A stretch of 64,000 nt of DNA, taken from the NCBI GenBank assembly GCA_015522145.1, contig WAMV01000007.1, positions 1-64,000 on the forward strand. The letters are read 5' to 3'. Every line of letters starts with the position of its first letter. The first letter of the stretch is position 1. The notes below the pieces were generated by a model. The model worked only from the letters and a program-made list of their open reading frames with translations, ran no database searches and was not told the DNA's origin. This document shows positions 1 through 64,000 of the stretch, one piece after another. The stretch comes from Candidatus Aenigmatarchaeota archaeon (lineage in GTDB: Archaea > Aenigmatarchaeota > Aenigmatarchaeia > CG10238-14 > WAMV01). The translations under genes were made by a program, and so were the position numbers.

Positions 1-1
1 A

Positions 2-289
2 CCTGGAGTTGGAAGAAAGGTAGCCAATGTTATACTTTATAATGTTTATGGGAAGAATGAAGGAATTGTTGTAGATACGCATGTTAAAAGGTTGAGTTTC
101 AGAATTGGGTTAACAGAAGAAAAAGATCCAGTCAAAATAGAAAGGGATTTGATAAAACAACTTCCAAAAAATGTGTGGGGTCGTTTTAGCTTATTGCTTA
201 TAAAACATGGGAGAGAAGTTTGTCAAGCTAAAAAGCCAAAATGCGAAATTTGTGTATTAAACAAAATATGTGAAAAGAGAGGGTTATAA
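2..289 (+). CDS. nth: Endonuclease III, C-terminal part (5'-truncated by window)
   Basis: Frame from nt 2: HhH PGVGRKVAN, VVDTHV, C-terminal Fe-S motif CQAKKPKCEICVLNKIC. Confidence 0.93.
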   Translation, partial: PGVGRKVANVILYNVYGKNEGIVVDTHVKRLSFRIGLTEEKDPVKIERDLIKQLPKNVWGRFSLLLIKHGREVCQAKKPKCEICVLNKICEKRGL

Positions 290-319
290 TTTATTAACTT
301 TTAGTCCATAACATATTAT

Positions 320-601
320 ATGAGAAAAAGGAGAAAAATAAGTAAAGAAGAAATTGTTGACGACTTAATTTATTTTGGTTTGGGCGCTATGTTAGCTTTA
401 ATAGCTACTTTTATTTTTGATATTCACTGGGGCTTGTATGAATGGCCTCCAAAACTTAAGTTTATATTTAAAACTCCTTGGCCTTATGTTGTTAGCTTCT
501 TTATAGGCGGTGTCTCTGGTTTGATTTTCATAAAACTGTTTCTGTTTGCTTTGCAAGAAAACACCTTCAGAAAAATCAAAAAAATTTTAAAAAGAAAGTA
601 A
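320..601 (+). CDS. Small membrane protein, unknown function
   Basis: 93 aa, two hydrophobic segments, basic termini. Confidence 0.6.
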   Translation: MRKRRKISKEEIVDDLIYFGLGAMLALIATFIFDIHWGLYEWPPKLKFIFKTPWPYVVSFFIGGVSGLIFIKLFLFALQENTFRKIKKILKRK

Positions 602-678
602 ATAATTTATTGTTTTATGGGCTGTGGATGTTGCTCTGGAAAGAAAAAGGAGGATGAATGAATTTCTAGGTTGATATA

Positions 679-1755
679 GTGCTTGAAAATAGAGCCAAGC
701 TTATTGCTAAGCTTCTTGTTGACTACTCTACCTCTGTAAAGAGAGATGAGCAAGTTATAATTCATGGGGATGTAGCAGCTAAAGATTTTGTTTTGGAAGT
801 TTACAAAAATGTTTTGCAAAAAGGTGCTCATGCATATTTACACTGGAACGTTACCGGACAAAGAAAAATATTTTATAAATATGCCAGAAAACATCAGCTT
901 GAGAAATTTCCTAAGCCTGTATTTCAGGAAGTTAAAGAAAGTGACGCTGTAATTTATATCAGTGCTCCCGAAGATTTTTATGAGCTTAAAGGAATAGATG
1001 CTAAAAAGATAAGCTTGAGAATGAAAACACTTAAACCCATTTTGGATTGGCGGGTTGAAAAAACAAAATGGGTTATTTTTCAGTACCCCACCAAGCAAGC
1101 AGCTAAGTTTGCAGACTTAAGCTACGAGAAATTTAAGAATATGGTTTTTAACTCTTGTTTAATCGACTGGAAAAAATTTAGCAAAAAATTAAACAAGTTT
1201 AAAAGAAAGTTAGATAGAGTAGATGAGGTTGTTATTAAGGGCAAAAAAACAGAGTTGTATTTCTCCATAAAAAACAGAAAAGCTGTGGTAGGGAATGGAA
1301 AATATAACATGCCTGATGGAGAAGTATTTACAAGCGTTGTAGAAGACTCTGTAAATGGTTGTATTTATTTTGAAATACCTGCGGTAAAGTACGGAAATGT
1401 TGTTAAAAATGTATATTTGGAGTTTAAAGAAGGTAAGGTTGTTAAAGCTAAAGCAAGTAGTAATGAGAAATTGCTTAAAAAAATAATAGCTACAGACGAG
1501 GGAGCTAAAAGAATTGGTGAATTTGGAATAGGATTGAATTACAACATTACACACAACACAAAACAAATATTGTTTGATGAAAAAATTGGTGGTACCATTC
1601 ATTTAGCTTTGGGTAGAGGTTATAAAGAAACCAAAAGTAAAAACGAATCGGCAATACATTGGGATTTAATTAAGGACTTAAGAAAAGATGGGGAGATTTA
1701 CTTTGATAACGAGTTGGTTATGAAAAATGGTGTGTGGAAAAAAGATTTGCTTTAA
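679..1755 (+). CDS. M29 family aminopeptidase (AmpS/PepS-like)
   Basis: NMPDGEVF, IGEFGIG, LFDEKIGGTIHLALG, SAIHWD motifs; GTG start. Confidence 0.92.
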   Translation: MLENRAKLIAKLLVDYSTSVKRDEQVIIHGDVAAKDFVLEVYKNVLQKGAHAYLHWNVTGQRKIFYKYARKHQLEKFPKPVFQEVKESDAVIYISAPEDFYELKGIDAKKISLRMKTLKPILDWRVEKTKWVIFQYPTKQAAKFADLSYEKFKNMVFNSCLIDWKKFSKKLNKFKRKLDRVDEVVIKGKKTELYFSIKNRKAVVGNGKYNMPDGEVFTSVVEDSVNGCIYFEIPAVKYGNVVKNVYLEFKEGKVVKAKASSNEKLLKKIIATDEGAKRIGEFGIGLNYNITHNTKQILFDEKIGGTIHLALGRGYKETKSKNESAIHWDLIKDLRKDGEIYFDNELVMKNGVWKKDLL

Positions 1756-1763
1756 TTTTTCTA

Positions 1764-1907
1764 CGCCCGGGGTGGGATTTGAACCCACACGGGGCAGAGC
1801 CCCACCAGCTTTCTGTGGTACTCCTTCTCTTCATTGCTTGGGCTCTGAGAGGCGAGCTTCTTCATAAACTCCAGGCTGGCGCCTTTACCTGGTTCGGCCA
1901 CCCGGGC
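1764..1907 (-). tRNA. tRNA-Ser(GGA) with 58-nt intron at 37/38 (intron 1811-1868)
   Basis: Acceptor GCCCGGG/CCCGGGC, anticodon stem CCAGC/GCTGG, loop CT-GGA-G|A, long variable arm, T-loop TTCAAAT, G73; no encoded CCA. Confidence 0.95.
1811..1868 (-). ncRNA. Putative intron-encoded box C/D sRNA
   Basis: ATGAAGA(1865-1859), 11 nt, CAGA(1847-1844), 9 nt, ATGAAGA(1834-1828), 12 nt, CAGA(1815-1812). Confidence 0.7.
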
Positions 1908-1935
1908 CTAAAATTTAATTGTAAAATTTTATTCT

Positions 1936-2442
1936 TTAAATTTTATTTATGAACAGAAATGTTTTCCTTTCTTCTTTTGTTCGGTCGTTTATGTAGTATT
2001 TCACTATTACATCAACCCCTATGTTGTAATCCTCGTAGGAGTCATCTAAGGTAACTTTCGAAGCATAAACGTAATTGTTATAACCTGGTACTTCGTATCT
2101 TCTCATTTCCAATTCAACTTGGTGTTTTAATGGCCATCCAACAACATCATCCTTAAAACTATATATTAAAGCAAATAAATCAACCTTTTCAACATCCTTA
2201 GGGGTTTTAGCGTAAAAATAAAACGTTAAATTTCCATTAGTTTGAGTTTTTTCCACATAAAAACCTTCTCTTTTTTGAAAAGCCCTCCTCACATAGGAAG
2301 GTAAGGAGTCAAAAAGTTTTCTTTTTTCATATTCTTTAACCACAACCTCATAAGTCTTTAAAGCAGCAAAACCAGACAGACCCAATGCTAAGGATGTAAA
2401 GAACAGTTTTTTAATAAACTCTCTTCTTTTCTTTGACTTCAT
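1936..2442 (-). CDS. Membrane-anchored/secreted hypothetical protein
   Basis: N-terminal KKRREFIK followed by a hydrophobic helix; beta-rich remainder. Confidence 0.65.
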   Translation of the reverse strand: MKSKKRREFIKKLFFTSLALGLSGFAALKTYEVVVKEYEKRKLFDSLPSYVRRAFQKREGFYVEKTQTNGNLTFYFYAKTPKDVEKVDLFALIYSFKDDVVGWPLKHQVELEMRRYEVPGYNNYVYASKVTLDDSYEDYNIGVDVIVKYYINDRTKEERKTFLFINKI

Positions 2443-2486
2443 AGCAATAGTTTAAAGATTAATTTTTAAAAATTCAACTTTTTCTC

Positions 2487-2879
2487 ATGGTAAAGAAAAT
2501 ACCTCCCAACTATATGCTAAAATTATTGATTAAAGAAGCTGTTAAGGAAAGAAAAATTATCCATTCACAAGTGGACCTGGCAAAAATTGTGCTTAGAAAG
2601 CTTAGAAAAAAAGATAGAGGATATGTTGTTTCACCTTTCAGAGTGAAAAGACTAGCTTTAGAAATTCCACAAATAGAAGTCAAGATAAAAACAAAAAGAG
2701 TGCCTAAACCAAAAAGAATAAGGAAGTGTCCTGTTTGTCAGAGCAAAGTTAGACCAGTTAAAATAAAAAATTTAGTTGGGAAAATGGTTACCGTAGCCTA
2801 TAAGTGCGAGAAGTGTGGGTTTGAGGGTACAAAAGAAAGTTTCTTACCTTATGAATATATATTCATTTGGAAGGGTTAG
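2487..2879 (+). CDS. Basic archaeal protein with C-terminal Zn ribbon
   Basis: CPVC...CEKC; Lys/Arg rich. Confidence 0.7.
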   Translation: MVKKIPPNYMLKLLIKEAVKERKIIHSQVDLAKIVLRKLRKKDRGYVVSPFRVKRLALEIPQIEVKIKTKRVPKPKRIRKCPVCQSKVRPVKIKNLVGKMVTVAYKCEKCGFEGTKESFLPYEYIFIWKG

Positions 2880-3632
2880 CTATTCCTCAATAGTCCTTGG
2901 TGCCACAACAAAATCCAACTTTACATCAGAGCTTATGTTAAATGAAATTTTTAGTGGGAAGTCGTTGGCAAAATATAGACTTACACTATCAGAAGCTTTG
3001 GAAGCTTTCATAATTTTTCTTAGGTAGTCCAAAGGGTATTTGGCTCTGGCTTCCACACCCTCTAGTGATATTAAACCTTCATCTCCTGCTTCAAGCTCGA
3101 CCTCTGCTTTGCTAACATCACCAATCGCCTCCATTTTAAATTTCTTATCCTTGACGGAAAAGATTACAGCATCGGTAATAAGCTTTGCGTCCTTTAAGAA
3201 CTCTTCTAAAACATTACCAAGGAGTTCAACTTTTACTTTAAACTGTTCTTCCAACTGCTCTAAGTTTGGAACCTCCTCCTTGCTTATATCAAGCACGGGT
3301 AACTGAAATCTTCTTTGTGTACCATTTTTTATCAAAACTCTGAACCTTGAATCCTCCAGAACAAAAGAAATTGTGCTGCTTTTTTTACTTCTTTTTAATA
3401 TGGATGTTAGGTCAACGATGTTAAGACCTATATCTTGCTCCTGATCAACTTCATATTCCTCAAAAAATGATTTTTTTAGCTCAAAATCTACTGCTGCCAC
3501 CATGGCCCTGTCTGTAGCCAAGAGCTTAACTCTTTCTGGATTAACATTAATAACTGCCTCGTCTATAAGCTCTGCAATAGAATTAAAACCATACACCAAA
3601 ACCGGTGTGTTTGAGGATGTTAGCTTAATCAT
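2880..3632 (-). CDS. pcn: PCNA sliding clamp
   Basis: ELIDEA, ATDRAMVAAVDF, YPLDYLRK, DFPLK, VVAPR; start placed at ATG 3632. Confidence 0.95.
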   Translation of the reverse strand: MIKLTSSNTPVLVYGFNSIAELIDEAVINVNPERVKLLATDRAMVAAVDFELKKSFFEEYEVDQEQDIGLNIVDLTSILKRSKKSSTISFVLEDSRFRVLIKNGTQRRFQLPVLDISKEEVPNLEQLEEQFKVKVELLGNVLEEFLKDAKLITDAVIFSVKDKKFKMEAIGDVSKAEVELEAGDEGLISLEGVEARAKYPLDYLRKIMKASKASDSVSLYFANDFPLKISFNISSDVKLDFVVAPRTIEE

Positions 3633-3918
3633 GGTCCAACCCAATATATACTTCTTTAACGTTCTTAAATAAATTTTCTTCCACTCTTAAAGATTGTAAT
3701 ATATCTATATTTATTTTATCTCCAATCTTTGTTAAAAAAACTCTATAAAGGCCAGGCATCACGTTTTCTTCATGCTCAATTTCTAAACTACCTGTTTCAT
3801 CCTGTACCAAAAGCTTATTCTCTTTTTTCTCAACTCTTGCTATAAGACAAAACCTGAATTTTTGGTGAGGTACGTCTTTAACTTTGACTAACTTATAGTG
3901 CATAATGTAGATAGGCAA
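3625..3918 (-). CDS. Small OB-fold protein (RPA3-like)
   Basis: LLVQDETGSLEI OB-fold signature; lies between tfs and pcn. Confidence 0.5.
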   Translation of the reverse strand: MPIYIMHYKLVKVKDVPHQKFRFCLIARVEKKENKLLVQDETGSLEIEHEENVMPGLYRVFLTKIGDKINIDILQSLRVEENLFKNVKEVYIGLDHD

Positions 3919-3934
3919 AAATGTTAATTAAAAG

Positions 3935-4267
3935 TTAACTGTAAACGCGCCACCTGTATCCACATTTTGTACACTGGTAGAAAATTGTTGGAGGTTCATC
4001 TGCGCTGCGAGTTTGCTGCATCCACCAATAAGCTTCCTCATTCCCACAATTTGGACAAAGAATTTTTGTTACGGGCAGCTCACCCTTCAGTTCTGTTTTA
4101 TCAATTACTATAATTTCTTTCTTGCTCTCCAGTTTTGTTGATAAGTTAACCTTTTCCTTTGGTTTGGGTTCATAGTACTTGTTACATTTTTTACAATACC
4201 ACTTAACCTTTCCACTTTTTTTCTTTGGTAAAAGTATGGTACCGCATTTTTGGCAAAACTTCAACAT
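3935..4267 (-). CDS. tfs: Transcription factor S
   Basis: Two Zn ribbons; QTRSADEPPT motif. Confidence 0.96.
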   Translation of the reverse strand: MLKFCQKCGTILLPKKKSGKVKWYCKKCNKYYEPKPKEKVNLSTKLESKKEIIVIDKTELKGELPVTKILCPNCGNEEAYWWMQQTRSADEPPTIFYQCTKCGYRWRVYS

Positions 4268-4270
4268 TTA

Positions 4271-4792
4271 TTAACCTCCAATCAGTTTGTAGATTAATAC
4301 CTTAAAATATCCAATTTTGGGAAATATAAAGATTACTTTTCCATTAATTTGCTCTGCCCTCACGCTTTTTTCATAAGGAAGTTGACCAAAATTGTTATCT
4401 CCTTTAGTTTGATAGGTACCATCTGGATTTATGGCTATTATTCTGTGGATTATGGGAAAATTCACTCCGGGCACGTTATATACTATAACATCGCCTATGG
4501 TGTAATTCTGAGAAATATTGGAAACCACTGCTACGTCACCTTCATTTATACCATTGGGGAATGGCCAAGAATCTATGTACTCTTTACTATACCCAAAATT
4601 CTTGGCTAGCCAAGAATAGTGTGTTAAGTTTGGGTTATCGTGTTGCATAGAAGTGCTATAAACTGCAACTAAAGGAGTTGGTGTATTTAGAACTACTTCT
4701 AGAATTTTTATTAACAAAAAAGCAGATATAATAGCCAGTATAGTCCATCCATCTTCACCAATTCTTATTTTTTTTCTTTTACGCACGACCAT
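4271..4792 (-). CDS. Signal peptidase I (Sec11-type)
   Basis: N-terminal TM, STSM, GDVIVY, PIIHRI, TKGDNN. Confidence 0.92.
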   Translation of the reverse strand: MVVRKRKKIRIGEDGWTILAIISAFLLIKILEVVLNTPTPLVAVYSTSMQHDNPNLTHYSWLAKNFGYSKEYIDSWPFPNGINEGDVAVVSNISQNYTIGDVIVYNVPGVNFPIIHRIIAINPDGTYQTKGDNNFGQLPYEKSVRAEQINGKVIFIFPKIGYFKVLIYKLIGG

Positions 4793-5363
4793 AACTTTCT
4801 CCTCTTACTATGGCTGTAGCTATGATATGAGCCAGCCTTAAAGGTTCTGGCAAGTTCCCAACCTTTATAGTTTTCTTAATAATTTCTTCTGCTTCTTTTT
4901 TATTAGTTCCTGCATATTGATAATAAAGTTTCCCTTTAGGTAGCTCTAGCATGATGGGCTTACCAGCTTTTTTTATCAACTCCCATCTGTATTCTGGTTT
5001 GGATAGATTTTTTAGTGCTTTTTTTATTTTTTTAAAATTGGGTTTTTTTCTAACTATAGCTATAACTGGCAAGCCTGTTTTTTCACTGAGTGTATTAATA
5101 TCAACAATGTTAAACCCACCAAACGTTATACCATTTGTCATTATAGCCTTAAGCTGAGGTTTGTGTCTGCTAGAGTTTATAACTCCAATAAGTTTTTTTG
5201 TGGCATTAAATCCATCTACCCGAACTTTTGTTTTAAGCATTCCATCCATGTATTTGTTGCCTCGAAAAATAACCCCCACAACTACAACACTTTTATCTTT
5301 ATTTTTATCAAAGGGACTGTCATCAAATCCCACAACTCTTATCTCATCCTTAATGCGTGTCAT
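4779..5363 (-). CDS. DUF99 family (endonuclease V-like) protein
   Basis: GFDDSPF, GITFGGFNIVD, PEPLRLAHIIA. Confidence 0.88.
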   Translation of the reverse strand: MTRIKDEIRVVGFDDSPFDKNKDKSVVVVGVIFRGNKYMDGMLKTKVRVDGFNATKKLIGVINSSRHKPQLKAIMTNGITFGGFNIVDINTLSEKTGLPVIAIVRKKPNFKKIKKALKNLSKPEYRWELIKKAGKPIMLELPKGKLYYQYAGTNKKEAEEIIKKTIKVGNLPEPLRLAHIIATAIVRGESYGRA

Positions 5364-5420
5364 TTAAAACTATATGGGAAACCAAAAGTTTAAATTTTAA
5401 TGTTTCTTAAAACTTACACT

Positions 5421-5591
5421 ATGGTAAAGAAACTATTTCCTGAAACACAACAAAGACTTTTTGAAAGAGTATTTGTTTGTAAGAATTGTAAGAAAAAAAT
5501 AAGGGCCAATCCTGCTCACGTTAGAGCCGGTAAAGTTGTCTGTCCTAAATGTAAGAGAAAAGATTTTAGGCCTAAAAGGAGACCAGCATGA
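5421..5591 (+). CDS. rpl40e: Ribosomal protein eL40
   Basis: FPET..RL..VFVCKNC...CPKC...FRPK; ATG 5421. Confidence 0.8.
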   Translation: MVKKLFPETQQRLFERVFVCKNCKKKIRANPAHVRAGKVVCPKCKRKDFRPKRRPA

Positions 5592-5842
5592 AAATTGAAT
5601 ACATAACAACAAGGATATTAGAAAATTCTAAAGGAGAAAAAACAGGTAAAATTAGAATAGTTAAGTTTAAAGAAAAAGAGCTGGCAGACGTTATTTTTAA
5701 GTGTCCTGAATGCGGTAATGAGCAAAAAAGTGAGGAAAAATTTAAAAAACCCTTTTTCTATTCTTGTAAAAAATGTGGACATAAAGTTAAGATAATAAGT
5801 CTGCGCACAGAAATAAAGAAAAGTCTTAAAAAAGGTAAATAA
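5588..5842 (+). CDS. Small Zn-ribbon protein
   Basis: CPECG...CKKCG; ATGA overlap with rpl40e. Confidence 0.7.
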   Translation: MKIEYITTRILENSKGEKTGKIRIVKFKEKELADVIFKCPECGNEQKSEEKFKKPFFYSCKKCGHKVKIISLRTEIKKSLKKGK

Positions 5843-5855
5843 AAGCTTTTATTAA

Positions 5856-5927
5856 GCGGGGGTGGCCGAGTGGCTAGGCGCACGGCTGCAGACCGTGTCT
5901 ACGCGGGTTCGAATCCCGCCCCCCGCT
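5856..5927 (+). tRNA. tRNA-Cys(GCA)
   Basis: GCGGGGG/CCCCCGC acceptor, CACGG-CTGCAGA-CCGTG, TTCGAAT, U73. Confidence 0.96.
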
Positions 5928-5961
5928 TAAAATAATAAAAATGAGTGCTAATGTTAAAATT

Positions 5962-7425
5962 ATGAAAAAACCAAAGCTAAAGCTTTACAACACACTAACT
6001 AAAAAGAAAGAAATTTTCAAACCTTTAAAAAACAAACTAGTCAGGTTTTATGCTTGTGGACCTACGGTATATGATTATCCTCATATAGGAAATTTAAGAG
6101 CTTATGTTGCAGAAGACATATTACGCAGAACGTTGGAGCTTAATGGGTATAAAGTTAAGCATGTAATGAACATAACTGATGTTGGGCACTTAACTAGCCA
6201 GGCTGATGAAGGAGAAGATAAGGTTGAGCTAGCAGCTAGAAAACATAAAAAAACCGCATGGGAAATTGCAGAGTTCTTCACTAAAGTGTTTTTAGATAAT
6301 TTGAAAACTTTGAACATAAAAATGCCTCATATAATGCCTAAAGCAACTGAACATATAAAAGAAATGATTGAGTTGATAAAAAAACTGGAAAAGAAAGGTT
6401 ACACTTATAGAATAGATGATGGAATTTATTTTGATACTAGCAAGCTCAAAGATTATGGTAAGCTTACAGGAATGAACTTCAAACAACTAAACAGATATTT
6501 GAAAGCTGGGGCACGAGTTCCTTTCAATCCACAGAAAAGAAATATTACAGATTTTGCTTTGTGGAAATTCAGCCCTAAAGATGTAAAAAGGCAGATGGAA
6601 TGGCCAAGCCCGTGGGGCATTGGATTTCCAGGATGGCATATTGAATGTTCTGCTATGAGCATGAAATACCTGGGCAATACTTTTGATTTACATGCTGGGG
6701 GTGAAGATCATATACCTATTCATCATACTAACGAAATTGCTCAAAGCGAAGCAGCTACTGGCAAACCTTTCGTAAAGTACTGGTTCCATGTAGCCTTTCT
6801 TTTGGTTAACGGTAAGAAAATGAGCAAAAGTTTAGGTAATTATTATACGCTACAAGACTTGCTTGACAAGGGTTATGGTTGGAGAGAAATAAGATATGCA
6901 TTAATGTCAGCACATTACAGACAGCAGCTTAACTTTACTCTGAGGGGCTTAGAATCTGCAAAAAGATCTGTTGAGAGAATAATTGAATTCATGAGAAGGC
7001 TAAGAGATTACTCTAACGGTAAAAAACACAAAACATTTCATAAGATATTAACCAGATATAAGTACAAATTCTGGAAAGAAATAAATAATGATTTAAACAT
7101 GCCAAAAGCTTTGGCTGTACTTTTTGAATTTATTAACAAAGTCAATAAACTTATGGACCAAAAGAAAATTTCCAAAGGAGACGCTAAAAAAGCTATAAAG
7201 CTAATGCTTTGGTTTGACCAAATTCTGGGCTTAAAGTTAGATGAGATACTTAAAGAAGAAAGAAAGTTGCCCAAAGAAGCTGAAGAATTGATAAAGTTGA
7301 GAGAGGAAGCAAGGAAAAAGAAAGACTATAAAACGGCTGATAAAATAAGAGAAGAATTAAGAAAGAAATTTGGTATTATTCTGGAAGATACTAAAGATGG
7401 AGTTAGATGGAAATGGGAAAAGTAA
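5962..7425 (+). CDS. cysS: Cysteine-tRNA ligase
   Basis: CGPTVY, HIGN, PGWHIEC, KMSKS; alternative start 5941. Confidence 0.98.
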
Positions 7426-8273
7426 GTTTTGTTACTGATATTTTTGGTGAAGAAGAGGCTAACGTTATAGTTTTAGGTGTACCTATTGGCAAAGGAACTA
7501 AAAAAACTATTCAAAAACTAAGAGAAGTTAGCCGTTTTGTTGAGCCTTTTGACGTTGTTACAAAAAGAAACTTACTCAAAAATGTTAGGATTTTTGATAA
7601 GGGGGATGTTAAGCTAAAAAAATTATCAAACATTACTCAAAGTGTGAAGCGCATCTTGCAGAAAGATAAAGTTCCTTTGATTCTGGGGGGCAATCATCTG
7701 TTAACTTACTATACCTTAAAAGCTTACCATAACTTGGGTAGAGAGGTTAAGATTTTGGTTTTTGATGCCCACGCAGACTTAAAATATGAATATCTTGACA
7801 AAAAAATAAAAGAAATGAATTACGTTAAAGGTATCAGGATAGACAAAAAACTTAATGATGCTACTTGGCTAAGAAGGGTTTTGGAATGGCAGAATCCAAA
7901 AAATGTTTTTCTAGCTGGGATAAGAAGTTTAGATGAGGACGAATTTTCATTCATAAAAGATAATGCTATTCTTTATCTTACTTCTTCGGAAATTAAAAAG
8001 GATTTAATGGGATCGGCAAATACTCTTAGAAGATTTACTCAAAACTCTAATGTGTATGTCTCTCTTGACATAGACGTTTTTGATCCTTCTGTAGCTCCAG
8101 ATACGTATTATCCTGAGCCTGATGGCTTGCTATTTGAGCATTTTAAGCAGTTAATAGAAGCTGTAGCTGGCAAGGTTGTGGGTATTGATTTGTGTTGTGT
8201 AAAGACTTCTAAAAATAATGTGACCGAGATGCTTGCCGTGAGATGTTTGTTTGAAATTCTTAGTAAAGTGTAA
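7407..8273 (+). CDS. Arginase/agmatinase family ureohydrolase
   Basis: [18 protein letters not shown]. Confidence 0.88.
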
Positions 8274-8307
8274 AGTTTTTAATTTATGTAAAGAATTACT
8301 TTTATTT

Positions 8308-8394
8308 GCCGGGGTCGCCTAGCCTGGCCGATGGCGCGGGGCTTAGGACCCCGTGGCGTTAGCGCCTTCGTGGGTTCGAATCCCACCCCCGGCA
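8308..8394 (+). tRNA. tRNA-Leu(TAG)
   Basis: GCCGGGG/CCCCGGC acceptor, CGGGG-CTTAGGA-CCCCG, variable arm, TTCGAAT, A73. Confidence 0.95.
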
Positions 8395-8404
8395 TGTTGG
8401 TAAC

Positions 8405-9241
8405 ATGCAAGAATTGCAAGTTGTTATACACGCTGGTGGAAAAGGATTAAGATTAAGGCCACATACTGAAAAAATCAATAAAACGGTTATCGGAGTAGGG
8501 AAAGAGAAAAAGCCTTTTCTATATTATGTTTCCTATCCTTACAGGGAATTAGTAGATACTCTTTATTTAACTCTTCATTATAAAGGAGATAAGGTACTAG
8601 AAATTGCAAAACAATACTTAGATTTTGAAAATATTGTTGGGCTTAAAGAGCCTTCTGAAAATTATTTAGGGAGAGCTGGAATAATGTCTTATGCTTTAAA
8701 AAATGGAATGTTAAGAACAACATCTACTATTTCTCATAACGGCTCAGATTTACTCATTTATAATGTCAGAAAATTTCTAGATGAAAGTGTTAGGAATGAA
8801 AATAATAGGTATTTAGCAACTGTTTTGGTTTTTAAGCCTTACGCTAACTGGAAACCAAAAGTTATAGATAACAAAGTTCAGTTTGATTTTATTTTGGTTG
8901 ATGAAAATAATGTGATAAAAGATATAGTTAAGAAACCTGAACTGGATGAATATTACAAAATGTTAGAAGAAGAAAACATCTTTGTTAATGTTGGTTGTAT
9001 ATACTTATCTGCTAATGCTATGAAGCTGATTAAGGAGATTGATCCAAAAGAATACATAAAAAGACCTTTACAAATAGAAAATATTGAAAACGAAAAAATT
9101 AAAGAGATTTTCTTAACTGGTAGAGCTAAAGTATATACTGAAAATTTCCTTTGGTATCCTTTAAAAGAAGAAAGGGATTTGAAACTATTAGAAAACATGG
9201 ATATTGAATCCAAAATTAAAAATTATAACCATAGTTACTAA
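8405..9241 (+). CDS. Sugar-phosphate nucleotidyltransferase family protein
   Basis: VVIHAGGKGLRLRP...K N-terminal motif. Confidence 0.8.
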   Translation: MQELQVVIHAGGKGLRLRPHTEKINKTVIGVGKEKKPFLYYVSYPYRELVDTLYLTLHYKGDKVLEIAKQYLDFENIVGLKEPSENYLGRAGIMSYALKNGMLRTTSTISHNGSDLLIYNVRKFLDESVRNENNRYLATVLVFKPYANWKPKVIDNKVQFDFILVDENNVIKDIVKKPELDEYYKMLEEENIFVNVGCIYLSANAMKLIKEIDPKEYIKRPLQIENIENEKIKEIFLTGRAKVYTENFLWYPLKEERDLKLLENMDIESKIKNYNHSY

Positions 9242-9251
9242 ATTGTTAAGT

Positions 9252-10091
9252 ATGGATAAAGAAGTTCTTACAGCTCAGAAACATGAGATAACAGAGCATG
9301 AAATTTATAAAACACTAGCTAAAAAAGATAAACTAAATAAAAAAATTCTCGAAGAAATAGCTAAAGAAGAATTAAAACACTATAAAGTCCTTAAAGGGAT
9401 AACTCAACAAGACGTTAAGCCAAAAAAGACAAAAGTTGTATTCTATGAGCTTTTATCTTTGTTTTTTGGAATAGCCTTTTCTCTAAAACTAATGGAAAAA
9501 CTTGAAAGAAAGTCTATCGAGAGATACAAAAAAATTACCAAAAAATACAAAGTTGCTAAGAAAATATTGAAAGATGAACTAAAACATGAGAAAAAGTTAT
9601 CAGAAAGGTTGAAAGATGAAAGGCTTGATTTCCTAGGCTCAATAGTTTTGGGTTTGAACGATGCTTTAGTTGAGTTAACAGGGGCTTTAGCAGGGCTTAC
9701 CTTTGCTTTAGAAAACACGTTAATCATAGCTGTAGCTGGTATAATAACTGGGTTTTCAGCGTCTCTTTCTATGGCTGCATCCCAATATCTAGCAAAAAAT
9801 GTTGAAAAGGAGAAAAGAGCGAGAAGAGCTGCATTGTATACTGGTCTAGCATATATAATTACTGTTATCTTACTTGTGCTTCCGTTCCTAATTTTAAAAG
9901 TAGCAGAAATAGCTTTGGCTATGACTGTTGTGATTGCAATAGTAATAATATCATTCTTTTCGTTTTTTGTTAGTGTTGTCCATGACAGACCTTTCAAAAA
10001 AGAGGTTGGTAGAATGCTTTTTATAAGTATGGGTGTTACTTTTTTAAGCTTTATACTTGGAATAACCATAAGAGCTTATTTAGGCATATAG
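9252..10091 (+). CDS. Ferritin/rubrerythrin-like domain plus VIT1/CCC1 metal transporter
   Basis: EELKH and DELKHE motifs, then IVLGLNDALVE and SMAASQY; ATG 9252. Confidence 0.88.
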   Translation: MDKEVLTAQKHEITEHEIYKTLAKKDKLNKKILEEIAKEELKHYKVLKGITQQDVKPKKTKVVFYELLSLFFGIAFSLKLMEKLERKSIERYKKITKKYKVAKKILKDELKHEKKLSERLKDERLDFLGSIVLGLNDALVELTGALAGLTFALENTLIIAVAGIITGFSASLSMAASQYLAKNVEKEKRARRAALYTGLAYIITVILLVLPFLILKVAEIALAMTVVIAIVIISFFSFFVSVVHDRPFKKEVGRMLFISMGVTFLSFILGITIRAYLGI

Positions 10092-10106
10092 AAATTAGTT
10101 GAGAGT

Positions 10107-11402
10107 ATGGTTAGCAAAGTTGTGTGGGAATGGTATGCTAGAGAAGAAGTGCTCGAAGCTTTGTTAAGTTTTTTTGAAAACAGAGAAGTTGTAGCAGTCT
10201 TTAAAGAAAGTTTTGGTAAGAGACCAAACACTTTCAGCTATCCTTCTGAAATTTTAAAAGAAGTGTCTCAGGGTGCTGTAGCATTCCATACTAGCGTTGA
10301 AAAATGGAAAAATCCTATGATGCTTAGACCAGAAATGCGCAGAGAAGAGATTGAAGAGTTAAGAATTGGGTGGGATTTAGTTTTTGACCCAGATGTTCAG
10401 GATTTTGAAATTGCAAAAATAACAACCAAGGCTATTGTAGAATTTCTTAAAAAACATAGAATAAGCGATTTTATAATTAAGTTTAGTGGTGGCAAAGGAT
10501 TCCATGTTATTATTCCGTTTGAAACATTTCCAGAAAGTATTGATTTTAAACCCATAGCCAAATGGTATCCTGAGCTTTTAGAAATAGTTATTAATTATTT
10601 TAAAAACTCTATGAAAGAAAGGTTGAGAGATGAGTTACTAGCTTTAGATACTCCATTTAATCTAGCAAAAAGAATAGGAAAGGGTATTACGGACATTTTG
10701 GATGAAGAGGGTATAGATCCATTTAAAATAGTTAACATAGATGTGTTCGGGTTCAGACATTTGATAAGAGCTCCCTATTCTTTACATGAAAAAACCTTGT
10801 TAGTAAGCGTGCCCATACAGTTAAAGAAATTGGATAAGTTTGAAAAGGAAGAAGCAAATCCTGAGTTAGTTAGCGTTCAGAAACTTAAATTCGAAAAATC
10901 TAATCAAGCAGAATTTTTGTTTATAGAGGCGATAGATTGGTGGGCTAAACAAGAACCACTAAGGGAAAAGGTTGCTAAAGAAATACCAAGGGTAAAGAAA
11001 AAAATTACAAAAATCCCACAAGAATTTTTTGATCCTTGTATAAAAAGGGTTTTAGATGGCCTTTCTGATGGCCGTAAAAGAGCTATTTTTGTTCTGGTCA
11101 CGTTCTTAAAGAATGTAGGATACTCAAATAAAGAAATAGAGGAAATGTTATATGAGTGGAATAAAAAGAATAATCCGCCTTTAAGAGAAAGCTACATAAG
11201 AACTCAGCTGAGATGGCACTTTAGGCAGAGCAGAAATTTACTGCCACCTAATCACGACCATCCTAATTTTTACAAATCTATGGGAGTACTCAGCCCAGAA
11301 TGCCAAAACTATAAAAATCCTCTTAGCTACACTTTTTCCAAATTCTTTGCTATGTTCCCTAAAAGAAGGAAGAGGAAAAAGGCTTTTAATTCTAAGCTTT
11401 AA
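10107..11402 (+). CDS. Fused PriS-PriL DNA primase
   Basis: WDLVFDPD, FSGGKGFHV, RAPYSLH (PriS) plus PCI...DGRKR...KNPLSY (PriL C-terminal domain). Confidence 0.9.
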   Translation: MVSKVVWEWYAREEVLEALLSFFENREVVAVFKESFGKRPNTFSYPSEILKEVSQGAVAFHTSVEKWKNPMMLRPEMRREEIEELRIGWDLVFDPDVQDFEIAKITTKAIVEFLKKHRISDFIIKFSGGKGFHVIIPFETFPESIDFKPIAKWYPELLEIVINYFKNSMKERLRDELLALDTPFNLAKRIGKGITDILDEEGIDPFKIVNIDVFGFRHLIRAPYSLHEKTLLVSVPIQLKKLDKFEKEEANPELVSVQKLKFEKSNQAEFLFIEAIDWWAKQEPLREKVAKEIPRVKKKITKIPQEFFDPCIKRVLDGLSDGRKRAIFVLVTFLKNVGYSNKEIEEMLYEWNKKNNPPLRESYIRTQLRWHFRQSRNLLPPNHDHPNFYKSMGVLSPECQNYKNPLSYTFSKFFAMFPKRRKRKKAFNSKL

Positions 11403-11411
11403 TGATATATC

Positions 11412-11921
11412 ATGGCAGATGTCATAACTTTTAGGTATATAAGGGAAATTCATCTGGAGGAAAAAAATTCTCAAAAACTAGCAAAGATTCCAGATAATTT
11501 TTATGAGTTGGTTAAAGATTACATAGAAAAGAAAGAACAAGAAGGAAATTTATCAGAAATTAAAAACGTTAAGATAATGGTTGAAGAAATTTTCAACAGA
11601 AGAGAAAGAAAAATAATAAATTTCGCGATAATATCTGCAAGAACCGGATTCGTACCAGAAAACATGACAGAGGAAGAAAAATTATTTTTTGAGAAATTAG
11701 TAGAAGTTATAAAAAATAGGAGAAGTTCTCTATTAGAAAAATTAACTCAAGATAAAAAAAGTGAGGATAATCTTGTGATTTTTAAGGAAGATGTGCCAAG
11801 CTTTATTGGAGCTGATGGTGAAGAGTATGGCCCATTCTCTAAAGGGGATATTGCCAAATTACCCAAAGAAAATGCAGAGTTACTAGTCAAACAGGGCTAT
11901 GCGGAATGGTTAGAGAAATGA
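11412..11921 (+). CDS. GINS subunit (Gins51-like)
   Basis: LAKIPDNFY, RRERKII, C-terminal B domain FIGADGEEYGPF; follows primase. Confidence 0.88.
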   Translation: MADVITFRYIREIHLEEKNSQKLAKIPDNFYELVKDYIEKKEQEGNLSEIKNVKIMVEEIFNRRERKIINFAIISARTGFVPENMTEEEKLFFEKLVEVIKNRRSSLLEKLTQDKKSEDNLVIFKEDVPSFIGADGEEYGPFSKGDIAKLPKENAELLVKQGYAEWLEK

Positions 11922-13193
11922 TTCCAGCTTTTCTTTAATATTTACCATAGCAACTTCTTCTTTTTCTCTAGTTTCCAAGTTTTGTATTATAACTTTATTT
12001 TTAGAAACTTCTTCCCTACCTATGATAATAGCATACTTAATACCTCTTTTTGACAAATCTCTTATACCATCTAAAATTGTTTCATAAGGTTCTGGAGACA
12101 TAAAAGTTGTAATGCCCATATTTCTTGCCAAATTTGCAACATTTAAAGCTTCTTTTACTGTTTCTTTAACATAAATCATTCCAAAATTAGCAATTGTCTT
12201 CTGATCTAGTTTGAAAATTTTTAGTTCTATACCCGCATCTATTATCCTTTCTACACCTAAGCTACCGCCAACTGCTGGTATTGATTGATTTATAAATAAA
12301 CCCATCAAATTGTCGTATCTGCCTCCGCCTGCAATACTACCTATGTTAATGTTGTTCAAGATAACTTCAAAAATTGTGGAAGTGTAGTAATCAAGGCCTC
12401 TAACCAGAGATATATCAAATTTTATTTTGTCACTGTACTGTGAAAATTCTATAATTTCCTGTAGATTTTTAATTGAATTCCCTATTTTTTTATTATCAAA
12501 GTTTGCTAAAGATTGTAAATCATTTCCTTCCTCCAAAATTCTGGAAATTTCCTGAACCTTATCTTTTTCCAATATTTTTGAGAGTTCTGACACAACTCCG
12601 TCCTTTCCTATTTTATCTAGCTTGTCTATAACTCTGAAAACAGGCAGGATTTTATTCTCTTCTATTTTCAGATAGTCTTGGAATAGGGCAAAAAGCAATT
12701 GTCTGTCATTAATTTTTACAGTAAAGTCAGAAAAGCCCAGATTCTCAAGAGTTTTAGCTATAACATCTATTATTTCAGAATCTGCTAAAAGAGAAGAACT
12801 TCCCACTATATCCACATCAGCTTGCCAAAATTCCCTGTACCTACCCTTTTGTGGGTCGTCATACCTATAGACTCTTCCTATCTGATATCTCTTAAATGGT
12901 AATTTTGGTGTGAATCTTGCTATGAATCTTGCTAGAGGAATTGTTAAATCATACCTTAGCCCAAATTCTTTATCGCTGTATGGAAGTTTAAAACGCCAAA
13001 TAAGCCTGTTTTCTGCCTCTTCTCCATACTTCCCAGACAAAATTTCCCATCTTTCTACGATTGGCGTCTCTATCGGTTCAAAACCAAAAGACTGAAATGT
13101 TTTTTCTATTATAGAAAATACTTTTTGTCTGAGTATTTGAACGTCTACATTAAAATCTCTCATACCTTTGGGGGGCAAAAAGCTTGAAGCCAT
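11910..13193 (-). CDS. hisS: Histidine-tRNA ligase
   Basis: PKGMRDF, LRYDLT, GRYREFWQ, RGLDYY, GGGRYD; start at ATG 13193. Confidence 0.97.
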   Translation of the reverse strand: MASSFLPPKGMRDFNVDVQILRQKVFSIIEKTFQSFGFEPIETPIVERWEILSGKYGEEAENRLIWRFKLPYSDKEFGLRYDLTIPLARFIARFTPKLPFKRYQIGRVYRYDDPQKGRYREFWQADVDIVGSSSLLADSEIIDVIAKTLENLGFSDFTVKINDRQLLFALFQDYLKIEENKILPVFRVIDKLDKIGKDGVVSELSKILEKDKVQEISRILEEGNDLQSLANFDNKKIGNSIKNLQEIIEFSQYSDKIKFDISLVRGLDYYTSTIFEVILNNINIGSIAGGGRYDNLMGLFINQSIPAVGGSLGVERIIDAGIELKIFKLDQKTIANFGMIYVKETVKEALNVANLARNMGITTFMSPEPYETILDGIRDLSKRGIKYAIIIGREEVSKNKVIIQNLETREKEEVAMVNIKEKLESFL

Positions 13194-13250
13194 AATTAAT
13201 GATGTGTTTTGGACCAATAAATTTAAAATATCGTAACAATATCTTAACTT

Positions 13251-13535
13251 ATGAAAATTCCAAAAGAAGTCAGAATTCATTGCCCGTACTGCAAAAAACA
13301 CACTGTACATACTGTAGAAACTGCAAAAAAAAGGCCCAGACGTACATTAGCCCAAGGTCAAAGAAGATTCTTAAGAAAAATGAAAGGTTATGGTAGCTTC
13401 CCGAAAGAAAACCCAAAGGGTAGGGAAAAACCAACTAAAAAAGTTGATTTGAGGTATAAGTGTAAAGAATGTGGAAAAATGCACACAAAAGGTAAAGGTT
13501 TTAGAATAAAAAGATTGGAGATTAAGAGAATATGA
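13251..13535 (+). CDS. rpl44e: Ribosomal protein eL42 (L44e)
   Basis: [25 protein letters not shown]. Confidence 0.96.
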
Positions 13536-13702
13536 CGGGTAGGTTTATCAAAGTTCAGTGCAAAAATTGTAAAAGTACACAAATAGTTTTTGAAAAAGCT
13601 TCTACTATTGTTAAGTGTTTAAAGTGTAATGAAATTCTGGCAAGGCCTACTGGAGGAAAGGCCAAGATTTATGGTCGTATTGTGGGTATAGCTATAGAAT
13701 AG
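13532..13702 (+). CDS. rps27e: Ribosomal protein eS27 (56 aa, below ORF-track cutoff)
   Basis: [20 protein letters not shown]...[17 protein letters not shown]; conserved rpl44e-rps27e order. Confidence 0.95.
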
Positions 13703-13755
13703 CCTGAAGTTCTTTTAAAAGTGGAAAGTTTTAAAAAGGCTTCAAACATATATTT

Positions 13756-13777
13756 TTTTAGATTAATTAACCTAAAA
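13756..13777. promoter_or_regulatory. Candidate operator palindrome at the hsp20 promoter
   Basis: TTTTAG-A-TTAATTAA-C-CTAAAA just downstream of TATA TTTTAAAA (13729-13736). Confidence 0.45.
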
Positions 13778-13787
13778 GGGTGAGAAT

Positions 13788-14201
13788 ATGTTCATCTACG
13801 ACCCCTGGGAAGAGTTTGAAAGGTTCAGAAAATTCATGAAAAGATTCATGAAGGAATTAGAATCAGAATTTCCACACTACTCTAGCATTCCAGTGGAAAT
13901 CAAAGAGACTGACGAAGATATAATAGTAAGAGCAGAACTTCCAGGATTTAGCAAAGACGAAATTTCTGTTTACCTAACAGAACACACTCTAGAAATTTGG
14001 GCAGAACATAAAGAGAAAAAGGTTGAAAAAGAAGAAAGAATGATAAGAAGTGAAAGAAGGTATGGTGCAGTAAAGAGAGTAATAACGCTACCTATAGAAG
14101 TGGATCCAGAAACTGCAGAAGCTAAGCTAGAAAATGGCATACTAGAGATAAAAGCAAAGAAAAAGAAGGTCAGCAAAGGTAAGAAGCTTGACATAAGCTA
14201 G
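13788..14201 (+). CDS. Small heat-shock protein Hsp20
   Basis: AELPG, ERRYG, AKLENGILEI alpha-crystallin motifs. Confidence 0.95.
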   Translation: MFIYDPWEEFERFRKFMKRFMKELESEFPHYSSIPVEIKETDEDIIVRAELPGFSKDEISVYLTEHTLEIWAEHKEKKVEKEERMIRSERRYGAVKRVITLPIEVDPETAEAKLENGILEIKAKKKKVSKGKKLDIS

Positions 14202-14213
14202 CTTTTTTGTGTT

Positions 14214-15236
14214 TTATTTTTTATAACCTATTCCATTAACTTCCAACAAATTTCCGTCTAGTTTAATTTCTGCATTTGTAAGCATCTTAACTATTTTTAT
14301 GTTAGACTCAACATGATCCGTTATTTCATGTATTATAGCTTTAGATTTGCCTTCGGCTAAAGCAAAATAAGGTATTATCTGGTCTGCCATAAATTTGTCG
14401 AGAGTGGCTTTGGAATTAAGCACCTGAACAAAGTATTCTGCAGTTTCCTGGCCTATTTGGTACAATGTTTTATTTTTTTGCATGTAATTATCAGAGCCAA
14501 GTACTGTGTTTTCGAAGTTGGCATACAATAATAAAGATGAGCCTGGGGATAGAGTTTTGTAAGTTTTTTCTTCAACTTCTACACCTTCTATGCCATTATT
14601 GTTCAAGTAATCTAACACGCCTTTTGTTTGCTCTTTTAATTTGTTTATTGGCAAACTGCCTATGTTAGATATAAGCTTTATTTTTTCTAGTTTACCTCTT
14701 TCCAAAATTTCCAAATTTCTAAGTTTGTTTATAGGCTTAACAACAAGTCTTATTAGGCCACCTCCTCTTGGATAATAGCCTTGGTTAAAAACTTCTATAC
14801 TGGCTTTAACGTTCATAGCAGAAACTATTGGTAAAAAAACATGAGAAATGTACTCTATTGTTGGAGAGCCTAAACCAGCTGTACCCCCTCTTATCTCAAT
14901 CTCAACTTCTTCATTACCAAATATTAATAATGGCAACATTGTTTGCAGCAGCAATGGTATACTGCCAGCAGTACCTATATCTATTCTTTTACTTTCCACA
15001 GAAATTTCTCTCGGCTCAAACAAAACATCCATGGAACCAATTCTTAAACCAGAAACTTTTGCCTTTGTAAATTCAGCCATTACTTTTATGCCTGTAAAAT
15101 GTTGCGGCCTTAAGCCGGGGTTAGGCCTGTTCTTTCTTATGTTGTAAATCCTTATTTTTTTGCCTAGCAATGAAGCTAAAGCTATCGCTGTCCTTAAAAC
15201 TTGACCATAGCCAAATGATGCATCTATCTCTATCAT
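14214..15236 (-). CDS. rtcA: RNA 3'-terminal phosphate cyclase
   Basis: GQVLRTA, RPNPGLRPQH, GYYPRGGG, ADQII, TDHVESN. Confidence 0.93.
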   Translation of the reverse strand: MIEIDASFGYGQVLRTAIALASLLGKKIRIYNIRKNRPNPGLRPQHFTGIKVMAEFTKAKVSGLRIGSMDVLFEPREISVESKRIDIGTAGSIPLLLQTMLPLLIFGNEEVEIEIRGGTAGLGSPTIEYISHVFLPIVSAMNVKASIEVFNQGYYPRGGGLIRLVVKPINKLRNLEILERGKLEKIKLISNIGSLPINKLKEQTKGVLDYLNNNGIEGVEVEEKTYKTLSPGSSLLLYANFENTVLGSDNYMQKNKTLYQIGQETAEYFVQVLNSKATLDKFMADQIIPYFALAEGKSKAIIHEITDHVESNIKIVKMLTNAEIKLDGNLLEVNGIGYKK

Positions 15237-16393
15237 AATAATTTTTCTTCTAGTCTTATCAACTCATTAATCTTTACTATTCTCTCTCCAGCAAAACCAA
15301 ATTTAACATAATCACTAGCCAACCCAACAGCTATGTGAGCAACTATAGCATCATCTGTCTCTACAGATCTGTGCGAAACTATGGTTTTCATATTGTGTTT
15401 TTTGGCTTCCAATAAAAATTGTGCAGCATCGCTTACAGTGCCTATTTGATTTGGCTTAACTATGCATGCATTTGTTGCTTTCATTTCTATCCCATACTTA
15501 AGCCTTTTTAGGTTGGTTGTGTAGAGATCGTCGCCAACAACGAGTTTGCCAGTAAGGTTCTTAGTGAGTATAGAATGGCTTATAAAATCTTCTTGCTCAA
15601 AAGGATCTTCTATATAATGAATTCTAAACTTTTTTGCTAATTCCTGTATGTACTCTAGCTGCTCAATTTTACTCAGTTTTTTGTTACTATAAGAATAGAT
15701 TTTCTCATCTTCTTTCCAGATATTGCTTGCAGCTACGTCTAGGCCTATCAACATATCTTGTTCTTTTGCTATGCTGTCTAGAATTTCTAATATTGTCTCT
15801 TCATCCAGCTTTGTTACCCAACCAGACTCTAGATTCCTGGCAAAGCTAAATGTTGGGTCTTTTTTTCTGAATTCATCTGCTAACTTATAATAAATGTTAG
15901 AAACCGATTGTAGTGTTTTAACTATACTTTCTTGTTCTCTAGGGAGAACTAAAAATTCTTGAAAATTGGTTTGTCCTCTCCAGCCACCTGCCATGTTACA
16001 AACTGGTTTAGGTATTTTAGGCTTAACCTTGAATAAATCCGATAAATATTGATAAACTTCCAAACCTTCTTCACCAGCAAAAAAGTTTAAAAAAGCATAG
16101 GAAATTGCTAAGCTTAGATTGCTTCCTATAAAGCTAAAATCTTCTGTTCCATCTATAATCTTGAGTGTATCATCTACGTCGCTGATATCCTCAAACTTTT
16201 GATTTTTAAAGTGTCTCTTGATTATGTGGAATTTGTTTATCACTCTCTCTAATTCGAGAATTTTTGCTTCATGTTTTCCTCTGCTAGTGCCTATGGGAGC
16301 AATACCTTTATACTTTCCATTAATCTCTACCTCTAATCCAAACTTTCCGTTAGTTAGCAAAACCTTTCTTATTTCAATACTCTCTACTTTCAT
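15233..16393 (-). CDS. eno: Enolase
   Basis: GLDVAAS, IEDPF, VGDDL, KPNQIGT, SHRSVET. Confidence 0.93.
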   Translation of the reverse strand: MKVESIEIRKVLLTNGKFGLEVEINGKYKGIAPIGTSRGKHEAKILELERVINKFHIIKRHFKNQKFEDISDVDDTLKIIDGTEDFSFIGSNLSLAISYAFLNFFAGEEGLEVYQYLSDLFKVKPKIPKPVCNMAGGWRGQTNFQEFLVLPREQESIVKTLQSVSNIYYKLADEFRKKDPTFSFARNLESGWVTKLDEETILEILDSIAKEQDMLIGLDVAASNIWKEDEKIYSYSNKKLSKIEQLEYIQELAKKFRIHYIEDPFEQEDFISHSILTKNLTGKLVVGDDLYTTNLKRLKYGIEMKATNACIVKPNQIGTVSDAAQFLLEAKKHNMKTIVSHRSVETDDAIVAHIAVGLASDYVKFGFAGERIVKINELIRLEEKLL

Positions 16394-17571
16394 AATTTCA
16401 CATCAGGATACACAAGCTTCCAAAACTTCTTTCCAGATATGTTTTGATATTTGGTTTTTTGAGCGTTTTTTTCATGGAAATTTTTAACACCCTTTATTTT
16501 TTTCTTTGGATTGTATATCATGAATGGAACTGGGCCATGCATATGCTTTCCTGTTATACTTGATGTTATGTGATCTCCTGTTATGACAATCTTTCCGTTG
16601 AAATTTTCTAATGTTTGGAGGTATTTGTCAAGTGTTTCGAAGAATTTAATTTTCTGTTTACGTTTTTTATCATGACCTAATTCATCACATTTCTTGAGGT
16701 GAACTACTACCAGCTCGTTATCTATCATGACTTCTTCTAAAGCCTCAAAACTATTAGCTATGTATTTTTCTATGTTGTCCTCATGTTTTAACTCATAGAT
16801 TTTGAAGCCAGCTAACAGAAAAACAGCTTTCACAACACCCCTTTCAGCTATACTCACAGCATTTTTTATTTTCAGTCTCCTTAAAAATCTCGGAAAAGCA
16901 AATATTTTGTTACCAGGATCTCTCATGAGTAAATAGTTAGCAGGCAACATTCCAAGATCCCTTCTTTCCTTATTGATTGGATGTTTCGCTAATATTTGCT
17001 TTGCCTGCTCTAAAAAATCGTTTAGTAGTTTTGCTGTATGTAAGGCTTCTTTTTTTAGAGCGCTTATCCTCACAGGCGGCCTGCCTTCTTCCAGAGGATC
17101 ATTACATCTAACCTCATCATTTAAATTCATTCTTATAACTAAAACTGCTCTGTGTTGAGAAGTATGAAAGAAGTCAAATGGGGCTTTAATCTTAACTTTT
17201 CTGTTTATGTCTTCGGCCATTTCTTTTAATCCATAATCGTCTCTACCAGCTCGACGGTCAACTATTACTCCGTTTTCTATAGTAGCAAAATTACACCTTA
17301 CTGCTAGGTGCCCTTCTTTTAAATTATAATCTGATCCTATAGCTTCCAGCACCCCCCGCTTTAAATTTTTTCTTCTGACATCATAACCCAAAAGAGAAAT
17401 TGTAGCGTAATGAGACCATACTGGAATTTTTTCGGGCAACAGTTGTAAAGTGCCTACTAAACTTTTAGATGCCAACTTATCCCAAAAGGGTTTATTAGCT
17501 AGCTCAAGGGGTGTTTCTCCCTCATCAGCCAGACCATCTATGTAGAAAATTATTGTTTTTAATTTTCTCAT
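16390..17571 (-). CDS. apgM: Cofactor-independent phosphoglycerate mutase (archaeal type)
   Basis: DGLAD, TPLELA, RCNFAT, DRRAG, DELGHD, TGDH, PVP. Confidence 0.88.
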   Translation of the reverse strand: MRKLKTIIFYIDGLADEGETPLELANKPFWDKLASKSLVGTLQLLPEKIPVWSHYATISLLGYDVRRKNLKRGVLEAIGSDYNLKEGHLAVRCNFATIENGVIVDRRAGRDDYGLKEMAEDINRKVKIKAPFDFFHTSQHRAVLVIRMNLNDEVRCNDPLEEGRPPVRISALKKEALHTAKLLNDFLEQAKQILAKHPINKERRDLGMLPANYLLMRDPGNKIFAFPRFLRRLKIKNAVSIAERGVVKAVFLLAGFKIYELKHEDNIEKYIANSFEALEEVMIDNELVVVHLKKCDELGHDKKRKQKIKFFETLDKYLQTLENFNGKIVITGDHITSSITGKHMHGPVPFMIYNPKKKIKGVKNFHEKNAQKTKYQNISGKKFWKLVYPDVKL

Positions 17572-17591
17572 AAAGAATTTTTTGTGTCAGA

Positions 17592-17867
17592 CTAAATAAA
17601 ACCCATGTCTTTTAGAATGGATAAACTGTAATCTTTTAGTTTTTTAGATATTGCAAGCTTAGCTTTGATTATAGCCTTCTTAGCTTCAGGATTGTTTTTA
17701 GCAAACTCTTCCATTGCTTTAATAAAAGCGAACCCAGTCAACACCTCTCCCCAGAAAAATGCTTTTTGCATGGCTTTTATTCTTTTTTCTTCTTTAGTTT
17801 CGTTCAAAGCTCTAAGTTTCCACTTTTTATAATAATGATATGCAATCTTGAAATGTGTTCCATTCAT
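17592..17867 (-). CDS. Hypothetical helical protein
   Basis: ORF within the minus-strand run; ATG 17867 preceded by AGGTG. Confidence 0.6.
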   Translation of the reverse strand: MNGTHFKIAYHYYKKWKLRALNETKEEKRIKAMQKAFFWGEVLTGFAFIKAMEEFAKNNPEAKKAIIKAKLAISKKLKDYSLSILKDMGFI

Positions 17868-17937
17868 TATTAACCACCTAATAGTGGTTATAGTAAGAAC
17901 TAGTATATAAAGCTTTCGTTTTGTCACTACCTATTAG

Positions 17938-19200
17938 TTATAACTTAAATGTTCTGTTGTTGGCTATGGGCGCAACAGCATCAAATCCCATCTCTTCCTT
18001 AAGCTCTGCAGCAAACTCTTGGGTATGATCGCCATGAACGCAAAAAATCTTTTCTGGATTAACATCTTTAATAAATTGCAAAAGCTCATCTCTACCAGAA
18101 TGAGCTGAGAAGTCAAATCTAAAGACTTTCATATCAAGCTCCAAATCCACATCTTCTGTTACATATCTTCCAGTCTCTAACAAAACTCTGCCAGGGGTTC
18201 CTTCAACCTGATAACCTGTAAGTATTAAGCTCGATTTCTCATCTTTGTAAAGTTTTCTTATGTAAAAATCTATAGGACCTCCGTGAAGCATACCGCTGGT
18301 TGTTAAAATAATACATGGTTGTTTTATTATTTTTTTCCTTTGAGTTTTGTTGTTAACATACTCTACATTTTCTAGCGCATTTTCTAAAGATTTTGGATTT
18401 CTTAGCAATTTGTTGTGCCTATTTATTATTGTTGTTGCTTTTTTGGCCATTCCATCCATGTATATTGGGAAATTGACCTTATACTTTCTAAGTATTAAAA
18501 GCACCTCCTGCAATCTACCTACTGCAAAACCACTGACTAAAGCAACACCATCTTCATAAATAGTTTCCTTGATAACTCTAACAAACTCCTTTTCCTGCTC
18601 CTCCCTGTTTGGATGGTTCCTATCGCTATAAGTACTTTCAGTTATTAACACATCTACCTCAGGCAAATCTTTTTCACATCCCTTAAGGAGTCTTGTATCT
18701 ATAGCGTTAAAATCTCCCGTATATAAAATGTTTTTTTCACTCTCAACATATACCATAGCAGAACCGGGAATATGACCTGCATCGAAAAAAGTTATTGTAG
18801 ATTTGCCTATCCTAATAGGTTTTTTATAATCCAGGTGAACGAAGTTTCTTATGGTTTGGTCTACATCATCCTTATTAAACGGTAAAGGAAAGCCTTCTTC
18901 GTTAGAGATTTTTATTGAGTCGTTAAGTAATAACTCTGTTAACTCTTTGGTAACCTCTTGGGCATAAATAGGTACATTATCTCCTCTAGCCACAAAAATT
19001 GGAAGTCCTCCAGAATGATCAAGATGGGCATGGGTAAGAAATATAGCATCGACATTGCCTTTAATTGGTATGGGAAAAATTGGTGGCACCTCTCGAGGTT
19101 TGGTTCCATAATCGAAAACAATTTTCTCACTACCAGTATCTAAAAGTATAGCACTTGCTCCTACGCTAGCCATCCCACCATGAAAGCTTAGTTCAATCAT
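17938..19200 (-). CDS. MBL/beta-CASP ribonuclease (aCPSF2-like)
   Basis: THAHLDHSG, AGHIPGS, ESTY, GYQVEGTPG, FSAH, VHGD. Confidence 0.93.
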   Translation of the reverse strand: MIELSFHGGMASVGASAILLDTGSEKIVFDYGTKPREVPPIFPIPIKGNVDAIFLTHAHLDHSGGLPIFVARGDNVPIYAQEVTKELTELLLNDSIKISNEEGFPLPFNKDDVDQTIRNFVHLDYKKPIRIGKSTITFFDAGHIPGSAMVYVESEKNILYTGDFNAIDTRLLKGCEKDLPEVDVLITESTYSDRNHPNREEQEKEFVRVIKETIYEDGVALVSGFAVGRLQEVLLILRKYKVNFPIYMDGMAKKATTIINRHNKLLRNPKSLENALENVEYVNNKTQRKKIIKQPCIILTTSGMLHGGPIDFYIRKLYKDEKSSLILTGYQVEGTPGRVLLETGRYVTEDVDLELDMKVFRFDFSAHSGRDELLQFIKDVNPEKIFCVHGDHTQEFAAELKEEMGFDAVAPIANNRTFKL

Positions 19201-19260
19201 TAAAATTTGTTATGGTAGTTAGGTTATTATTATTAACTTTCCTTTCCAATTGTTTTTTAT

Positions 19261-20193
19261 ATGAGAAAATCTCGAAAAATTGAAAAGGTTGTTGAAAAAG
19301 TTTTACATCAACATCTTGCCGTAAAACCTTTTGAGAAATTAACAATAGTAAGTGATGATAAAAAAATGAAAATAGCCAAACACTTCTTCTCTTATGCAAA
19401 AAGAATTGCTATAGATGTTTCATGGTTTATGATGGAAGTGAGAAAAGAGGATGGAGAAGAGCCACCAGAGCAAATAAAGGCTGGTATGCTGGCTAGCGAT
19501 GTCATAATAGCAATAACCTCTAAATCTCTAACTCACGCAAAATCAACAATAGAAGCAGTATCTAAAGGGGCCAGAGTTGCAAGCATGCCTGGTATAGAAG
19601 AAGAAATGTTGACTAAAGGTGCTATGACAGCAAGTTTTGAAAGTATTAAAGAAACAACACAAAATCTGATGAGAAACTTGGAGGGGTCTAATTTTGTTGA
19701 AGTTAAAAGCTCCAACGGCACTAACCTATTTTTTAGTGTTAGAGGTAGAGAATGGTATGTTGATGATGGAGATTTGAGAGAACCTGGAAAAATAGGAAAT
19801 TTGCCTTGTGGAGAAGTTTTCATAGCTCCCAATGAAAATTCTGTTAATGGAAAAATAGTATTTGATTACTTTCCTGGAGTTAAAGGTAAGTTGAAATTGG
19901 ATGTAGAGAGTGGAAAAATAGTTAAAACAAACAAGAAACTAAAATTGATAGAAGGTTTTGAGAATAAAAAAATGATAGGAGAATTTGGAATTGGTGCCAA
20001 TCCAAAAGCAAAAATAATAGGAAACGTGCTAGAGGATGAGAAGGTTTTAGGTACTGTTCATATTGCTCTAGGGAGGAACATTGGATTTGGGGGAACATTA
20101 GATTTACCGTTTCACGTTGATGGAATAATTAAAAAACCGACGCTCAAAGTTGATAACAGAACTATTATAAAGTCTGGTAAGCTAGTCATATGA
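19261..20193 (+). CDS. M29 family aminopeptidase (aminopeptidase T-like)
   Basis: GNLPCGEVF, GEFGIG, LEDEKVLGTVHIALG, HVD. Confidence 0.88.
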   Translation: MRKSRKIEKVVEKVLHQHLAVKPFEKLTIVSDDKKMKIAKHFFSYAKRIAIDVSWFMMEVRKEDGEEPPEQIKAGMLASDVIIAITSKSLTHAKSTIEAVSKGARVASMPGIEEEMLTKGAMTASFESIKETTQNLMRNLEGSNFVEVKSSNGTNLFFSVRGREWYVDDGDLREPGKIGNLPCGEVFIAPNENSVNGKIVFDYFPGVKGKLKLDVESGKIVKTNKKLKLIEGFENKKMIGEFGIGANPKAKIIGNVLEDEKVLGTVHIALGRNIGFGGTLDLPFHVDGIIKKPTLKVDNRTIIKSGKLVI

Positions 20194-20295
20194 TTTTATA
20201 AAGTAGTTTTTTCCTATTACAATTTAAGGGGGAATGATATGAACCAATCCCAATAATGAAAACAACTTCTTTGAGTTTTGGTGAGGTGTTAATCT

Positions 20296-21582
20296 ATGTT
20301 TGATATTAATTTGATTCGAAAAAATCCAGAGTTGGTAAGGGAAAATTTAAAAAGAAGACAAGAACCAAAGTACCTAGAATTATTGGACAGAGCAATAGAG
20401 CTTGATAGAAAATGGAGGGAAATAAAAACAAAAGCAAATGAGCTAAGGGCAAAAAGAAACAAACTAAGTCAAGAAATAGCCAAGCTGAAAAAGCAAGGCA
20501 TGCCTACAGAAACTTTAATGGAAGAAGCTAGAAAGGTTGCTCAAGAAATAGAAAAGTTGGAAGATGAAGAAAGAAAGGTGGAGGAGGAATTAAAAACGGT
20601 GTTAATGAAAATCCCAAACATGCTTCACGAAAGTGTGCCTTATGGAAAAGATGAAAATGATAACGTGGTTGTAAAGGTTGTTGGCAAGCCACCAAAATTT
20701 AATTTTCAGCCAAAGAGTCACATAGAAATTTTAACCAACTTAGGATTACTTGATTTAGAAAGAGGTTCTAAAGTAGCTGGCAGCAGATTCTATTACCTTA
20801 AACATGAACTGGCTTTGCTGGATTTGGCCTTACAAAGATTTGCTATAGACGAGTTAAGAAAAAAAGGTTATATATTAGTTGAACCGCCATTCATGCTGAA
20901 TAAAAGAGCTTACATGGGGGCTGTCGATTTTGAGTTCTTCCAGGATCAAATCTACAAAATTGAAAATGAGGATCTCTACATGATAGCTACAGCAGAACAT
21001 CCTATAGCAGCCATGTTCATGGATGAGGTTTTAAACGCTGAAGATTTGCCATTAAAATTTGTTGGTGTAAGCCCATGTTTCAGAAAGGAAGTTGGAGCTC
21101 ATGGAAAGTATACCAAAGGCTTGTTTAGAGTACACCACTTCAACAAAATAGAACAATTTATATTCTGTAAACCTGAAGAAAGTTGGGACTTGCATGAAGA
21201 ACTGCAAAGGAATAGCGAAGAACTTTACAAAAAACTTGGCTTGCATTTCAGGGTAGTTAATGTTTGTACAGGTGATATTGGGGAGTTTGCTGCAAAGAAG
21301 TATGACATTGAAGTATGGATGGCAGATGGAAAGTATAGGGAAGCGGGCTCAAACTCAAACTGTACAGATTATCAAGCAAGAAGATTGAATATAAGATATA
21401 GAGAAAAGCCTGGTATGCCACCAAAAGGCTTTGTTCATACACTCAACAATACTGCACTGGCAACCAGCAGAACAATGATAGCTATAGTTGAGCAGTATCA
21501 GCAAGAGGACGGAACTGTTAAAATACCTAGAGTTCTATGGAAGTACATGAACGGTATCAAAAAACTAGAACCAAGAAAGTAA
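20296..21582 (+). CDS. serS: Serine-tRNA ligase
   Basis: N-terminal coiled coil, ATAE, CFRKE, FRVHHF, SNCTDYQARR, HTLN. Confidence 0.98.
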   Translation: MFDINLIRKNPELVRENLKRRQEPKYLELLDRAIELDRKWREIKTKANELRAKRNKLSQEIAKLKKQGMPTETLMEEARKVAQEIEKLEDEERKVEEELKTVLMKIPNMLHESVPYGKDENDNVVVKVVGKPPKFNFQPKSHIEILTNLGLLDLERGSKVAGSRFYYLKHELALLDLALQRFAIDELRKKGYILVEPPFMLNKRAYMGAVDFEFFQDQIYKIENEDLYMIATAEHPIAAMFMDEVLNAEDLPLKFVGVSPCFRKEVGAHGKYTKGLFRVHHFNKIEQFIFCKPEESWDLHEELQRNSEELYKKLGLHFRVVNVCTGDIGEFAAKKYDIEVWMADGKYREAGSNSNCTDYQARRLNIRYREKPGMPPKGFVHTLNNTALATSRTMIAIVEQYQQEDGTVKIPRVLWKYMNGIKKLEPRK

Positions 21583-22326
21583 TGTAAAAATTAAAGCTAA
21601 TAAAAATGCTGGGGCAAACCTAACACCTTCCTTTACCCAAACATATTTTTTCTTTTTTCTTAACTCTTGTAACTCTTTCTTTGTGATTCCGCGCCAAAGT
21701 CTAGAGTCTGCTATTACATCTCCTACTTTCAATTTTTCTATTGGTATTTTTCTTTTCATAACTATTCTATCAACTATTTTAAGGTAAGTCATAAGCAAAT
21801 AAAGTAAAACAAACAAGCTGGATAGGGCAAATGCCAAAACTAAAGAATATTCATAGCTCAAAACAAAGCTATAAGGTAAGTAAAATATAATCAACAAAAC
21901 AAAAAAAGCTAACATAAGTCTGTTTTTGTTTTTAACTACTCTCTCTGAAAAAACTTTTCTAACTTTTTTGTTTTTGAAAGAAATTACGAAAGAGTATGCT
22001 ATAATGTACAAAGCACCAAAAACAAAAACGTTAAAGAGATAAAGAAAGGCTTTCTCAAATTCAAAAATACTACCTAGAGCAAATCCAACAGTTGTTAAAA
22101 TAGCTGTGTCGCCATAACCCCACTGTCCAGTTACGTAGAAAATATAGCCTATGGTATAAAAGGTAAGGGCTATTATCAGTGAGTTGAAAAATGTATTGTT
22201 GGTTAATGAGATTAAAATGAAGAGAAATGAGAAAAGGTATGGTAGCTTATCGTCTATCTCTGTTGTTTTCAGATCCTGGTAAGAGGTTATTATTAAAAAC
22301 AAAAAAAGTAAGAGTAAGGTTAACAT
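21565..22326 (-). CDS. A24 family prepilin/prearchaellin peptidase
   Basis: SYQDLK..EI, WGYGD, VRFAP; multiple TM helices. Confidence 0.85.
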   Translation of the reverse strand: MLTLLLLFLFLIITSYQDLKTTEIDDKLPYLFSFLFILISLTNNTFFNSLIIALTFYTIGYIFYVTGQWGYGDTAILTTVGFALGSIFEFEKAFLYLFNVFVFGALYIIAYSFVISFKNKKVRKVFSERVVKNKNRLMLAFFVLLIIFYLPYSFVLSYEYSLVLAFALSSLFVLLYLLMTYLKIVDRIVMKRKIPIEKLKVGDVIADSRLWRGITKKELQELRKKKKYVWVKEGVRFAPAFLLALIFTLLSWF

Positions 22327-22331
22327 TTTCC

Positions 22332-22475
22332 CTAGCTGTATTTTTTAAATCCTATGTCCTTATAGACTTCTCTGATGCATTTTCTACAGTAAAAAAGGTT
22401 GTATTTTTTGATGACACCTCTAGTAGAACCACATCTCCTACATGTGTACTTGGCTCTACCATGTGGCTTTACCAT
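22332..22475 (-). CDS. rps14: Ribosomal protein uS14 (47 aa, below ORF-track cutoff)
   Basis: MVKPHGRAKYTCRRCGSTRGVIKKYNLFYCRKCIREVYKDIGFKKYS. Confidence 0.95.
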   Translation of the reverse strand: MVKPHGRAKYTCRRCGSTRGVIKKYNLFYCRKCIREVYKDIGFKKYS

Positions 22476-22654
22476 GCAGCCTCACCTAGTACTGTTATGG
22501 GGTCTTTATCCATGAAGAAATTTATTTCGTTAATTTTTTCCATAATGTCCAAATAAAAGTTTTTGTAGTTTTTTCTTGCCTCTGCTATTTTAAGCAGTAT
22601 GCCTGAGAGTTTTATTACTTCTTCCATAATTTCCTGATTTTCTTCAAACAACAT
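22469..22654 (-). CDS. Small hypothetical protein between rpl5 and rps14
   Basis: 61-aa ORF overlapping both neighbours and filling the gap. Confidence 0.55.
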   Translation of the reverse strand: MLFEENQEIMEEVIKLSGILLKIAEARKNYKNFYLDIMEKINEINFFMDKDPITVLGEAAW

Positions 22655-23147
22655 TAACACCAAACTCCTCCTTTAGCCATTTAATTACTTCTTCCTTACT
22701 AATTTTATGCTTTTTTCCTATTTTACTTTTTTTAACTTTTCTTCTTTTAACTCTGTAGCCTGGCCTTTCTAGTGTTATAGCAACATCAAAACCTAACATA
22801 CCTATTTCTGGATCGTATTTCATTCCTGGAATGTCTATGTACTCTTTTATTCCTATGTTAATATTACCGTCTTTATCAAGCTGAGAAGCCTTTATGGTGT
22901 TATCCAAAGCTTTCAACACCTTTTTAAAAAACTCATAAGCATCCTGTTTCCTCAATGTTACTTTAACGCCTACAGGTTTGCCTTTAGCTATGCCAAAAGT
23001 GCTTCTTTTTCTAGAAAGTGTTATTACAGGTTTCTTGCCTGTCATTCTTTCCAGAATTTTCTTTGCTTTTTCTATTTTTTGCATATCACCTGCACAACCT
23101 ACGTTTATAGTTACTTTTTCTATTCTTATCTGCTTCATGGAATTCAT
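22644..23147 (-). CDS. rpl5: Ribosomal protein uL5
   Basis: IEKVTINVG, GVKVTLR, YDPEIG, RPGYRV. Confidence 0.97.
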   Translation of the reverse strand: MNSMKQIRIEKVTINVGCAGDMQKIEKAKKILERMTGKKPVITLSRKRSTFGIAKGKPVGVKVTLRKQDAYEFFKKVLKALDNTIKASQLDKDGNINIGIKEYIDIPGMKYDPEIGMLGFDVAITLERPGYRVKRRKVKKSKIGKKHKISKEEVIKWLKEEFGVNVV

Positions 23148-23842
23148 TCCACCACCGTTATTACGGGCTTTTCTTTACCTACTATAAACACGTCTCTTTT
23201 TAAAGCTTCTACTTCTTCGTTATCTATAACTAGAATTACTTTTGAGGGAACTCTAAACTTCCCTGGTTTTATCTCTTTAATTTTACCTAGCTTTCCAGAG
23301 CTCTTGCCTTTAAGCACCAGACCCAACATTCCTTTTTTGAATTCTAGTTTTTCTTTAATTTTGTTTTCGGGGATTTGAACTAGTAAGCTATCATGCGTAT
23401 TATATTCGTTTTTATCAACCACAAAAGTTCTGCCGTCATGAGTTCCAAGTTGTAGTTTACCGCCTTTAATTTTTTTCTTAATTTTAATTTTACAAAGTTT
23501 TAGGTTAGCTTCTTTTTTGCTAATTTCTACAACACTCAAGAATTTCTTTGATGAAACAACTCTATAACTTTTATCTAATTTTGGTATGGTTATTACATCA
23601 AACAAGCCTACTGGAAAACGATGGTCCTTTCTAACTCGGCCATCAATCAAAATTTCTCCTCTTTTAATTATTTTTTTAGCATCTCTGTACTTCTCTGCTA
23701 ATTGCAAAACATCTCTAACCAAAACAAGCAACGGTATACTTTCAAATTTAGCATGAGGTCCTGGTATTGGTGCCACTACATATTTTCTAGCCTTTTTGGG
23801 AACTCTCCAAAATTCTGGAGCTAATAATCTTTTTAGTTTCAT
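23144..23842 (-). CDS. rps4e: Ribosomal protein eS4
   Basis: LKRLLAP, PGPH, FPVGLFDV, HDGR. Confidence 0.97.
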   Translation of the reverse strand: MKLKRLLAPEFWRVPKKARKYVVAPIPGPHAKFESIPLLVLVRDVLQLAEKYRDAKKIIKRGEILIDGRVRKDHRFPVGLFDVITIPKLDKSYRVVSSKKFLSVVEISKKEANLKLCKIKIKKKIKGGKLQLGTHDGRTFVVDKNEYNTHDSLLVQIPENKIKEKLEFKKGMLGLVLKGKSSGKLGKIKEIKPGKFRVPSKVILVIDNEEVEALKRDVFIVGKEKPVITVVE

Positions 23843-24207
23843 TCTTTAACCCCCAATTTCTCCTTTCTATACTTATCTGAAAGGTCTAAATTTATAACTT
23901 TAAGGTTTGATGGATGAATGGGCACGTGATACTCTGTACCTACTGTTCTTTTTCTTTTAACCGTATCTATGTAAACCTTGTATTTTTTGGTATCTATCCT
24001 TATTATTTTTCCTTTGGTTCCTTTGAAGCTACCTCTCATAACTTCGACTTCATCTCCAACCCTTAAAGGAACGCTTCTCCTTTTCAATTTTTCCCTTAAT
24101 TCTTTTGATAAGTGAGCTGAAATGAGTTTTCTTCTTAAATGTAGAAAAGCGTTTATCAAAAATTTTCTTTGTTTTCTTGGTTTCTTGCTTTTAGGTCTTC
24201 TCATCAA
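23839..24207 (-). CDS. rpl24: Ribosomal protein uL24
   Basis: PRKQRK, GDEVEVMRGSFKG, IHPSNL. Confidence 0.97.
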   Translation of the reverse strand: MMRRPKSKKPRKQRKFLINAFLHLRRKLISAHLSKELREKLKRRSVPLRVGDEVEVMRGSFKGTKGKIIRIDTKKYKVYIDTVKRKRTVGTEYHVPIHPSNLKVINLDLSDKYRKEKLGVKE

Positions 24208-24602
24208 ACCACCATAGTAGCTATTTTACCTATTGAGCTAAAACGTTCAACCGCTTCTTTAGCAACTGGGCCTTTAACCTCGCTTCCCATAGGGTCTCCT
24301 TTTTCATTTATCAAAACAGCAGCATTATCTTCAAAATAAACTCTTATACCATTTCTACGCCTGTACTCTTTTTTCTGCCTGACTATTACAGCACTAAAAA
24401 CTTTTTTCCTAAGTTTAAATTCGCCTTTCTTAACAGTCACCTTAACTACAGAGCCTACACACGCTGACGGAAGTCTTTTTCTTCTGCCTTTATAACCAAC
24501 AACGGAAATTATTTGAAGTAGTTTAGCTCCACTATTGTCTGCACAATTTATGTATGCACCTACTGGCAAGGCTCTTGTTACTTTTGCTTTCATTCCCTTC
24601 AT
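24204..24602 (-). CDS. rpl14: Ribosomal protein uL14
   Basis: CADNSGAK, FEDNAAV, KGPVAKE. Confidence 0.98.
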   Translation of the reverse strand: MKGMKAKVTRALPVGAYINCADNSGAKLLQIISVVGYKGRRKRLPSACVGSVVKVTVKKGEFKLRKKVFSAVIVRQKKEYRRRNGIRVYFEDNAAVLINEKGDPMGSEVKGPVAKEAVERFSSIGKIATMVV

Positions 24603-24952
24603 GATGCTTCACCTCTCTTGACAATTTCGAATATAACAAAATGTTTTGTTTTTGATAAAGGCCTAGTTTCTCCAATTCTTACTATGTCTCCTTCTTTAGC
24701 TCTTATACATTCTGGGTTATGAACAGTTATTTTGCTTCTTCTCCTCTCATATCTTTCATATTTTGGTACATAATGCAAATACTCTATCTCTACAACAGCT
24801 GATTTGTAGGCTTTGGCTGAAACAACTTTACCCTGCAATACCTGGCCCCTTATCTTAACGTGCCCATGCCAAGGACACTTATTATCACTACATGTTTCTT
24901 CAGGGGGCTTAGCATCTATGCCTATGTTGTTTACTTTTTGTTGTTTGGCCAT
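24599..24952 (-). CDS. rps17: Ribosomal protein uS17
   Basis: CPWHG, KYERYERR, ETRPLSKTK. Confidence 0.97.
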   Translation of the reverse strand: MAKQQKVNNIGIDAKPPEETCSDNKCPWHGHVKIRGQVLQGKVVSAKAYKSAVVEIEYLHYVPKYERYERRRSKITVHNPECIRAKEGDIVRIGETRPLSKTKHFVIFEIVKRGEAS

Positions 24953-25007
24953 TATCACACCTGTAATAAAAATTTATTTGAGCTTATCCCTTTAAAAATA
25001 AAATTGT

Positions 25008-25289
25008 TTACCATCTTGGTATTTTTTTCTTTATTCTATCTTCTGGTCTACCCACTAATAATTTACCATCTACCTTTACCTTTGTCCCGTCGGGCAAAGT
25101 AAAAATAAAGGTACAGAGCTTCTTGATTACTTTTTTTTCACCTTTTTTGGTTTCTATAGTCAATGTATTGTAAGTTTCGTCAACCACCTTTCCTCTTATT
25201 CCTTTATAAGAGGGGTTTACAGAATCTTTTACCTGAACCCTTAGGCCAATCAACTCATGCCTAACCAGATTTTTGGGAGTAATTGGCAT
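25008..25289 (-). CDS. rnp1: RNase P protein subunit Rpp29
   Basis: HELIGL, GKVVDET, LVGRPEDR; conserved position in the operon. Confidence 0.95.
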   Translation of the reverse strand: MPITPKNLVRHELIGLRVQVKDSVNPSYKGIRGKVVDETYNTLTIETKKGEKKVIKKLCTFIFTLPDGTKVKVDGKLLVGRPEDRIKKKIPRW

Positions 25290-25609
25290 TAATTCAATAT
25301 TTCAATCTGTTCACTTTTATAACCTAGCTGTATTAAATATTCTTTGACTTTTTTCTTATGGTCACCCTGTAGCTCTATTCTATCATTCTTAAATGTGCCG
25401 CCACAAGCAAGCTTTGATTTTAAGAAGGAAGCAACTTTCTTTGGGTTCTCTTTAATGCCTTCTATTATGGTCATGTTTTTACCAAATCTTCTTTTTTCAG
25501 TATAAATCTTTATTTTCTCCTCTTCTTTTTTCAAAGTGTCGCAGATGCAAACATCCTTTGGCAGCCCACAAACCTGGCAGGTCTCTTGCATCATCTCTCT
25601 ACTTTCCAC
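25289..25609 (-). CDS. aIF1/SUI1 translation factor
   Basis: CGLPKDVC, LKSKLACGGT, IELQGDH. Confidence 0.95.
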   Translation of the reverse strand: MESREMMQETCQVCGLPKDVCICDTLKKEEEKIKIYTEKRRFGKNMTIIEGIKENPKKVASFLKSKLACGGTFKNDRIELQGDHKKKVKEYLIQLGYKSEQIEILN

Positions 25610-25802
25610 CTCTTAGCTTTTCATTCCTTATTGTAAGAATTCTGGCAATAGTTTTTTTAATTAACCTTATTTTGGCAGGATTTTTTATGGGTCTTCTTGC
25701 TTTAACATTAGCAAGTTCTTTCATAAGCTCTAATTTTAATTCTCTCAACTTTTTATTTAAATCTTCTATGCCCATCTTTCTAAGCTCATCAACTCTCTTC
25801 AT
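25599..25802 (-). CDS. rpl29: Ribosomal protein uL29
   Basis: NPAKIR..KKTIARILT. Confidence 0.95.
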   Translation of the reverse strand: MKRVDELRKMGIEDLNKKLRELKLELMKELANVKARRPIKNPAKIRLIKKTIARILTIRNEKLRGGK

Positions 25803-26409
25803 TTGAACTCACCTCTTGCAAATTTTTCTCTAATGCTAATTCTGGTGGTGCTTCTTTTAAAATCCTTACCTCTATACCAACAATTCCTGGTTTTAGCAAA
25901 GCTTGAGCTCTGCCAACATCTACATAACGTTCAGCATACTCACCAGAATGTATAATAAAGCCAGCTCTAAACTTCTGAGTTCTTGACCTTTGAACTCCAG
26001 CAAGTTTACCAGAAAGTCTTATCTCAACGCCTATAGCACCTTCTTGTAATATCCTCCTAACATAATAATTACCAACTTTTTTAAAATGAATGCCTCTCTC
26101 CAAAGCCTTTTTGATGCGGGAAGCCACTATATTAGCATCTAAAAACGGATTTTCAACAGTCCTTACCTCTAATATGGGATTCTCAAACCCAAATTTTTCT
26201 TTGATTTCTTTGGCTATTTCTGCAGCTCTTCTTCCGGACCTACCAACAACTAATCCTGGTCTGAAAGCATAAACAATTATTCTGGTGCCTAAAGGGGTTC
26301 TTTGTATTTCTGACCTGCTGTAGCCTGCTCTTTCAAACTTCTTCCTTAGAAATTCCTCTAAATCTGCTTCTTTAATTCCTTCCTTTACGAACAGCTTTTC
26401 TTTACCCAT
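25789..26409 (-). CDS. rps3: Ribosomal protein uS3
   Basis: TPLGTRI, RPGLVVG, GVEIRLSGKL. Confidence 0.97.
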   Translation of the reverse strand: MGKEKLFVKEGIKEADLEEFLRKKFERAGYSRSEIQRTPLGTRIIVYAFRPGLVVGRSGRRAAEIAKEIKEKFGFENPILEVRTVENPFLDANIVASRIKKALERGIHFKKVGNYYVRRILQEGAIGVEIRLSGKLAGVQRSRTQKFRAGFIIHSGEYAERYVDVGRAQALLKPGIVGIEVRILKEAPPELALEKNLQEVSSNEES

Positions 26410-26778
26410 TTATCTCTCCTCCAACACAATTGTTATGTTAGTTGACTTTCTTCTTCTTGCGGCAAACTTTGCTTTCTTAGCTGGATAGCTATATAAGGTT
26501 GTACCTTTATCTGCTTTTGCTATTTTAACAAATAGCTTATCTTCTTTCATATTTTTTTGTCTTGCGTTAGCCTCTGCTGCTTTCAGAACTTCTAAAATAA
26601 CTTTAACAGTTTTAGTATAGTATTTCCCATCTATGCTCCTTTTTTTATCCAACAAATCTTGCAAAATTTTCTTTGCTTTTTTTAGTGGTTTATTTCTGAT
26701 CAAAGAACAAACAACAACTGAATTCTTTAGCGATATAGGTTGATTTCTTGCAAAAGCTCTGGTCTGCATGGCTATCAC
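26410..26778 (-). CDS. rpl22: Ribosomal protein uL22 (short form)
   Basis: [20 protein letters not shown]; between rps19 and rps3. Confidence 0.92.
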
Positions 26779-27161
26779 TTCTTAACAGAAATGTGCTTAC
26801 TGCTTCTGGAAGCACCTATTCCTGGGGCTGAATGCTCAACTTTCTTAACAGGTATTGAAAACTCACCAAGCCTTCTTCCTATCATCTCTGGCTTAATTTC
26901 AACTGTAACAAATTCTTTGCCATTATAAACTCCTATTTTCCTACCTACCATCTCAGGCAAAATAATCATGTCTCGCAAATGAGTTTTTATGTACTTATCT
27001 GGATGCTTTCTTAGCTTTTCCAAAAATTTTTTCTCTTCTTCAGTTAAACCTCTAAGCAACTTTCTTCTTGCTCTTGCCTTAAAAAGTCTAGCCAATTCTT
27101 TAAGACTCATTTTCTTCAATTCTTCAAGTGTATAGCCTCTGTAGGTAAACTTCTTTGCCAT
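26775..27161 (-). CDS. rps19: Ribosomal protein uS19
   Basis: [24 protein letters not shown]. Confidence 0.97.
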
Positions 27162-27247
27162 AGTCTCGATAAAAAATTGTTAGCAAGGTGATTTATAAAT
27201 TTTTGAAATTGCTAGCATTTTAAAAATAAAATCATTAAATAAGAGTT

Positions 27248-28684
27248 ATGGAAGAAGAGAACATTAAGCCTGAGAAAATACCTGAAAAGGAAAATTTTAT
27301 AGAATGGTATAATGCTGTAATACAGCTTGCTGAAGTTGTTGATAGGCGTTATCCTGTTAAAGGAACTTTTGTTTGGATGCCCTTTGGTTTAAAATTGATG
27401 AAAAAAATAGTAGCTTACTGGGATAAGCTATTTAAAGAGAATGGTATAGAAGAGGTTTACTTTCCTTTATTTGTGCCTTTGGGTTATGCCAAAATAAATG
27501 AAGAGTGGTTTTCTGGTTTTAAAGATGAATTGTTTTACATTTATGATTCTCAGGGCAATTCTCTAGATTTGGTTCTAAGACCTACAGGAGAGCCTGCTAT
27601 GTACCCAATCTTTAGAATGTGGATAAAAGATGGAAAGCTCCCAATAAAGGTTTACCAAACCGTTTCCTCTTTTAGAAAAGAGGGGAAGACTACACACACA
27701 ATGATAAGAGACAGGGAAATAACTTTTTGGTATGAAATTCATACAGTGCATAAAACTAAAGAAGAGGCTGAAGAAGAAGTAAAAAAACATTTGGATATGA
27801 ACATAAAAATTTGGAAAGAATTGTTAAACATTCCTCCTATAGTTGTTGCTAAGCCAAAATATGAAATATTTCCTGGTGCAGTTTCTGCGCTAGAGTTTTA
27901 CTCTATTTTGCCTAATGGTAGGCTTCTGGAAAACGGAAGCGTTAATAACTTAGGCCAGGCCTATGCAAAGAAATTTGATTTGTATATTGTGGAAAATGGA
28001 AAAAAGGAGTATTGCTGGCAAGTGTGTACGGGCAATGGTGCCAGATACTTGGTAGCTGTTATAGCTTTGCATGGAGATGAAAGAGGTTTAGTATTGCCTC
28101 CAAAAATTGCGCCTATAGAGGTTGTTATAATTCCTATTTACACAAAAGAAAACAAAGAAGGTGTTTTGGAAGAAGCTAAAAAGCTTGAAAAAAAGCTAAA
28201 AGAATTTGGCTTCAAAGCTTATGCTGATTTAAACGAAAAGATTACACCTGGTGAGAAATTCAACATATGGGATATAAAAGGCATACCTATAAGAATAGAG
28301 CTCGGCCCAAAAGAAATAGAAAGCCAAATACTAACTGTGTACAGAAGGGATAGGAAAGAAAGAATGAAAATAAAATACAATGAAATAGAAAAAATAAAAG
28401 AATTGTTAAACCAAATAAGTGAAGATCTCTACGATAAAGTTCAAAACTTTTATGATGAAGTAATAAAAAGAGCCAATTCTTGGGAAGAAGTAGAAAAAAT
28501 AGTTAAAGAGGGTAAAGTAGCTAAAGCAAATTGGTGTGAAAGTAAAGAATGTTATGATGAAATTTCTATGCGTATAGAAAGTGTTGAGGCAATAGGAACG
28601 TTGATAGATGAAAAAGAAAATGGTAGCTGCGTGATTTGTGGTAAGGAAACTGAGAAGCTTGCGTTAATTGGTAAGGTTTATTGA
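27248..28684 (+). CDS. proS: Proline-tRNA ligase (archaeal/eukaryotic type)
   Basis: YPVKG, LRPTGE, HGDERGLVLPP, C-terminal Zn site and terminal Tyr. Confidence 0.95.
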   Translation: MEEENIKPEKIPEKENFIEWYNAVIQLAEVVDRRYPVKGTFVWMPFGLKLMKKIVAYWDKLFKENGIEEVYFPLFVPLGYAKINEEWFSGFKDELFYIYDSQGNSLDLVLRPTGEPAMYPIFRMWIKDGKLPIKVYQTVSSFRKEGKTTHTMIRDREITFWYEIHTVHKTKEEAEEEVKKHLDMNIKIWKELLNIPPIVVAKPKYEIFPGAVSALEFYSILPNGRLLENGSVNNLGQAYAKKFDLYIVENGKKEYCWQVCTGNGARYLVAVIALHGDERGLVLPPKIAPIEVVIIPIYTKENKEGVLEEAKKLEKKLKEFGFKAYADLNEKITPGEKFNIWDIKGIPIRIELGPKEIESQILTVYRRDRKERMKIKYNEIEKIKELLNQISEDLYDKVQNFYDEVIKRANSWEEVEKIVKEGKVAKANWCESKECYDEISMRIESVEAIGTLIDEKENGSCVICGKETEKLALIGKVY

Positions 28685-29388
28685 GTTTGTTTTTTCCTTC
28701 TTTTCCTGACACCAACTCTTCTTGCTGCTATGCTACCTACTTTAGCTCCTGGTGGGGCATGCCTGCTAACAACTTTCTGTCTTGGTCTGTGGCTTTTTCC
28801 ACCAAATGGATGGTCTACAGGATTCATAACGTTTGCTTTAACCCTAGGATAAAGTTTTCCTCTTGCTTGCATGGCTATATGCTTCTTTCCAGCCTTAACC
28901 CAAGGCTTTTCTTTTATTCCAGCTGCTGCTGGAACTCCTATGGTTGCTAAGCATTTCTCATCAAGCTCTTTAAGCTTACCACTAGCTAGTTGAATTATTA
29001 CCTTATCTTTTGTTTTTCCAACAACAGTAGCATAGCTACCTGCACTTCTACAAAGCTTAGGTCCAGAACCTGGATAAGTTTCTATACCAAAAATTTTGGT
29101 GCCTTCTGGTATGTTCTTGAGCTGAGCTATGCTACCTGTTGTTAGTTGAGAATTGAAATAAACTGTGTCCCCAACTTTTATTCCCATTGGGGCAATGTTC
29201 AAAAATTGCTCTCCCTCATTAGTCTTGATTATCATAACAGGAGCGCTTCTTCCAGGATCATGAAGTATGTCAACAACCTTGCCTGTGGTAAAAGGTTTAT
29301 ACTCAACTTTACCAACATACCTATGGCTAGGAGCCCTATACCTTGGTCCTCCTTTACCCCTGGCCCTAGCAATTATTCTCTTACCCAT
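28678..29388 (-). CDS. rpl2: Ribosomal protein uL2
   Basis: MGKRI..RARG, HDPGR, MNPVDHPFGG. Confidence 0.98.
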   Translation of the reverse strand: MGKRIIARARGKGGPRYRAPSHRYVGKVEYKPFTTGKVVDILHDPGRSAPVMIIKTNEGEQFLNIAPMGIKVGDTVYFNSQLTTGSIAQLKNIPEGTKIFGIETYPGSGPKLCRSAGSYATVVGKTKDKVIIQLASGKLKELDEKCLATIGVPAAAGIKEKPWVKAGKKHIAMQARGKLYPRVKANVMNPVDHPFGGKSHRPRQKVVSRHAPPGAKVGSIAARRVGVRKRRKKQTQ

Positions 29389-29396
29389 AACATCAC

Positions 29397-29675
29397 CTAC
29401 ATTATACCTAGCTTAGTTGCTACATCTATAGCTTTATATTCTGGCTTTAGCTTAATTATTGCTTTCTTTTCACCTTTAAAAGTTATCATTGTGTTAACCT
29501 TATCCACTTTAACCTGGAAAAGTTTTTCAAAAGCCTCCTTTATTTGCTGCTTATTTGCTTTTCGATCCACTATAAAGGTTATTTTATTTTCTTTCTCAAT
29601 TAGGCTAATTGTTTTTTCAGTTACATAAGGGTACTTCAATATTTTAAAAGGGTCTTTTAGCTTAGTTTTTGCCAT
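29397..29675 (-). CDS. rpl23: Ribosomal protein uL23
   Basis: [22 protein letters not shown]. Confidence 0.97.
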
Positions 29676-30478
29676 ATTTCTCCCAACCTCTCTATAGCTG
29701 ATTTTGTAAATATTGTTAGCCTGCCAGGATGTGCTCCTGGTGCAAGATATTCTGCGCTCAAATTCTCAACCCTAACAACATGACAGCCAGGCAAGTTTTT
29801 AATAGCTTTGCCTATTCCCTCATCTTTATCCACCACAAATAATATGCCTACTCTTTTCCTATATCTTCTGCCTCTCATCTTGCCTTTGCCAGCCCTAACT
29901 TTCTTTTTCTTAATTCTTTTTAGCTCTTCTTCCAAGCCAATCTTCTTTAAAAACTCTACAAGCTCTTTGGTTTTAGAGATTTTTTGAATATCGTCCTCTA
30001 CCACTATAGGCAAAGAAGATAAGTTTTGAACTTTGTGGCCTCTGGCTTGTACAAGCTCTTTGACTGCAGTGGCTGCTATCGCTGAAGCTATGGCAAGCCT
30101 TCTCTCTTTTTTGTTTATTTTTTGCTCCCAGACTTTCTCAACTTTTGGTGGATGGGCACGCATACCTTTCCTTACATTACTAGACCTTCTAGCAACGAAC
30201 ATCATATGGGGTGGTGCATTACCATGAATTCTTGCATGCCTTGCCATTTCCCTATCCATCATTAAGTACTCTGCCCTTAGCCTTCTTCTGCCATGATAAT
30301 GAGCTGAAGTTCTCTTGCCTGCATAAACATCTGTACCATAAGGTTGCCTTTTCTTGCTTTGCGTAGCTAGAAATGCTCTTTTTATCAAATCCTCCCTAAT
30401 AGGAGTGGAAAAAACTTTTGGTAGCTTTACTTTGCCTACTACTTCACCATTTATCGAGTAAAGGTTAGCCTCTTTCAT
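29657..30478 (-). CDS. rpl4: Ribosomal protein uL4
   Basis: [35 protein letters not shown]. Confidence 0.97.
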
Positions 30479-31445
30479 AAACAACCTCCTTTATTGGATA
30501 AATTACTTTTTTAAGTTTATGAGGTCTTATAGCTTCCCTTAAAATTATCAACCTCTTTTTTGGGCCGGGTACAGAGCCGTGAATTAATACATACTTAGTT
30601 CTTACTAAACCATATTTGTGATGACCTGATTTTGGATTTATCTCTTGACCATTACCTATCTTGAGAATTCTTTTATTATATTCTGTTCTTTGTTGAAAGC
30701 CTAGCTGTCCAGCTTGGGGAACTGTATAAAGCACTTTCGCAGGATTCTCTGATCCTAGAGTACCAACATGTCTTCTTTTCTTTTTTGCTTTTCTTGTCTG
30801 GATTTTAACGCCAAACCTCTTGACAGGGCCTGCTGTACCTTTACCTTTGGTTATTCCTATAACATCAACCAGAACACCTTCTTCAAAAACCTCGCTTATA
30901 TCAAGCTCCTTGCCTAGTTTTTGTTTTGCGTATTCCCAAGCATCTTTAGCATTGCCTCCAACTTCGATTTCAAAAACTTCTGGTTTCTTTTTTCTTACGC
31001 CTGAGATTTTTGGCTGAGTAGCTACAATCAGCCTGACTTTCTCTATTTTATCCAAACTGTTTTCTATTTCCTTAAGTTTTTTGTCTATATCGTGTGGGTT
31101 TAATGTTTTTATCTTCCTCTTTATTTCTGGCGGCAAATTTTTGGTCCAAACTTCAGAAAAAACCTTTAAGCCTTTTGTTGTTTTTTCATACACTCTTATA
31201 CCCACAACAAGTAGGGGTGGGACCTCTATTATAGTTGCTGGCAAAGCTATATCTTCGTTATAGCTTAATGAAGTTTGGACAGGGTCCTTAGCTATTACGT
31301 GAACCATACCGACTTTGTAGCCTGCGAAAGCTAATGGCTTTACTTTTTCGCTTTTAGGAAAGTTTATTCTTGGATAGATTCTTCTAGCTCTAACTCTAGG
31401 ATAAAAAGCCATGCTTCCTGCTCTTGGCTTGCTATCTTTTACCAT
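30465..31445 (-). CDS. rpl3: Ribosomal protein uL3
   Basis: PRAGSMAFYP, GYKVGM, TKGKG..GPVKRFG, GSVPG. Confidence 0.97.
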   Translation of the reverse strand: MVKDSKPRAGSMAFYPRVRARRIYPRINFPKSEKVKPLAFAGYKVGMVHVIAKDPVQTSLSYNEDIALPATIIEVPPLLVVGIRVYEKTTKGLKVFSEVWTKNLPPEIKRKIKTLNPHDIDKKLKEIENSLDKIEKVRLIVATQPKISGVRKKKPEVFEIEVGGNAKDAWEYAKQKLGKELDISEVFEEGVLVDVIGITKGKGTAGPVKRFGVKIQTRKAKKKRRHVGTLGSENPAKVLYTVPQAGQLGFQQRTEYNKRILKIGNGQEINPKSGHHKYGLVRTKYVLIHGSVPGPKKRLIILREAIRPHKLKKVIYPIKEVVYERG

Positions 31446-31499
31446 ATTCTAGCCTCTTTTTTGGTATATTATTAATTTTTGGATAAGGTTAATATAGTT

Positions 31500-31973
31500 A
31501 TGGTAGATTGTGTAATTTGTTCTATAGCTCAAAAGAAAATTAAATCCTTTATTATCTATGAGAGCTCTGACTTTATAGCATTTTTAGACATAATGCCTAG
31601 AGTTAAAGGCATGACAATTGTTGCTCCAAAAGAGCATGTAACTAGCTTAGTAGATTATGATAAAGCATTTGAGCTAATGAAAACAGTTTTGAAAGTTGCT
31701 AAACAAATTAAGGTCGAATTAAATGCAAAATCTGTAATAATTAGCAATTTACCCACACAATCCGGCCATTTAATAATTAAACTGTACCCTATAAAAGAAG
31801 ATACAGAATTCCCCTTATTTGAAAAAGATCCCATAAGGTTAGATGAAAAAGATCTAATGGATCTTTTAGAAAAATTGAAAATAGAAGAAATTGAAGAGTA
31901 TGAAAAAAAGAAAATTCAAGAAAGGGATGTAGAATATATGGAAAAATTAAAACGGGAGTGGGAGTTTACTTAA
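31500..31973 (+). CDS. HIT family protein with degenerate triad
   Basis: DCVIC, IIYE..FIAFLDI.P, PKEH; HxHxH replaced by HLIIK. Confidence 0.75.
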   Translation: MVDCVICSIAQKKIKSFIIYESSDFIAFLDIMPRVKGMTIVAPKEHVTSLVDYDKAFELMKTVLKVAKQIKVELNAKSVIISNLPTQSGHLIIKLYPIKEDTEFPLFEKDPIRLDEKDLMDLLEKLKIEEIEEYEKKKIQERDVEYMEKLKREWEFT

Positions 31974-32005
31974 TTTTTTAAACCCCGTTTAAAAACTAAA
32001 TTATT

Positions 32006-32497
32006 ATGGTTAAACTAGAGACTGTTAAAATAGAAGCTAGGGAAGGAGTTAATGTTATAATTGGTACATCTCATTTCATAAAAACCGTAGAAGATTTATA
32101 TGAGGCTTTAGTTAATAGCGTACCAGATATAAAGTTTGGTTTAGCATTTTGTGAAGCCTCTGGAGACAGGCTAGTAAGGTATGATGGAAATGATGAAGAG
32201 CTTATAGAATTAGCAAAACAAAAAGCTTTAGAGATTGGAGCTGGGCATAGCTTCATAATCTTCATAAAAAATGCTTTTCCCATAAACGTGCTTGATAGAA
32301 TAAAAGCTGTACCCGAAGTTGTCAATATACTTGCAGCTACTGGCAATCCTGTAGAAATTATAATAGCTGAGACTGAGCAAGGGAGAGCTATTATTGGTAT
32401 AGTAGACGGGCAAAAACCTTTAGGTATAGAAGATGAAAACAAAATAAAAGAAAGAAAAGAGTTCTTAAGAAAAATTGGTTATAAACAACAACCTTAG
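32006..32497 (+). CDS. Adenosine-specific kinase (DUF355) family
   Basis: [33 protein letters not shown]. Confidence 0.9.
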
Positions 32498-32539
32498 CAA
32501 ATAGTAAGATTTAAATTGAAACCTTCTAAATTCATTAGT

Positions 32540-32926
32540 ATGAGACACAATTTGCTGGCAGATGCGTTATCAATGATAAAGAATGCTGAAAGAGTGGGAA
32601 AGAAAGAAGTAGTTATACCCGCTAGCAAACTAATAGGTAATGTGCTAGAAGTTATGAAAAAATACAATTATATAGAGGGTTATGAATTTGTTGACGACGG
32701 CAAATCAGGCAAGTTTAAAGTTAAGCTCATAGGTAAGATTAACAACTGTAATGTTATATCACCAAGGTTTTCCACAAAGATTGATGAGTTTGAAAAGTGG
32801 GAAAAAAGATTTTTGCCAGCAGTTAACTTTGGTATTTTAATTTTAACTACCCCCAAAGGTGTTATGAGTCATCATGAAGCAAAAAAACTTGGTATAGGTG
32901 GTCAGCTTTTAGCTTATGTTTATTAA
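32540..32926 (+). CDS. rps8: Ribosomal protein uS8
   Basis: LADALS.IKNAE, ISPRF, GVMSH, GG.LLAYVY; ATG 32540. Confidence 0.97.
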
Positions 32927-32935
32927 GGTGAAACC

Positions 32936-33478
32936 ATGCCTTTCAAAAAAGTTATAGAAGTGCCAGAAGATGTAAGCGTAGAAATTGAAAATTATAAAAT
33001 AAAAGCTTCTGGTCCCTTAGGTGCGCTAGAAAAGGAACTTAAAGAGCTTGAACGTTTTGATGAAATAAAGATAGAGAAACAAGACAACAAAATAATTGTT
33101 AGAATAGAGGGAAAGGAAAGAAGAAAAGTAAAAGCAATGGCTGGTAAAATAGCTGCTTTAATCAGAAATGCTATAAAAGGCGTAAAAGAAGGATTCACTT
33201 ACAAAATGAGAATTGTTTATTCTCACTTCCCCATAAAAGTTGAAATAAAAGACAATGAAGTAATAATAAACAACTTCCTGGGTGAAAGAACGCCAAGAAT
33301 TGCTAAGATTGTTGGCAACACTAAGGTAGAAATTAAAGGTCAGGATATAATAGTGACATCTGTAGATAAAGAGGAGGCAGGACAAACAGCAGGAAATATA
33401 GAGCAAGCAACCAGAATAACAGGAAAGGACAGAAGAGTGTTTCAGGATGGAATTTTTATAGTGGAGAAGCCAAAATGA
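32936..33478 (+). CDS. rpl6: Ribosomal protein uL6
   Basis: YSHFP, NFLGE, DRRVFQDGI. Confidence 0.97.
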   Translation: MPFKKVIEVPEDVSVEIENYKIKASGPLGALEKELKELERFDEIKIEKQDNKIIVRIEGKERRKVKAMAGKIAALIRNAIKGVKEGFTYKMRIVYSHFPIKVEIKDNEVIINNFLGERTPRIAKIVGNTKVEIKGQDIIVTSVDKEEAGQTAGNIEQATRITGKDRRVFQDGIFIVEKPK

Positions 33479-33951
33479 TGGCGAAAATAGTAAGTTTTGT
33501 CTTTTCTCTTTTATCCTATTTTTTCAAAAAACCTACCATAGCCACCGATGTGGTTGTTGAGAAGAATGGTAAAATTTTGCTTATAAAAAGAACTTTCTGG
33601 CCATATGATAATTACTATAGCTTACCAGGGGGCATGGTGGAATATGGAGAAAGAGTTGAAGATGCTGCTAAACGAGAGCTTTACGAAGAAACTGGTTTAA
33701 AAGCTAAGGAATTAAAACTGTTGGGTGTTTTCTCTGACCCCAAAAGAGACCCTAGATGGCATGCTATAACTATAGCATTTGCTGTTACTAAATTCAGTGG
33801 TCAAATAAGACCTAGCATAGAAAGCAAAGAAGTTGTCTGGATGGACATTAGAAAAGTAAAAAAACTTAAATTAGCATTTGACCATAACAAAATCATTAAC
33901 ACTTATTTAAGGTGGAAATATGGTCAATCCAAAGAAAAAAATAAGGTTTAG
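33475..33951 (+). CDS. NUDIX hydrolase
   Basis: Nudix box PGGMVEYGE....AAKRELYEETG, RDPR, LAFDH. Confidence 0.93.
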   Translation: MMAKIVSFVFSLLSYFFKKPTIATDVVVEKNGKILLIKRTFWPYDNYYSLPGGMVEYGERVEDAAKRELYEETGLKAKELKLLGVFSDPKRDPRWHAITIAFAVTKFSGQIRPSIESKEVVWMDIRKVKKLKLAFDHNKIINTYLRWKYGQSKEKNKV

Positions 33952-34267
33952 AAGACAGATGAGCGAAGCTTATGTTAGAGTTAAAGAAAGTTGGCGCAGG
34001 CCTAGAGGTCAAACCAATAAAGTTAGAAAAGAGTATAAGGGTAAAATCGCTAAAGTAAAGATTGGTTATAAAGCTGATGCCAATCTTAGATTTTTACATC
34101 CTTCTGGCTACAAAGAAGTACTAGTTCATAACTTAAAAGAACTGGAAAAGGTGGATCCAAAAACTCAAGCTGTAAGAATTGCCAGCACTGTTGGTAAAAA
34201 GAAGAGAATGAAAATAATCAAAAAAGCCGAAGAGCTTGGAATAAAAGTTTTAAATCCTCAGCTATAA
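33920..34267 (+). CDS. rpl32e: Ribosomal protein eL32
   Basis: WRRPRG, LHPSG, VLNP. Confidence 0.96.
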   Translation: MVNPKKKIRFRRQMSEAYVRVKESWRRPRGQTNKVRKEYKGKIAKVKIGYKADANLRFLHPSGYKEVLVHNLKELEKVDPKTQAVRIASTVGKKKRMKIIKKAEELGIKVLNPQL

Positions 34268-35043
34268 GCTAAGGCTCTTAACAAATCTTTTTTTGTTATT
34301 ATGCCTACCAAGCTTCCATTTTCTATTACTGGCAGGCCAGAAATGTCATGCTCTAACATTATTTTGGCTGCCTTGCTCAGAGTATCTTCTGGACTTATTG
34401 TTATAACATTTTTGCTCATTATGTCTTGAACTGTATATTGTCTCAATTTTTCATTCCAGTGTTTTCCTTCTGCTCTTTGCCTAAACTTTTGCAGAAAGTT
34501 TGAAATATCAGAATAACAAAGCATGCCTACTAGCTCATTGCCCCTAACAACCGGCAAGCGAGAAATTTTTTTGTTAATGAGTATTTTTCTTGCCTCTAAA
34601 ATTCTTGTGGTTGGTGCAACAGTAGTAACTTTTCTATGCATAAATTCCCTAACCTTTCTTTTATCTTGTATCAGAGCTTTTATTAAATCCGTTTTTGTAA
34701 TTATGCCTACTATTTTCTCATTATCAATAACAATTAAGCTAGATATATCATTTTTTAACATTAACTTTGCGGCTTCCTTTATGTCAGCATTTGCTTTTAT
34801 AGTTACTAGTTTTTTTGAATAACAAGAAGAAACGTATACGTGAGCGTCTGATATGCTTCTTTCTTTTTCATGTCCGAGTCTCCTAGCCAAATCTTTAAAA
34901 GTTACTATACCAACAATTTCTTTGTTTTTAGTAACTAAAAGACGAGAAATATTGTGTTTATTCATTAATTTTACCGCATTACGCACTGGTGAGTTTGCAT
35001 CTATAGTAATTAAGTTCTTGTTAGCAAGTTCTATAACCTTCAC
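34258..35043 (-). CDS. CBS-domain protein (four CBS repeats)
   Basis: Repeated M...ISxLxV...VGIIT..D units. Confidence 0.92.
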   Translation of the reverse strand: MKVIELANKNLITIDANSPVRNAVKLMNKHNISRLLVTKNKEIVGIVTFKDLARRLGHEKERSISDAHVYVSSCYSKKLVTIKANADIKEAAKLMLKNDISSLIVIDNEKIVGIITKTDLIKALIQDKRKVREFMHRKVTTVAPTTRILEARKILINKKISRLPVVRGNELVGMLCYSDISNFLQKFRQRAEGKHWNEKLRQYTVQDIMSKNVITISPEDTLSKAAKIMLEHDISGLPVIENGSLVGIITKKDLLRALAYS

Positions 35044-35081
35044 AAATATAGTTTTTTGTTTTCCAATTAAATTTTTATTTT

Positions 35082-36152
35082 ATGAAAAAATCAGGCATCT
35101 GTGATTTGCCTTTACATTACGGAAGAGCTCCGGCTTGGCTCTTCAAAAAAATGAAAATCTTGGCTAGAGAAATTTCCCAAATAATTATAGCTGAATATGG
35201 AACCAAGGAATTTTTGAAAAGAATTTCTAACCTTTATTTCTTTCAGTCTTTTGGTTGTGTGATTGGATTTGACTGGCATAGCTCCGGTCTAACAACAACG
35301 GTTTGTGGAGCTTTGAAAGAAAGCAAGTTAGAGGAGTTAGGAATATTTATTACTGGAGGGAAAGGCAGAACAAGTACTAAGACACCTGAGGAAATTGTTA
35401 AAATAGGACACAAATTTGGAATAAATGATAAAAAAATAGAAAAAATGGTCTATGCGAGCAAAATTACAGCAAAAATTGATAATAGCGTACTGCAAGATAA
35501 TTATACTTTATATCACCATACCTTTATTTTCGATGAAAACGGAAATTGGGCTGTTATTCAGCAGGGAATGAATGAAAATTCTGGATTTGCCAGAAGATAT
35601 CACTGGCTATCCTTTAACCTAAAAAATTTTGTAATGGAACCTCATGAAGCAATATGTGCAGAAAAAACTGAACCCAAAGTTTTAAATTTGGTGTCTAGAA
35701 AGAGCAAAGAAACTCAAAACTGCATAGTTGATTTAATAAATGAAAAGAACCTTGGTAAATGGTTGGCACCTAAAAACTCACTAATAAAGTACTTAAGAAT
35801 GCCTGCTAAGCACGAAATAGACAAATTTGTTTATCAAAAAATTTTAGAGCTTCAAAACTTCTCTCCTAGTAATTTTGAAGAGCTTATTGGCATAAGGGGG
35901 GTTGGAGCCAAAACAATAAGAGCCTTAGCTTTAATAAGCAAACTGGTTTATGGTAGTGAGATTGACTGGAAAGATCCTGCTAAATATTCTTTTGCCCATG
36001 GTGGTAAAGATGGTATACCATATCCTGTCGATATCAAAAATTATGAAAAAACCATAAAGTTTTTGGAAGACATTGTTCAAGATTCTAGCATAAACAGAAA
36101 GGAAAAGCAAGAGGCTTTGAAAAGACTTTATACTAAAACTAAGTTTATATAA
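35082..36152 (+). CDS. DUF763 family protein
   Basis: DLPLHYGRAP, DWHSSGLTT, ARRYHW, FAHGGKDG.PYPV. Confidence 0.9.
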   Translation: MKKSGICDLPLHYGRAPAWLFKKMKILAREISQIIIAEYGTKEFLKRISNLYFFQSFGCVIGFDWHSSGLTTTVCGALKESKLEELGIFITGGKGRTSTKTPEEIVKIGHKFGINDKKIEKMVYASKITAKIDNSVLQDNYTLYHHTFIFDENGNWAVIQQGMNENSGFARRYHWLSFNLKNFVMEPHEAICAEKTEPKVLNLVSRKSKETQNCIVDLINEKNLGKWLAPKNSLIKYLRMPAKHEIDKFVYQKILELQNFSPSNFEELIGIRGVGAKTIRALALISKLVYGSEIDWKDPAKYSFAHGGKDGIPYPVDIKNYEKTIKFLEDIVQDSSINRKEKQEALKRLYTKTKFI

Positions 36153-36173
36153 GTAACCTGCAAATTTAATTCT

Positions 36174-36605
36174 ATGACAAATTTAAGGTTGCAAAAAAGG
36201 TTAGCAGCACAAATACTCAAAGTGGGAGTAAGCAAAGTTTGGATAGACCCAACTAAAATTGAAGAAGTAAAAGAAGCTATTACTAAAAATGATGTCAGAA
36301 GGTTGATAGAAAAGGGTTATATCAAGAAATTGCCAGATAAACCAAAAATGCCTAAGAAAAGGAGGAAGAGAAGGGGTCCGGGGAGCAAAAAAGGAGCAAA
36401 ACATTCTATTGTTGATAAGAAAAGAAGGTGGATAAACACTGTAAGACCATTACGCAAGCTTGCTAAACAGCTTAAAGAAGAAGGTAAGATTGATCAAAAA
36501 ACTTTTAAGCAATTGTATAGATGGATAAAGGGTAATATGTTTAGGAGCAGAAGACACATGCTACTTTTCTTAAAGCAAAGAAAGCTTATTAAGGAAGAGA
36601 AATAG
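36174..36605 (+). CDS. rpl19e: Ribosomal protein eL19
   Basis: QKRLAA, VWIDP, RGPGSKKG. Confidence 0.97.
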   Translation: MTNLRLQKRLAAQILKVGVSKVWIDPTKIEEVKEAITKNDVRRLIEKGYIKKLPDKPKMPKKRRKRRGPGSKKGAKHSIVDKKRRWINTVRPLRKLAKQLKEEGKIDQKTFKQLYRWIKGNMFRSRRHMLLFLKQRKLIKEEK

Positions 36606-36649
36606 TTTTGTTTTTATAATAATTTAGGAAAAAATTTAAGTGTGATAGC

Positions 36650-37177
36650 ATGCCAAAATTGAGCCCTACCTATAAAATGCCTTTCAGAAGGAGGAGAGAA
36701 GGAAAAACTAACTATAGGAAAAGATTAAAGCTATTGCTGTCTGGCAAGCCTAGGCTTGTTGTTAGAAAAAGTAATCGTTACCTTATAGCTCAAGTAGTTA
36801 CATACAATCCGAAAGGTGATGTTACAGTAGCTAGCGTTAACAGCAAATTTTTAAAGAAACTTGGCTGGGAATATTCTTGCAAAAATACGCCCGCTGCCTA
36901 CTTAACTGGACTGATGATAGGTAAAAAAGCTTTGGAAAAGGGTGTAAAAGAAGCTATTTTGGATATGGGTCTTTATCCTTCTACCAGGGGCAATAGAATT
37001 TATGCTTTAGTTAAGGGTGCCATAGATGCTGGAATGCAAATTCCTGTTAGCGGGGAAATGTTCCCTAATGAAGAAAGAATAAAAGGTTTGCACATAGAAG
37101 CTTACTTAGAAAAGGCTAAAGGAATGTCAAAAAAATTTGAAGAGATAAAGAAAATTATATTGGGTGATGCTCAATGA
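36650..37177 (+). CDS. rpl18: Ribosomal protein uL18
   Basis: RRRREGKTNY, NTPAAYLTG. Confidence 0.97.
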   Translation: MPKLSPTYKMPFRRRREGKTNYRKRLKLLLSGKPRLVVRKSNRYLIAQVVTYNPKGDVTVASVNSKFLKKLGWEYSCKNTPAAYLTGLMIGKKALEKGVKEAILDMGLYPSTRGNRIYALVKGAIDAGMQIPVSGEMFPNEERIKGLHIEAYLEKAKGMSKKFEEIKKIILGDAQ

Positions 37178-37890
37178 CAGAAGAAAACAAGCAAGAACAG
37201 GAAGAAAAACCTGAACAAATGAAAATTGAAGAAGAAAATCCTCTAGAGAAATGGGAGCCAAAAACAAAATTAGGTAAAATGGTTAAAGAAGGTAAGATTA
37301 AAAACTTGGATGAAATTCTTGAAAGAGGCTGGAAGATAAGAGAACCTGAAATTGTTGATTGGCTTGAACCTAATATGAAAAGTGAGCTTATCTTAATTGG
37401 AGGAAGAACTGGAAAGGGTGGAGGTCAGCAAAGAATACCTATCAGAATAACAGCTGTTGTTAAAAAATCCGGAAAAAGGTTCAGGATGAGCGCAATGGCC
37501 GTTGTGGGTAATGAGAAAGGTATAGTTGGTGTAGGATTTGGTAAAGCTAAAGAAGCAAGATTAGCTGTAGAAAAAGCTATAAGAAAAGCTAAACTCAACT
37601 TGATAAAAGTTAAGATGGGTTGTGGAAGCTGGGAATGTAATTGTGGAGAGCCTCATTCCATACCTTATAAATCAGAAGGCAAGAGTGGTTCTGTAAGAGC
37701 TATAATTATGCCCGCTCCTAAGGGCGTGGGTTTGGTAGTGGATGACGAAACAAAGAAGCTAATGAGATTAGCTGGCATAAAGGACATATGGTCAAAAACG
37801 TTTGGTTCAACAACAACAAGGTTTAACTTGATTAAAGCTTATTTCAATGCTCTAAAGAATTTGCATGCTTATCAAAGGGGTAAGAAATGA
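37174..37890 (+). CDS. rps5: Ribosomal protein uS5
   Basis: WEPKTKLG, GCGSWE, PAPKGVG. Confidence 0.97.
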   Translation: MTEENKQEQEEKPEQMKIEEENPLEKWEPKTKLGKMVKEGKIKNLDEILERGWKIREPEIVDWLEPNMKSELILIGGRTGKGGGQQRIPIRITAVVKKSGKRFRMSAMAVVGNEKGIVGVGFGKAKEARLAVEKAIRKAKLNLIKVKMGCGSWECNCGEPHSIPYKSEGKSGSVRAIIMPAPKGVGLVVDDETKKLMRLAGIKDIWSKTFGSTTTRFNLIKAYFNALKNLHAYQRGKK

Positions 37891-38342
37891 TAGCAGTCAT
37901 AAGAATTAGGGGTAGGGTGGGAGTAAGGAGAGACATAGAAGATACTCTAAAGCTTTTAAGATTGAAAAGAGTTAACCATTGTGTCGTTGTGCCAGAAACA
38001 CCTTCTTATCTAGGTATGATAAAAAAAGTCAAAGACTATGTTGCTTATGGAAAGATAAATTTTGAAACTTTTTTGGAATTGCTAAAGTGGCGCGGAAGGC
38101 TAGAAGGAGATAAAAGACTTACAGCAGAAGAAGTCAAAAAATTGGGTTTTGATAGCATAGAAGATCTTGCAAGAAAACTTTACAATGGGGAAATAAAGTT
38201 TAAAGATGTACCAAAACTTAAGCCTGTATTCAGATTAAGACCCCCAAAAGGCGGTCATAAATCCATAAAAGAACACTACCCTAGAGGTTCTTTAGGGAAT
38301 TGGGGAGAAGATATAAACAAATTGCTTGAAAAAATGATTTAA
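37887..38342 (+). CDS. rpl30: Ribosomal protein uL30
   Basis: AVIRIRG, FRLRPPKGG. Confidence 0.96.
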   Translation: MIAVIRIRGRVGVRRDIEDTLKLLRLKRVNHCVVVPETPSYLGMIKKVKDYVAYGKINFETFLELLKWRGRLEGDKRLTAEEVKKLGFDSIEDLARKLYNGEIKFKDVPKLKPVFRLRPPKGGHKSIKEHYPRGSLGNWGEDINKLLEKMI

Positions 38343-38351
38343 GGTGAAAAT

Positions 38352-38780
38352 ATGGTTGTTAGGAGAAGAAAAAAGGTAAGGAAGCAAAGAGGCTCCAGAA
38401 CTTATGGTTGGGGAAGTCAAAAAAAGCACAGAGGTAAAGGTAGCAAGGGGGGTAAAGGCAAAGCTGGAATGCACAAACATAAATGGACTTACACAGTAAA
38501 ATATGAACCAGAGCATTTTGGAAAAAGAGGTTTTAAAAGGCCTATAAAAAACGTTGTTAAAGCTATAAATTTGGGTGAGATAGAAAAATTAGTTTCTAAA
38601 AATCCCGATGTTGTGAAAAAGGAAAATGGTTCGCAAATAATAGATTTAACAAAACTTGGTTATGAAAAAGTTTTGGGGAAAGGTAAAATTAGCAAGCCAT
38701 ACGTTATTATAGCAAAGAAGTTTAGTGAAAAAGCAAAGCAAAAAATAGAGGTTGTTGGCGGTAAGGTAATAGAATCATGA
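38352..38780 (+). CDS. rpl15: Ribosomal protein uL15
   Basis: RGSRTYGWG, FGKRGF, KVLGKG. Confidence 0.97.
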   Translation: MVVRRRKKVRKQRGSRTYGWGSQKKHRGKGSKGGKGKAGMHKHKWTYTVKYEPEHFGKRGFKRPIKNVVKAINLGEIEKLVSKNPDVVKKENGSQIIDLTKLGYEKVLGKGKISKPYVIIAKKFSEKAKQKIEVVGGKVIES

Positions 38781-40210
38781 AAGAAAACAATGAAAAATCA
38801 CTGATAGAGAAAATAATCAAATATTTGCCTACTGTTGAAACTCCAAAATACCAAATTTCCACTAAGGAAAAAATAAAATGGACTGCATTGGTTTTGGGAA
38901 TATACTTCTTACTTTCCTACACGACCCTTTTTGGTATAGAGCCAAGGGCTTATGAGCAATTCAGATTTTTTGAAATTGTGTTAGGTTCCAGATTTGGAAC
39001 TTTAACTACTTTAGGTATCGCACCAATAGTCACTGCAGGTATAATAATGCAATTGCTTGTTGGATCAAAAATAATAAATTGGGATTTAACAGAGCCTGAA
39101 AATAGAAAAAAATTTCAAGCTTGGAATAAATTCTTAGCAATAGTTTTTGCGTTTTTAGAAGGCTTTGTTTATGTTATTAGCAATACAGTCCCAGCTAGCT
39201 CAGCAGCTCTAGTGCCTATAGTGGCTTTACAACTTGCTGCAGGGGCAATCATAATAATACTTCTAGACGAAATTGTTAGTAAATACGGTATTGGATCTGG
39301 TGTGAGTCTATTCATAGCAGCTGGTGTTGCAAGCCAAATTGTTATCAGAATGTTCTCACCATTTCCTTCAACTTGTACGGTACCAAGCTTGGAGTTATGC
39401 ATTCCTACTTTAGCTAATCCACCAACAGGATTGTTCTGGGAAGTTATTATTGGATTGTTAACTTCCAACTTAAGTCTTGTTATAACCACATTAATACCAA
39501 TAATTTCTACAATAGTTGTTTTTGCTGTAGTAGCTTATACACAATCTATAAGGGTTGAAATACCTCTTGAGTTTGGAGCTGCTCGAGGCTTTGGAAGAGT
39601 ATGGCCTTTAAATTTGTTCTATACAAGCAACATCCCAGTTATATTGGCAGCAGCCCTAATAGCTAACCTACAATTGTTTGGCCGTGTTGGATTGGTAGAA
39701 ACTGAACCTGGTGTGTTCTGTAACTTGCTTGGTTGCTACGATGCTGCTGGCAATGCAATTAGTGGATTGGCATATTATCTAACCGTGCCTACTAACTTTT
39801 TAATTAACTTATTTTCCGGAATTGTTACTGTTAATGAGATAATTAGAGCAATTTTTTACCTTTTCTTCTTTACGGCTCTTTGTATCATATTCTCAATATT
39901 CTGGGTTAATACTAGTGGTATGGATGCCACTAGCGTAGCTGAGCAAATAGAAGCTATAGGCTTTCATATACCTGGCTTCAGATCCCACAGAAAAGTTATA
40001 GAAAATATGTTAAACAAATATATACCTGCATTAACCTTTTTAGGTGGTTTGTTGGTTGGCTTGCTTGCTGTATTTGCTGACTTTACTGGAGCAATAGGCA
40101 CGGGCACGGGAATACTTTTAACTGTTATGATACTCTATAATTTTTATGAAGTGCTTAAACAAGAACCTGAAGATCAGCTGCCCACATGGTTAAAAAAGGT
40201 GATGTATTAA
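38777..40210 (+). CDS. secY: Preprotein translocase SecY
   Basis: LGIAPIVTA, GIGSGVSLFI, YTSNIP, GTGILLTV. Confidence 0.98.
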   Translation: MKENNEKSLIEKIIKYLPTVETPKYQISTKEKIKWTALVLGIYFLLSYTTLFGIEPRAYEQFRFFEIVLGSRFGTLTTLGIAPIVTAGIIMQLLVGSKIINWDLTEPENRKKFQAWNKFLAIVFAFLEGFVYVISNTVPASSAALVPIVALQLAAGAIIIILLDEIVSKYGIGSGVSLFIAAGVASQIVIRMFSPFPSTCTVPSLELCIPTLANPPTGLFWEVIIGLLTSNLSLVITTLIPIISTIVVFAVVAYTQSIRVEIPLEFGAARGFGRVWPLNLFYTSNIPVILAAALIANLQLFGRVGLVETEPGVFCNLLGCYDAAGNAISGLAYYLTVPTNFLINLFSGIVTVNEIIRAIFYLFFFTALCIIFSIFWVNTSGMDATSVAEQIEAIGFHIPGFRSHRKVIENMLNKYIPALTFLGGLLVGLLAVFADFTGAIGTGTGILLTVMILYNFYEVLKQEPEDQLPTWLKKVMY

Positions 40211-40698
40211 TGGCTCTACCAATAACAGCAATGGTTGGAAAGGCTATGGACAGCGTACTTTATCCTTTGGCAAGCTTCAATCCAGTCCTTTCTTTAACTA
40301 TAAGCTCATTGATTATGACTACGTTGCTTTTATCTTTATATCAGTACTTTTACAGGAAGAACAACTTAAAGGAGCTAAGGCAAAAATTAGAGTTCCTAAA
40401 AGAAGAGTTAATTAAAGTTCAAGTAAACAAGAGAAAAGAAGAAATGGAAAAAACGCTGAATGAGTACATACAGCTAAATAACAAGTTCATTAAATTCACT
40501 CTCCAAATAATGGTTATAAGCATAATAGTGGGCTTGCTTTTCTTTTCCTGGATGGAATTTAGATTTGAAAAAACAGCAAAGGTTATTTTACCTGTAAAAC
40601 TGCCTATAGTAGGAAACCAATTAAATTGGTTTGGTTGGTATCTAATATTATCATTTACTATAGCTTGGGTAATCAGGAGGTTACTAGAATGGGAGTAA
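40210..40698 (+). CDS. DUF106/EMC3-TMCO1 family membrane insertase
   Basis: TM, coiled coil, two TMs, WFGWY; follows secY. Confidence 0.85.
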   Translation: MALPITAMVGKAMDSVLYPLASFNPVLSLTISSLIMTTLLLSLYQYFYRKNNLKELRQKLEFLKEELIKVQVNKRKEEMEKTLNEYIQLNNKFIKFTLQIMVISIIVGLLFFSWMEFRFEKTAKVILPVKLPIVGNQLNWFGWYLILSFTIAWVIRRLLEWE

Positions 40699-40925
40699 GA
40701 AAAAAAAGAGTAAGAACAGCAACTAAAGTAGTAATAAGAAAAGTCAAGAAAAAACCTAAAATTGCTAAGTGTGCAGTATGTAAAAAGCCGTTGCATGGAG
40801 TACCAAGAGAAATACCTTCCCGTATGAGAAAACTGGCAAAAACTGAGAAAAGGCCAGAGAGACCTTTTGGTGGTTATTTATGTTCAGAATGCATGAGAGA
40901 TTATTTTAGGAAGGTGATAGCATGA
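40689..40925 (+). CDS. rpl34e: Ribosomal protein eL34
   Basis: CAVCKKPLHG, RPERPFGGYLC; ATG 40689. Confidence 0.95.
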   Translation: MGVRKKRVRTATKVVIRKVKKKPKIAKCAVCKKPLHGVPREIPSRMRKLAKTEKRPERPFGGYLCSECMRDYFRKVIA

Positions 40926-41218
40926 TAGAAGTAGGCAGGATTTGCTACAAAGTTGCTGGCAGAGAAGCTGGAAGGTATTGTGTCGTTGTAAAAGTAATTA
41001 ACAGCAATTTTGTTTTAGTGACTGGTCCAAAAAACGTTACTGGAGTTAGGAGAAGAAAAGTTAATATAATGCATATTGAGCCAACAAAACACAAGCTTGA
41101 TATTAAAGAGAATGCTAGCGATGAAGAAGTAGCAAAAGCTTGGCAAAAATCAAAACTTTTAAGCAAACTAGGCATAAAAGTTGAAAAGAAAACTAAGAAA
41201 AAACAAAAGGAAGTTTAG
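40922..41218 (+). CDS. rpl14e: Ribosomal protein eL14
   Basis: VGRIC.KVAGREAG, TGP, RRKVN.HIEP. Confidence 0.96.
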   Translation: MIEVGRICYKVAGREAGRYCVVVKVINSNFVLVTGPKNVTGVRRRKVNIMHIEPTKHKLDIKENASDEEVAKAWQKSKLLSKLGIKVEKKTKKKQKEV

Positions 41219-42212
41219 CTCCGCAGGCTTTGCATTTATTCTTTTCTAAATTGACTATTCTTATGTTGTAAGCAAACCTCTCTATTAGCAAAGAGTTGCA
41301 TTCATGACAATAGCTATTTTCTTTAAAACCTGGAACATTACCTATGTAAACATAATTTAAATGTTTTTTAGCTATGTTGTACAATTTTTCCAAAGTTTCT
41401 ATAGGTGTTGGTGGTAAGTTTGATAATTTATAATGAGGAAAGAATCTTAGCAAGTGAAATGGGGTGTTTGGACTTAAATTGTCCGCTATCCATTTAACTA
41501 ATCTTTCTAACTCTTTAGCATCATCTCCTATTTTTGGTATTACTAAATTCGTTATCTCTATGTGAATTTTCTTCTTCTTCATCTCAAGCAAAGTATCGAA
41601 AATTGGAGAAATTTCTGGCACTAACATGTGTTTAACATGCAATTCTTTATTGCCTGCTCCTTTGAAATCAACAGTGCACGCATGCAAATATTTAGCTATT
41701 TTGCCTAAAGCTTCTACTGTTATATAGCCATTCGTTACGAAAGTATTTTTCAAACCTTTTTTAACTGCTAACCTTGCTGTATCATACGCAAACTCAAAAA
41801 ATATGGTTGGTTCTGTGTAAGTATAGCTTATAACTCTACATTCATGTTTTAAAGCCTGATCAACAATCTCTTTTGGGGTTTCATCTTGACCAACAACAAC
41901 ACCTAATTTCTTATCTCTAAAAATTTGACTTATTTCCCAATTTTGACAAAATGCACAAGCAAAATTACAACCTGGACATGCTATAGAATAAGCAAATACA
42001 CCAGGCAAAAAATGGAATAATGGTTTTTTCTCTATAGGATCTACATGCTCAGCAATAATTTTGCCGTAGTTCAAAGAGTATAGCTTGCCGTTAATGTTTT
42101 TTCTAACTAAACAAAAACCTAAGCCATTATTAGGTATTTTACATTTTCTATAGCAAAGATTACACTCCACTAAATTTCCGTTAAGCTTTTTCCATAGCAT
42201 TGCTTCTTTCAT
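41193..42212 (-). CDS. amrS: AmmeMemoRadiSam system radical SAM enzyme
   Basis: DPIEKKPLFHF, CNFACAFCQNWEISQ, SYTYTEP, YVYIGNV. Confidence 0.9.
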   Translation of the reverse strand: MKEAMLWKKLNGNLVECNLCYRKCKIPNNGLGFCLVRKNINGKLYSLNYGKIIAEHVDPIEKKPLFHFLPGVFAYSIACPGCNFACAFCQNWEISQIFRDKKLGVVVGQDETPKEIVDQALKHECRVISYTYTEPTIFFEFAYDTARLAVKKGLKNTFVTNGYITVEALGKIAKYLHACTVDFKGAGNKELHVKHMLVPEISPIFDTLLEMKKKKIHIEITNLVIPKIGDDAKELERLVKWIADNLSPNTPFHLLRFFPHYKLSNLPPTPIETLEKLYNIAKKHLNYVYIGNVPGFKENSYCHECNSLLIERFAYNIRIVNLEKNKCKACGAKLPFVFS

Positions 42213-42242
42213 GATTAAAAAATATTTAACGTAAATTAAATT

Positions 42243-43010
42243 ATGAAAAGAAAACCTTTTGTTGCTGGCTATTTTTATCCAGAAAATAAGAAAATACTTG
42301 AGAAAGTTGTGAAAGAGTTGTTAAAATCTCAGAAAAGAAAAGTTAAAGAAAGAGTTAAGGCTTTAATAGTACCTCATGCAGCTTACGAATACTCTGGCCA
42401 AGTAGCCGCTATGGGTTACAAACAAATAGAGAATCAAAGTTATGAAAAGGTTATAATAATGGCAACAAATCACAGCTACACATTTCTAGAAGGAATTTCT
42501 ATTGGGCTTTATGACTGTTATGAAACTCCTTTGGGTTGTGTTGATGTTCATAAAGATGCAAAAAAATTAAAGTTTAATTTTGTGGAAGATGTGCATACTA
42601 CGCATGTTATAGAAGTTCAGCTTCCCTTCTTGCAAGTAATGTTAAAGAATTTTAAGATAGTTCCGTTGATTTTTGGTAAGGTTGATTGGAATTATTTAAG
42701 AAATGTTGCAAACAAGCTATTAGAAATAATTGACGAGAAAACTCTTTTAATAGCTAGCTCTGACTTATCCCATTATTACGATTATAGTACTGCTAAAAGA
42801 TTGGATGAAGAAACAATAAAATCTATAGTAGAAATGAACCTAAACGATTTAGCTACAAAAGAAGCTTGTTCTCTAGAGGCTTTGATTGTTTTGGTCATGA
42901 TTGCTAAAAAGCTTAAATGGAAAGCAAAATTTTTGGGATACATGAATAGTGGAGATGTATCAGACAATAAATACAGTGTTGTTGGTTATGCTAGCATAGT
43001 TTTTTATTGA
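42243..43010 (+). CDS. amrB: AmmeMemoRadiSam protein B (MEMO1 family)
   Basis: VAGYFYP, PHAAY.YSG, IEVQLPFL, SSDLSHY, VVGYA. Confidence 0.9.
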   Translation: MKRKPFVAGYFYPENKKILEKVVKELLKSQKRKVKERVKALIVPHAAYEYSGQVAAMGYKQIENQSYEKVIIMATNHSYTFLEGISIGLYDCYETPLGCVDVHKDAKKLKFNFVEDVHTTHVIEVQLPFLQVMLKNFKIVPLIFGKVDWNYLRNVANKLLEIIDEKTLLIASSDLSHYYDYSTAKRLDEETIKSIVEMNLNDLATKEACSLEALIVLVMIAKKLKWKAKFLGYMNSGDVSDNKYSVVGYASIVFY

Positions 43011-43031
43011 ATTCGTTAAGATATTCTTAAT

Positions 43032-43226
43032 ATGAAAACTTGGGTTGACAAAGAAAAATGTATAGGTTGTAGCTTATGCTCTGCTTTAGTGCCAGATGTT
43101 TTCGAGCTAGAGGAAGATGGAAAGGCAAGAGCCAAAGTTGAAAAAGTTCCAGAAAATTTAGAAAAATTGGTTGAGCAGGCTAAAGACATGTGCCCAGTTT
43201 TTGCAATAATTGTTGAAAAAGATTAA
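43032..43226 (+). CDS. Single-cluster ferredoxin
   Basis: CIGCSLC...CPV. Confidence 0.92.
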   Translation: MKTWVDKEKCIGCSLCSALVPDVFELEEDGKARAKVEKVPENLEKLVEQAKDMCPVFAIIVEKD

Positions 43227-44377
43227 ACTATATGCCTGTACCATTTTCTCAAAAAGTAAGATAGTAATAAGGGTGATGTTATCGTTAATATTGTTATCGA
43301 GGAAATTATAGAGCTGAATAAAAGAGAATCAATAACATTATTTAAGTATAAAAATTGAGCCACAACTATACCTGTTGAAAACCTAACGGAGAGAGCAATT
43401 CCAAGCAAAATGGAATTTTTATAACCTAGCTCTTTTTTACTTCCTAAAATGCTTCCAGCTACTTTAGCAAAATAGCTGAGAAAAATTATAAGAAAAGTTA
43501 GCAATGGGTTTGCTATAACACTTGTTAAATTAACAGAATAGCCGACATCAAAAAAGAAAATGGGAGCTAGAAGGCCATAACCAACAAACTTTATCCCCTC
43601 TTCTATTACTTCGCTAGTTTTCTTACTCAAAAGATTTTTTAAAACTATGCCTGCCACAAAAGCAGAAAGTATTTCTGCAGAAGCCAAACTACCAAAGCTC
43701 ATGAACACAAACAAAACAAATAAAGAAAAAAGGAACGCTTCTTCAATTTTCGGCACTTTAACAAGCCTCCTTTCTATGTTTTTGAATTTGATTAAAATTA
43801 CGGAAAATGCTAAGATAGCTAATAAGGCTAGAGAAGCGTTGGCTAGAAACTCATAGCTCTGCCCAGCTATTAAAATGGAAGCTAAAAGTATTGCGACAAT
43901 CTCAAACAAATCGTCAAAAACGCCTATACCAATAATAGTGGTACCTAGCTTGCTTTTGAACAGTTTGAACTCATCTAATATGGGCACCAAAACAGCTTCT
44001 CCAATTGTGGCTATGCTTAATGCTGTGATGAATGCTACAATTAGCGTATATCCAAAGCTTGATATTAGAAAAGTGCCTGCTAAAATATCTAGCAGGATTA
44101 TAATGAATGTTGTGGCTATTATTGCTTTTCTTAATTTTTTGAATTTTTTCCAGTCAAACTCAAAACCTATTAAAAAAAGTAAAAATATCATACCTAAGTT
44201 AGACAAAAATTGAAAATCGGGCGAGCTAGTAACCTGAGTTAAATCTACTGAAGTTATAGAAAAAAACATTCCTAAAAACAAAGCCATAAAAAGCCAGGGT
44301 ATTTTTATTTTTTCAATTTGTTTACCAAGAAAAAAAGTTACAGCATATATTATTGCTAGAAGGGCAAAAATTTCCAT
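43223..44377 (-). CDS. Cation:proton antiporter (CPA2-like)
   Basis: About 12 TMs, LLFLIGFE, GVFDD, PIFF. Confidence 0.88.
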   Translation of the reverse strand: MEIFALLAIIYAVTFFLGKQIEKIKIPWLFMALFLGMFFSITSVDLTQVTSSPDFQFLSNLGMIFLLFLIGFEFDWKKFKKLRKAIIATTFIIILLDILAGTFLISSFGYTLIVAFITALSIATIGEAVLVPILDEFKLFKSKLGTTIIGIGVFDDLFEIVAILLASILIAGQSYEFLANASLALLAILAFSVILIKFKNIERRLVKVPKIEEAFLFSLFVLFVFMSFGSLASAEILSAFVAGIVLKNLLSKKTSEVIEEGIKFVGYGLLAPIFFFDVGYSVNLTSVIANPLLTFLIIFLSYFAKVAGSILGSKKELGYKNSILLGIALSVRFSTGIVVAQFLYLNNVIDSLLFSSIISSITILTITSPLLLSYFLRKWYRHIV

Positions 44378-44417
44378 AATAATTTTTTAAGAGTTATGAA
44401 AATAAGCTTTTTATTAA

Positions 44418-45374
44418 ATGTGGTATATTAAGGCTAGAGAAGAAACTTTAGAAGAATTTGGAAAATCTCCTGAAGAAAGGAGTATAGGGGAGCTTATAGA
44501 ATCTGCTGTAGTTATTGTTGATAAGCATGCAGGCCCCACAAGCCACCAAATAACGCAATGGACAAAAGAAATTTTTAACGCTAAAAAAGCTGGTCATGCT
44601 GGAACGCTGGACCCACAGGTAACAGGAGTTTTGCCTGTAGCTTTAAATGATGCAACAAAAGCTATGATAGTTTTGATGGGTCTGGATAAAGAGTATGTTG
44701 GAGTAATGCATCTACATAAAGAAGTTAGCGAAGGTGTTTTAAGGCAAGCCATGCAGAAATTTGTTGGAGAAATAATTCAAGTACCTCCAAAAAGGTCTGC
44801 TGTAGCAAGAAGACCTAGGAGAAAAAGAGTTTATGTATTTGATATAGTAGAAATGGAAGGAAAAGATGTTTTATTTTATGTTAAATGTGAAGCAGGCGTA
44901 TATGTAAGGAAGTTAGTGCATGATTTGGGCCAAGCTCTAGGCATAGGTGCTCATATGACAGAGTTGAGAAGAACTAAAGCTGGTCATTTTGATGAAAAGC
45001 AAGCTAAGCCTTTAATCGAAATTAGAGATGCTTACGAAATTTGGAAAAGTGAAGGTGATGAAAGCATGTTAAAAGAAATTTTAATACCTATAGAGCATGC
45101 TATACCACATGTGAAAAAAGTGTTTGTTAAAGATACTGCTATAGCGCAAATATGTAATGGTGCCCCTGTTTACGCTAGTGGGCTCGTAAGAATACAAAAA
45201 GATATAAAGCCTGGTGAAATAGTCGGAATTTTTAGCTTAAAAAATGAATTGATTGCATTAGGCATAGCTAAAATGAGTGCAAAGGAAATGTACAATAAAA
45301 GTAGGGGAATTGCTGTAAGAACTGACAGGGTTATAATGAAAAAAGATGTTTACCCTGATTTCAGAAAAAAATAA
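44418..45374 (+). CDS. cbf5: H/ACA pseudouridine synthase Cbf5
   Basis: GPTSHQ, GHAGTLDP, ELRRT, C-terminal PUA domain. Confidence 0.96.
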   Translation: MWYIKAREETLEEFGKSPEERSIGELIESAVVIVDKHAGPTSHQITQWTKEIFNAKKAGHAGTLDPQVTGVLPVALNDATKAMIVLMGLDKEYVGVMHLHKEVSEGVLRQAMQKFVGEIIQVPPKRSAVARRPRRKRVYVFDIVEMEGKDVLFYVKCEAGVYVRKLVHDLGQALGIGAHMTELRRTKAGHFDEKQAKPLIEIRDAYEIWKSEGDESMLKEILIPIEHAIPHVKKVFVKDTAIAQICNGAPVYASGLVRIQKDIKPGEIVGIFSLKNELIALGIAKMSAKEMYNKSRGIAVRTDRVIMKKDVYPDFRKK

Positions 45375-45376
45375 AG

Positions 45377-45384
45377 TTTAAAAA
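45377..45384 (+). promoter_or_regulatory. TATA box for the leader-tRNA-Ser transcript
   Basis: TTTAAAAA after a purine-rich BRE-like stretch; spacing at the other tRNAs predicts a start near 45408. Confidence 0.55.
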
Positions 45385-45406
45385 ATCAACCAAAGCAAAT
45401 TAAAAT

Positions 45407-45451
45407 TAGTCTCAAGGTCTGATAGCAAGATGATGAGCACTGGCTTTGCAT
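45407..45451 (+). ncRNA. C'/D'-type guide element in the pre-tRNA-Ser(UGA) 5' leader
   Basis: Guide TAGTCTCAAGGT, CTGA, 7 nt, ATGATGA, guide GCACTGGCTTT; guides complementary to 45483-45494 and 45550-45560. Confidence 0.8.
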
Positions 45452-45599
45452 GCCCGGGTGGCGGAACCAGGCTAACGCGCCGGCCTTGAGACTACCATGA
45501 GAATGTTGGCTTGACCCTGAAAAACATGATGATAAGGAGGTGAGTCGAGAAAGCCGGTGCCCCTTACGGGGCGTGTGGGTTCAAATCCCACCCCGGGCG
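45452..45599 (+). tRNA. tRNA-Ser(TGA) with 61-nt intron at 37/38 (intron 45491-45551)
   Basis: GCCCGGG/CCCGGGC, CCGGC/GCCGG, loop CT-TGA-G|A, central BHB helix CTTG/CGAG with 3-nt AAA bulge, long variable arm, G73. Confidence 0.95.
45491..45551 (+). ncRNA. Putative intron-encoded box C/D sRNA
   Basis: ATGAGAA(45497), 13 nt, CTGA(45517), 5 nt, ATGATGA(45526), 14 nt, GAGA(45547). Confidence 0.72.
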
Positions 45600-45655
45600 T
45601 AGAAATTTTAGCTATCTAAAGAAAGTTAAATTTAAATCTCGTGGAATTATATTTA

Positions 45656-46222
45656 ATGGAAAAAATAACCTGCAGCTATTGTGGCAGAAAGTTTGATAAT
45701 GAAAATTCTTTAAAACAACATAAACAAGCCAAACACCCCAGCGAGTTCCAAAAAGAAATAGAAAACAAAATTAAAGAGCATACACAAAGAAGGCAATTAA
45801 TCAGCATAGCTAAGTATTCTGTAGCTCTTTTAATTCTAGCTATAGCAGCTTTTTACTTACCAACACTTATCCAAATTAAGTATTACCCACCAACAACTAT
45901 TGAGGGACATGTGGAAGCTTATCCTCCAGCTAGAGTTGTAAAAGAACCTATACCAGAACCTATACAAAAACATATTCTGGAGCATGTACCGACTAGCTTT
46001 GGAAACAGACCTGGCGTTCTAATACAATATAATTGTGAAAAGTTTGATTGTGCTCCTGATTTAATTGTTAAACTGGAAAACTTGACAAGATTTTATGAGT
46101 ATTTGTACGTTGCTCCCAATCCTAAGATAGATGCTAAAATTGCTCTAACAAAATTTGGACAGATATTAATTTTGGATGATTATGACGAACAAAGAATAAG
46201 GGAATTTATAGAAAGTTTTTAA
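45656..46222 (+). CDS. Membrane protein with N-terminal C2H2 zinc finger
   Basis: CSYC...QHKQAKH, one TM, His-containing outer domain (QKHILEH, QYNC). Confidence 0.75.
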   Translation: MEKITCSYCGRKFDNENSLKQHKQAKHPSEFQKEIENKIKEHTQRRQLISIAKYSVALLILAIAAFYLPTLIQIKYYPPTTIEGHVEAYPPARVVKEPIPEPIQKHILEHVPTSFGNRPGVLIQYNCEKFDCAPDLIVKLENLTRFYEYLYVAPNPKIDAKIALTKFGQILILDDYDEQRIREFIESF

Positions 46223-46246
46223 GCAAATAAACTAAACTAATTTTAC

Positions 46247-48391
46247 ATGGAACATTCCCATCATGACCATGCTCATCATATGGAAGAATTTAAGAAAAAA
46301 TTCATTATAGCAACTATACTAACGATACCAGTTCTTTTACTTTCAGAAACTATACAGCTTTGGCTGGGCTTTAGCTTTCAAATTCCTTATCAAAAATATG
46401 TTGTTCTTGCTTTAAGCTCTATTATTTATTTCTACGCAGGAATGCCTTTCTTGAAAGGTAGTTATAATGAATTGAAGGCAAGACAGCCAGGCATGATGAC
46501 ACTTGTTGCAAGCGCTATAAGCGTAGCTTATTTTTACTCTGTTTTTGTTGTGTTTACTGGTAGAGGTAGGGAATTTTTCTGGGAGCTAGCAACGCTTATA
46601 GATGTGATGCTTCTAGGTCATTGGATTGAGGCTAAAAGTGTTTTAGGAGCAAGTAAAGCTTTAGAAGAATTAGCAAAGTTGATGCCAACCTACGCTCATC
46701 TAATCAAAAATGGCGAAGTTGTGGATGTAAGTGTAGAAGAGTTAAAGGTTGGTGATATAGTTTTGGTTAAGCCTGGGGAAAAAATACCTAGCGATGGTGT
46801 TATCATAGAAGGTTCTTCTTTTGTAAATGAAGCTTTACTAACTGGCGAGTCCAAACCTGTTAGCAAAAAGGAAGGTGATAAAGTTATAGCTGGTTCTATT
46901 AATGGTGAAGGAAGTTTAAAAGTTAAGGTAGAAAAAACTGGAAAGGATATTTACCTTGCCCAAGTAATGGAACTTGTTAAGCAAGCTCAGCAAAGCAAAA
47001 GCAGAACGCAAGATTTAGCTAATAAAGCAGCTTCCCTGTTGTTTTATGTTGCATTAATTTCTGGTATTATTACTTATTCTGTTTGGAGTTTCTACGGCAT
47101 GCCAGATGCAGCATTGGAAAGGACAGTAACAGTTTTAGTAATTGCATGCCCTCATGCTCTTGGCCTGGCTATTCCTCTTGTCGTTGCAATTTCTACAGCT
47201 ATAACAGCTAAGCAAGGAATACTAATAAGGAATAGAAAAGCATTTGAGGAAGTTAAGGATGTTGATGTTGTTGTTTTTGATAAAACTGGTACGCTAACTC
47301 TTGGAGAGCTAGAAGTTAGCGATGTCTGGAGTAAGATTGATGAGAAAGAATTGCTTAGCTATGCTGCAAGCCTAGAAGTTCATTCTGAGCATATTATCGG
47401 AAGGGCAATAGTTGATTATGCTAAGAAAAAAGGCATAGAAATTAAACAAGTTAATGAATTTAAAGCCATTCCTGGAAAGGGAGTCTTTGGCATCATAGAT
47501 GGTAAAGAGATTTATGTGGGAAGTGAGGAATTGTTAAAAGACCTGGAGCTCCAAGAAACAAACGAAAAAATAAAAGAATGGCAGAGCAAAGGAAAATCTA
47601 TAATTTTTGTTGTTGTTAATAAAGAAGTAGTTGGGGCATTTGCTTTGGAAGACAAAATAAGAGAAGAGTCTTTGCAAGCAGTTGAAAAACTTAAGGAAAT
47701 AGGAATAAAAGTTTACATGATAACAGGAGATGCTGAGGAAGTTGCTAAAGATGTGGCTACAAGGCTAGGAATAGACAATTTCTTCGCTAGAGTATTACCA
47801 GATCAAAAAGCAAACAAAATAAAAGAACTTCAAGAAAAAGGCTATAAAGTTGCCATGGTTGGTGATGGTATAAATGATGCTCCAGCCTTAATGCAGGCTG
47901 ATGTTGGTATAGCTATTGGCGCTGGCACAGATGTGGCTATAGAAAGTGCCGACATAATATTAGTAAGAAATAATCCTCTGGATGTTGTTAAAATAATTAA
48001 AATAGCTAGAAGTGTTTACTCTAAGATGGTTCAGAATTTATGGTGGGCAGCAGGCTATAACATTATTGCAATACCTTTAGCTGCAGGAATACTAGCTAAT
48101 TATGGAATAATAATTTCTCCAGCCATAGGAGCTATTTTAATGTCTCTAAGCACCATAATAGTTGCAATAAATGCGCAAACATTAAGAAAATTGGAGCCAA
48201 AAACTGAGGTAAAGGAAGTGGTTTATAGGGATGTTGTGTGTGGTATGAATGCAGAAAACTCTGACATTAAGTTTGAGTATGAAAACATAGTTTACCACTT
48301 CTGTTCTGAAAACTGCTTAAAAGAATTTAAGAAAAATCCTAAAAAATACTTAAAGGGTGGTTCTGAGCATATGCACGCCCATCATCATTGA
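46247..48391 (+). CDS. copB: P1B-type copper ATPase (CPH/CopB type) with C-terminal YHS domain
   Basis: His-rich N-terminus, TGES, CPHALG, DKTGT, GDGINDAP, YN, MSLST; DVVCGM...YHFCSENC. Confidence 0.92.
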   Translation: MEHSHHDHAHHMEEFKKKFIIATILTIPVLLLSETIQLWLGFSFQIPYQKYVVLALSSIIYFYAGMPFLKGSYNELKARQPGMMTLVASAISVAYFYSVFVVFTGRGREFFWELATLIDVMLLGHWIEAKSVLGASKALEELAKLMPTYAHLIKNGEVVDVSVEELKVGDIVLVKPGEKIPSDGVIIEGSSFVNEALLTGESKPVSKKEGDKVIAGSINGEGSLKVKVEKTGKDIYLAQVMELVKQAQQSKSRTQDLANKAASLLFYVALISGIITYSVWSFYGMPDAALERTVTVLVIACPHALGLAIPLVVAISTAITAKQGILIRNRKAFEEVKDVDVVVFDKTGTLTLGELEVSDVWSKIDEKELLSYAASLEVHSEHIIGRAIVDYAKKKGIEIKQVNEFKAIPGKGVFGIIDGKEIYVGSEELLKDLELQETNEKIKEWQSKGKSIIFVVVNKEVVGAFALEDKIREESLQAVEKLKEIGIKVYMITGDAEEVAKDVATRLGIDNFFARVLPDQKANKIKELQEKGYKVAMVGDGINDAPALMQADVGIAIGAGTDVAIESADIILVRNNPLDVVKIIKIARSVYSKMVQNLWWAAGYNIIAIPLAAGILANYGIIISPAIGAILMSLSTIIVAINAQTLRKLEPKTEVKEVVYRDVVCGMNAENSDIKFEYENIVYHFCSENCLKEFKKNPKKYLKGGSEHMHAHHH

Positions 48392-49074
48392 AGGAACTGA
48401 TTAATTACAGTCTCAAACGTTTGGTAAGGTTGAGCTCCAACTATTTTTACACCATTTATGAAGAATGTTGGTGTTCCTTGGACACCGTAGCTTACACCAT
48501 CTTGATAATCTTTTTGTACTTCTTGAGCATATTTGCCAGAATCTAAGCAGGAGCTAAATTGCTCCAAATCCAAACCAAGTTCTGCAGCGTAGTCTTTGAA
48601 TTTTTGAACTCCCTGAGTTGACCATTCAGATTGTCTTTCAAACAATATGTCGTGGTATTCCCAATACTTACCCTGCTCTCCAGCACACTCTGCTGCCTCA
48701 GCAGCTTTTTGAGCATATTGGTGGAAGTTTAAAGGAAAGTCTCTATAAACAAGTTTGACCTTGCCTGTATCTATGAAATTTTGTTTGATTAAAGGCAATG
48801 TTTGTTGCCAGAATCTCCTACAGAATGGGCATTGGTAATCGCTAAACTCTATGATGGTTACAGGAGCGTTTGGATCGCCTAGCACAGGATCGTCATCAGC
48901 ACTAACTTGAACTCGAGTAGGCTGTTGTTTAGGCACTTCTTTAGGAATCGCTTGATCTGCTGTGTCTGTGGGTGTTTCTGTGGGTGTTAATTGAGAGTAT
49001 ATACTAAAAGTCGCAACTAGATTAATAGCCACTAATATTGTTAAGACTATTAACAAAGTTTCATAGCGTCTCAT
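48385..49074 (-). CDS. DsbA/BdbD-like thiol-disulfide oxidoreductase
   Basis: N-terminal anchor, DYQCPFC, RDFPL, GTPTF, GAQP. Confidence 0.92.
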   Translation of the reverse strand: MRRYETLLIVLTILVAINLVATFSIYSQLTPTETPTDTADQAIPKEVPKQQPTRVQVSADDDPVLGDPNAPVTIIEFSDYQCPFCRRFWQQTLPLIKQNFIDTGKVKLVYRDFPLNFHQYAQKAAEAAECAGEQGKYWEYHDILFERQSEWSTQGVQKFKDYAAELGLDLEQFSSCLDSGKYAQEVQKDYQDGVSYGVQGTPTFFINGVKIVGAQPYQTFETVINQFLQ

Positions 49075-49111
49075 AAATTAAATATGGGGAAGGATTTATA
49101 ATTGTTATTTA

Positions 49112-49801
49112 ATGTTCAACAAACACAACTTGTTAAAAATATTATTTGTAACCATATTACTAATGGTTTTTCCTTTGTACGTCCAGAATGCTATATGGTT
49201 ATGGCAAAACACAGATTTGCTGATAGTGAATAACTGGCTTCTTGTTGTTTTTTACGTTTTTCTATTTTTGTTAATATTGATGTTTTTAAGACCGGATAAA
49301 AATAAGGGCATGTGGAAAAAGGTCAAGGGAGTTTATGTTGCCTACATAGTTGCTTTGTTTACAGAAATGTTTGGAATACCTCTAACTTTATACTTCTTTT
49401 CTTTTTCTTTCGCGAATTTTGAGCCTGTTGAAACTCTGTTTGCGTTAGAGTTTGAATTTATGGGTAGTAAGATGAGATTATTAGCAACCAGTGCCATAGC
49501 TGGTGTAATTAGCTTGCTATCTGCTATAATCATAGCTATTGCATGGAAGCAAATTTATAACGCTAAAGGAAAGTTAGTTACTGATGGTATTTACCGATTT
49601 TCCAGACATCCTCAATACTTCGCTCTTATTCTAATCATTGCCTTCTGGACAATGGCATGGCCGACTGTTTTAACTATAACCTTGGGTACGATTTTGATTG
49701 TAAGCTATGTATGGTTAGCAAAGCAAGAAGAAAAGGAGCTTGAAAAGATTTTTGGTAAGAAATATTTAAGGTATAAAAAAACTGTTCCAATGTTTATTTA
49801 A
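49112..49801 (+). CDS. Isoprenylcysteine carboxylmethyltransferase-family membrane protein
   Basis: ALFTEMFGIPLT, LVTDGIY...RHPQY, EEKEL...FG..Y. Confidence 0.88.
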   Translation: MFNKHNLLKILFVTILLMVFPLYVQNAIWLWQNTDLLIVNNWLLVVFYVFLFLLILMFLRPDKNKGMWKKVKGVYVAYIVALFTEMFGIPLTLYFFSFSFANFEPVETLFALEFEFMGSKMRLLATSAIAGVISLLSAIIIAIAWKQIYNAKGKLVTDGIYRFSRHPQYFALILIIAFWTMAWPTVLTITLGTILIVSYVWLAKQEEKELEKIFGKKYLRYKKTVPMFI

Positions 49802-49937
49802 TGGCATGCTTTATTATCTCTAAATTGCAGGAATTGTGTTCTCTACACCATTCTTCACATTTCTGAGCTAACTCAAAAGATTTATATTTATTAGAACATT
49901 CTTCACAAACAAATATGCCATTTATCTCCTTGACCGT
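49794..49937 (-). CDS. 47-aa Cys-rich protein, apparent ACG start (or pseudogene)
   Basis: (ACG)VKEINGIFVCEECSNKYKSFELAQKCEEWCREHNSCNLEIIKHAIK; GAGGAGG upstream. Confidence 0.65.
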   Translation of the reverse strand, partial: TVKEINGIFVCEECSNKYKSFELAQKCEEWCREHNSCNLEIIKHAIK

Positions 49938-50431
49938 TTTATCCTCCTCTTTCTCCTAACCACCTTAGTTGTTCTAGCAGGCTTGGAACTGCTCATTGCA
50001 ACAATTAGTATGAGGAGTAATAAAAATAAGAAGAAAAACATTCCAAAATACCAGAATCCCATACCCCAGCCCCAATATGGATACATCATCATACCACCCA
50101 TCATGCCATAAGTTCCATAGTTGTTTACTCCTTCAAAAGTATATTGATTTTCCCCACAATATATTCTCCTAGCCATCAGTATATGCATTTGTCTTAAGCT
50201 TTCAGAGCCTTCGCCTCCCATCATCTGATCCATTATTTCATGAGCTTGGCCGGGATGCATTAATTCCATGTAATAATCGCCTATAGCCTCAAGCTGCTCA
50301 TCTGTAAGCTGAGAGCAGGGTACTTGCTGATTTATTATTTGTTCTATCTCAGTTACGTTCGCATCCGTATGAGCAAAAACACTAGGTAGAATAGTTAAAA
50401 GTACCACCAATGTTATTGCGATTCTTTTCAT
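49922..50431 (-). CDS. Met/His-rich membrane protein, likely metal-binding
   Basis: Signal peptide then AH, MELMHPG.AHE.MDQMMGG, MMGGMMM, C-terminal TM. Confidence 0.75.
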   Translation of the reverse strand: MKRIAITLVVLLTILPSVFAHTDANVTEIEQIINQQVPCSQLTDEQLEAIGDYYMELMHPGQAHEIMDQMMGGEGSESLRQMHILMARRIYCGENQYTFEGVNNYGTYGMMGGMMMYPYWGWGMGFWYFGMFFFLFLLLLILIVAMSSSKPARTTKVVRRKRRIKRSRR

Positions 50432-50463
50432 TTTAACATCACCTTGATGCTTAATACTTTATT

Positions 50464-50928
50464 TTAGGCCCTTATAAAGGTAAATATGTTGCTGCCATCA
50501 TAAGCATATATGGTAAACAAAGAGGTTTTAATTCCGGACATTCCTGGTGAGCCAGGAGGCATTCCAGGCAATGCTATTCCTTTTATGTTTGGTTTTTCCT
50601 CAAGTAATTTATTTATGGCTTCTATAGGCACATGACCCTCAACAAAATAATTGCCTATTTTAACAGTGTGACATGACCAAAGATTTTGGGGAATTCCTAG
50701 TTCTGTTTTTATTTGGACTAGTTGTGCTTCATTAACCTCTACAGAGTTTACTTGCAATCCAAAACCTCTTAAATAATTTTCATAAAGCTTGCAACATCCA
50801 CATGTTGGCGAATAATATATCGTAATCGTATCAGAATAATTTGCTACAGGTCTAAAGAATTGAAATGAAAACATTACAGCCAAAAATATCAAGATTCCTA
50901 ATGCTGCATATAGGGTTTTGTCTTTCAT
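50464..50928 (-). CDS. DUF411/CopG-like metal-binding protein
   Basis: SPTCGCC, SCHT, EGHVP, LPGMPPGSPGM. Confidence 0.9.
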   Translation of the reverse strand: MKDKTLYAALGILIFLAVMFSFQFFRPVANYSDTITIYYSPTCGCCKLYENYLRGFGLQVNSVEVNEAQLVQIKTELGIPQNLWSCHTVKIGNYFVEGHVPIEAINKLLEEKPNIKGIALPGMPPGSPGMSGIKTSLFTIYAYDGSNIFTFIRA

Positions 50929-51401
50929 TCTTTACAGCACTCCAGCATCTTTTTCAGTATTTTTACAAAATTTCTGTTTGAAAATCCTATTTTTTCTGAT
51001 TTAAATTTCTTCAGGTTTAACTGCCAAAACAATGAATAAAGGTAAAATGCGTCCTCAAAAGCCTCTTTGGCCATTTTCTCATTTCCTTTGGAAAGGTACT
51101 TGTTACCTGTTTCTATTAGACGCATAGATGCTGCTAAAAGATGTTTAGAAATACACCAAACCTCGCCTTCTGGATCTTTTACTATTTCTTTCATAAACTT
51201 CTTTCTTATCTTTCTAACATTTTCTATAAGGTCTAAGTAAATTTTCTTATTTGTTTTTATGGCGGTAAAGAAAAGATGTTCCTCTATAGATATCAAATTC
51301 ATTAACCCAATGCTTAAGTCTTCTTCTAGCGATAGGTCTTTCATCTCTTTCATTTTGTTAACTTTTTCAAGCAATTCCTTAGCGTTTTTAGCTCTTTTCA
51401 T
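50925..51401 (-). CDS. Hypothetical helical protein
   Basis: NLISIEEH, WCISKHLL, C-terminal CCKE; coupled within the operon. Confidence 0.7.
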   Translation of the reverse strand: MKRAKNAKELLEKVNKMKEMKDLSLEEDLSIGLMNLISIEEHLFFTAIKTNKKIYLDLIENVRKIRKKFMKEIVKDPEGEVWCISKHLLAASMRLIETGNKYLSKGNEKMAKEAFEDAFYLYSLFWQLNLKKFKSEKIGFSNRNFVKILKKMLECCKE

Positions 51402-51404
51402 TTT

Positions 51405-51875
51405 TCACCACCAAAACAAAAACAATATGCTAACCAAGGTTAGTGTTAAAAGTGTTATAACAATAGATTGGTAGCCTATTTTTTTGGGAAGTGATTTTGC
51501 AACATTAAGCACTAATAAAGTTAGAATAGCACCTATCAGGATGGATAAAGTAAGCCTGTCTATCCCAAAAATCATATGATAAGAAACTATACCCGCATAA
51601 TAGAATGGAATTATTGTCAAGCCCAAAGCTAGGAAAACTAATAAAACTGTTAATCCTGGATTTTCGTTTTTGTTTATTACTCTGTCCATCCATAATGCCG
51701 TTGAAATTATAAAAGCTCCTAACCACAAACCAACTATAGAATCATTAACACCATAAAATCTTGCAACCATTACAGCTGTGCCAGTAGCAGCTGTGCACAA
51801 TGGACAGTGAGCTAAGCTTGGTTGAGCTAAAAGCGTGCTCATCATTATTGCAAAAACAATTAAAGCAATTTTCAT
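51405..51875 (-). CDS. Membrane protein with HCPLC motif
   Basis: Signal peptide then AHCPLC, four TMs; ATG 51875. Confidence 0.7.
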   Translation of the reverse strand: MKIALIVFAIMMSTLLAQPSLAHCPLCTAATGTAVMVARFYGVNDSIVGLWLGAFIISTALWMDRVINKNENPGLTVLLVFLALGLTIIPFYYAGIVSYHMIFGIDRLTLSILIGAILTLLVLNVAKSLPKKIGYQSIVITLLTLTLVSILFLFWW

Positions 51876-51885
51876 GATAAAAAAG

Positions 51886-51929
51886 TGGTGTGAAACAACT
51901 TTTAAGGGTTGGTGTGAAACTAGTTTCAC
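51886..51929. promoter_or_regulatory. Candidate operator: direct repeat plus perfect palindrome around a TATA-like box
   Basis: TGGTGTGAAAC at 51886 and 51910; GTGAAACTAGTTTCAC at 51914-51929. Confidence 0.6.
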
Positions 51930-52381
51930 TTGGCTATTATTAGATTTGTCATACCTCTCCTTTTTCTTTCTATGAGGCCTTTTGCTTCCAAGCTGTCAAG
52001 GATTCTGGTAACTTTAGATTTGGAAAACCCTGTTTCTTTTATAATTTCGGATTGAAAAATTGCATTGCCAGACTTTTTTATTAGCCCAAAAACCTTTTTC
52101 TCATCTGGATTGAGCTTTGCTAGCTGCTTCTTCAGCTTTAAGGAAGGTGAGGTAAGAAGCAAATAAAAGCCTAAAGCTCCCAAAAGTGTGGAGATTGTTA
52201 TACCTAAGTAAGTTTGTGGTGGAATGTAATCTTCATGAGGACAAGCACTTGCATTTGCATTGCAAACATCTTCACAAATTTGAGAGGAGTAATAAACAAT
52301 GCTACTGGTTGTAACATAAGTAAAGTAAAGAGTTATTAGGGCCATTACCATTAAAGTGTAGCCCAAAATTGTGTTTTTCAT
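51926..52381 (-). CDS. Membrane-anchored winged-HTH (MarR-like) regulator
   Basis: Two TMs flanking a C..C...CPH loop; FQSEI..TGFSKSKVTRILD.LE.KGLIER.R.GM.N. Confidence 0.85.
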   Translation of the reverse strand: MKNTILGYTLMVMALITLYFTYVTTSSIVYYSSQICEDVCNANASACPHEDYIPPQTYLGITISTLLGALGFYLLLTSPSLKLKKQLAKLNPDEKKVFGLIKKSGNAIFQSEIIKETGFSKSKVTRILDSLEAKGLIERKRRGMTNLIIAK

Positions 52382-52403
52382 AATGTGTATTTTAAGGTTT
52401 GAT

Positions 52404-52727
52404 TTAAATTTTTTTCCAAACTGCTACTATTCCAGCTATTAAGAATGTGATAGCTAAAGGAAGAATGATGAAGCCTGTGAATGGAGAAATTATTAGGAGG
52501 AATAAGGCGTAGATTAGTGTTATAGCTCCAACTACCCTCATCCACTTCTGCAAATAAAGCAAAACAACAAAAATTATGCCTATGCCTGTAAACAAATAGC
52601 TTATTAGCGCAATACCAGCAAAAATAACACCTATTAAGCCTAGATCCTTAAAAGCAAAGAAAAAGGTTGAAAGCGCTAATTGAATTATTATTCCTATAGC
52701 AGCTATTATCCAGCTGCCTTTTTTCAT
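52404..52727 (-). CDS. Small hydrophobic membrane protein
   Basis: 107 aa, 3-4 TMs. Confidence 0.6.
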   Translation of the reverse strand: MKKGSWIIAAIGIIIQLALSTFFFAFKDLGLIGVIFAGIALISYLFTGIGIIFVVLLYLQKWMRVVGAITLIYALFLLIISPFTGFIILPLAITFLIAGIVAVWKKI

Positions 52728-52812
52728 TAAAGGAAATTTAAAATTGGGGTATATTTAACTTTTACGGAAATTTTTATATCTTGCTAATTTGCCTATTAAA
52801 TAAGGTGAAACT

Positions 52813-53397
52813 GTGAAAAGATTTGAATTGCCTCCTTTGCCTTATAGCTACGACGCTTTGGAACCAGTAATATCTAGAAAAATAATGGAATTACATCATG
52901 ACAAGCATCATGCAGCATACGTTAAAGGAGCTAATGTAGCCCTAGAAAAATTGGAAAAGGCTAGAAAAGGAGAAATGGAGATTAATGTAAGAGAGGTACT
53001 AAGAGATCTAAGCTTCAACCTAAATGGTCATATACTACATTCAATATTCTGGAACAATATGCGTCCTCCACAAGAAAACAACAGGCCTGGTGGTGAAATA
53101 GAAGACCTAATAGTAAAGAATTTTGGCTCATTCGAAGCTTTCCAACAAGAATTTAGCAAAGCTGCTACAAGCGTAGAAGGTGTGGGCTGGACAATACTAG
53201 CTAAAGATGAAGAAAATAATCTGTACGTAGTACAAATAGAGAAACATAATTTAATGCACATAGCTGGCTTGAAGCCAATACTGGTAATAGACGTTTGGGA
53301 ACATGCATACTACCTAGATTACTTGAACAAAAGAGCAGAGTACGTAAACAATTGGTGGCAAGTGGTTAACTGGGATGATGTAGAGAAAAGGCTTTAG
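52813..53397 (+). CDS. sod: Fe/Mn superoxide dismutase
   Basis: LPY..DALEP, HHDKHH, NGHILHSIFW, DVWEHAYY; GTG start after GGTGA. Confidence 0.97.
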   Translation: MKRFELPPLPYSYDALEPVISRKIMELHHDKHHAAYVKGANVALEKLEKARKGEMEINVREVLRDLSFNLNGHILHSIFWNNMRPPQENNRPGGEIEDLIVKNFGSFEAFQQEFSKAATSVEGVGWTILAKDEENNLYVVQIEKHNLMHIAGLKPILVIDVWEHAYYLDYLNKRAEYVNNWWQVVNWDDVEKRL

Positions 53398-53403
53398 CCC
53401 TTT

Positions 53404-54249
53404 TTATTTTTTGAATTTGTAGCCTAGCTTTTCAAAGATTTTTTTCATTTTTATGCTGTCTTTTTCAAGTATAGGAGTTTCTGAAATAATGGTTATGTTA
53501 ACTTTTCTTTTCAAAATTTCTTTAGCCAAAGGTTCAAATTTTGGATGGGAATTCATTGGCTCATGAATATCAACAAATTGTTTTTTGTTCAAATTATACC
53601 TCACGTTTGTGAAATGAGTGTGTATATGCTTAAGTTTTAACTTCTTTAGCTTATCGAAAATTTCTCCATAATTTATTTTGCCATTACCTAAGCAGTACAT
53701 ATGGCCCCAATCAACACACACAGTTAGTTGTTTATGATCAATCTCTCTAACAAATTTTATTAGAGTATCTAAATCTGCAAACTGACTTTGTTTGGCCATT
53801 GTCTCCAAGGCTATTTGTGTATTAACAATTTTCTTTTTTTCCATTTCTTCAAGAATTTTTTCTATCTGTTGTTTGACTATTTCATAAGTCTTTTCTCTAT
53901 CGTTTTTTAGGTAATAGGCTGTATGTACAACAACAGGGCTTGCGTTCATAACTTCTCCTATCTTAGCGGATGCTAAAATGAATTGGATACTTTTTTTAAT
54001 AACTTCTTTTTTCTCTGAAGCCAAATTGATGTAGTATGGGGCATGAATAGAGAGTTTTATGTCTAGCTCTTCAGCAAGCCTGCCCAGTTTTTTCGCTTTA
54101 TCTTCTTTCAGGTAAATGCTTCTAACAAACTCTATTTCTTGTGCGTTTAAGCCAAGTTCAACTATTCTTTCAAAAGAAGCCTCTGTACCTGGTTTTTTAG
54201 CTGTAATACAATTGCCAGCTGGCCCAAGCCTTATTTCAAATTTAGTCAT
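53404..54249 (-). CDS. Endonuclease IV-like TIM-barrel protein
   Basis: SIHAPYYINL, VVH, LETM, DWGH, H.HF, ISETP. Confidence 0.88.
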   Translation of the reverse strand: MTKFEIRLGPAGNCITAKKPGTEASFERIVELGLNAQEIEFVRSIYLKEDKAKKLGRLAEELDIKLSIHAPYYINLASEKKEVIKKSIQFILASAKIGEVMNASPVVVHTAYYLKNDREKTYEIVKQQIEKILEEMEKKKIVNTQIALETMAKQSQFADLDTLIKFVREIDHKQLTVCVDWGHMYCLGNGKINYGEIFDKLKKLKLKHIHTHFTNVRYNLNKKQFVDIHEPMNSHPKFEPLAKEILKRKVNITIISETPILEKDSIKMKKIFEKLGYKFKK

Positions 54250-54282
54250 AATTTAATAATCATTAGTTAAAAAAATAATTTA

Positions 54283-56454
54283 ATGAGATTGTTGGGAATT
54301 ATTCTGATTTTGATTTCTACAGGATTGTTTTTAGTTAATGCTGCAAGTTTTAACGCAAACGTCAGTCCTAGCAGTATAGAAGCAGACCAATCAGAAATTT
54401 TCAATTTTACTGTAACAAACACAAATACATTAAACATAACTAAAGTAGAAATAAAGTTACCAACTTACATAGATTATGTAGGCTCGCAGGGAAACTCTAA
54501 AGGAGCAACTTTTTCTTACGAGTCTAGTACAAAAACTTTGACATGGCAATCAAACAATCTAGTGCAACCTGGTGAAACAGTTTATTTTTGGTTTGAAGGA
54601 AAGGCGTTAGCTTATTCTGGAAGTCAAGACTTTCTTTTAATAACAACGGATGAAAACGCAACAACATCCAACACAACGCTTACCATAACTATAACTGATA
54701 CAACGCCTCCAAGCTGGAGCAATGTTGCTTCTTATCCTTCATCACCAAAAAAATATGATGAAACTTCTGTTTATTTCAATGTTACTTGGAATGATAACGT
54801 TAATGTAAGTGAAGTAGTGTTTGAAACGAATGTAACTGGAAGTGCTCAAAATCAAACAGCTAACAAAAACAATAATGTTTATTACATTAAAATTTCAAAC
54901 CTTACTCCCGGAACCTATTACTGGATTAGTTATGCAAGAGATAGTAGTGGAAACTGGAACAAAACTAATAAAATCATTTATGTGGTGGAAAAAGGTAATA
55001 ACATAGTAGAGATTTACGTAAATGGCCAACCAGTAAACCAGAAAATTAAAGTAAGCAATGAGTCGAAGATAAACATAACTGGTTTCGGTAAAGGCAATGT
55101 TTTTATTTATTTAAATAATGTTCAGGTAGCTTCTGGAACAGATAAAGCTACTTACAACGATTATCTAAGCGTGAATAATTATACTGTTAAAGTTAACGCT
55201 AGTGGAAATAGCTTATACGTTTCCAACGCTAGTGGAAAAAGCATTACTCTACAAGTCAGCTATCCTGCCCCATACGTCGTCAGCGTAAATACGGACATAC
55301 CTAGCTATTATGAAAACAGGAGCTCTGTTTTTGAGGTTGTATGGGGAGATTATTATGATCCTGACGTGTTTAGTGTTAGTTATATTGAGGCTAACTTTTC
55401 TGGGTCAGCTAAAAATTACACAATGAATAAAGATGGTAATAAAAGTACATATTCGATAGTTTTAGATGCTGGTAGCTACTACTGGAGAGCTTATGCTAAA
55501 AACAAATTTGGAGAATGGGGTAAAACTCAGAAATATTACTTTACCATAAAAAAAGCTTCGCCAAATTTGGCCATATCTGTCTTTCCTAAATCAATTGTTT
55601 ACGAAGGCACACAATTAACTGTTGTCTGCTTGGGGGAAGGCAGTCTAATATTGAAACTTTACAGAAACGGAACTTTAGTGGATAACCCAGATTATGCTAA
55701 TTTGAGCTATGGTACTTACCTTTACACATGTGAAACTTCGGGAAACAAGAATTACAATGCAGAAAATGTTAGCAAAATAGTCCAAGTTTTAAGATATACG
55801 GCCAAGCTTGATATAACTAAGTATCCAGAAAAGATAATAGCAGAAAAGAATGAAACTGTGAGTTTTGAAGTAGAAGTTCAAAATTCAGGAGAAAAGCCTC
55901 AACTTGTCAGTGTTGTGGTAGAAGGAATAGATGATTATGATATTTCAAGAAAATCTGTAAGGTTGGAGTATAAAGACAAGGCCAGATTTGAAATCAAAAT
56001 TAATACCACAACACTAAATATTGGTGAATATAGTTTGGTTATTAAAGCAGTGGGTAACGAATCGGAAGATTCAGCTAGCGTTACGCTTGTTATCTTGTTG
56101 CCGGAGTATCAGCTAAGAGCTTATAATCAGACTCTAACGAATCTTAGTAAAACTCTTGAGACTCTGGAAAATAAAGCTAAAGAATTTAACAATGAAAATC
56201 TTACTTTGCTTATCAATCAAACAAAAAACTTGATTGAATTGGGCAACTCTTATATTAACAGTGAGAAGCATGATAAACTGGTTGAGTTAGTAAATAAGGT
56301 TAAAAGCAACGTTGAAAAAATCGATAACTTAATTAATGATATGGAAAGAGCTAAGCAAACTGAAAGATTCAGAAGAATTATTACCTATGTTGCAATAGTT
56401 GTAGTAGCTATTGTGACCATGTTCTTCATTTATTTGCTTTGGCCTACGCCTTAA
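54283..56454 (+). CDS. Large surface protein with Ig-like repeats and C-terminal membrane anchor
   Basis: Signal peptide, N/T/S-rich beta domains, coiled coil, C-terminal TM. Confidence 0.8.
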   Translation: MRLLGIILILISTGLFLVNAASFNANVSPSSIEADQSEIFNFTVTNTNTLNITKVEIKLPTYIDYVGSQGNSKGATFSYESSTKTLTWQSNNLVQPGETVYFWFEGKALAYSGSQDFLLITTDENATTSNTTLTITITDTTPPSWSNVASYPSSPKKYDETSVYFNVTWNDNVNVSEVVFETNVTGSAQNQTANKNNNVYYIKISNLTPGTYYWISYARDSSGNWNKTNKIIYVVEKGNNIVEIYVNGQPVNQKIKVSNESKINITGFGKGNVFIYLNNVQVASGTDKATYNDYLSVNNYTVKVNASGNSLYVSNASGKSITLQVSYPAPYVVSVNTDIPSYYENRSSVFEVVWGDYYDPDVFSVSYIEANFSGSAKNYTMNKDGNKSTYSIVLDAGSYYWRAYAKNKFGEWGKTQKYYFTIKKASPNLAISVFPKSIVYEGTQLTVVCLGEGSLILKLYRNGTLVDNPDYANLSYGTYLYTCETSGNKNYNAENVSKIVQVLRYTAKLDITKYPEKIIAEKNETVSFEVEVQNSGEKPQLVSVVVEGIDDYDISRKSVRLEYKDKARFEIKINTTTLNIGEYSLVIKAVGNESEDSASVTLVILLPEYQLRAYNQTLTNLSKTLETLENKAKEFNNENLTLLINQTKNLIELGNSYINSEKHDKLVELVNKVKSNVEKIDNLINDMERAKQTERFRRIITYVAIVVVAIVTMFFIYLLWPTP

Positions 56455-56611
56455 GCAAATCTTGTAAAGTTTTTATTTGTTTTTCTATTATTTCTATTTC
56501 CTTTTCTAAAAGTTCTTTTTCTTCTGGATCTGTTGTTATGCTTAACTTGCTTGCGATTTCCAGCTTTTTTTCTCTTAGCTTTTCTATCTCTTCCAAAATC
56601 CTATCTCTCAT
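56444..56611 (-). CDS. Small coiled-coil protein
   Basis: 55 aa from ATG 56611, E/K-rich heptads. Confidence 0.55.
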   Translation of the reverse strand: MRDRILEEIEKLREKKLEIASKLSITTDPEEKELLEKEIEIIEKQIKTLQDLLKA

Positions 56612-56644
56612 CGATATTAAATTGTGAAAAATGAATAAAAATAT

Positions 56645-58390
56645 ATGGCTGAAATTAGAGCTCCTATAATAGTAACGCTTGGTCACATAGATGCTGGAAA
56701 AACAACTTTGCTAGACGCTATAAGAGGTACATCTGTGGCTAAATCAGAAGCTGGAGGCATAACTCAACATGTTGGTGCTAGTTTTGTGCCCAGTGATATA
56801 ATAATAAAAATATGTAAACCTCTGTTAGAGAAATATAAAATTAAGTTGGAAATTCCTGGATTGCTTTTTATAGATACGCCCGGGCATCATGCATTTTTTA
56901 CGCTAAGAAAAAGGGGAGGGGCTGTAGCAGACCTAGCCATTCTAGTTGTAGATATTAACAAGGGTTTTGAGCAGCAAACAGATGAAAGTTTAGCCATATT
57001 AAAAGAATTTAAAGTTCCTTTTGTAGTTGCGGCAACAAAAATTGATAGAATACATGGCTGGTTCGCAACGAACACAACATCATTCTTGGAAAGCTTTGAA
57101 AGACAGAGAGATTTTGTAAAGGAAGAGTTGGAAGAAAAAGTTTATCAGCTAGTTGCTCAGTTTGCAGAAAGAGGGTTTAATGCTGAAAGGTTTGACAGAG
57201 TTGAAGACTTTACCAAGACGCTTGCTATAGTTCCCTGCTCAGGTGTTACAAAAGAGGGGGTGTCTGAGCTTTTAATGGTGCTCAGCGGGCTTGCACAAGT
57301 TTACTTGAAAGGCAAACTAGAACTTGGCAAAATAGCTAGAGGTAACATACTTGAGGTCAAAGAAATGACGGGTTTGGGTACAACTGTTGATGCTATCCTT
57401 TATGATGGTAAGATGAGAAGAGGTGATTTTATTGTTATAGGGGGTAAAGAACTTGTTGTTACTAAAATAAGAGCTTTGCTTCGTCCAAAGCCACTTAAAG
57501 AGTTAAGAACAGAAAGAAAGTTCGAAAGTGTAGAAGAGGTTAAGGCTGCTGCTGGAATAAAAATAGTTGCGCCTGAATTGGATAAGGTTGTAGCTGGCAG
57601 CCCATTCATTGCTGTTAAATCAGAAAAAGAAATAGATTGGGCCAAAGAAATTCTACAAAAAGAGGTTGAAGAAGTTGAAATAAGTAAAGAAACTGAGGGC
57701 ATTGCGTTAAAGGCAGACACGCTGGGTAGTTTAGAAGCATTGATAAAACTAGTTTCTGAGAAAAAATTCCCCATAAAACTGGCTAGCGTTGGTAGCATTA
57801 CCAAGAAAGATTTGGTTGAAATGGATACCGTAAAAGATGAAAAATTGAGAGTATTCCTTTGCTTTAACGTTAAAGTTTCTGAAGAGATTGAGAAGCTTGC
57901 CAAAGACCTGAACATAAAGATATTCAAAGGCAATATAATTTACAGACTTATCGAAGATTTTGAAAACTGGTATAAGGAGATGAAGCAGAACGAAATAAAA
58001 AGAAAGCTTGAATCTTTGGTGTGGCCTGGAAAAATAAAAATACTTCCTGGATTTGTGTTTAGGCAGAGTAAACCTGCTGTTGTGGGTATAGAAGTTTTAA
58101 TTGGAAAGATTAGACCTGGGGTTAAGCTTATGAGAAAAGACAGTAAAGAAGTTGGGGAAGTGTTGCAGATACAGAAAGAAGGTAGGAACGTTAAAGAAGC
58201 GTCTAAAGGGGATAAAGTTGCCATATCTATAGAAGGTGCTGTCATAGGCAGGAACGTTAAAGAAGGTGATACACTTTATACTGCTGTTCCCGACAAGCAT
58301 TATGAGGTTTGGATTAATGAGATGGGTTGGAATTTGAGCGAAGAGGAATTGGAGCTTTTAAAAGAAATTAAATCGATAAAAAGTGCTTAA
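56645..58390 (+). CDS. infB: Translation initiation factor aIF5B
   Basis: GHIDAGKT, GGITQHVGA, DTPGH, TKID, KADTLGSLEAL. Confidence 0.97.
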   Translation: MAEIRAPIIVTLGHIDAGKTTLLDAIRGTSVAKSEAGGITQHVGASFVPSDIIIKICKPLLEKYKIKLEIPGLLFIDTPGHHAFFTLRKRGGAVADLAILVVDINKGFEQQTDESLAILKEFKVPFVVAATKIDRIHGWFATNTTSFLESFERQRDFVKEELEEKVYQLVAQFAERGFNAERFDRVEDFTKTLAIVPCSGVTKEGVSELLMVLSGLAQVYLKGKLELGKIARGNILEVKEMTGLGTTVDAILYDGKMRRGDFIVIGGKELVVTKIRALLRPKPLKELRTERKFESVEEVKAAAGIKIVAPELDKVVAGSPFIAVKSEKEIDWAKEILQKEVEEVEISKETEGIALKADTLGSLEALIKLVSEKKFPIKLASVGSITKKDLVEMDTVKDEKLRVFLCFNVKVSEEIEKLAKDLNIKIFKGNIIYRLIEDFENWYKEMKQNEIKRKLESLVWPGKIKILPGFVFRQSKPAVVGIEVLIGKIRPGVKLMRKDSKEVGEVLQIQKEGRNVKEASKGDKVAISIEGAVIGRNVKEGDTLYTAVPDKHYEVWINEMGWNLSEEELELLKEIKSIKSA

Positions 58391-59123
58391 GCTTACCTAA
58401 GTATATTCCATCGAGCGAATAAATTTCTGCTTCATTCAAATCCAAGAAGTCTTTAGAGACAAAAAAGAAATTTTCTATACTATCTCTGTTTAAAACCAAA
58501 CTACCAAGTAATGAATTGAATGCTGGTAAAATTATTATCTCTAAATTTCCCAGCTTTCTTAATCTTAGTGCATCTTTTATTTTTTGTTTGTTCAGTTTTG
58601 ATTTAACCCAAACTCTTATCCTTCTAGTATACCCCATTTCATCTTTTATTTCAATGCCTGGCTGCAAGTGACCACAAAAAATAATATCGCAAAAATATGC
58701 TCTCAAATCTGGTGATGAGCTTCCGTGAAAAAAATAGTATTTGCTTAAAACAAATCCTTTTTGATCAAAGATTTTAAACTCTGGTAATATGTTTTCTAGT
58801 TTCCCGTCATGATTTCCTTTTACTATAAAAATGTCTTCAAAATGTTTTTTTAAATCTAAAAAGAAAGAACGAATAAATTTTTCCTCTTTGTATGTTGCTA
58901 TACCTATGCTATGCTTAACATCCCCTAAAACTATCAGCTTGTTTGCCTTGGTTTTTTGAGCTAGCTCTATTAGGGTTTTTTTCATTTTTTCGTGAACTGG
59001 CTTTATGTTAACCCCCTTCTCTCTATACTCTTCTTCTATACCTAAATGTAAATCAGAAATTACCAGAGAGTTTAGAGGTTTGACATAGCAAGCTGGATAT
59101 CCTTTCAGGAATTTTACTTTCAT
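58368..59123 (-). CDS. Metallophosphoesterase
   Basis: SDLHLG, GDVKH, GNHD, HG, GH; ATG 59123. Confidence 0.88.
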   Translation of the reverse strand: MKVKFLKGYPACYVKPLNSLVISDLHLGIEEEYREKGVNIKPVHEKMKKTLIELAQKTKANKLIVLGDVKHSIGIATYKEEKFIRSFFLDLKKHFEDIFIVKGNHDGKLENILPEFKIFDQKGFVLSKYYFFHGSSSPDLRAYFCDIIFCGHLQPGIEIKDEMGYTRRIRVWVKSKLNKQKIKDALRLRKLGNLEIIILPAFNSLLGSLVLNRDSIENFFFVSKDFLDLNEAEIYSLDGIYLGKLKHFLSI

Positions 59124-59156
59124 TAATTTTTTATTTAACACAACAACTTTAATTTT

Positions 59157-60587
59157 ATGAGAATACTTGGAGAGGTAGTTTCTGAACCCCATGCTCCCAA
59201 TACCATGGAATTTTGGTTTTTAGTAAAAGAAAGTGTTAATAAAAACCAATTTGTAAAAGTAAACAATCTTGTAGCTAGAGTTATCGAAATTTTCAACGAA
59301 AATGATATCTACAGAAATTTGCAACAGATTTCGCAAGTGATGAAGAGGAATAACAGATTTAGCGATTTCGTAAAAAGAGAGGAGTATAGCTATACTTTAG
59401 CTAAGGCCGAAATTCTGGATAGTTTAGATGGAAGCTACGTTAAGCCACCTTCGCCAGGTGATGTGGTGGAAGAAATTTCTAATGAAGAGTTATCAAAATT
59501 CTTAGGTTTAGAAGAGGGTGAATTAATGATTGGTACCTTAGAGTTTCATGAATTGCCCATCAGGCTAGATGTTGAAAGATTGCTTAAAAAACATTTAGCA
59601 ATTCTTGCCATGAGCGGTGCTGGTAAAAGTCATCTAGCTAGCGTAATAATGGAGGAATTGCTAAAATTGGAAAACAAGCCTATAATCATTGTTTTCGATG
59701 TTCATGGCGAATACATTGGGTTTGCAAAAGACTCAAATTTCGCTAAGGATGTGTTGCTTATAGATAGGAGCCAATTAAAAGTGCCTGTATGGGGTTTAAG
59801 CGTTTATGATTTTTCTAACCTGTTTCCTGAAATTTCTGGTCCGCAGAGAAGATTGCTAGATGATGCTATATCTGAGCTGAAGGATAGCATTTATGATTTA
59901 GAGGATATAATTAAGGTTGTAGAAGAGAAAGATGCTAAAGCAAACACAAAAGATTCTTTATTAGGTAAGCTTAAGTACATGCAAAGATTCTACTCTTTGA
60001 GTAAAGAAGAGTATCCAACAACAAATCTGTTAAATAACTATGGTTTAGTTATAATTGACCTATCCGAAATCTTAGATGTTGAGGAGAAACAGCTAATCGT
60101 TTATTACTTAATGAAAAAACTTTTTGAAGCCAGGAGAATGAAGCAGGTCAAGCCAGTTGTGTTTTTTGTAGAAGAGGCCCATCAATTCGCACCCCAAAGA
60201 TCAGAAGTTTCAACAATAACAAAAAACATTATAGAGAAAATTGCTAGAGAAGGAAGGAAATTCAACACATCTATTGTTTTAATAAGCCAAAGGCCTGTAA
60301 ATTTATCCACAACTGCTTTAAGCCAATGCAACACTCAAATAATAATGAGAATAACCAACCCAAATGATCTGGATCAAGTAAGCAAAAGTTCAGAAAAGAT
60401 ATCCAGAGAATTCATTAACCAGTTACCGGGGTTAAAAGTAGGACAGGCATTGATAGTTGGAGAGGCTGTTGATTATCCTATTTTAATAAGAGTTAGACCA
60501 AGGGAAAGTAGAAAAGAAGAGAAGTGGCTAAGTTTTAAGGAAGAGCTAAAAGCTTTTTCCAAACCAAAAGAAGAGCTTATGTTATAA
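59157..60587 (+). CDS. herA: HerA helicase/ATPase
   Basis: HAS barrel, HLAILAMSGAGKS, DVHGEY, EEAH, REGRKF, SQRP. Confidence 0.9.
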   Translation: MRILGEVVSEPHAPNTMEFWFLVKESVNKNQFVKVNNLVARVIEIFNENDIYRNLQQISQVMKRNNRFSDFVKREEYSYTLAKAEILDSLDGSYVKPPSPGDVVEEISNEELSKFLGLEEGELMIGTLEFHELPIRLDVERLLKKHLAILAMSGAGKSHLASVIMEELLKLENKPIIIVFDVHGEYIGFAKDSNFAKDVLLIDRSQLKVPVWGLSVYDFSNLFPEISGPQRRLLDDAISELKDSIYDLEDIIKVVEEKDAKANTKDSLLGKLKYMQRFYSLSKEEYPTTNLLNNYGLVIIDLSEILDVEEKQLIVYYLMKKLFEARRMKQVKPVVFFVEEAHQFAPQRSEVSTITKNIIEKIAREGRKFNTSIVLISQRPVNLSTTALSQCNTQIIMRITNPNDLDQVSKSSEKISREFINQLPGLKVGQALIVGEAVDYPILIRVRPRESRKEEKWLSFKEELKAFSKPKEELML

Positions 60588-62939
60588 TTTTACTATTTTT
60601 GTGGGTTCATCTACAGCCTTATTTCTGCTTAACAAATAAGCATGGCCTGTGATAGCGTCCTCCATTTTTTCATCATGAGTAATTATTAAAACTTGTTCCA
60701 AAAACTCTGATACTCTTTCTCTTAGAGCTCTTGCTAACTCCTCAACAGCCTTCTTGTCGAGGTTATGTGTTGGTTCATCTAAGACTAAAAGCTTTAGCTG
60801 TGGCGCCAAAACCAAAGCCAAAGCTATTCTTAATGCTAAAACCGCTAAGCTTCTTTCACCACCAGAAACAAAACCATCAACACTTACCCACCTACCAGCT
60901 TTATCTTGTAGCTGCAAAACATAATCGCCCTCTTCAACATTCAGCCTTATAGCAACATAATCCCCATATGGGTAAAGCGTTTCCCATACTCTATTCATTT
61001 CTAAATTTATAGAAGTCACGAATTCCTGTCTTAATTGAGTTTGTGTAAGCTTTAATGCTTTTTCCATTATTTTTAGGTTGGAGTATATTTTATCTAACTT
61101 TTCAATTTCTTCTTTGAGTTTCTTGATGTTTTCTAGTTGAGAATTTAGTTTTTCTACGCTGACATTTTTCTCCCTTTTCTCTCTCTCCAAAGACTCTAGC
61201 TCTTTTTCTAAAGATGCCTTCTTAGCTATAATTTTCTGTATTGTTTTTTCTATCTGTGTTAGCTTAGCTTCGTCAACTTCTCGAGAAATTTCCTCATGCT
61301 GCCTTAACAGGCTTGCTAGCTTGGCTTTTATACCGTTTACTTCATCTTCTAATTTAACATACTCTTCTATTTTTTCTATTAAAGAATCGTAAGCATCTAT
61401 TTCCTTTTCTAATTCTCTTAGATGAACTTCTTTCTTTTCTATAAGAGCTTCTTTTTCTTGCAGAGCTTTGCTTAGAGAGTTTAGCATTGACTCTCTTTTT
61501 CTTAATTCAAAAGTTAGGGTATCTGACTTTTTCTTAAGTTCGTCTAAGTCTGAAATTTCCTGATTCAACAATCTAATTTTCTCGTCTATTTTCTCTAATG
61601 TTTCTAACTCTTTCTTCTCTAACTCTAAGTTTCTGATGAGCGTTGCAAGTTCGCTCTCTGTTTCTTTCAATTCTTTGTTTTTTTTCTGAGAAATTTCAAA
61701 AATGTGTTCTGGCGTCAATGGAGAATTGCAAATTGGGCACTTTTCTTTAGCTTCTCTTAACTTTTCTAGACTTTCTTTTATTTCACTTGCCTTCATTTCC
61801 AAAAACTTTATCTTGGCTAATTTGCTCTCAACTTCTATTTTTTTATTTTTCAAAATTTCGTCAATGTTTGGATAGGTTTTGAGTAAACTATCTAATTGTT
61901 TTTTACTTTCTTCTTTTTCGGAAATTTTTAATTTTAAGTCAGCTATTTCGTTTTCTAGGGATTTTTTAGTGGATGTGTGGTGTATGATTTCCTCTCTTAA
62001 CTTTGCTAACTCATTCTTTTCTTTTTCCAACTCGTTTTTTAAGGTTTCTAATTTCGTCAAGAGCTCTTGTTTTTTATTTTCAAGGATTTCTTTAGACCTT
62101 CCCTCAACTTCCATCTTTAGTTGGGAAAGTCTTTTTGTTTTCTCCTCAAGCAAAGCCCTAGTTTTTTCCAGCTCTATAACAATATCATCAAGCTCTTTTT
62201 TCCTATTTCTTAAATATTCATAGTTGCTAGAAATTTGGGTTAGTTCTGTCTCAAGCGCATTTAGTTGTTGGGTGATTTCATGTATGTGTTTATTAATTTC
62301 ATCCAATCTACTTTCTAACTCAGAAATTTCTTTCTCTAACTCCTCTACATTGTAGGATTCATAAGCTTTTGCTATAGAATTTCTTTGATCTCTTATTCTG
62401 TTAGCCAAAGTAACGAGGTTTGATCTAATCTTTTCAAGTCTTTCAATCATTAACAACTCATCAACTTTCTTTATTCTCTGCCCTTTAGGCAATCTCAAAA
62501 AGTAGTCTAGGGAGTTTTGCTCTGAATAAATAACTTTGGAAAATAATTCATAGCTTGTTTTTAATATTTTCTCAATAAGTTCGCTAACCCTAGAGGGTTG
62601 AGCTTCTATTATTTTTCCGTTCTCAACAAGTTCTGCCTTTGTAGTACCTTTGCCCCTTTCTATTCTTCTACGAACAATGTATTCATTGTTTCTAAAACTG
62701 AAATGAAGCTCGACTTCTGCGTAATCTTTTAGCATTGGTTTTCTCATTATTATATCCTCAAGCTTTATTTTCTTCGAGCTCAGCGCAGGAAAAGTACCGT
62801 ACAAGGCAAAACAAATAGCATCTAGCACAGAGCTTTTACCACTACCTATTATGCCTATTAAGGCATTCGTGCCCAAACCAAACTCTAAGCTAGAGTTAAG
62901 ATGGGATTTCCAGTTTTTGAGCACCACTTTTTTTATCAT
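60582..62939 (-). CDS. rad50: Rad50 ATPase
   Basis: GSGKSS, Q-loop, coiled coil with CPIC hook, SGGE, LDEPT. Confidence 0.95.
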   Translation of the reverse strand: MIKKVVLKNWKSHLNSSLEFGLGTNALIGIIGSGKSSVLDAICFALYGTFPALSSKKIKLEDIIMRKPMLKDYAEVELHFSFRNNEYIVRRRIERGKGTTKAELVENGKIIEAQPSRVSELIEKILKTSYELFSKVIYSEQNSLDYFLRLPKGQRIKKVDELLMIERLEKIRSNLVTLANRIRDQRNSIAKAYESYNVEELEKEISELESRLDEINKHIHEITQQLNALETELTQISSNYEYLRNRKKELDDIVIELEKTRALLEEKTKRLSQLKMEVEGRSKEILENKKQELLTKLETLKNELEKEKNELAKLREEIIHHTSTKKSLENEIADLKLKISEKEESKKQLDSLLKTYPNIDEILKNKKIEVESKLAKIKFLEMKASEIKESLEKLREAKEKCPICNSPLTPEHIFEISQKKNKELKETESELATLIRNLELEKKELETLEKIDEKIRLLNQEISDLDELKKKSDTLTFELRKRESMLNSLSKALQEKEALIEKKEVHLRELEKEIDAYDSLIEKIEEYVKLEDEVNGIKAKLASLLRQHEEISREVDEAKLTQIEKTIQKIIAKKASLEKELESLEREKREKNVSVEKLNSQLENIKKLKEEIEKLDKIYSNLKIMEKALKLTQTQLRQEFVTSINLEMNRVWETLYPYGDYVAIRLNVEEGDYVLQLQDKAGRWVSVDGFVSGGERSLAVLALRIALALVLAPQLKLLVLDEPTHNLDKKAVEELARALRERVSEFLEQVLIITHDEKMEDAITGHAYLLSRNKAVDEPTKIVKL

Positions 62940-64000
62940 ACAAATCTACCAAGAGTTTTTTGTTTGTTGGTTAAAATGTTTAATGCTTTATCAACATCTT
63001 CTTCCAAAATCCTCATTATTTCTTCGTAGTCAATCAAATTAAAGTCAAACCCCATAGCTTCTAGATTCTTCCTTAGAATATTTGCGGAAATTTCCTCTAT
63101 TGATAAAGATTTGTCCCTTATCTCCCTTAATAGCTCAATACTTTTCCTGTATTCCTCAGAAATTATTTCTTTAGAAATTTTGACTATGGCTTTTTCTTTG
63201 AATTGATTTTCTATCTTTTTTATATTAGCTTCCCATGTTTGGTTAGCTTTTGTAATTACTTTAACCTTTATTATGGGTTTTTTAGAAAATTGCTGAGAAA
63301 GTGCTTTAGATATTTTCTCCTTTATATCATCTTCGCTTACAACATCCTTTCTAATCTCTAGATAAATGAACTTTCTTTGATTTTTAAAGGGTATGAATTG
63401 AATATCAAAATTATTTTCGTTGATAGTTATTTTGTAGTACCCCTTTTCTTCCTCAGATTCGTTTTTTTCAAATTGAGTGACTATGGAGCTTCCTGTTATG
63501 AGTAGGGTTGTGTTCCCTATTTTATCAATAGCTTTTTTATGAACATGTCCATTTATAATCAAATCAAAACCTTTTGGTAAATCCCCAATTCTAATGCTTG
63601 GTATGTCTAGGGGCGAATATACATAGGGGTGTACATTCTGATGAAGCATTAATATATTAAAAGCGTTCTCCAAAGGCTTTGGATTCCAATTTTGAAGCAT
63701 TTGTAACGCATAAGCTTCTGGTACATTGCTCATACCAAATATAGCCACTTTCATGTCATCTTTCTCAAAAACCAATCTGTTTTGATGTAGATGGATTAAA
63801 AATCCTCCCCTCTCTAAAGCTTGAACGGGATTTATTTCACTTCTTGTTCTTCTTTCATGATTTCCATGCAAAGCAATAACAGGAATTGAGCTAAGAGTTT
63901 TTGATGAAGAATCGAGTAGCTCTTTATCTGCATCTATAAGCTTAATTTTGGATTTTCCTTTTAAAGGAACTGAAAATACTTGCAAAGCTTTACCCCAAGT
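62936..64000 (-). CDS. mre11: Mre11 nuclease (5' end beyond the window)
   Basis: HGNHE, LHQ, GHVH, GS motifs; directly upstream of rad50. Confidence 0.92.
   Translation of the reverse strand, partial: TWGKALQVFSVPLKGKSKIKLIDADKELLDSSSKTLSSIPVIALHGNHERRTRSEINPVQALERGGFLIHLHQNRLVFEKDDMKVAIFGMSNVPEAYALQMLQNWNPKPLENAFNILMLHQNVHPYVYSPLDIPSIRIGDLPKGFDLIINGHVHKKAIDKIGNTTLLITGSSIVTQFEKNESEEEKGYYKITINENNFDIQFIPFKNQRKFIYLEIRKDVVSEDDIKEKISKALSQQFSKKPIIKVKVITKANQTWEANIKKIENQFKEKAIVKISKEIISEEYRKSIELLREIRDKSLSIEEISANILRKNLEAMGFDFNLIDYEEIMRILEEDVDKALNILTNKQKTLGRFV

Follow-up and report, generated by a model that had tools for sequence, protein, structure and literature searches.

The tRNA-Ser(UGA) gene examined here is probably a composite transcription unit that gives three RNAs: a guide in the 5' leader, the tRNA itself, and a guide in the intron. 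Read in this way, one tRNA gene supplies both a guide to its own wobble nucleotide and a guide to the ribosomal decoding site. The gene lies within positions 1-64,000 of the forward strand of contig WAMV01000007.1 (assembly GCA_015522145.1), and this whole stretch of 64,000 nucleotides is referred to below as the window. The assembly totals 323 kb, is estimated to be 81% complete, contains no rRNA genes, and is far smaller than the genomes of relatives (0.4-1.2 Mb).

Two serine tRNA genes with sRNA-bearing introns

The window holds two intron-containing serine tRNA genes, annotated as follows:

45452..45599, plus strand: tRNA-Ser(UGA) gene (Rfam tRNA, 43.8 bits)
45452..45490, plus strand: tRNA-Ser(UGA) exon 1, with the anticodon TGA at 45487-45489
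45491..45551, plus strand: Ser(UGA) intron of 61 nt at the canonical 37/38 site; full box C/D sRNA
45552..45599, plus strand: tRNA-Ser(UGA) exon 2 (Rfam tRNA)
1907..1764, minus strand: tRNA-Ser(GGA) gene (Rfam tRNA, 45.9 bits)
1868..1811, minus strand: Ser(GGA) intron of 58 nt at the canonical 37/38 site; full box C/D sRNA

These assignments were made with Rfam and Infernal instead of ARAGORN, which missed both serine tRNAs of the window and mis-called several intron-containing tRNAs. A previous reading of the letters and open reading frames (the sequence-only reading) had described both serine tRNAs as sRNA hosts, with introns of similar length at the same site carrying different guides. All of this holds: the introns measure 61 and 58 nt, both interrupt position 37/38, and both have box C/D organization with canonical guide spacing of 11-13 nt and have conserved counterparts in relatives. 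The string AAGGAG, which had been remarked on after the C' box, is indeed present in both introns (45534-45539 and 1826..1821), but it is rejected as a shared motif: it belongs to two different guides, and relatives of the Ser(GGA) intron keep only GAGTACC. The 3' ends of the two introns read GAA|A or AGAA|A, and the CGAG or CAG found there can pair with anticodon-loop nucleotides 32-35 or 32-34.

A wobble-directed guide module in the tRNA leader

Upstream of tRNA-Ser(UGA), positions 45411-45436 contain in order a guide, a single base, CUGA, a loop and AUGAUGA, followed by a second complementary arm:

45411..45417, plus strand: leader guide CTCAAGG, the complement of CCTTGAG at nucleotides 31-37 of its own tRNA
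45419..45422, plus strand: leader D' box CTGA, one spacer base (T45418) after the guide
45430..45436, plus strand: leader C' box ATGATGA, which with D' and the 7-nt loop 45423-45429 forms a K-loop-type motif
45437..45447, plus strand: leader second arm GCACTGGCTTT, which complements AAAGCCGGTGC (45549-45559) at the intron end and in exon 2

CTCAAGG is a self-directed guide by complementarity: it matches the anticodon loop with nucleotide 34 at the +5 position, so that U34 of the tRNA pairs with the fifth base upstream of D', and the duplex has a computed energy of -12.7 kcal/mol. The module has neither an upstream C box nor a terminal C/D pair and is therefore a half-guide. It differs from a full intron-located C/D sRNA in sitting within the 5' leader and in consisting of D' and C' only. 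The second arm forms a duplex computed at -18.4 kcal/mol. No D box follows it, a covarying counterpart is found in G008 only (GCACCAGCTTTT against AAAGCTGGTG) and is missing from five other relatives, and its match to one relative's rRNA is not significant (1701/2000 shuffles).

That the leader carries a guide had been claimed from this one locus, and conservation in the leaders of six relatives now substantiates it. The pattern CTCAAGG-N-(C/T/A)TGA-loop-ATGAxGA lies 1-19 nt before tRNA-Ser(UGA) in G060, G008, G012, G002, G048 and G011, with CTGA, TTGA or ATGA as D' at unchanged spacing and ATGATGA, ATGAAGA, ATGAGGA or TGATGA as C'; in G012, G048 and G011 a single base separates the module from the tRNA 5' end. 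The leader module is missing in eight homologues of family f4 and in G044, although the intron is present. The same 6-7-mer guide module is intronic in six other relatives (G032, G026, G041, G035, G050 and G017), as is the wobble-guide module in relatives of family f5. The wobble guide is thus leader-borne in some families and intronic in others, and this difference in placement offers a natural test of cis action before RNase P cleavage or splicing.

A survey of tRNA introns and leaders for C/D boxes, a check proposed along with the earlier claims, recovered the module at five further tRNAs of the same genome in addition to the leaders and introns of relatives. These five tRNAs carry it in their introns, each copy being aimed at nucleotide 34. 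Genome-wide, the module pattern occurs at 90 sites, 11 of which have a complement of the guide within 150 nt, compared with 0-4 in 20 shuffles. At five of these 11 sites the guide is aimed at the anticodon loop of the tRNA next to it, namely Leu-CAA, Lys-UUU, Ser-UGA, Arg-UCU and Met-CAU. The genome's tRNA-Trp has a guide and a D-like box, and in all six tRNAs the +5 base is nucleotide 34.

Promoter-like sequences upstream of the leader module

Registers upstream of the tRNA were scored with a weak position matrix derived from the sequences that precede 26 other tRNAs, and two TATA-like sequences stand out:

45377..45385, plus strand: TATA-like box TTTAAAAAA, candidate promoter of a leader-tRNA transcript (matrix score 4.77)
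45398..45408, plus strand: second TATA-like run AATTAAAATTA, rival promoter (matrix score 4.38)

The sequence-only reading had observed TATA-like boxes 31-33 nt before the mature 5' ends of the other tRNAs, and AT-rich boxes are so placed at tRNA-Cys, tRNA-Leu and tRNA-Ser(GGA). It had seen no such box at that distance from tRNA-Ser(UGA), and in agreement the register for a start at 45452 scores -7.04, below all 26 others (minimum -4.28). The box it placed further upstream is likewise recovered, as the best register within 45300-45470 implies a start at 45411 with a score of 4.77. A promoter-like register therefore appears to be displaced to the start of the leader guide, from which we infer the start of a leader-tRNA transcript.

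The second TATA-like run, unmentioned in the sequence-only reading, implies a start at about 45435, within the leader C' box. Were this run the promoter, or were the guide present only as the tail of the mRNA of cbf5, an upstream gene that ends at 45374 on the same strand as the tRNA, the leader element would stand outside any dedicated leader-tRNA transcript. The score of 4.38 against 4.77, the AT-richness of the upstream region and the weakness of the matrix speak for such an arrangement, yet we judge it quite unlikely. In relatives the module ends close to the tRNA, and the one-base gap seen in three of them leaves no space for a separate promoter. Furthermore, transcripts from a promoter with its start at 45435 would lack the module, although it is conserved. 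Transcription of leader and tRNA together from the start of the guide is the reading we prefer.

The Ser(UGA) intron is a box C/D sRNA

The Ser(UGA) intron contains two guides and four boxes in C/D order, with the layout C (7), 13, D' (4), 5, C' (7), 12, D (4):

45497..45503, plus strand: intron C box, variant ATGAGAA (supported by pairing with the D box)
45504..45516, plus strand: intron D' guide TGTTGGCTTGACC, directed at positions 1405-1414 of 16S rRNA (E. coli numbering), with A1408 at +5
45517..45520, plus strand: intron D' box CTGA (consensus)
45526..45532, plus strand: intron C' box ATGATGA (consensus)
45533..45544, plus strand: intron D guide TAAGGAGGTGAG, directed at positions 1532-1542 in the 3' tail of 16S (anti-Shine-Dalgarno), with C1535 at +5
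45545..45548, plus strand: intron D box TCGA, overlapping CGAG (45546-45549), the partner of nucleotides 32-35 in the splice-site fold

We compared the intron across 14 homologues from five families (f1-f5) of the order. The D guide core GGAGGTG is invariant in all 14, and the D' guide core TGGCTTGAC is identical in 13, with one change in G012 (TGGTTTGAC); unlike these cores, the flanks of the intron and the variable arm of the tRNA differ between homologues. The comparison also settles the identity of the D box. The sequence-only reading correctly saw that a D-like box overlaps the BHB helix, but its choice of GAGA for Ser(UGA) does not stand, as every one of the 14 homologues has YYGA (here TCGA) two bases after GGAGGTG. 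A second candidate interpretation, in which AAGGAGGTGA would serve as the Shine-Dalgarno sequence of a small ORF, was rejected: no ORF follows it, and it keeps a fixed distance to the covarying D box.

The C (AUGAGAA) and D (UCGA) boxes are non-consensus variants that are held together by pairing. Positions 5 and 6 of the C box pair with positions 2 and 1 of the D box; the pair between C position 6 and D position 1 is Watson-Crick in 14/14 homologues (GC in 7, AU in 6, CG in 1), and the second pair is standard in 11/14. Covariation scores 0.857 for the real alignment and 0.388 for shuffles, of which none in 500 reaches 0.857; these counts overstate independence because the 14 rows are related and seven come from one family. 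With C position 6 and D position 1 as the stem-II pair, the two boxes can adopt a kink-turn, with one of its tandem G.A pairs weakened in six f4 rows where C position 4 is T instead of A.

A loose C/D pattern returns only 4 candidates in the 323-kb genome, compared with 0-2 in 10 shuffles, and 3 of these 4 are attached to tRNA genes. As a finder, the strict canonical pattern was discarded, as it recovers only one sRNA, on contig C5. Rfam C/D families searched at permissive E-values gave nothing at threshold, the best scores being 12.7 bits for snoPyro_CD (cut-off 45) and 12.1 for sR17 (cut-off 36).

Predicted targets of the intron guides in 16S rRNA

The guides are about 12 nt long and their predicted targets pair with the fifth base upstream of D or D', as assessed against a relative's 16S; because the assembly contains no rRNA genes, targets were checked on relatives' rRNA only. 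Against a relative's 16S, the longest exact runs are 10 nt for the D' guide (reached by 38/2000 shuffles) and 11 nt for the D guide (reached by 5/2000). In G048, which has the same intron, both guide cores find unique perfect matches in that genome's own 16S, GTCAAGCCA at 1405-1413 and TCACCTCC at 1532-1539. Under a permissive score that allows scattered matches and counts G.U as 0.5, the D' guide does no better than shuffles (166/300). Pairing of guides with rRNA is significant only as contiguous runs, and the longest exact run replaced the permissive score.

Chance resemblance in AT-rich DNA would account for boxes that are short and partly non-consensus, and for the lack of any C/D family found by Rfam. 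It is nevertheless barely credible in view of the conservation across five families together with the box covariation, the two significant rRNA matches, and a single register shared by at least twelve modules.

The two targets lie about 125 nt apart and flank helix 45. The intron RNA may act chiefly to chaperone or time the folding of the 16S 3' minor domain, tying the start of helix 44 to the 3' tail, with methylation being secondary. Such a role has been proposed for sR13 of Nanoarchaeum equitans, an organism without RsmA/Dim1 (PMC5389701). Searches of this genome and of 30 relatives gave no full-length RsmA/Dim1, the best match scoring 35 bits over profile positions 22-87 of 263. We regard a mainly chaperoning role as somewhat unlikely, though it is compatible with methylation and both N. 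equitans sites are methylated (PMC5389701). Moreover, the weak RrnaAD matches include a methyltransferase of ~250 aa that adjoins nop5-fibrillarin in many relatives and could be a divergent Dim1. Guided methylation of both 16S regions remains our preferred reading of the intron.

The Ser(GGA) intron and a trailer sRNA

The intron of tRNA-Ser(GGA) is a second full C/D sRNA, unrelated to that of Ser(UGA):

1865..1859, minus strand: Ser(GGA) intron C box ATGAAGA
1858..1848, minus strand: Ser(GGA) intron D' guide
1847..1844, minus strand: Ser(GGA) intron D' box CAGA
1834..1828, minus strand: Ser(GGA) intron C' box ATGAAGA
1827..1816, minus strand: Ser(GGA) intron D guide
1815..1812, minus strand: Ser(GGA) intron D box CAGA
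C5:22076..22027: canonical C/D sRNA, 8 nt downstream of tRNA-Lys

Homologues of the Ser(GGA) intron occur in three genomes of family f3, with the conserved guide cores GCGCCTCT and GAGTACC. Against one relative's rRNA, its D guide matches 16S exactly over 9 nt (reached by 76/2000 shuffles), and its D' guide has a non-significant 6-nt run (1999/2000). The guides of the trailer sRNA on contig C5 likewise gave no significant match to one relative's rRNA (663/2000 and 1385/2000 shuffles).

Processing and methylation proteins

Both RNA-processing proteins that the sequence-only reading had named in the window are identified by Pfam:

25011..25289, minus strand: Rpp29, RNase P protein subunit (PF01868, 4.4e-27)
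14217..15236, minus strand: RtcA, RNA 3'-phosphate cyclase (PF01137, 2.6e-72)

RtcA is a cyclase by family, and the ligase is RtcB (C5:8179-9489). Release of the guides by RNase P and the splicing endonuclease, as had been suggested, is a prediction for which the machinery is encoded: RNase P RNA, Rpp29, EndA and RtcB are all present. The C/D RNP proteins, for which a check had been advised, were found in part: L7Ae is present (109.8 bits), while neither fibrillarin nor Nop5 was found in the 81%-complete assembly. The Pfam search for fibrillarin gave a single match of 27.9 bits, to a 204-aa protein that we take, from its sequence pattern, to be of the isoaspartyl-methyltransferase type. The Nop profile had no match in the assembly, and tblastn with relatives' open frames produced no better candidate for either protein there. 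At 81% completeness, absence from the assembly does not prove absence from the genome. Fibrillarin and Nop5 both occur in 30/30 relatives, and their genes are adjacent in 29 of these (on different contigs in G011), so that one assembly gap could hide both. In one relative a further gene lies between nop5 and fibrillarin; its 52%-identical homologue here, at C8:917-1480, has different neighbors.

These results bear on whether the motifs guide methylation at all. They may instead be L7Ae-binding kink-turn elements that aid folding or processing of the pre-tRNA, with guiding having been lost along with fibrillarin and Nop5 in a very small genome. The presence of L7Ae without the other two in the assembly is consistent with this, as is the size of the genome (323 kb at the estimated completeness against 0.4-1.2 Mb in relatives). 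However, guides without a methylase should decay, whereas the cores here have stayed intact and are virtually the same as in relatives, all of which have both proteins. The fixed register placing nucleotide 34 at +5 in six tRNAs is unnecessary for folding, and the adjacency of nop5 and fibrillarin would let both fall in one gap. A purely structural role is thus distinctly improbable, and we favor functional guides.

A model for guide release from the pre-tRNA

Transcription would start at about 45408-45411. The resulting leader, some 41-44 nt long, would contain the minimal box C/D module: 7 nt of guide, a single spacer base, D' CUGA, a loop of 7 nt and C' AUGAUGA. The K-loop-type motif of this leader would be the binding site of L7Ae. 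With Nop5 and fibrillarin, the leader guide would then pair with nucleotides 31-37 and, by the +5 rule, place the U34 ribose for 2'-O-methylation. RNase P would remove the leader by cutting at 45451|45452, the splicing endonuclease would cut at 45490|45491 and 45551|45552, and RtcB would ligate the exons and may circularize the intron. In the excised intron, the D' guide is predicted to pair with the decoding site at 1405-1414 (A1408) and the D guide with the anti-Shine-Dalgarno tail at 1532-1542 (C1535). Because the D box overlaps the splice-site helix, the sRNP fold and the splicing fold are mutually exclusive, and the intron RNP would therefore assemble after excision. Such a pathway would link tRNA maturation to 30S assembly in a clade in which no clear RsmA/Dim1 was found, in parallel with the bypass proposed for N. 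equitans.

The sequence-only reading had attributed this arrangement to a strategy of genome compaction. The arrangement is not specific to this genome, being shared by relatives of 0.4-1.2 Mb. We tentatively raise a broader scenario, while leaning against it: in this lineage of very small archaea, every methylation guide would reside in the 5' leader, the intron or the 3' trailer of a tRNA precursor, guide biogenesis would depend wholly on RNase P, the splicing endonuclease and RNase Z, and one K-loop carrying 7 nt of guide could by itself direct methylation of the wobble ribose of at least six tRNAs in cis. If the single-K-loop part of this is true, it would represent a minimal form of the box C/D RNP that has not been described as a natural guide, and the locus can serve to test whether an active methylation RNP needs no more than one K-loop. 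The locus also illustrates how small RNAs may be expressed without dedicated promoters in tiny genomes.

Comparison with known guide RNAs

By analogy of its target regions, the Ser(UGA) intron is the functional counterpart of N. equitans sR13, which is complementary to 16S 1405-1415 and 1531-1540, and Am1408, Am1409 and Am1534 have been measured in that organism by mass spectrometry and RiboMeth-seq (PMC5389701). Both are double guides with the same D'/D order, and here too a single sRNA directs its D' arm to the first region and its D arm to the second. They differ in that the predicted D-arm target here is C1535, one base off A1534, and the C and D boxes here are the variants AUGAGAA and UCGA. 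The available text on sR13 contains no statement of a tRNA-intron location (PMC5389701), and an 'sRNA13', whose numbering may differ from that of sR13, is listed among sRNAs with their own promoter (PMC3491384).

tRNA-intron box C/D guides have so far been treated as a near-unique curiosity of tRNA-Trp. The intron of archaeal pre-tRNA-Trp (Haloferax; Pyrococcus sR50) guides Cm34 and Um39 of its own tRNA and is freed by the splicing endonuclease (PMC4090602, PMC7994747), and a 2014 review terms it 'a unique example' (PMC4090602). Like it, the Ser(UGA) leader guide is nested in a pre-tRNA and aimed at wobble nucleotide 34 of its host. Here, in contrast, the self-guide occupies the 5' leader as a lone D'/C' module that lacks a terminal C/D pair, and the intron is aimed at rRNA instead. 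Relatives of family f5, in which the self-guide module is intronic, more closely resemble pre-tRNA-Trp. Known free-standing, full-length sRNAs address the same target position by the same +5 rule, whereas the guides here are built into the precursor of their own target.

Literature searches of partial coverage returned no paper describing a leader-borne guide. Among reported tRNA-C/D sRNA combinations are a C/D sRNA in the intron of N. equitans tRNA-Met and dicistronic genes of N. equitans tRNA-Val with sRNA8, I. hospitalis tRNA-Ser and T. tenax tRNA-Pro (PMC3491384, PMC7994747). In the dicistronic genes, as proposed here, tRNA processing enzymes make the ends of a co-transcribed guide; there, however, the sRNA lies downstream and is released at an RNase Z site, whereas the Ser(UGA) module precedes its tRNA, so that its release would fall to RNase P. 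The same genome also has the downstream form, in the C/D sRNA that follows tRNA-Lys on contig C5.

Serine tRNA genes as putative guide hosts

The sequence-only reading had taken both serine tRNAs of this window to host box C/D guides in their introns, and one of them to carry a further guide in a leader behind a displaced promoter. The underlying observation is real. The intron and leader guides of tRNA-Ser(UGA) are conserved among relatives, the transcription start is predicted from the register of a promoter matrix, and fibrillarin and Nop5 genes were not found in the assembly. The best reading is a composite pre-tRNA whose leader would deliver a self-directed wobble guide and whose intron would deliver a 16S rRNA guide of the type of sR13, a box C/D sRNA of Nanoarchaeum equitans. 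The archaeal assembly (323 kb, 19 contigs, 34% G+C, rated 81% complete) has no second representative of its family among the genomes searched; order-level relatives have genomes of 0.4-1.2 Mb. Of the four tRNAs that Rfam places in the window, two are long serine tRNAs whose introns, as claimed, share a site and are similar in length:

45452-45599 (+), tRNA-Ser(UGA), Rfam
45491-45551 (+), its 61-nt intron at the canonical 37/38 site
1907..1764 (-), tRNA-Ser(GGA), Rfam
1868..1811 (-), its 58-nt intron at the canonical 37/38 site

A seryl-tRNA synthetase gene (20296-21579, +) shares the window with both intron-bearing genes.

Organization of the Ser(UGA) intron

From end to end, the Ser(UGA) intron has the predicted architecture of a full box C/D sRNA:

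45491-45496 (+), 5' flank ACTACC
45497-45503 (+), C box ATGAGAA
45504-45516 (+), D' guide TGTTGGCTTGACC
45517-45520 (+), D' box CTGA
45521-45525 (+), loop AAAAC
45526-45532 (+), C' box ATGATGA
45533-45544 (+), D guide TAAGGAGGTGAG
45545-45548 (+), D box TCGA
45549-45551 (+), 3' end GAA

Homologues of tRNA-Ser(UGA) were retrieved from 60 genomes of the order, and the 14 with this intron, representing families f1-f5, were aligned. Intron flanks, loop and tRNA variable arm vary across the 14 rows; the guide core GGAGGTG is invariant, and the core TGGCTTGAC is the same in 13 of the 14, reading TGGTTTGAC in one relative (G012). Box D is YYGA in every row, 2 bases 3' of GGAGGTG, and the Ser(UGA) D box is therefore TCGA, not the GAGA first proposed. 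Positions 5 and 6 of box C pair with positions 2 and 1 of box D, as kink-turn stem II needs, the C-6:D-1 pair being Watson-Crick in 14/14 rows (GC 7, AU 6, CG 1) and the C-5:D-2 pair standard in 11/14. The covariation score of the boxes (0.857 versus 0.388 for shuffles; reached by 0 of 500) collapses when the partner is slid, and it overstates independence since the rows are related, seven coming from one family.

Predicted targets in 16S rRNA

Because a whole-assembly search recovered no 16S or 23S rRNA genes, targets were sought in a relative with the same intron and complete rRNAs (G048). Both intron guide cores match its 16S perfectly, at one site each (E. coli numbering): GTCAAGCCA at 1405-1413, within CACACCGCCCGUCAAGCCA, and TCACCTCC at 1532-1539, within GGAUCACCUCCUUA. 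The guides of the genome under study make exact runs to the relative's 16S of 10 nt (D'; reached by 38 of 2000 composition-preserving shuffles) and 11 nt (D; 5 of 2000); a looser score counting scattered matches gave no discrimination (166/300 shuffles). The +5 rule predicts A1408 and C1535 as targets.

According to Seistrup et al. (PMC5389701), N. equitans sR13 has complementarity to two stretches of 16S, 1405-1415 and 1531-1540, and Am1408, Am1409 and Am1534 are reported there as measured in that organism. With guide-core matches and predicted targets in the same two 16S regions, the intron would be the functional counterpart of sR13, a known guide with experimental support, differing in that its host is a tRNA intron. 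A full-text literature search, with subscription journals mostly outside its coverage, turned up neither a tRNA-Ser intron described as carrying an sR13-type rRNA guide nor a pre-tRNA whose 5' leader is said to hold a guide. Searches of 31 genomes (this one and 30 relatives) yielded no RsmA/Dim1 (PF00398) match of full length, which may parallel the Dim1-less Nanoarchaeum; the highest-scoring match, at 35 bits, covers profile positions 22-87 of 263. A ~250-aa methyltransferase near nop5-fibrillarin accounts for many of the weak matches.

Leader module and candidate promoter

Upstream of tRNA-Ser(UGA) lie:

44418-45371 (+), Cbf5, H/ACA pseudouridine synthase (TruB_N, TruB_C_2, PUA and DKCLD domains)
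45410-45436 (+), leader module t-CTCAAGG-t-CTGA-tagcaag-ATGATGA
45437-45447 (+), second arm GCACTGGCTTT, after C'

CTCAAGG is perfectly complementary to nucleotides 31-37 (CCTTGAG) in the anticodon loop of tRNA-Ser(UGA), giving a predicted duplex of -12.7 kcal/mol in which the base pairing with U34 is the fifth upstream of CTGA (+5). Lacking both a C box on its 5' side and a D box on its 3' side, the module is, in architecture, a single D'/C' half-guide of K-loop type. Six relatives from families f2 and f3 have CTCAAGG-N-(C/T/A)TGA-loop-ATGAxGA 1-19 nt 5' of tRNA-Ser(UGA); six f5 genomes have the module within the Ser(UGA) intron, not the leader; and in the eight homologues of family f4 and in G044 the intron carries the rRNA guides but the leader module is absent. 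Splice-site structure is a poor explanation for a module that moves between leader and intron in fixed register, a behavior that fits a guide. The second arm complements the intron end and exon 2 (-18.4 kcal/mol), with a covarying counterpart in one relative (G008) and none in five others; no D box lies 3' of it here, and it is at most an accessory pairing.

A promoter matrix, weak and built from the AT-rich upstream regions of 26 other tRNAs, scores the register of 45452 at -7.04, lower than any of those 26, whose minimum is -4.28. The register with the highest score (4.77) has TTTAAAAAA at 45377-45385 and implies a start at 45411. The proposed displacement of the TATA box thus holds in that the usual register scores worst, but a second TATA-like run at 45398-45408 (4.38) competes, implying a start at ~45435. 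The gene directly upstream, cbf5, ends at 45374 on the same strand as the leader, 3 nt before the TATA-like box, so that read-through from cbf5 may also produce the leader transcript.

Ser(GGA) intron and splice-site pairing

The Ser(GGA) intron reads, in order, TTT, ATGAAGA, AGCTCGCCTCT, CAGA, GCCCAAGCA, ATGAAGA, GAAGGAGTACCA, CAGA, A; homologous introns in three f3 genomes conserve the cores GCGCCTCT and GAGTACC. Its D guide can pair with 16S over an exact run of 9 nt (GGTACTCCT; 76/2000 shuffles reach this), which by alignment to E. coli probably lies near helix 22; its D' guide has no significant match in the relative's rRNA (1999/2000 shuffles). The AAGGAG shared by both serine introns belongs in each to a different guide and does not represent a common motif.

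The splice-site helix of Ser(UGA) can form between nucleotides 32-35 (CUUG) and CGAG at 45546-45549, with AA|A and AG|A as its bulges; that of Ser(GGA) makes no more than 3 of the 4 pairs. The minimum-energy fold is a cloverleaf with an extended anticodon arm, the textbook 3-4-3 motif being absent. The reported overlap of D-like box and splice helix stands for the CGA of the Ser(UGA) D box, once that box is taken as TCGA in place of GAGA. Because this CGA is used in the splice-site helix, the kink-turn and splicing folds of the intron would be mutually exclusive.

Processing and methylation machinery

Rpp29 and RtcA are encoded in the window, as had been stated, together with Cbf5; EndA and RtcB are present in the genome, as are:

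C9:713-991, L7Ae (109.8 bits)
C5:11855-12110, RNase P RNA (120.9 bits)

The suggested check for C/D RNP genes thus recovered L7Ae, while fibrillarin and Nop5 were not found in this 81%-complete assembly. The sole fibrillarin-family match is a 204-aa protein (27.9 bits, 44 profile positions), presumably of isoaspartyl-methyltransferase type, and tblastn with relatives' open frames gave nothing better for either gene. All 30 relatives searched have both genes, adjacent on one contig in 29 and on separate contigs in G011; because of this adjacency one assembly gap could hide both, and the guide cores kept intact in this lineage suggest that the enzymes are present.

Putative guide modules at other tRNAs

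The pooled tRNA set (26 + 1 + 1 from several searches) comprises 28 genes, 11 of them longer than 100 nt. Of the 90 genomic sites that fit the pattern guide-N-YTGA-loop-C', 11 have a complement of the guide no more than 150 nt away, where 20 shuffles give 0-4. Among those 11, five aim at the adjacent tRNA's anticodon loop, from the intron in Leu-CAA, Lys-UUU, Arg-UCU and Met-CAU and from the leader in Ser-UGA; at tRNA-Trp a guide and a UUGA box are present, with no C' downstream. Nucleotide 34 falls at +5 in all six tRNAs, with six different anticodons, and relatives add cases at Ser-CGA and Trp in the same register. The survey of tRNA introns and leaders that had been suggested thus yielded, in this genome, five self-aimed modules plus tRNA-Trp, and the module appears to be general here. 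Five introns, all outside the window, carry a 7-nt complement of their own anticodon loop, then 1 base and YTGA:

C19:4778-4890, tRNA-Met(CAU) locus with intron guide
C8:5621-5737, tRNA-Arg(UCU) locus with intron guide
C3:2984-3098, tRNA-Leu(CAA) locus with intron guide
C11:6085-6196, tRNA-Trp(CCA) locus with intron guide
C5:22084-22221, tRNA-Lys(UUU) locus with intron guide

In earlier work, Cm34 and Um39 are reported to be guided by the tRNA-Trp intron, which a 2014 paper termed 'a unique example' (PMC4090602). Nucleotide 34 is served in Pyrococcus by four sRNAs, for Leu(CAA), Leu(UAA), Met and Trp, and some tRNAs have a C/D sRNA directly downstream (PMC7994747). N. equitans makes dicistronic tRNA-sRNA precursors, and its tRNA-Met intron harbors a C/D sRNA (PMC3491384).

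The Trp and Lys tRNAs have a second insertion 5' of the anticodon stem, with a C-box-like CGATG(A/T)GAA. A canonical box C/D sRNA (C5:22027-22076, -, outside the window) lies 8 nt 3' of the intron-bearing tRNA-Lys(UUU), in the order GTGATGA, 13 nt, CTGA, TTA, ATGATGA, 12 nt, CTGA; neither of its guides matches a relative's rRNA significantly, and its D' guide and the D arm of the adjoining tRNA are complementary over 7 nt. The tRNA-Thr(UGU) intron (C11:3258-3384, outside the window) has a CTGA-loop-AGATGA module whose guide CACGACGGTCAC can pair with a relative's 23S rRNA over an exact run of 10 nt (36/2000 shuffles). Alternatively, the guide can form 7 bp with the intron/exon-2 junction of its own gene, a pairing that would place C39 at +5. 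Two near-identical intron-bearing tRNA-Ile(UAU) genes (C13:77-179, at a contig start, and C7:79568-79670, past the window end) share an identical 76-nt upstream sequence and differ by one base in the intron, a plain hairpin without box motifs; the pair may be a repeat or an assembly overlap. Of two adjacent genes at C11:5448-8579, one presumably encodes a protein resembling ribose-1,5-bisphosphate isomerase and the other the start of a form III RuBisCO-like protein.

Follow-up and report, generated by a model that had tools for sequence, protein, structure and literature searches.

A candidate self-directed wobble-methylation guide with a single D'/C' box pair in the 5' leader of an archaeal tRNA-Ser(UGA) precursor

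Results

Locus and leader anatomy

The window, meaning the whole stretch of DNA that we analyzed, comprises positions 1 to 64,000 (forward strand) of contig 7 (accession no. WAMV01000007.1) of a Candidatus Aenigmatarchaeota archaeon. The source assembly (GCA_015522145.1) consists of 323 kb in 19 contigs, with a G+C content of 34% and an estimated completeness of 81%; genome sizes among the relatives range from 0.4 to 1.7 Mb. The window contains a gene for tRNA-Ser(UGA) that scored 43.8 bits against the Rfam tRNA model and was called tRNA-Ser(tga) by ARAGORN when introns were allowed. With default settings, ARAGORN missed both intron-bearing tRNA-Ser genes of this genome; allowing introns recovered both and misnamed several other tRNAs. 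We assigned tRNA identities from anticodon arms read by eye, and the bounds of the 37/38 intron were set by hand from a reading of the anticodon stem and the bulge-helix-bulge motif. A Cbf5-like gene, identified by reading its translation, ends at 45374, upstream of a TATA-like element. From that element onward, the locus has the following features in 5' to 3' order (alignment A1, referred to here, is described below):

45377..45384, plus strand: TATA-like element TTTAAAAA, a putative promoter element judging by its spacing, starting 34 nt before the guide core
45407..45418, plus strand: guide 1, TAGTCTCAAGGT, antisense to tRNA nt 30 to 37 and intron nt +1 to +4
45409-45418, plus strand: the last 10 nt of guide 1, its conserved part in the comparison of 26 loci
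45419..45422, plus strand: D'-type box CTGA (TGA invariant in alignment A1; TTGA and ATGA variants in other loci)
45423..45429, plus strand: 7-nt loop of the presumed K-loop (final G invariant in A1)
45430..45436, plus strand: C'-type box ATGATGA (ATGAAGA, ATGAGGA, and TGATGA variants in other loci)
45437..45447, plus strand: guide 2, GCACTGGCTTT, antisense to the last 2 intron nt and tRNA nt 38 to 46, with no D box after it
45448..45451, plus strand: 4-nt linker (GCAT) to tRNA nucleotide +1
45452-45599, plus strand: tRNA-Ser(UGA), whole gene
45452..45490, plus strand: 5' exon of tRNA-Ser(UGA), with U34 at 45487; the target of guide 1 (45483-45494) extends from here into the intron
45491..45551, plus strand: 61-nt intron of tRNA-Ser(UGA) at the 37/38 position, itself a C/D-type RNA
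45552..45599, plus strand: 3' exon of tRNA-Ser(UGA); the target of guide 2 is 45550-45560

The duplex between guide 1 and 45483-45494 covers 12 nt, with 11 Watson-Crick pairs and one G-U pair (-18.3 kcal/mol), and the run reaches 13 when the C of CTGA is counted. Guide 2 and 45550-45560 form a duplex of 11 nt, with 10 Watson-Crick pairs and one G-U pair (-17.2 kcal/mol). The original prediction, made from this DNA alone, had described both pairings, the CTGA, the 7-nt gap, and the ATGATGA, and a check of the sequence found all of them, with their coordinates, to be correct. Its application of the fifth-base rule was also right: counting five bases upstream from CTGA leads to 45414, whose pairing partner, 45487, is the first anticodon base, U34. 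The genome has a second intron-bearing serine tRNA gene, tRNA-Ser(GGA), at 1764-1907 on the minus strand. Because its nt 34 and intron start differ from those of tRNA-Ser(UGA), guide 1 would mismatch it, as had been proposed.

Chance complementarity and conservation among relatives

To gauge how unusual the complementarity is, we determined the longest leader-tRNA antisense run (allowing at most one G-U pair) for the tRNA genes of the genome, leaving out the tRNA copy with a 629-nt intron. The run was 13 for tRNA-Ser(UGA), in contrast to 6 to 9 for 28 other tRNA genes. When the 60-nt leader was shuffled (1,500 mononucleotide shuffles), no shuffle gave a run of 13, 2 gave a run of at least 12, and 24 gave a run of at least 10. 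The run at this single locus is thus suggestive and only moderately rare when taken alone; it is conservation and covariation that carry the case.

A similarity search over 41 genomes (the source genome and 40 relatives) gave a match extending into the leader in two relatives, G008 and G012, and a third, G002, has the same leader module when its locus is read directly. We then searched 118 genomes of the order with an exact pattern consisting of the guide core and both boxes. The pattern was found in 22 genomes, and the reversed pattern was found in none of the 118. Carriers belong to three families, namely, f1 (the source genome), f3 (3 of 3 genomes), and f2 (18 of 70), and the exact pattern was absent from f4 (0 of 23), f5 (0 of 19), f6 (0 of 1), and f7 (0 of 1). 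The figure of 22 is a lower bound for carriers; with 96 of 118 genomes lacking the exact pattern, the sequence comparison shows that many relatives can do without the leader element.

A stricter pattern that also required the tRNA start was found in 10 metagenome contigs. A looser scan of contigs listed matches that were mostly chance bacterial ones. We examined two archaeal records from it: L058, among the matches listed, is a further archaeal metagenome-assembled genome with the leader module, and L101 was rejected as a locus because no tRNA is present there. The 22 genomes, the 10 metagenome contigs, and L058 amount to 26 distinct loci once identical rows are collapsed. At all 26, the module precedes a tRNA-Ser(UGA) gene with an intron at position 37/38. 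The intron is 10 to 68 nt long at the 24 loci where it could be delimited; the remaining two contain additional introns and were judged by eye. All three families retain guide 1 together with the two boxes. Across the 15 aligned loci of A1, the GAT of the C' box and the TGA of the D' box are unchanged, and the GA dinucleotides are invariant. The gap between the boxes ranges from 1 to 8 nt at the other loci (both boxes read at full length).

Covariation, duplex length, and register

Only the guide bases opposite nt 30 to 37 were constrained by the search patterns, and the guide bases further 5' therefore provide an unbiased test of pairing with the intron. The first intron base is paired with the guide at 26 of 26 loci (A-U at 19, G-C at 4, G-U at 2, and U-A at 1) and the second at 23 of 26. 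Intron positions +3 to +6 are paired at only 9 to 11 of the 26 loci, which is at or below the cross-locus control of 0.39 to 0.50. At positions +1 and +2, the same control already stands at about 0.8, as most loci share the same two intron bases. The covariation signal therefore rests on the 7 of 26 loci whose introns start with something other than TC, and relatives are in general not independent of one another; the first intron base pairs with the guide base in each of the seven. The original prediction had proposed a search for leader-intron covariation in relatives, and these counts bear it out.

Alignment A1 contains 15 rows, 13 of them distinct. In A1, 17 cells were changed on both sides of the duplex, a number reached in 0 of 500 shuffles, and the covariation score was 0.175, reached in 1 of 500. 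Sliding the 3' partner by a single column lowered the share of paired cells from 84% to 46 to 48%.

Since pairing falls to background beyond intron position +2, the duplex would be 10 bp long and specific to the unspliced precursor. On the aligned sequences, the conserved duplex is one of 10 bp that begins at the base adjoining the box. Archaeal C/D particles use a duplex of this same length. At 25 of 26 loci, the first intron base is not A, so that the guide base meant for intron position +1 would find no partner in A38 once the tRNA is spliced. The need for the first two intron bases likewise points to the unspliced precursor as the substrate. The pairing is also incompatible with the bulge-helix-bulge fold, as had been proposed. 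The register is constant: at all 26 leader loci, the box follows the base opposite nt 30, and nt 34 is always fifth, a regularity that is partly forced by the search pattern.

The second guide

Guide 2 has a much narrower distribution than guide 1. Among the 26 distinct loci, it is present at only two, those of the source genome and G008; L058 has a decayed remnant of it, and G012, which belongs to the same genus as G008, lacks it. In G008, a change from C41 to U41 in the anticodon stem is matched by a change from G to A in guide 2. The absence of a D box after guide 2 implies that it selects no nucleotide. Guide 2 is similar in sequence to the 5' strand of the anticodon stem and is probably a lineage-specific helper that competes for nt 38 to 46 and so frees nt 30 to 37 for guide 1. 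The original prediction had the leader pairing with both splice junctions. The half of this picture that concerns the 5' junction is conserved at the 26 loci, and the half that concerns the 3' junction, with its guide at 2 of 26 loci and no D box, does not generalize. As judged from the comparison of loci, the symmetric arrangement over two junctions is a lineage-specific add-on and not part of the core.

Missing terminal boxes and the status of the leader

The region between the TATA-like element (45377-45384) and guide 1 contains no terminal C box (RUGAUGA). Equally, none of the 22 carrier genomes has TGAWGA, a C-box-like hexamer, 1 to 7 nt upstream of the guide core. No terminal D box (CUGA) was found about 12 nt after the C' box, where guide 2 is followed by GCAT and then the tRNA. 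The prediction that recognizable terminal C and D boxes are absent was thus accurate. An ATGA found 12 nt downstream of the C' box in G008 was considered as a D box for guide 2 and rejected, as it has no equivalent in the source genome or elsewhere. No Rfam C/D family matched the leader at its gathering score, the best matches reaching 12.7 and 10 bits against cutoffs of 45 and 41. We also looked for a canonical trans guide (a C box, the same antisense core, and a D-type box). It was found in 1 of 118 genomes, a noncarrier, in a sequence that has no tRNA and no following C' box, and there is consequently no sign that noncarriers use a standard guide of this form.

The leader therefore shows an internal D'/C' pair with a short loop and an antisense element beside the box whose fifth pair falls on U34, and it shows neither a terminal C box, nor a terminal D box, nor an Rfam family match. 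By its sequence, it fits the layout of a C/D guide yet lacks both terminal boxes, C and D, which are defining features of the family. The D'/C' pair of ordinary C/D RNAs forms a K-loop (PMC7994747). We accordingly read the leader element as a natural single K-loop "half-mer," with one antisense arm and an internal D'/C' pair.

At 10 of 15 loci, promoter-like hexamers lie 29 to 34 nt before the guide core, and across 27 further tRNA genes of the source genome, the same hexamers peak 30 to 36 nt ahead of nucleotide +1. Given these matching spacings, the module appears to have been inserted so that it separates the tRNA from an otherwise normal tRNA promoter. The C' box is only 0 to 3 nt from the tRNA 5' end at 18 of 26 loci (a count that takes locus L192 at 3 nt), which leaves no room for a separate tRNA promoter.

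Half-modules in other tRNA introns

By reading the intron-bearing tRNAs of the source genome and scanning them with a script, we found the same half-module inside the introns of tRNA-Lys(UUU), tRNA-Arg(UCU), tRNA-Glu(UUC), tRNA-Met(CAU), and tRNA-Trp(CCA). These copies consist of 8 nt antisense to the anticodon loop of the host, one U, and a box reading UUGA or CUGA; in four of the five hosts, the module continues with a short loop and an AUGA-type box. In tRNA-Trp, the C-type box is located in a separate upstream intron, and two introns together form the kink-turn that closes the guide-target hairpin. A sixth copy, in tRNA-Leu(CAA), has a 7-nt match that was read by eye. In all six, nt 34 lies opposite the fifth base counted from the box. 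Because the intron copies were found without the leader pattern, they support the register independently. A genome search for 9-mers that are antisense to any tRNA and precede an NTGA box returned an overwhelming number of chance matches and of matches to the opposite strands of tRNA genes, and we drew nothing from it.

The intron of tRNA-Ser(UGA)

The intron that guide 1 reaches into has C/D-type elements of its own:

45497-45503, plus strand: C-like box
45504-45516, plus strand: D' guide, 13 nt
45517-45520, plus strand: CTGA
45526-45532, plus strand: ATGATGA, 5 nt after the CTGA
45533-45544, plus strand: D guide, 12 nt
45545-45548, plus strand: D-like TCGA

Both intron guide cores are conserved across families, including f4, in which the leader module was not found. 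An initial search of the source genome for perfect targets of the four guides at this locus returned only the guides' own opposite strands. The source assembly does not contain the 16S rRNA, and the intron guides were tested on relatives only. In G031, the homologous intron has perfect antisense runs of 11 nt and 10 nt to the 16S rRNA of the same genome, each ending 1 nt before a box; 28 of 500 shuffled G031 introns gave any 16S run of at least 10. One run targets a conserved stretch of the decoding region and the other the 3'-terminal anti-Shine-Dalgarno sequence, at sites that we take to be A1408 and C1535 (E. coli numbering). These matches suggest that the intron slot is occupied by an rRNA-directed guide, and the self-guide may be located elsewhere for this reason. 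Carriers with introns of 10 to 14 nt also keep the guide in the leader, which counts against an occupied intron as the full explanation. The original prediction had overlooked both the intron as a C/D-type RNA with two 16S-matching guides and the half-modules in the six other tRNAs.

Machinery

The source genome encodes L7Ae (109.8 bits) and RNase P RNA (120.9 bits), and it has one canonical four-box C/D RNA just 3' of tRNA-Lys. Nop5 and a true fibrillarin were not found in the 323-kb assembly, whose estimated completeness is given above. The sole fibrillarin-family match there is partial (27.9 bits) and lies in a 204-amino-acid methyltransferase open reading frame, a putative isoaspartate-methyltransferase-like protein. 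In the other carriers that we checked, fibrillarin was present in 8 of 8, Nop5 in 3 of 3, and RNase P RNA in 5 of 5.

Discussion

The leader module probably guides 2'-O-methylation of U34 (Um34) in the tRNA-Ser(UGA) precursor. On this reading, the primary transcript would start with a minimal box C/D-type methylation guide whose D' and C' boxes fold into a single K-loop, to which L7Ae would bind and recruit Nop5 and fibrillarin. Guide 1 would pair with nt 30 to 37 and the first two intron bases of the unspliced precursor, placing U34 at the fifth pair for conversion to Um34. Methylation would have to come before splicing, because the duplex includes intron bases and ties up the strand needed for the bulge-helix-bulge motif, and RNase P would remove the leader afterward. 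In the source genome and G008, guide 2 would help to unzip the anticodon stem and would not choose a second site. We infer transcription of the leader, K-loop formation, protein binding, and methylation from the sequence and its conservation. Um34 as such has been reported in archaeal tRNA-Leu(UAG) and tRNA-Gln(UUG) (PMC7668247). Against this reading stands the architecture of the particle: a lone K-loop lacks the second kink that is usually bound by the Nop5 dimer, and efficient natural methylation by such a half particle is a hypothesis.

The guide would act mostly in trans, with two precursors on one Nop5 dimer or with a leader released by RNase P. In the minimum-energy fold of the precursor (-71.3 kcal/mol), the cloverleaf and the bulge-helix-bulge motif are kept and the leader folds on itself. 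Forcing guide 1 onto its target gave -68.0 kcal/mol and broke the acceptor stem in the nested model. Pairing in cis crosses the acceptor stem, so that it would be a pseudoknot and need help. The K-loop, moreover, lies within 3 nt of the end of the acceptor stem at 18 of 26 loci, far from the anticodon of the folded tRNA. Both points make action in trans appear likelier than action in cis. Action in trans was also the conclusion for the pre-tRNA-Trp guide (PMC7994747, PMC11408192), and it would agree with the assembly of a half-mer RNA with Pyrococcus proteins and a target RNA (PMC6239191).

Other explanations of the leader have to be weighed against a guide for Um34. That the complementarities arose by chance in AT-rich intergenic DNA is practically negligible as an explanation. 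Shuffled leaders do produce runs of 10 or more and, twice in 1,500, of 12 or more, but none reached 13, the 28 other leaders stop at 9, and a covarying element recurs at 26 distinct loci with no counterpart for the reversed pattern in 118 genomes. It is improbable that the leader is what is left, with little or no function, of a complete C/D RNA gene or a transposed intron undergoing decay, although several observations are of the kind that such a remnant would predict. Guide 2 at 2 of 26 loci and its degenerate trace in L058 look like ongoing loss, box variants and spacer lengths vary between loci, and 96 of 118 genomes lack the exact pattern. Yet guide 1 and the boxes are kept in three families with their GA dinucleotides invariant, and the guide tracks changes at the start of the intron, which neutral decay would not yield.

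L7Ae is also a subunit of archaeal RNase P, and this fits an alternative in which the leader is an antisense regulator or chaperone. The K-loop would then merely anchor L7Ae, and the pairing would delay splicing or RNase P cleavage or protect the precursor. We consider this unlikely, if less so than a remnant. The pairing extends over the 5' splice site and cannot coexist with the bulge-helix-bulge motif, the K-loop is 0 to 3 nt from the RNase P site at 18 of 26 loci, and the terminal C and D boxes are absent, all of which would suit a regulator. A mask, however, needs no fixed register, yet nt 34 is always fifth, at the 26 leader loci and in the six intron copies, and the duplex ends at 10 bp. 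We also considered a split or permuted tRNA, in which the leader would be the complement for trans-splicing, and rejected it: the pairing is a plain helix over the splice site with no bulge-helix-bulge motif, and the tRNA gene is intact.

If the leader is indeed a guide for Um34, it may belong to a wider system, a reading that we offer tentatively. DPANN archaea of this order might use a family of natural half-mer guides carried in the precursors of their own substrates. Most of these would reside in tRNA introns, and the guide for tRNA-Ser(UGA), whose intron in many lineages would be occupied by a 16S rRNA guide, would reside in the leader. A single Nop5 dimer would hold two precursors, or one precursor and a released leader, and the wobble base of each would be methylated by the other in trans. 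The introns of 10 to 14 nt found in many carriers would persist because their first two bases complete the 10-bp duplex, and wobble methylation would serve as a checkpoint before splicing.

Methylation by guide RNA is thought to need a two-kink RNA on a symmetric protein dimer. A conserved natural one-kink guide attached to its own substrate, if it is real, would show how far this system can be reduced and how it manages in genomes smaller than 1 Mb. Leaders of tRNAs would gain a role besides that of a segment to be cut off, and self-guiding would extend from introns, as in tRNA-Trp, to the 5' end of the transcript. Such a guide would also supply a reason for the retention of very short tRNA introns and a testable order of methylation, splicing, and RNase P cleavage.

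The original prediction knew of no described case with this layout, and in the openly available literature that we searched, we likewise found no leader-borne guide and no natural single-kink guide; a prior description is possible. The arrangements described there include full sRNAs 3' of tRNA genes, free guides for nt 34 of several tRNAs, and C/D guides carried by the intron of tRNA-Trp. The C/D guide in the pre-tRNA-Trp intron directs Cm34 and Um39, and free guides exist for nt 34 of tRNA-Leu, tRNA-Met, and tRNA-Trp (PMC7994747). A close counterpart of the leader module is this euryarchaeal pre-tRNA-Trp intron guide (Haloferax volcanii; Pyrococcus sR50; PMC7994747, PMC11408192). Like the leader module, it is located in the precursor of its own target, pairs with exon and intron, and aims at nt 34. 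Both have a second antisense element on the 3' strand of the anticodon stem (at nt 39 in tRNA-Trp), and in both, methylation must precede splicing. The likeness to this guide at positions 34 and 39 had been part of the original prediction. It holds for the register at nt 34 and breaks down at the second element, which in the leader module selects no nucleotide. The pre-tRNA-Trp guide, as described, is intronic, has all four boxes (C, D', C', and D), and uses both of its guides for selection, whereas the leader module is located in the 5' leader, has D' and C' only, and has a second guide that is boxless and unconserved.

Dicistronic transcripts of a tRNA and a C/D sRNA (Nanoarchaeum equitans tRNA-Val/sRNA8; Pyrobaculum tRNA-Met/sR44; I. 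hospitalis tRNA-Ser; T. tenax tRNA-Pro; PMC3491384, PMC6009581, PMC7994747) resemble the leader module in that both RNAs share a transcript and a tRNA-end nuclease sets one end of the guide. Where their position is stated in these sources, the sRNAs sit 3' of the tRNA; N. equitans sRNA8 is four-boxed, and the predicted target of sR44 is 23S rRNA (PMC3491384, PMC6009581, PMC7994747). None of them is described in the accessible passages as aimed at its host tRNA, whereas the leader module is a half-module 5' of the tRNA that would target its host. The C/D-like RNA in the 66-nt intron of the N. equitans elongator tRNA-Met (PMC3491384) is similarly reduced, imperfect, and carried by a pre-tRNA of a tiny archaeon, and there it is a stable RNA. 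Unlike the leader module, that element is intronic, has one proposed C box and one proposed D box, and has no target stated in the available passages of that source (PMC3491384).

Half-mer C/D RNAs have a precedent in the laboratory, where a half-mer together with its target gave the crystal structure of a Pyrococcus RNP (PMC6239191). These synthetic half-mers, like the leader module, have one kink and one guide, and they assemble with the core proteins and bind the target. They differ from it in being laboratory constructs built on the terminal C/D kink-turn (PMC6239191), whereas the leader module would be a natural half-mer built on the internal D'/C' K-loop.

Candidate self-guides in other tRNA introns

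Six further tRNA genes of the Aenigmatarchaeota assembly (G000) carry a candidate one-kink self-guide, aimed at the host tRNA, inside their introns. From base pairing, the predicted target in all six is nucleotide 34. ARAGORN assigns wrong names to several of these genes, which are as follows (C numbers are contigs).

tRNA genes of G000 with a candidate intron self-guide for nucleotide 34
C3:2983-3099, minus strand, tRNA-Leu(CAA)
C5:22084-22221, minus strand, tRNA-Lys(UUU)
C8:5621-5737, plus strand, tRNA-Arg(UCU)
C10:17769-17885, minus strand, tRNA-Glu(UUC)
C11:6085-6197, plus strand, tRNA-Trp(CCA)
C19:4778-4890, plus strand, tRNA-Met(CAU)

Two of the genes, those for tRNA-Lys and tRNA-Trp, contain a pair of introns each; in tRNA-Trp one intron of the pair holds the C-type box and the other the D-type box. 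A weak match in G000 lies in the intron of tRNA-Thr(UGU) (C11:3257-3385, plus strand), where a 12-nt spacer followed by CTGA pairs with the 3' splice junction over only 7 nt; its fifth base would lie opposite nucleotide 39.

The tRNA-Arg(UCU) gene occurs in a second copy (C12:22454-23157, minus strand), and the upstream sequences of the two copies are identical over the last 39 of 90 bases compared. The copies differ by intron: that in C8 is the short self-guide intron, whereas that in C12 is 629 nt long. The long intron, which looks ORF bearing, could represent either strain variation within the bin or an insertion of the homing-endonuclease type.

Introns of the serine tRNAs

The following two features lie in the window.
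45491-45551, tRNA-Ser(UGA) intron, a C/D-type RNA with two guide cores conserved across families
1764-1907, minus strand, tRNA-Ser(GGA) gene with a 58-nt intron

In the homologous tRNA-Ser(UGA) intron of the relative G031, the guide cores perfectly match that genome's own 16S rRNA over 11 nt and 10 nt; one site is a stretch of the decoding region, and the other is the anti-Shine-Dalgarno sequence at the 3' end. Each match stops one base short of a box. Many carriers of the leader module (L181-L185, L190-L193, L198, L200, L166, L168, L169, and L172) have a tRNA-Ser(UGA) intron of just 10 to 14 nt, which leaves no room for any guide RNA. The first two bases of these introns are nonetheless paired with the leader guide. 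At L188 (genome G067) and L197 (G107), tRNA-Ser(UGA) sits downstream of the same module and contains extra introns, one of them placed within the anticodon stem, in its 5' strand.

The tRNA-Ser(GGA) intron has a complete four-box layout with coherent variant boxes (two ATGAAGA and two CAGA) and spacers of 11 and 12 nt; the leader of this gene is short and has no guide.

Guide RNA machinery

The G000 assembly contains L7Ae, RNase P RNA, and C/D-type RNAs. Neither Nop5 nor a true fibrillarin gene was found across its whole 323 kb; since relatives have genomes of 0.4 to 1.7 Mb, both genes probably lie in unassembled sequence. Only one C/D RNA with a strict four-box layout was found in G000 (C5:22027-22076, minus strand); it follows tRNA-Lys on the 3' side at a distance of a few bases, an already known dicistronic arrangement.

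Follow-up and report, generated by a model that had tools for sequence, protein, structure and literature searches.

The 61-nt intron of a tRNA-Ser(UGA) gene from a Candidatus Aenigmatarchaeota archaeon is laid out as a double-guide box C/D RNA and is the counterpart of Nanoarchaeum equitans sR13, an ortholog for which both 16S rRNA targets are already given by Seistrup et al. 2017 (PMC5389701). The best explanation, which we hold with good confidence, is that this sR13 counterpart guides methylation of A1408 and tethers the 16S tail in a DPANN-type archaeon. What is new is its home in a tRNA intron, the presence of the same single-copy RNA in introns of the 16S genes of relatives, and an order in which 117 of 118 genomes have no full-length match to RsmA/Dim1.

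The intron of tRNA-Ser(UGA) and its box C/D layout

The window analyzed here is the whole stretch of 64,000 nucleotides from position 1 of the forward strand of contig WAMV01000007.1 (GCA_015522145.1; GTDB lineage Archaea; Aenigmatarchaeota; Aenigmatarchaeia; CG10238-14; WAMV01). It is contig C7 of an assembly of 322,935 bases in 19 contigs, with 34% G+C and an estimated completeness of ~81%, and the genome alone represents its family within an order of archaea that have small genomes (relatives 0.4-1.7 Mb). The tRNA-Ser(UGA) gene occupies 45452-45599 (+), where the Rfam tRNA model (RF00005) scored 43.8 bits (gathering score 29). ARAGORN called the gene tRNA-Ser(tga) when introns were allowed (-i) and missed the gene without this option. 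Reading of the sequence shows a long variable arm and an anticodon loop, CTTGAG/A, interrupted by the intron before its final A, with the 5' exon at 45452-45490 and the 3' exon at 45552-45599. When 45380-45620 was searched against Rfam with E-values up to 10, the tRNA family alone rose above noise, and the two C/D-family rows returned, at 10-13 bits, fell in the 5' leader outside the intron.

The intron borders were derived by hand from a bulge-helix-bulge motif in which the anticodon stem forms the outer helix. In this drawing, a central 4-bp helix pairs 45485-45488 (C32 U33 U34 G35) with 45546-45549 (CGAG), the 3-nt bulges are AGA at 45489-45491 and AAA at 45550-45552, and the inner helix is an imperfect pairing of ACTACC with GGTGAGT. 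Cutting past the second base of each bulge yields the 7-base loop CUUGAGA, and the same cutting rule, applied by hand, recreates the intron-less sequence at two 16S intron sites of relatives. The resulting intron, between tRNA positions 37 and 38, covers 45491-45551 (+), precisely the 61 nt that a first-pass annotation of the window had assigned to a C/D RNA. That annotation had also cautioned that GGTGAGT can pair with the intron start ACTACC; the pairing is present, but it forms the inner helix of the splicing motif rather than a rival target. The minimum free energy fold (-59.7 kcal/mol, z = -2.55) pairs the region differently and does not reproduce the hand-drawn motif, and hand-drawing for family f4 and for the helix-45 16S sites gave no clean canonical splicing motif. 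The genome encodes both splicing endonuclease and RtcB ligase. Six DNA runs from two studies, with no RNA run among them, contain the sequence, and contigs from these DNA runs show strain variation and no splice or circle junction. One run contig (depth 4.4) joins 45471 to 45576, and this joint most likely comes from a different tRNA gene.

Along the forward strand, the intron reads through a non-canonical terminal box C (ATGAGAA, 45497-45503, placed by family alignment), the 13-nt D' guide TGTTGGCTTGACC (45504-45516), a canonical box D' (CTGA, 45517-45520), the 5-nt D'-C' spacer AAAAC (45521-45525), a canonical box C' (ATGATGA, 45526-45532), the 12-nt D guide TAAGGAGGTGAG (45533-45544), a non-canonical terminal box D (TCGA, 45545-45548) that overlaps the central helix of the splicing motif, and the intron end GAA (45549-45551). 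The first-pass string of boxes and guides is present letter for letter at 45497-45550, and its boxes C, D' and C' and its D' guide were retained. It had parsed the remainder as TAAGGAGGTGAGTC (45533-45546) followed by GAGA (45547-45550) as box D; we instead place box D at TCGA, two bases upstream, because of the family alignment and the 12-nt spacing. In 44 of 51 loci the D-box column holds CTGA, CCGA, TTGA, TCGA or GTGA, in every case 12 nt past C', and the fully canonical CTGA is found in L054, L066 and G001.

The same annotation had described the terminal boxes as degenerate, which is correct for ATGAGAA and TCGA and applies across the order, where terminal boxes are non-canonical and the C box of family f4 is degraded further. 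The C-box column nevertheless reads xTGAxxx in 38/51 family members, 11-14 nt upstream of D'. Both GA dinucleotides are kept in ATGAGAA/TCGA, with C5-D2 as G-C and C6-D1 as A-U, the latter pair being shared by 27 of the 31 loci with both terminal boxes. The D'-C' spacer varies in length and sequence in the alignment of relatives. DNA contigs of related strains (run X2) differ within the intron at 45522 and 45523 only, both in the spacer, and have 8 and 12 variant places in the two flanks.

Scanning this genome's 323 kb for the double-guide C/D layout returned three loci, this intron included, compared to 0 or 1 locus in each of 20 shuffled genomes (mean 0.35). Together with the order-wide recurrence in single copy described below, this result shows that the layout is more than chance. 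An ordinary tRNA intron that resembles a C/D RNA by accident would agree with the degenerate terminal boxes and with the targets being unseen in this assembly, but the conservation of both guides across the order while the spacer varies, the covariation with 16S, and the homology to an sRNA reported as expressed in N. equitans leave that explanation almost no probability.

Pairing of both guides with the 16S rRNA of relatives

Searches with the Rfam SSU and LSU models found no 16S or 23S gene in the 19 contigs, so the targets in this organism are inferred from the 16S genes of relatives. E. coli numbering was anchored on the ranges 1405-1415 and 1531-1540 that Seistrup et al. give for the homologous guides. 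Positions +2 to +12 of the D' guide are complementary to 1405-1415 of the relatives' 16S, and +2 to +12 of the D guide to its 3' end, TCACCTCCTTA. All 27 genomes with the RNA and a cognate 16S have contiguous pairing from +2 at both sites. For the D' guide, which starts at 1405, the paired stretch is 9 (20 genomes), 10 (2), 11 (4) or 12 (1) bases long, and for the D guide, which starts at 1532, it is 8 (14 genomes), 9 (5), 10 (1), 11 (6) or 12 (1). A per-position table was extended to 33 genomes by adding six that were obtained through a relaxed search or paired loci. There, D' guide positions +3 to +9 pair with 16S 1406-1412 in 33/33 genomes, with N+5 (T45512 in this intron) facing A1408; +2 and +10 are each paired in 31/33, and +1 is paired in 0/33, an unpaired first position being expected of C/D RNPs. 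The D guide pairs with 1532-1539 in every one of the 31 genomes that keep the motif.

Most relatives were gathered with a pattern that requires both guide cores, which means that core invariance is partly by construction and that the informative evidence is covariation. Three positions of the D' guide change together with 16S. The +6/1409 pair is U-A in 31 genomes and G-C in two (G038, G004); +7/1410 is C-G in 28, U.G in three and U-A in two (G109, G001); and +11/1414 is U-A in eight genomes and A-U in two of family f4. For the D guide, genus g5 (G038, G004; 16S at L001 2960-2990 and L002) is a natural knock-out in which the anti-Shine-Dalgarno and its complement in the guide were lost together: the 16S ends GGATCAC-TCAGCTAG with no CCTCC anti-Shine-Dalgarno, and the tRNA-Ser intron keeps an adapted helix-44 guide next to a D-guide region without GGAGGTGA. 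The three compensatory D' positions and this co-loss are comparative proof of both pairings. Both targets proposed in the first-pass annotation, helix 44 with +5 at A1408 and the anti-Shine-Dalgarno end, are therefore supported through the 16S of relatives and would, by extension, apply to this organism.

With the 16S of three relatives, the guide cores of this intron (+2 to +11) form 9-10 Watson-Crick pairs out of 10 at both sites, and the full guides are, by eye, complementary over up to 11 bases to the relatives' target sequences. The 16S of this organism would be expected to read GTCAAGCCA at 1405-1413 and TCACCTCC at 1532-1539 or, over the longer stretches, GTCAAGCCAA(C/T) at 1405-1415 and TCACCTCCTTA at its 3' end. 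Because box D is TCGA instead of GAGA, the predicted D target, facing N+5 at G45540, is C1535 instead of C1533. C1535 is the first C of the anti-Shine-Dalgarno CCUCC. When this genome was searched for perfect Watson-Crick targets of either guide, the only match was the intron's own antisense strand, along with many weak G.U-rich matches of the kind expected in AT-rich DNA. We also considered 23S as a D' target and rejected it; one relative's sense strand carries CTCAAGCCAA, which gives 9 pairs with a mismatch at +2 and no covariation.

Two alternatives accept the RNA and assign it another partner. In the first, AAGGAGGTGA of the intron RNA would occupy the anti-Shine-Dalgarno of the mature 30S subunit and tune initiation. 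The D guide is indeed an 11-base complement of the relatives' 16S tail, and strong motifs are rare, with GGAGGTGA occurring 6 times on both strands of the 323-kb genome versus 3.4 expected. However, the motif lies between boxes C' and D with the spacing of a guide, a single RNA joins it to the helix-44 guide, and the N. equitans counterpart goes with a methyl group at 1534 according to Seistrup et al., so that we regard a Shine-Dalgarno mimic as very unlikely.

In the second alternative, the intron would methylate its own pre-tRNA, as the tRNA-Trp intron does in Haloferax and Pyrococcus. Precedent favors such a role, since the archaeal intron-borne C/D RNAs covered in a review (PMC7994747) act on their own tRNA, and inspection by eye shows a possible pairing, with several G.U pairs, between TTGGCTT and AAGCCGG in the 3' anticodon stem. 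This pairing leaves +1 to +4 unpaired, however, and as judged by eye it is lost in relatives with other anticodon stems, such as f4, while the guide is constant. The guide covaries with 16S, the genome contains no perfect Watson-Crick target of either guide, and U34 has a distinct cis guide, located in the 5' leader. We therefore consider a cis-acting intron highly improbable. The leader element (45407-45436, +) is a half C/D element consisting of the guide TAGTCTCAAGGT, CTGA, a 6-nt loop TAGCAA, and GATGATGA. Its guide is complementary to the anticodon loop of the same pre-tRNA and to the first four bases of the intron, which places N+5 at U34. Families f1 and f3 and tRNA-hosted f2 conserve the element, and its guide covaries there with the first bases of the intron; the element is absent in f4.

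Guide-like sequences were also seen in other tRNA introns of this genome. The tRNA-Ser(GGA) paralogue at 1764-1907 (-) of the window, one of the three loci from the layout scan, has a 58-nt intron of the same layout, in the order ATGAAGA, guide, CAGA, spacer, ATGAAGA, GAAGGAGTACCA, CAGA. In two f4 relatives, its D guide and the 16S sense strand form 9 Watson-Crick pairs; this guide resembles the D guide of Neq sR14 as listed in PMC4644070. Outside the window, the tRNA-Thr(UGU) intron (C11 3257-3385) holds the guide CACGACGGTCAC followed by CTGA. This guide and the 23S sense strand form 10 Watson-Crick pairs in 5/5 relatives checked, and several tRNA introns of this genome thus seem to carry rRNA guides. 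The third locus from the layout scan, at C5 22027-22076 (-), is a fully canonical double-guide C/D RNA located directly downstream of an intron-bearing tRNA (C5 22084-22221); no target was found for it in the relatives' rRNAs that were searched. Four further tRNA introns of ~30-42 nt (C3 2983-3099, C8 5621-5737, C10 17769-17885 and C19 4778-4890) share, by eye, a stretch complementary to their own anticodon loop, then TTTGA, 3-9 bases and GATGA, a D'/C'-like loop that would place N+5 at position 34. The Gly(UCC) intron was rejected as a 16S guide; its 'guide' runs in the same sense as the 16S sequence to which it is similar and is therefore not antisense to 16S. At C12 22454-23157 (-), ARAGORN reported a tRNA with a 629-nt intron holding an open reading frame, and the ...IFDAEGS... 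motif in the encoded protein is one that we take to be LAGLIDADG-like (homing endonuclease).

Host genes, guide proteins and proposed mechanism across the order

BLAST searches of the 118 genomes of the order with the whole pre-tRNA, which use no motif, gave matches that continue through the intron in relatives, and both guide cores were present in 17/17 of the extracted matches. A scan with the pattern TGGYTTGAC-N(10-35)-GGAGGTG found the guide cores in 56/118 genomes, one copy each except for two in G096, compared to 6 matches for the reversed pattern used as a control. Among 253 sampled genomes of the class from outside the order, four contained the pattern and just one of these was C/D-RNA-like.

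Across 51 distinct loci the RNA is hosted by two kinds of gene, with 26 loci in tRNA introns and 25 inside the 16S gene. The 26 tRNA hosts, which have the anticodon loop CTTGAR and a long variable arm, come from families f1, f3 and f4 and from parts of f2 and f5. Inside 16S, the insertions use at least four sites, located in helix 45 and the 3' strand of helix 44. Seen from an insertion, the helix-44 target is 108-177 nt upstream (759 nt once) and the 3' end 67-134 nt downstream. Two of these sites are clean bulge-helix-bulge introns by hand, with splicing restoring GGGGCTA/AGTCG at one and GTCGTC/ACAAGG at the other (slash, junction). The 16S insertions near the 3' end and the long tRNA-Ser introns of DPANN genomes from metagenomes can now be annotated as guide RNA.

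The split between hosts raises a more far-reaching reading, in which a single-copy sR13-type RNA forms a mobile intron cassette that has shifted between the anticodon loop of tRNA-Ser(UGA) and four or more sites of the 16S 3' minor domain, and in which RNA rather than protein is the late small-subunit checkpoint. All of the 16S sites lie between the RNA's own two target sites, and one separates the decoding bases A1492 and A1493. Movement might occur by reverse splicing of the guide-tethered, possibly circular, intron into the bound rRNA, and the forms inside 16S would act in cis on their own host transcript. Taken jointly, these two propositions are a tentative idea that we think is rather unlikely to hold in full.

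The checkpoint part of this idea was examined by searching for RsmA/KsgA/Dim1 (PF00398). A full-length match was missing in 117/118 genomes of the order, and the one exception, G048 (180 bits, positions 6-260), has 6% estimated contamination. Other PF00398 matches in the order scored 20-37 bits, with 57 genomes above the cut-off at 24-37 bits, and covered the SAM-binding part only; the control genomes were positive in 14/14 cases. The notion of an RNA in place of RsmA/Dim1, earlier based on two nanoarchaea, now extends to an order of 118 species-level genomes.

As for the proteins of a C/D RNP, L7Ae is encoded in this genome, and Nop5 and fibrillarin were not found in its 323-kb assembly (81% complete). 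A 27.9-bit 'fibrillarin' match was set aside, as the 204-aa protein was read by eye as a protein-L-isoaspartate methyltransferase. Nop5 and fibrillarin are present in 40/40 sampled relatives with their genes adjacent, which means that a single assembly gap could hide both. The neighborhood of this gene pair is not conserved among relatives in the synteny comparison.

Under the explanation that we favor, in which the intron works as sR13 does, the splicing endonuclease would cut the pre-tRNA at the bulge-helix-bulge motif. Since box D and the 3' half of the D guide sit in the central and inner helices of that motif, they would be locked there in the precursor and sequestered until the intron is released. 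The freed intron, possibly circularized by RtcB, would bind L7Ae at two kink-turn motifs, followed by Nop5 and fibrillarin. Its D' guide would pair with the 5' strand at the top of helix 44 (1405-1415) and direct 2'-O-methylation of the decoding-site residue A1408, and its D guide would pair with the last 16S bases (1532-1542, the anti-Shine-Dalgarno) and may methylate C1535. The bound RNA would in this way hold both ends of the 3' minor domain and could delay their folding, a delay that would correspond to the RNA checkpoint proposed by Seistrup et al. for nanoarchaea that have no RsmA/Dim1.

Methylation at the D guide is the step for which the comparative data give another reading. Seven of the 51 loci have no GA-type D box and yet keep D-guide pairing, at 11-12 bp the longest of the set. 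This retained pairing and the one-base register shift relative to N. equitans suggest selection on tail pairing rather than on a particular methyl group, and the conserved role of the D guide may thus be pairing rather than methylation. Carried further, the intron RNA would be an antisense chaperone or maturation brake on helix 44 and the anti-Shine-Dalgarno tail that methylates nothing, either through the D guide alone or, in this organism, through both guides. Such a function would be in line with the failure to find Nop5 and fibrillarin in this assembly, the degenerate terminal boxes, the 7/51 relatives just described, a D register one base off that of N. equitans over an identical paired stretch, and the weight that Seistrup et al. 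(PMC5389701) give to delayed folding. Against it, C' and D' are fully canonical, and the D' register equals that of N. equitans, for which Seistrup et al. report Am1408 as stoichiometric. The adjacent nop5 and fibrillarin genes of 40/40 relatives could both fall into one assembly gap here, and the genome carries the fully canonical C/D RNA on contig C5. A role in pairing without any methylation is therefore unlikely in our judgment, and guided methylation of A1408 together with tethering of the tail remains the better account.

Comparison with sR13 and other guide systems

For N. equitans, supplementary file 1 of Dennis et al. 2015 (PMC4644070) gives 16S A1395, equivalent to E. coli A1408, as the predicted D' target of NeqsR13 and lists the D guide target as 'NP'. 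In the measurements of Seistrup et al. 2017 (PMC5389701), Am1408 and Am1409 are stoichiometric and Am1534 is present in the anti-Shine-Dalgarno; the authors assigned Am1408, presumably Am1409, and Am1534 to sR13, whose guides they place on 16S 1405-1415 and 1531-1540. In their proposal, sR13 holds back the folding of helices 44 and 45 and so serves, as an RNA, in place of the RsmA/Dim1 checkpoint that is missing. The intron RNA shares with sR13 the D' core TGGCTTGAC followed by one base and CTGA, which gives the same N+5 = A1408 register, as well as the D guide core GGAGGTGA, the box order and the single copy; N. equitans lacks RsmA/Dim1, and 117/118 genomes of the order have no full-length match to it. 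In contrast, sR13 as published is a free-standing sRNA with canonical terminal boxes, whereas the RNA described here is a tRNA-Ser(UGA) intron with ATGAGAA and TCGA. Its box D is one base closer to the core than in sR13, and the predicted target is therefore C1535, compared to the Am1534 measured by Seistrup et al.

Because the guide is already known as a free-standing Nanoarchaeum gene, the unusual part of the RNA itself is only its home in an intron. Our literature search retrieved no report of a C/D RNA housed in an rRNA intron, nor of a tRNA intron carrying a C/D RNA directed at rRNA; this is a weak negative, given that the term 'C/D' is not searchable. Known archaeal intron-borne C/D RNAs likewise reside in a bulge-helix-bulge tRNA intron and are freed by the tRNA splicing enzymes. 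They differ in that their targets, as reviewed in PMC7994747, are Cm34 and Um39 of their own pre-tRNA, whereas both guides of this intron are directed at 16S and the guide for U34 of its own tRNA is a separate half-element in the 5' leader.

The RsmA/KsgA/Dim1 checkpoint and the sR13-type RNA have the 3' minor domain (helices 44 and 45) in common. The checkpoint depends on a protein that dimethylates A1518 and A1519, whereas the sR13-type element is an RNA guide whose role as a replacement is a proposal made in PMC5389701. The arrangement is also an archaeal parallel to intronic snoRNAs, with an rRNA guide hosted by a tRNA intron and, among sister lineages, by introns within its own target rRNA. 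Like eukaryotic intron-encoded snoRNAs, it is a promoterless guide in the intron of a highly expressed host that would act in trans on rRNA; unlike them, its host is a tRNA, or 16S rRNA in relatives, and its intron is of the type cut by an endonuclease.
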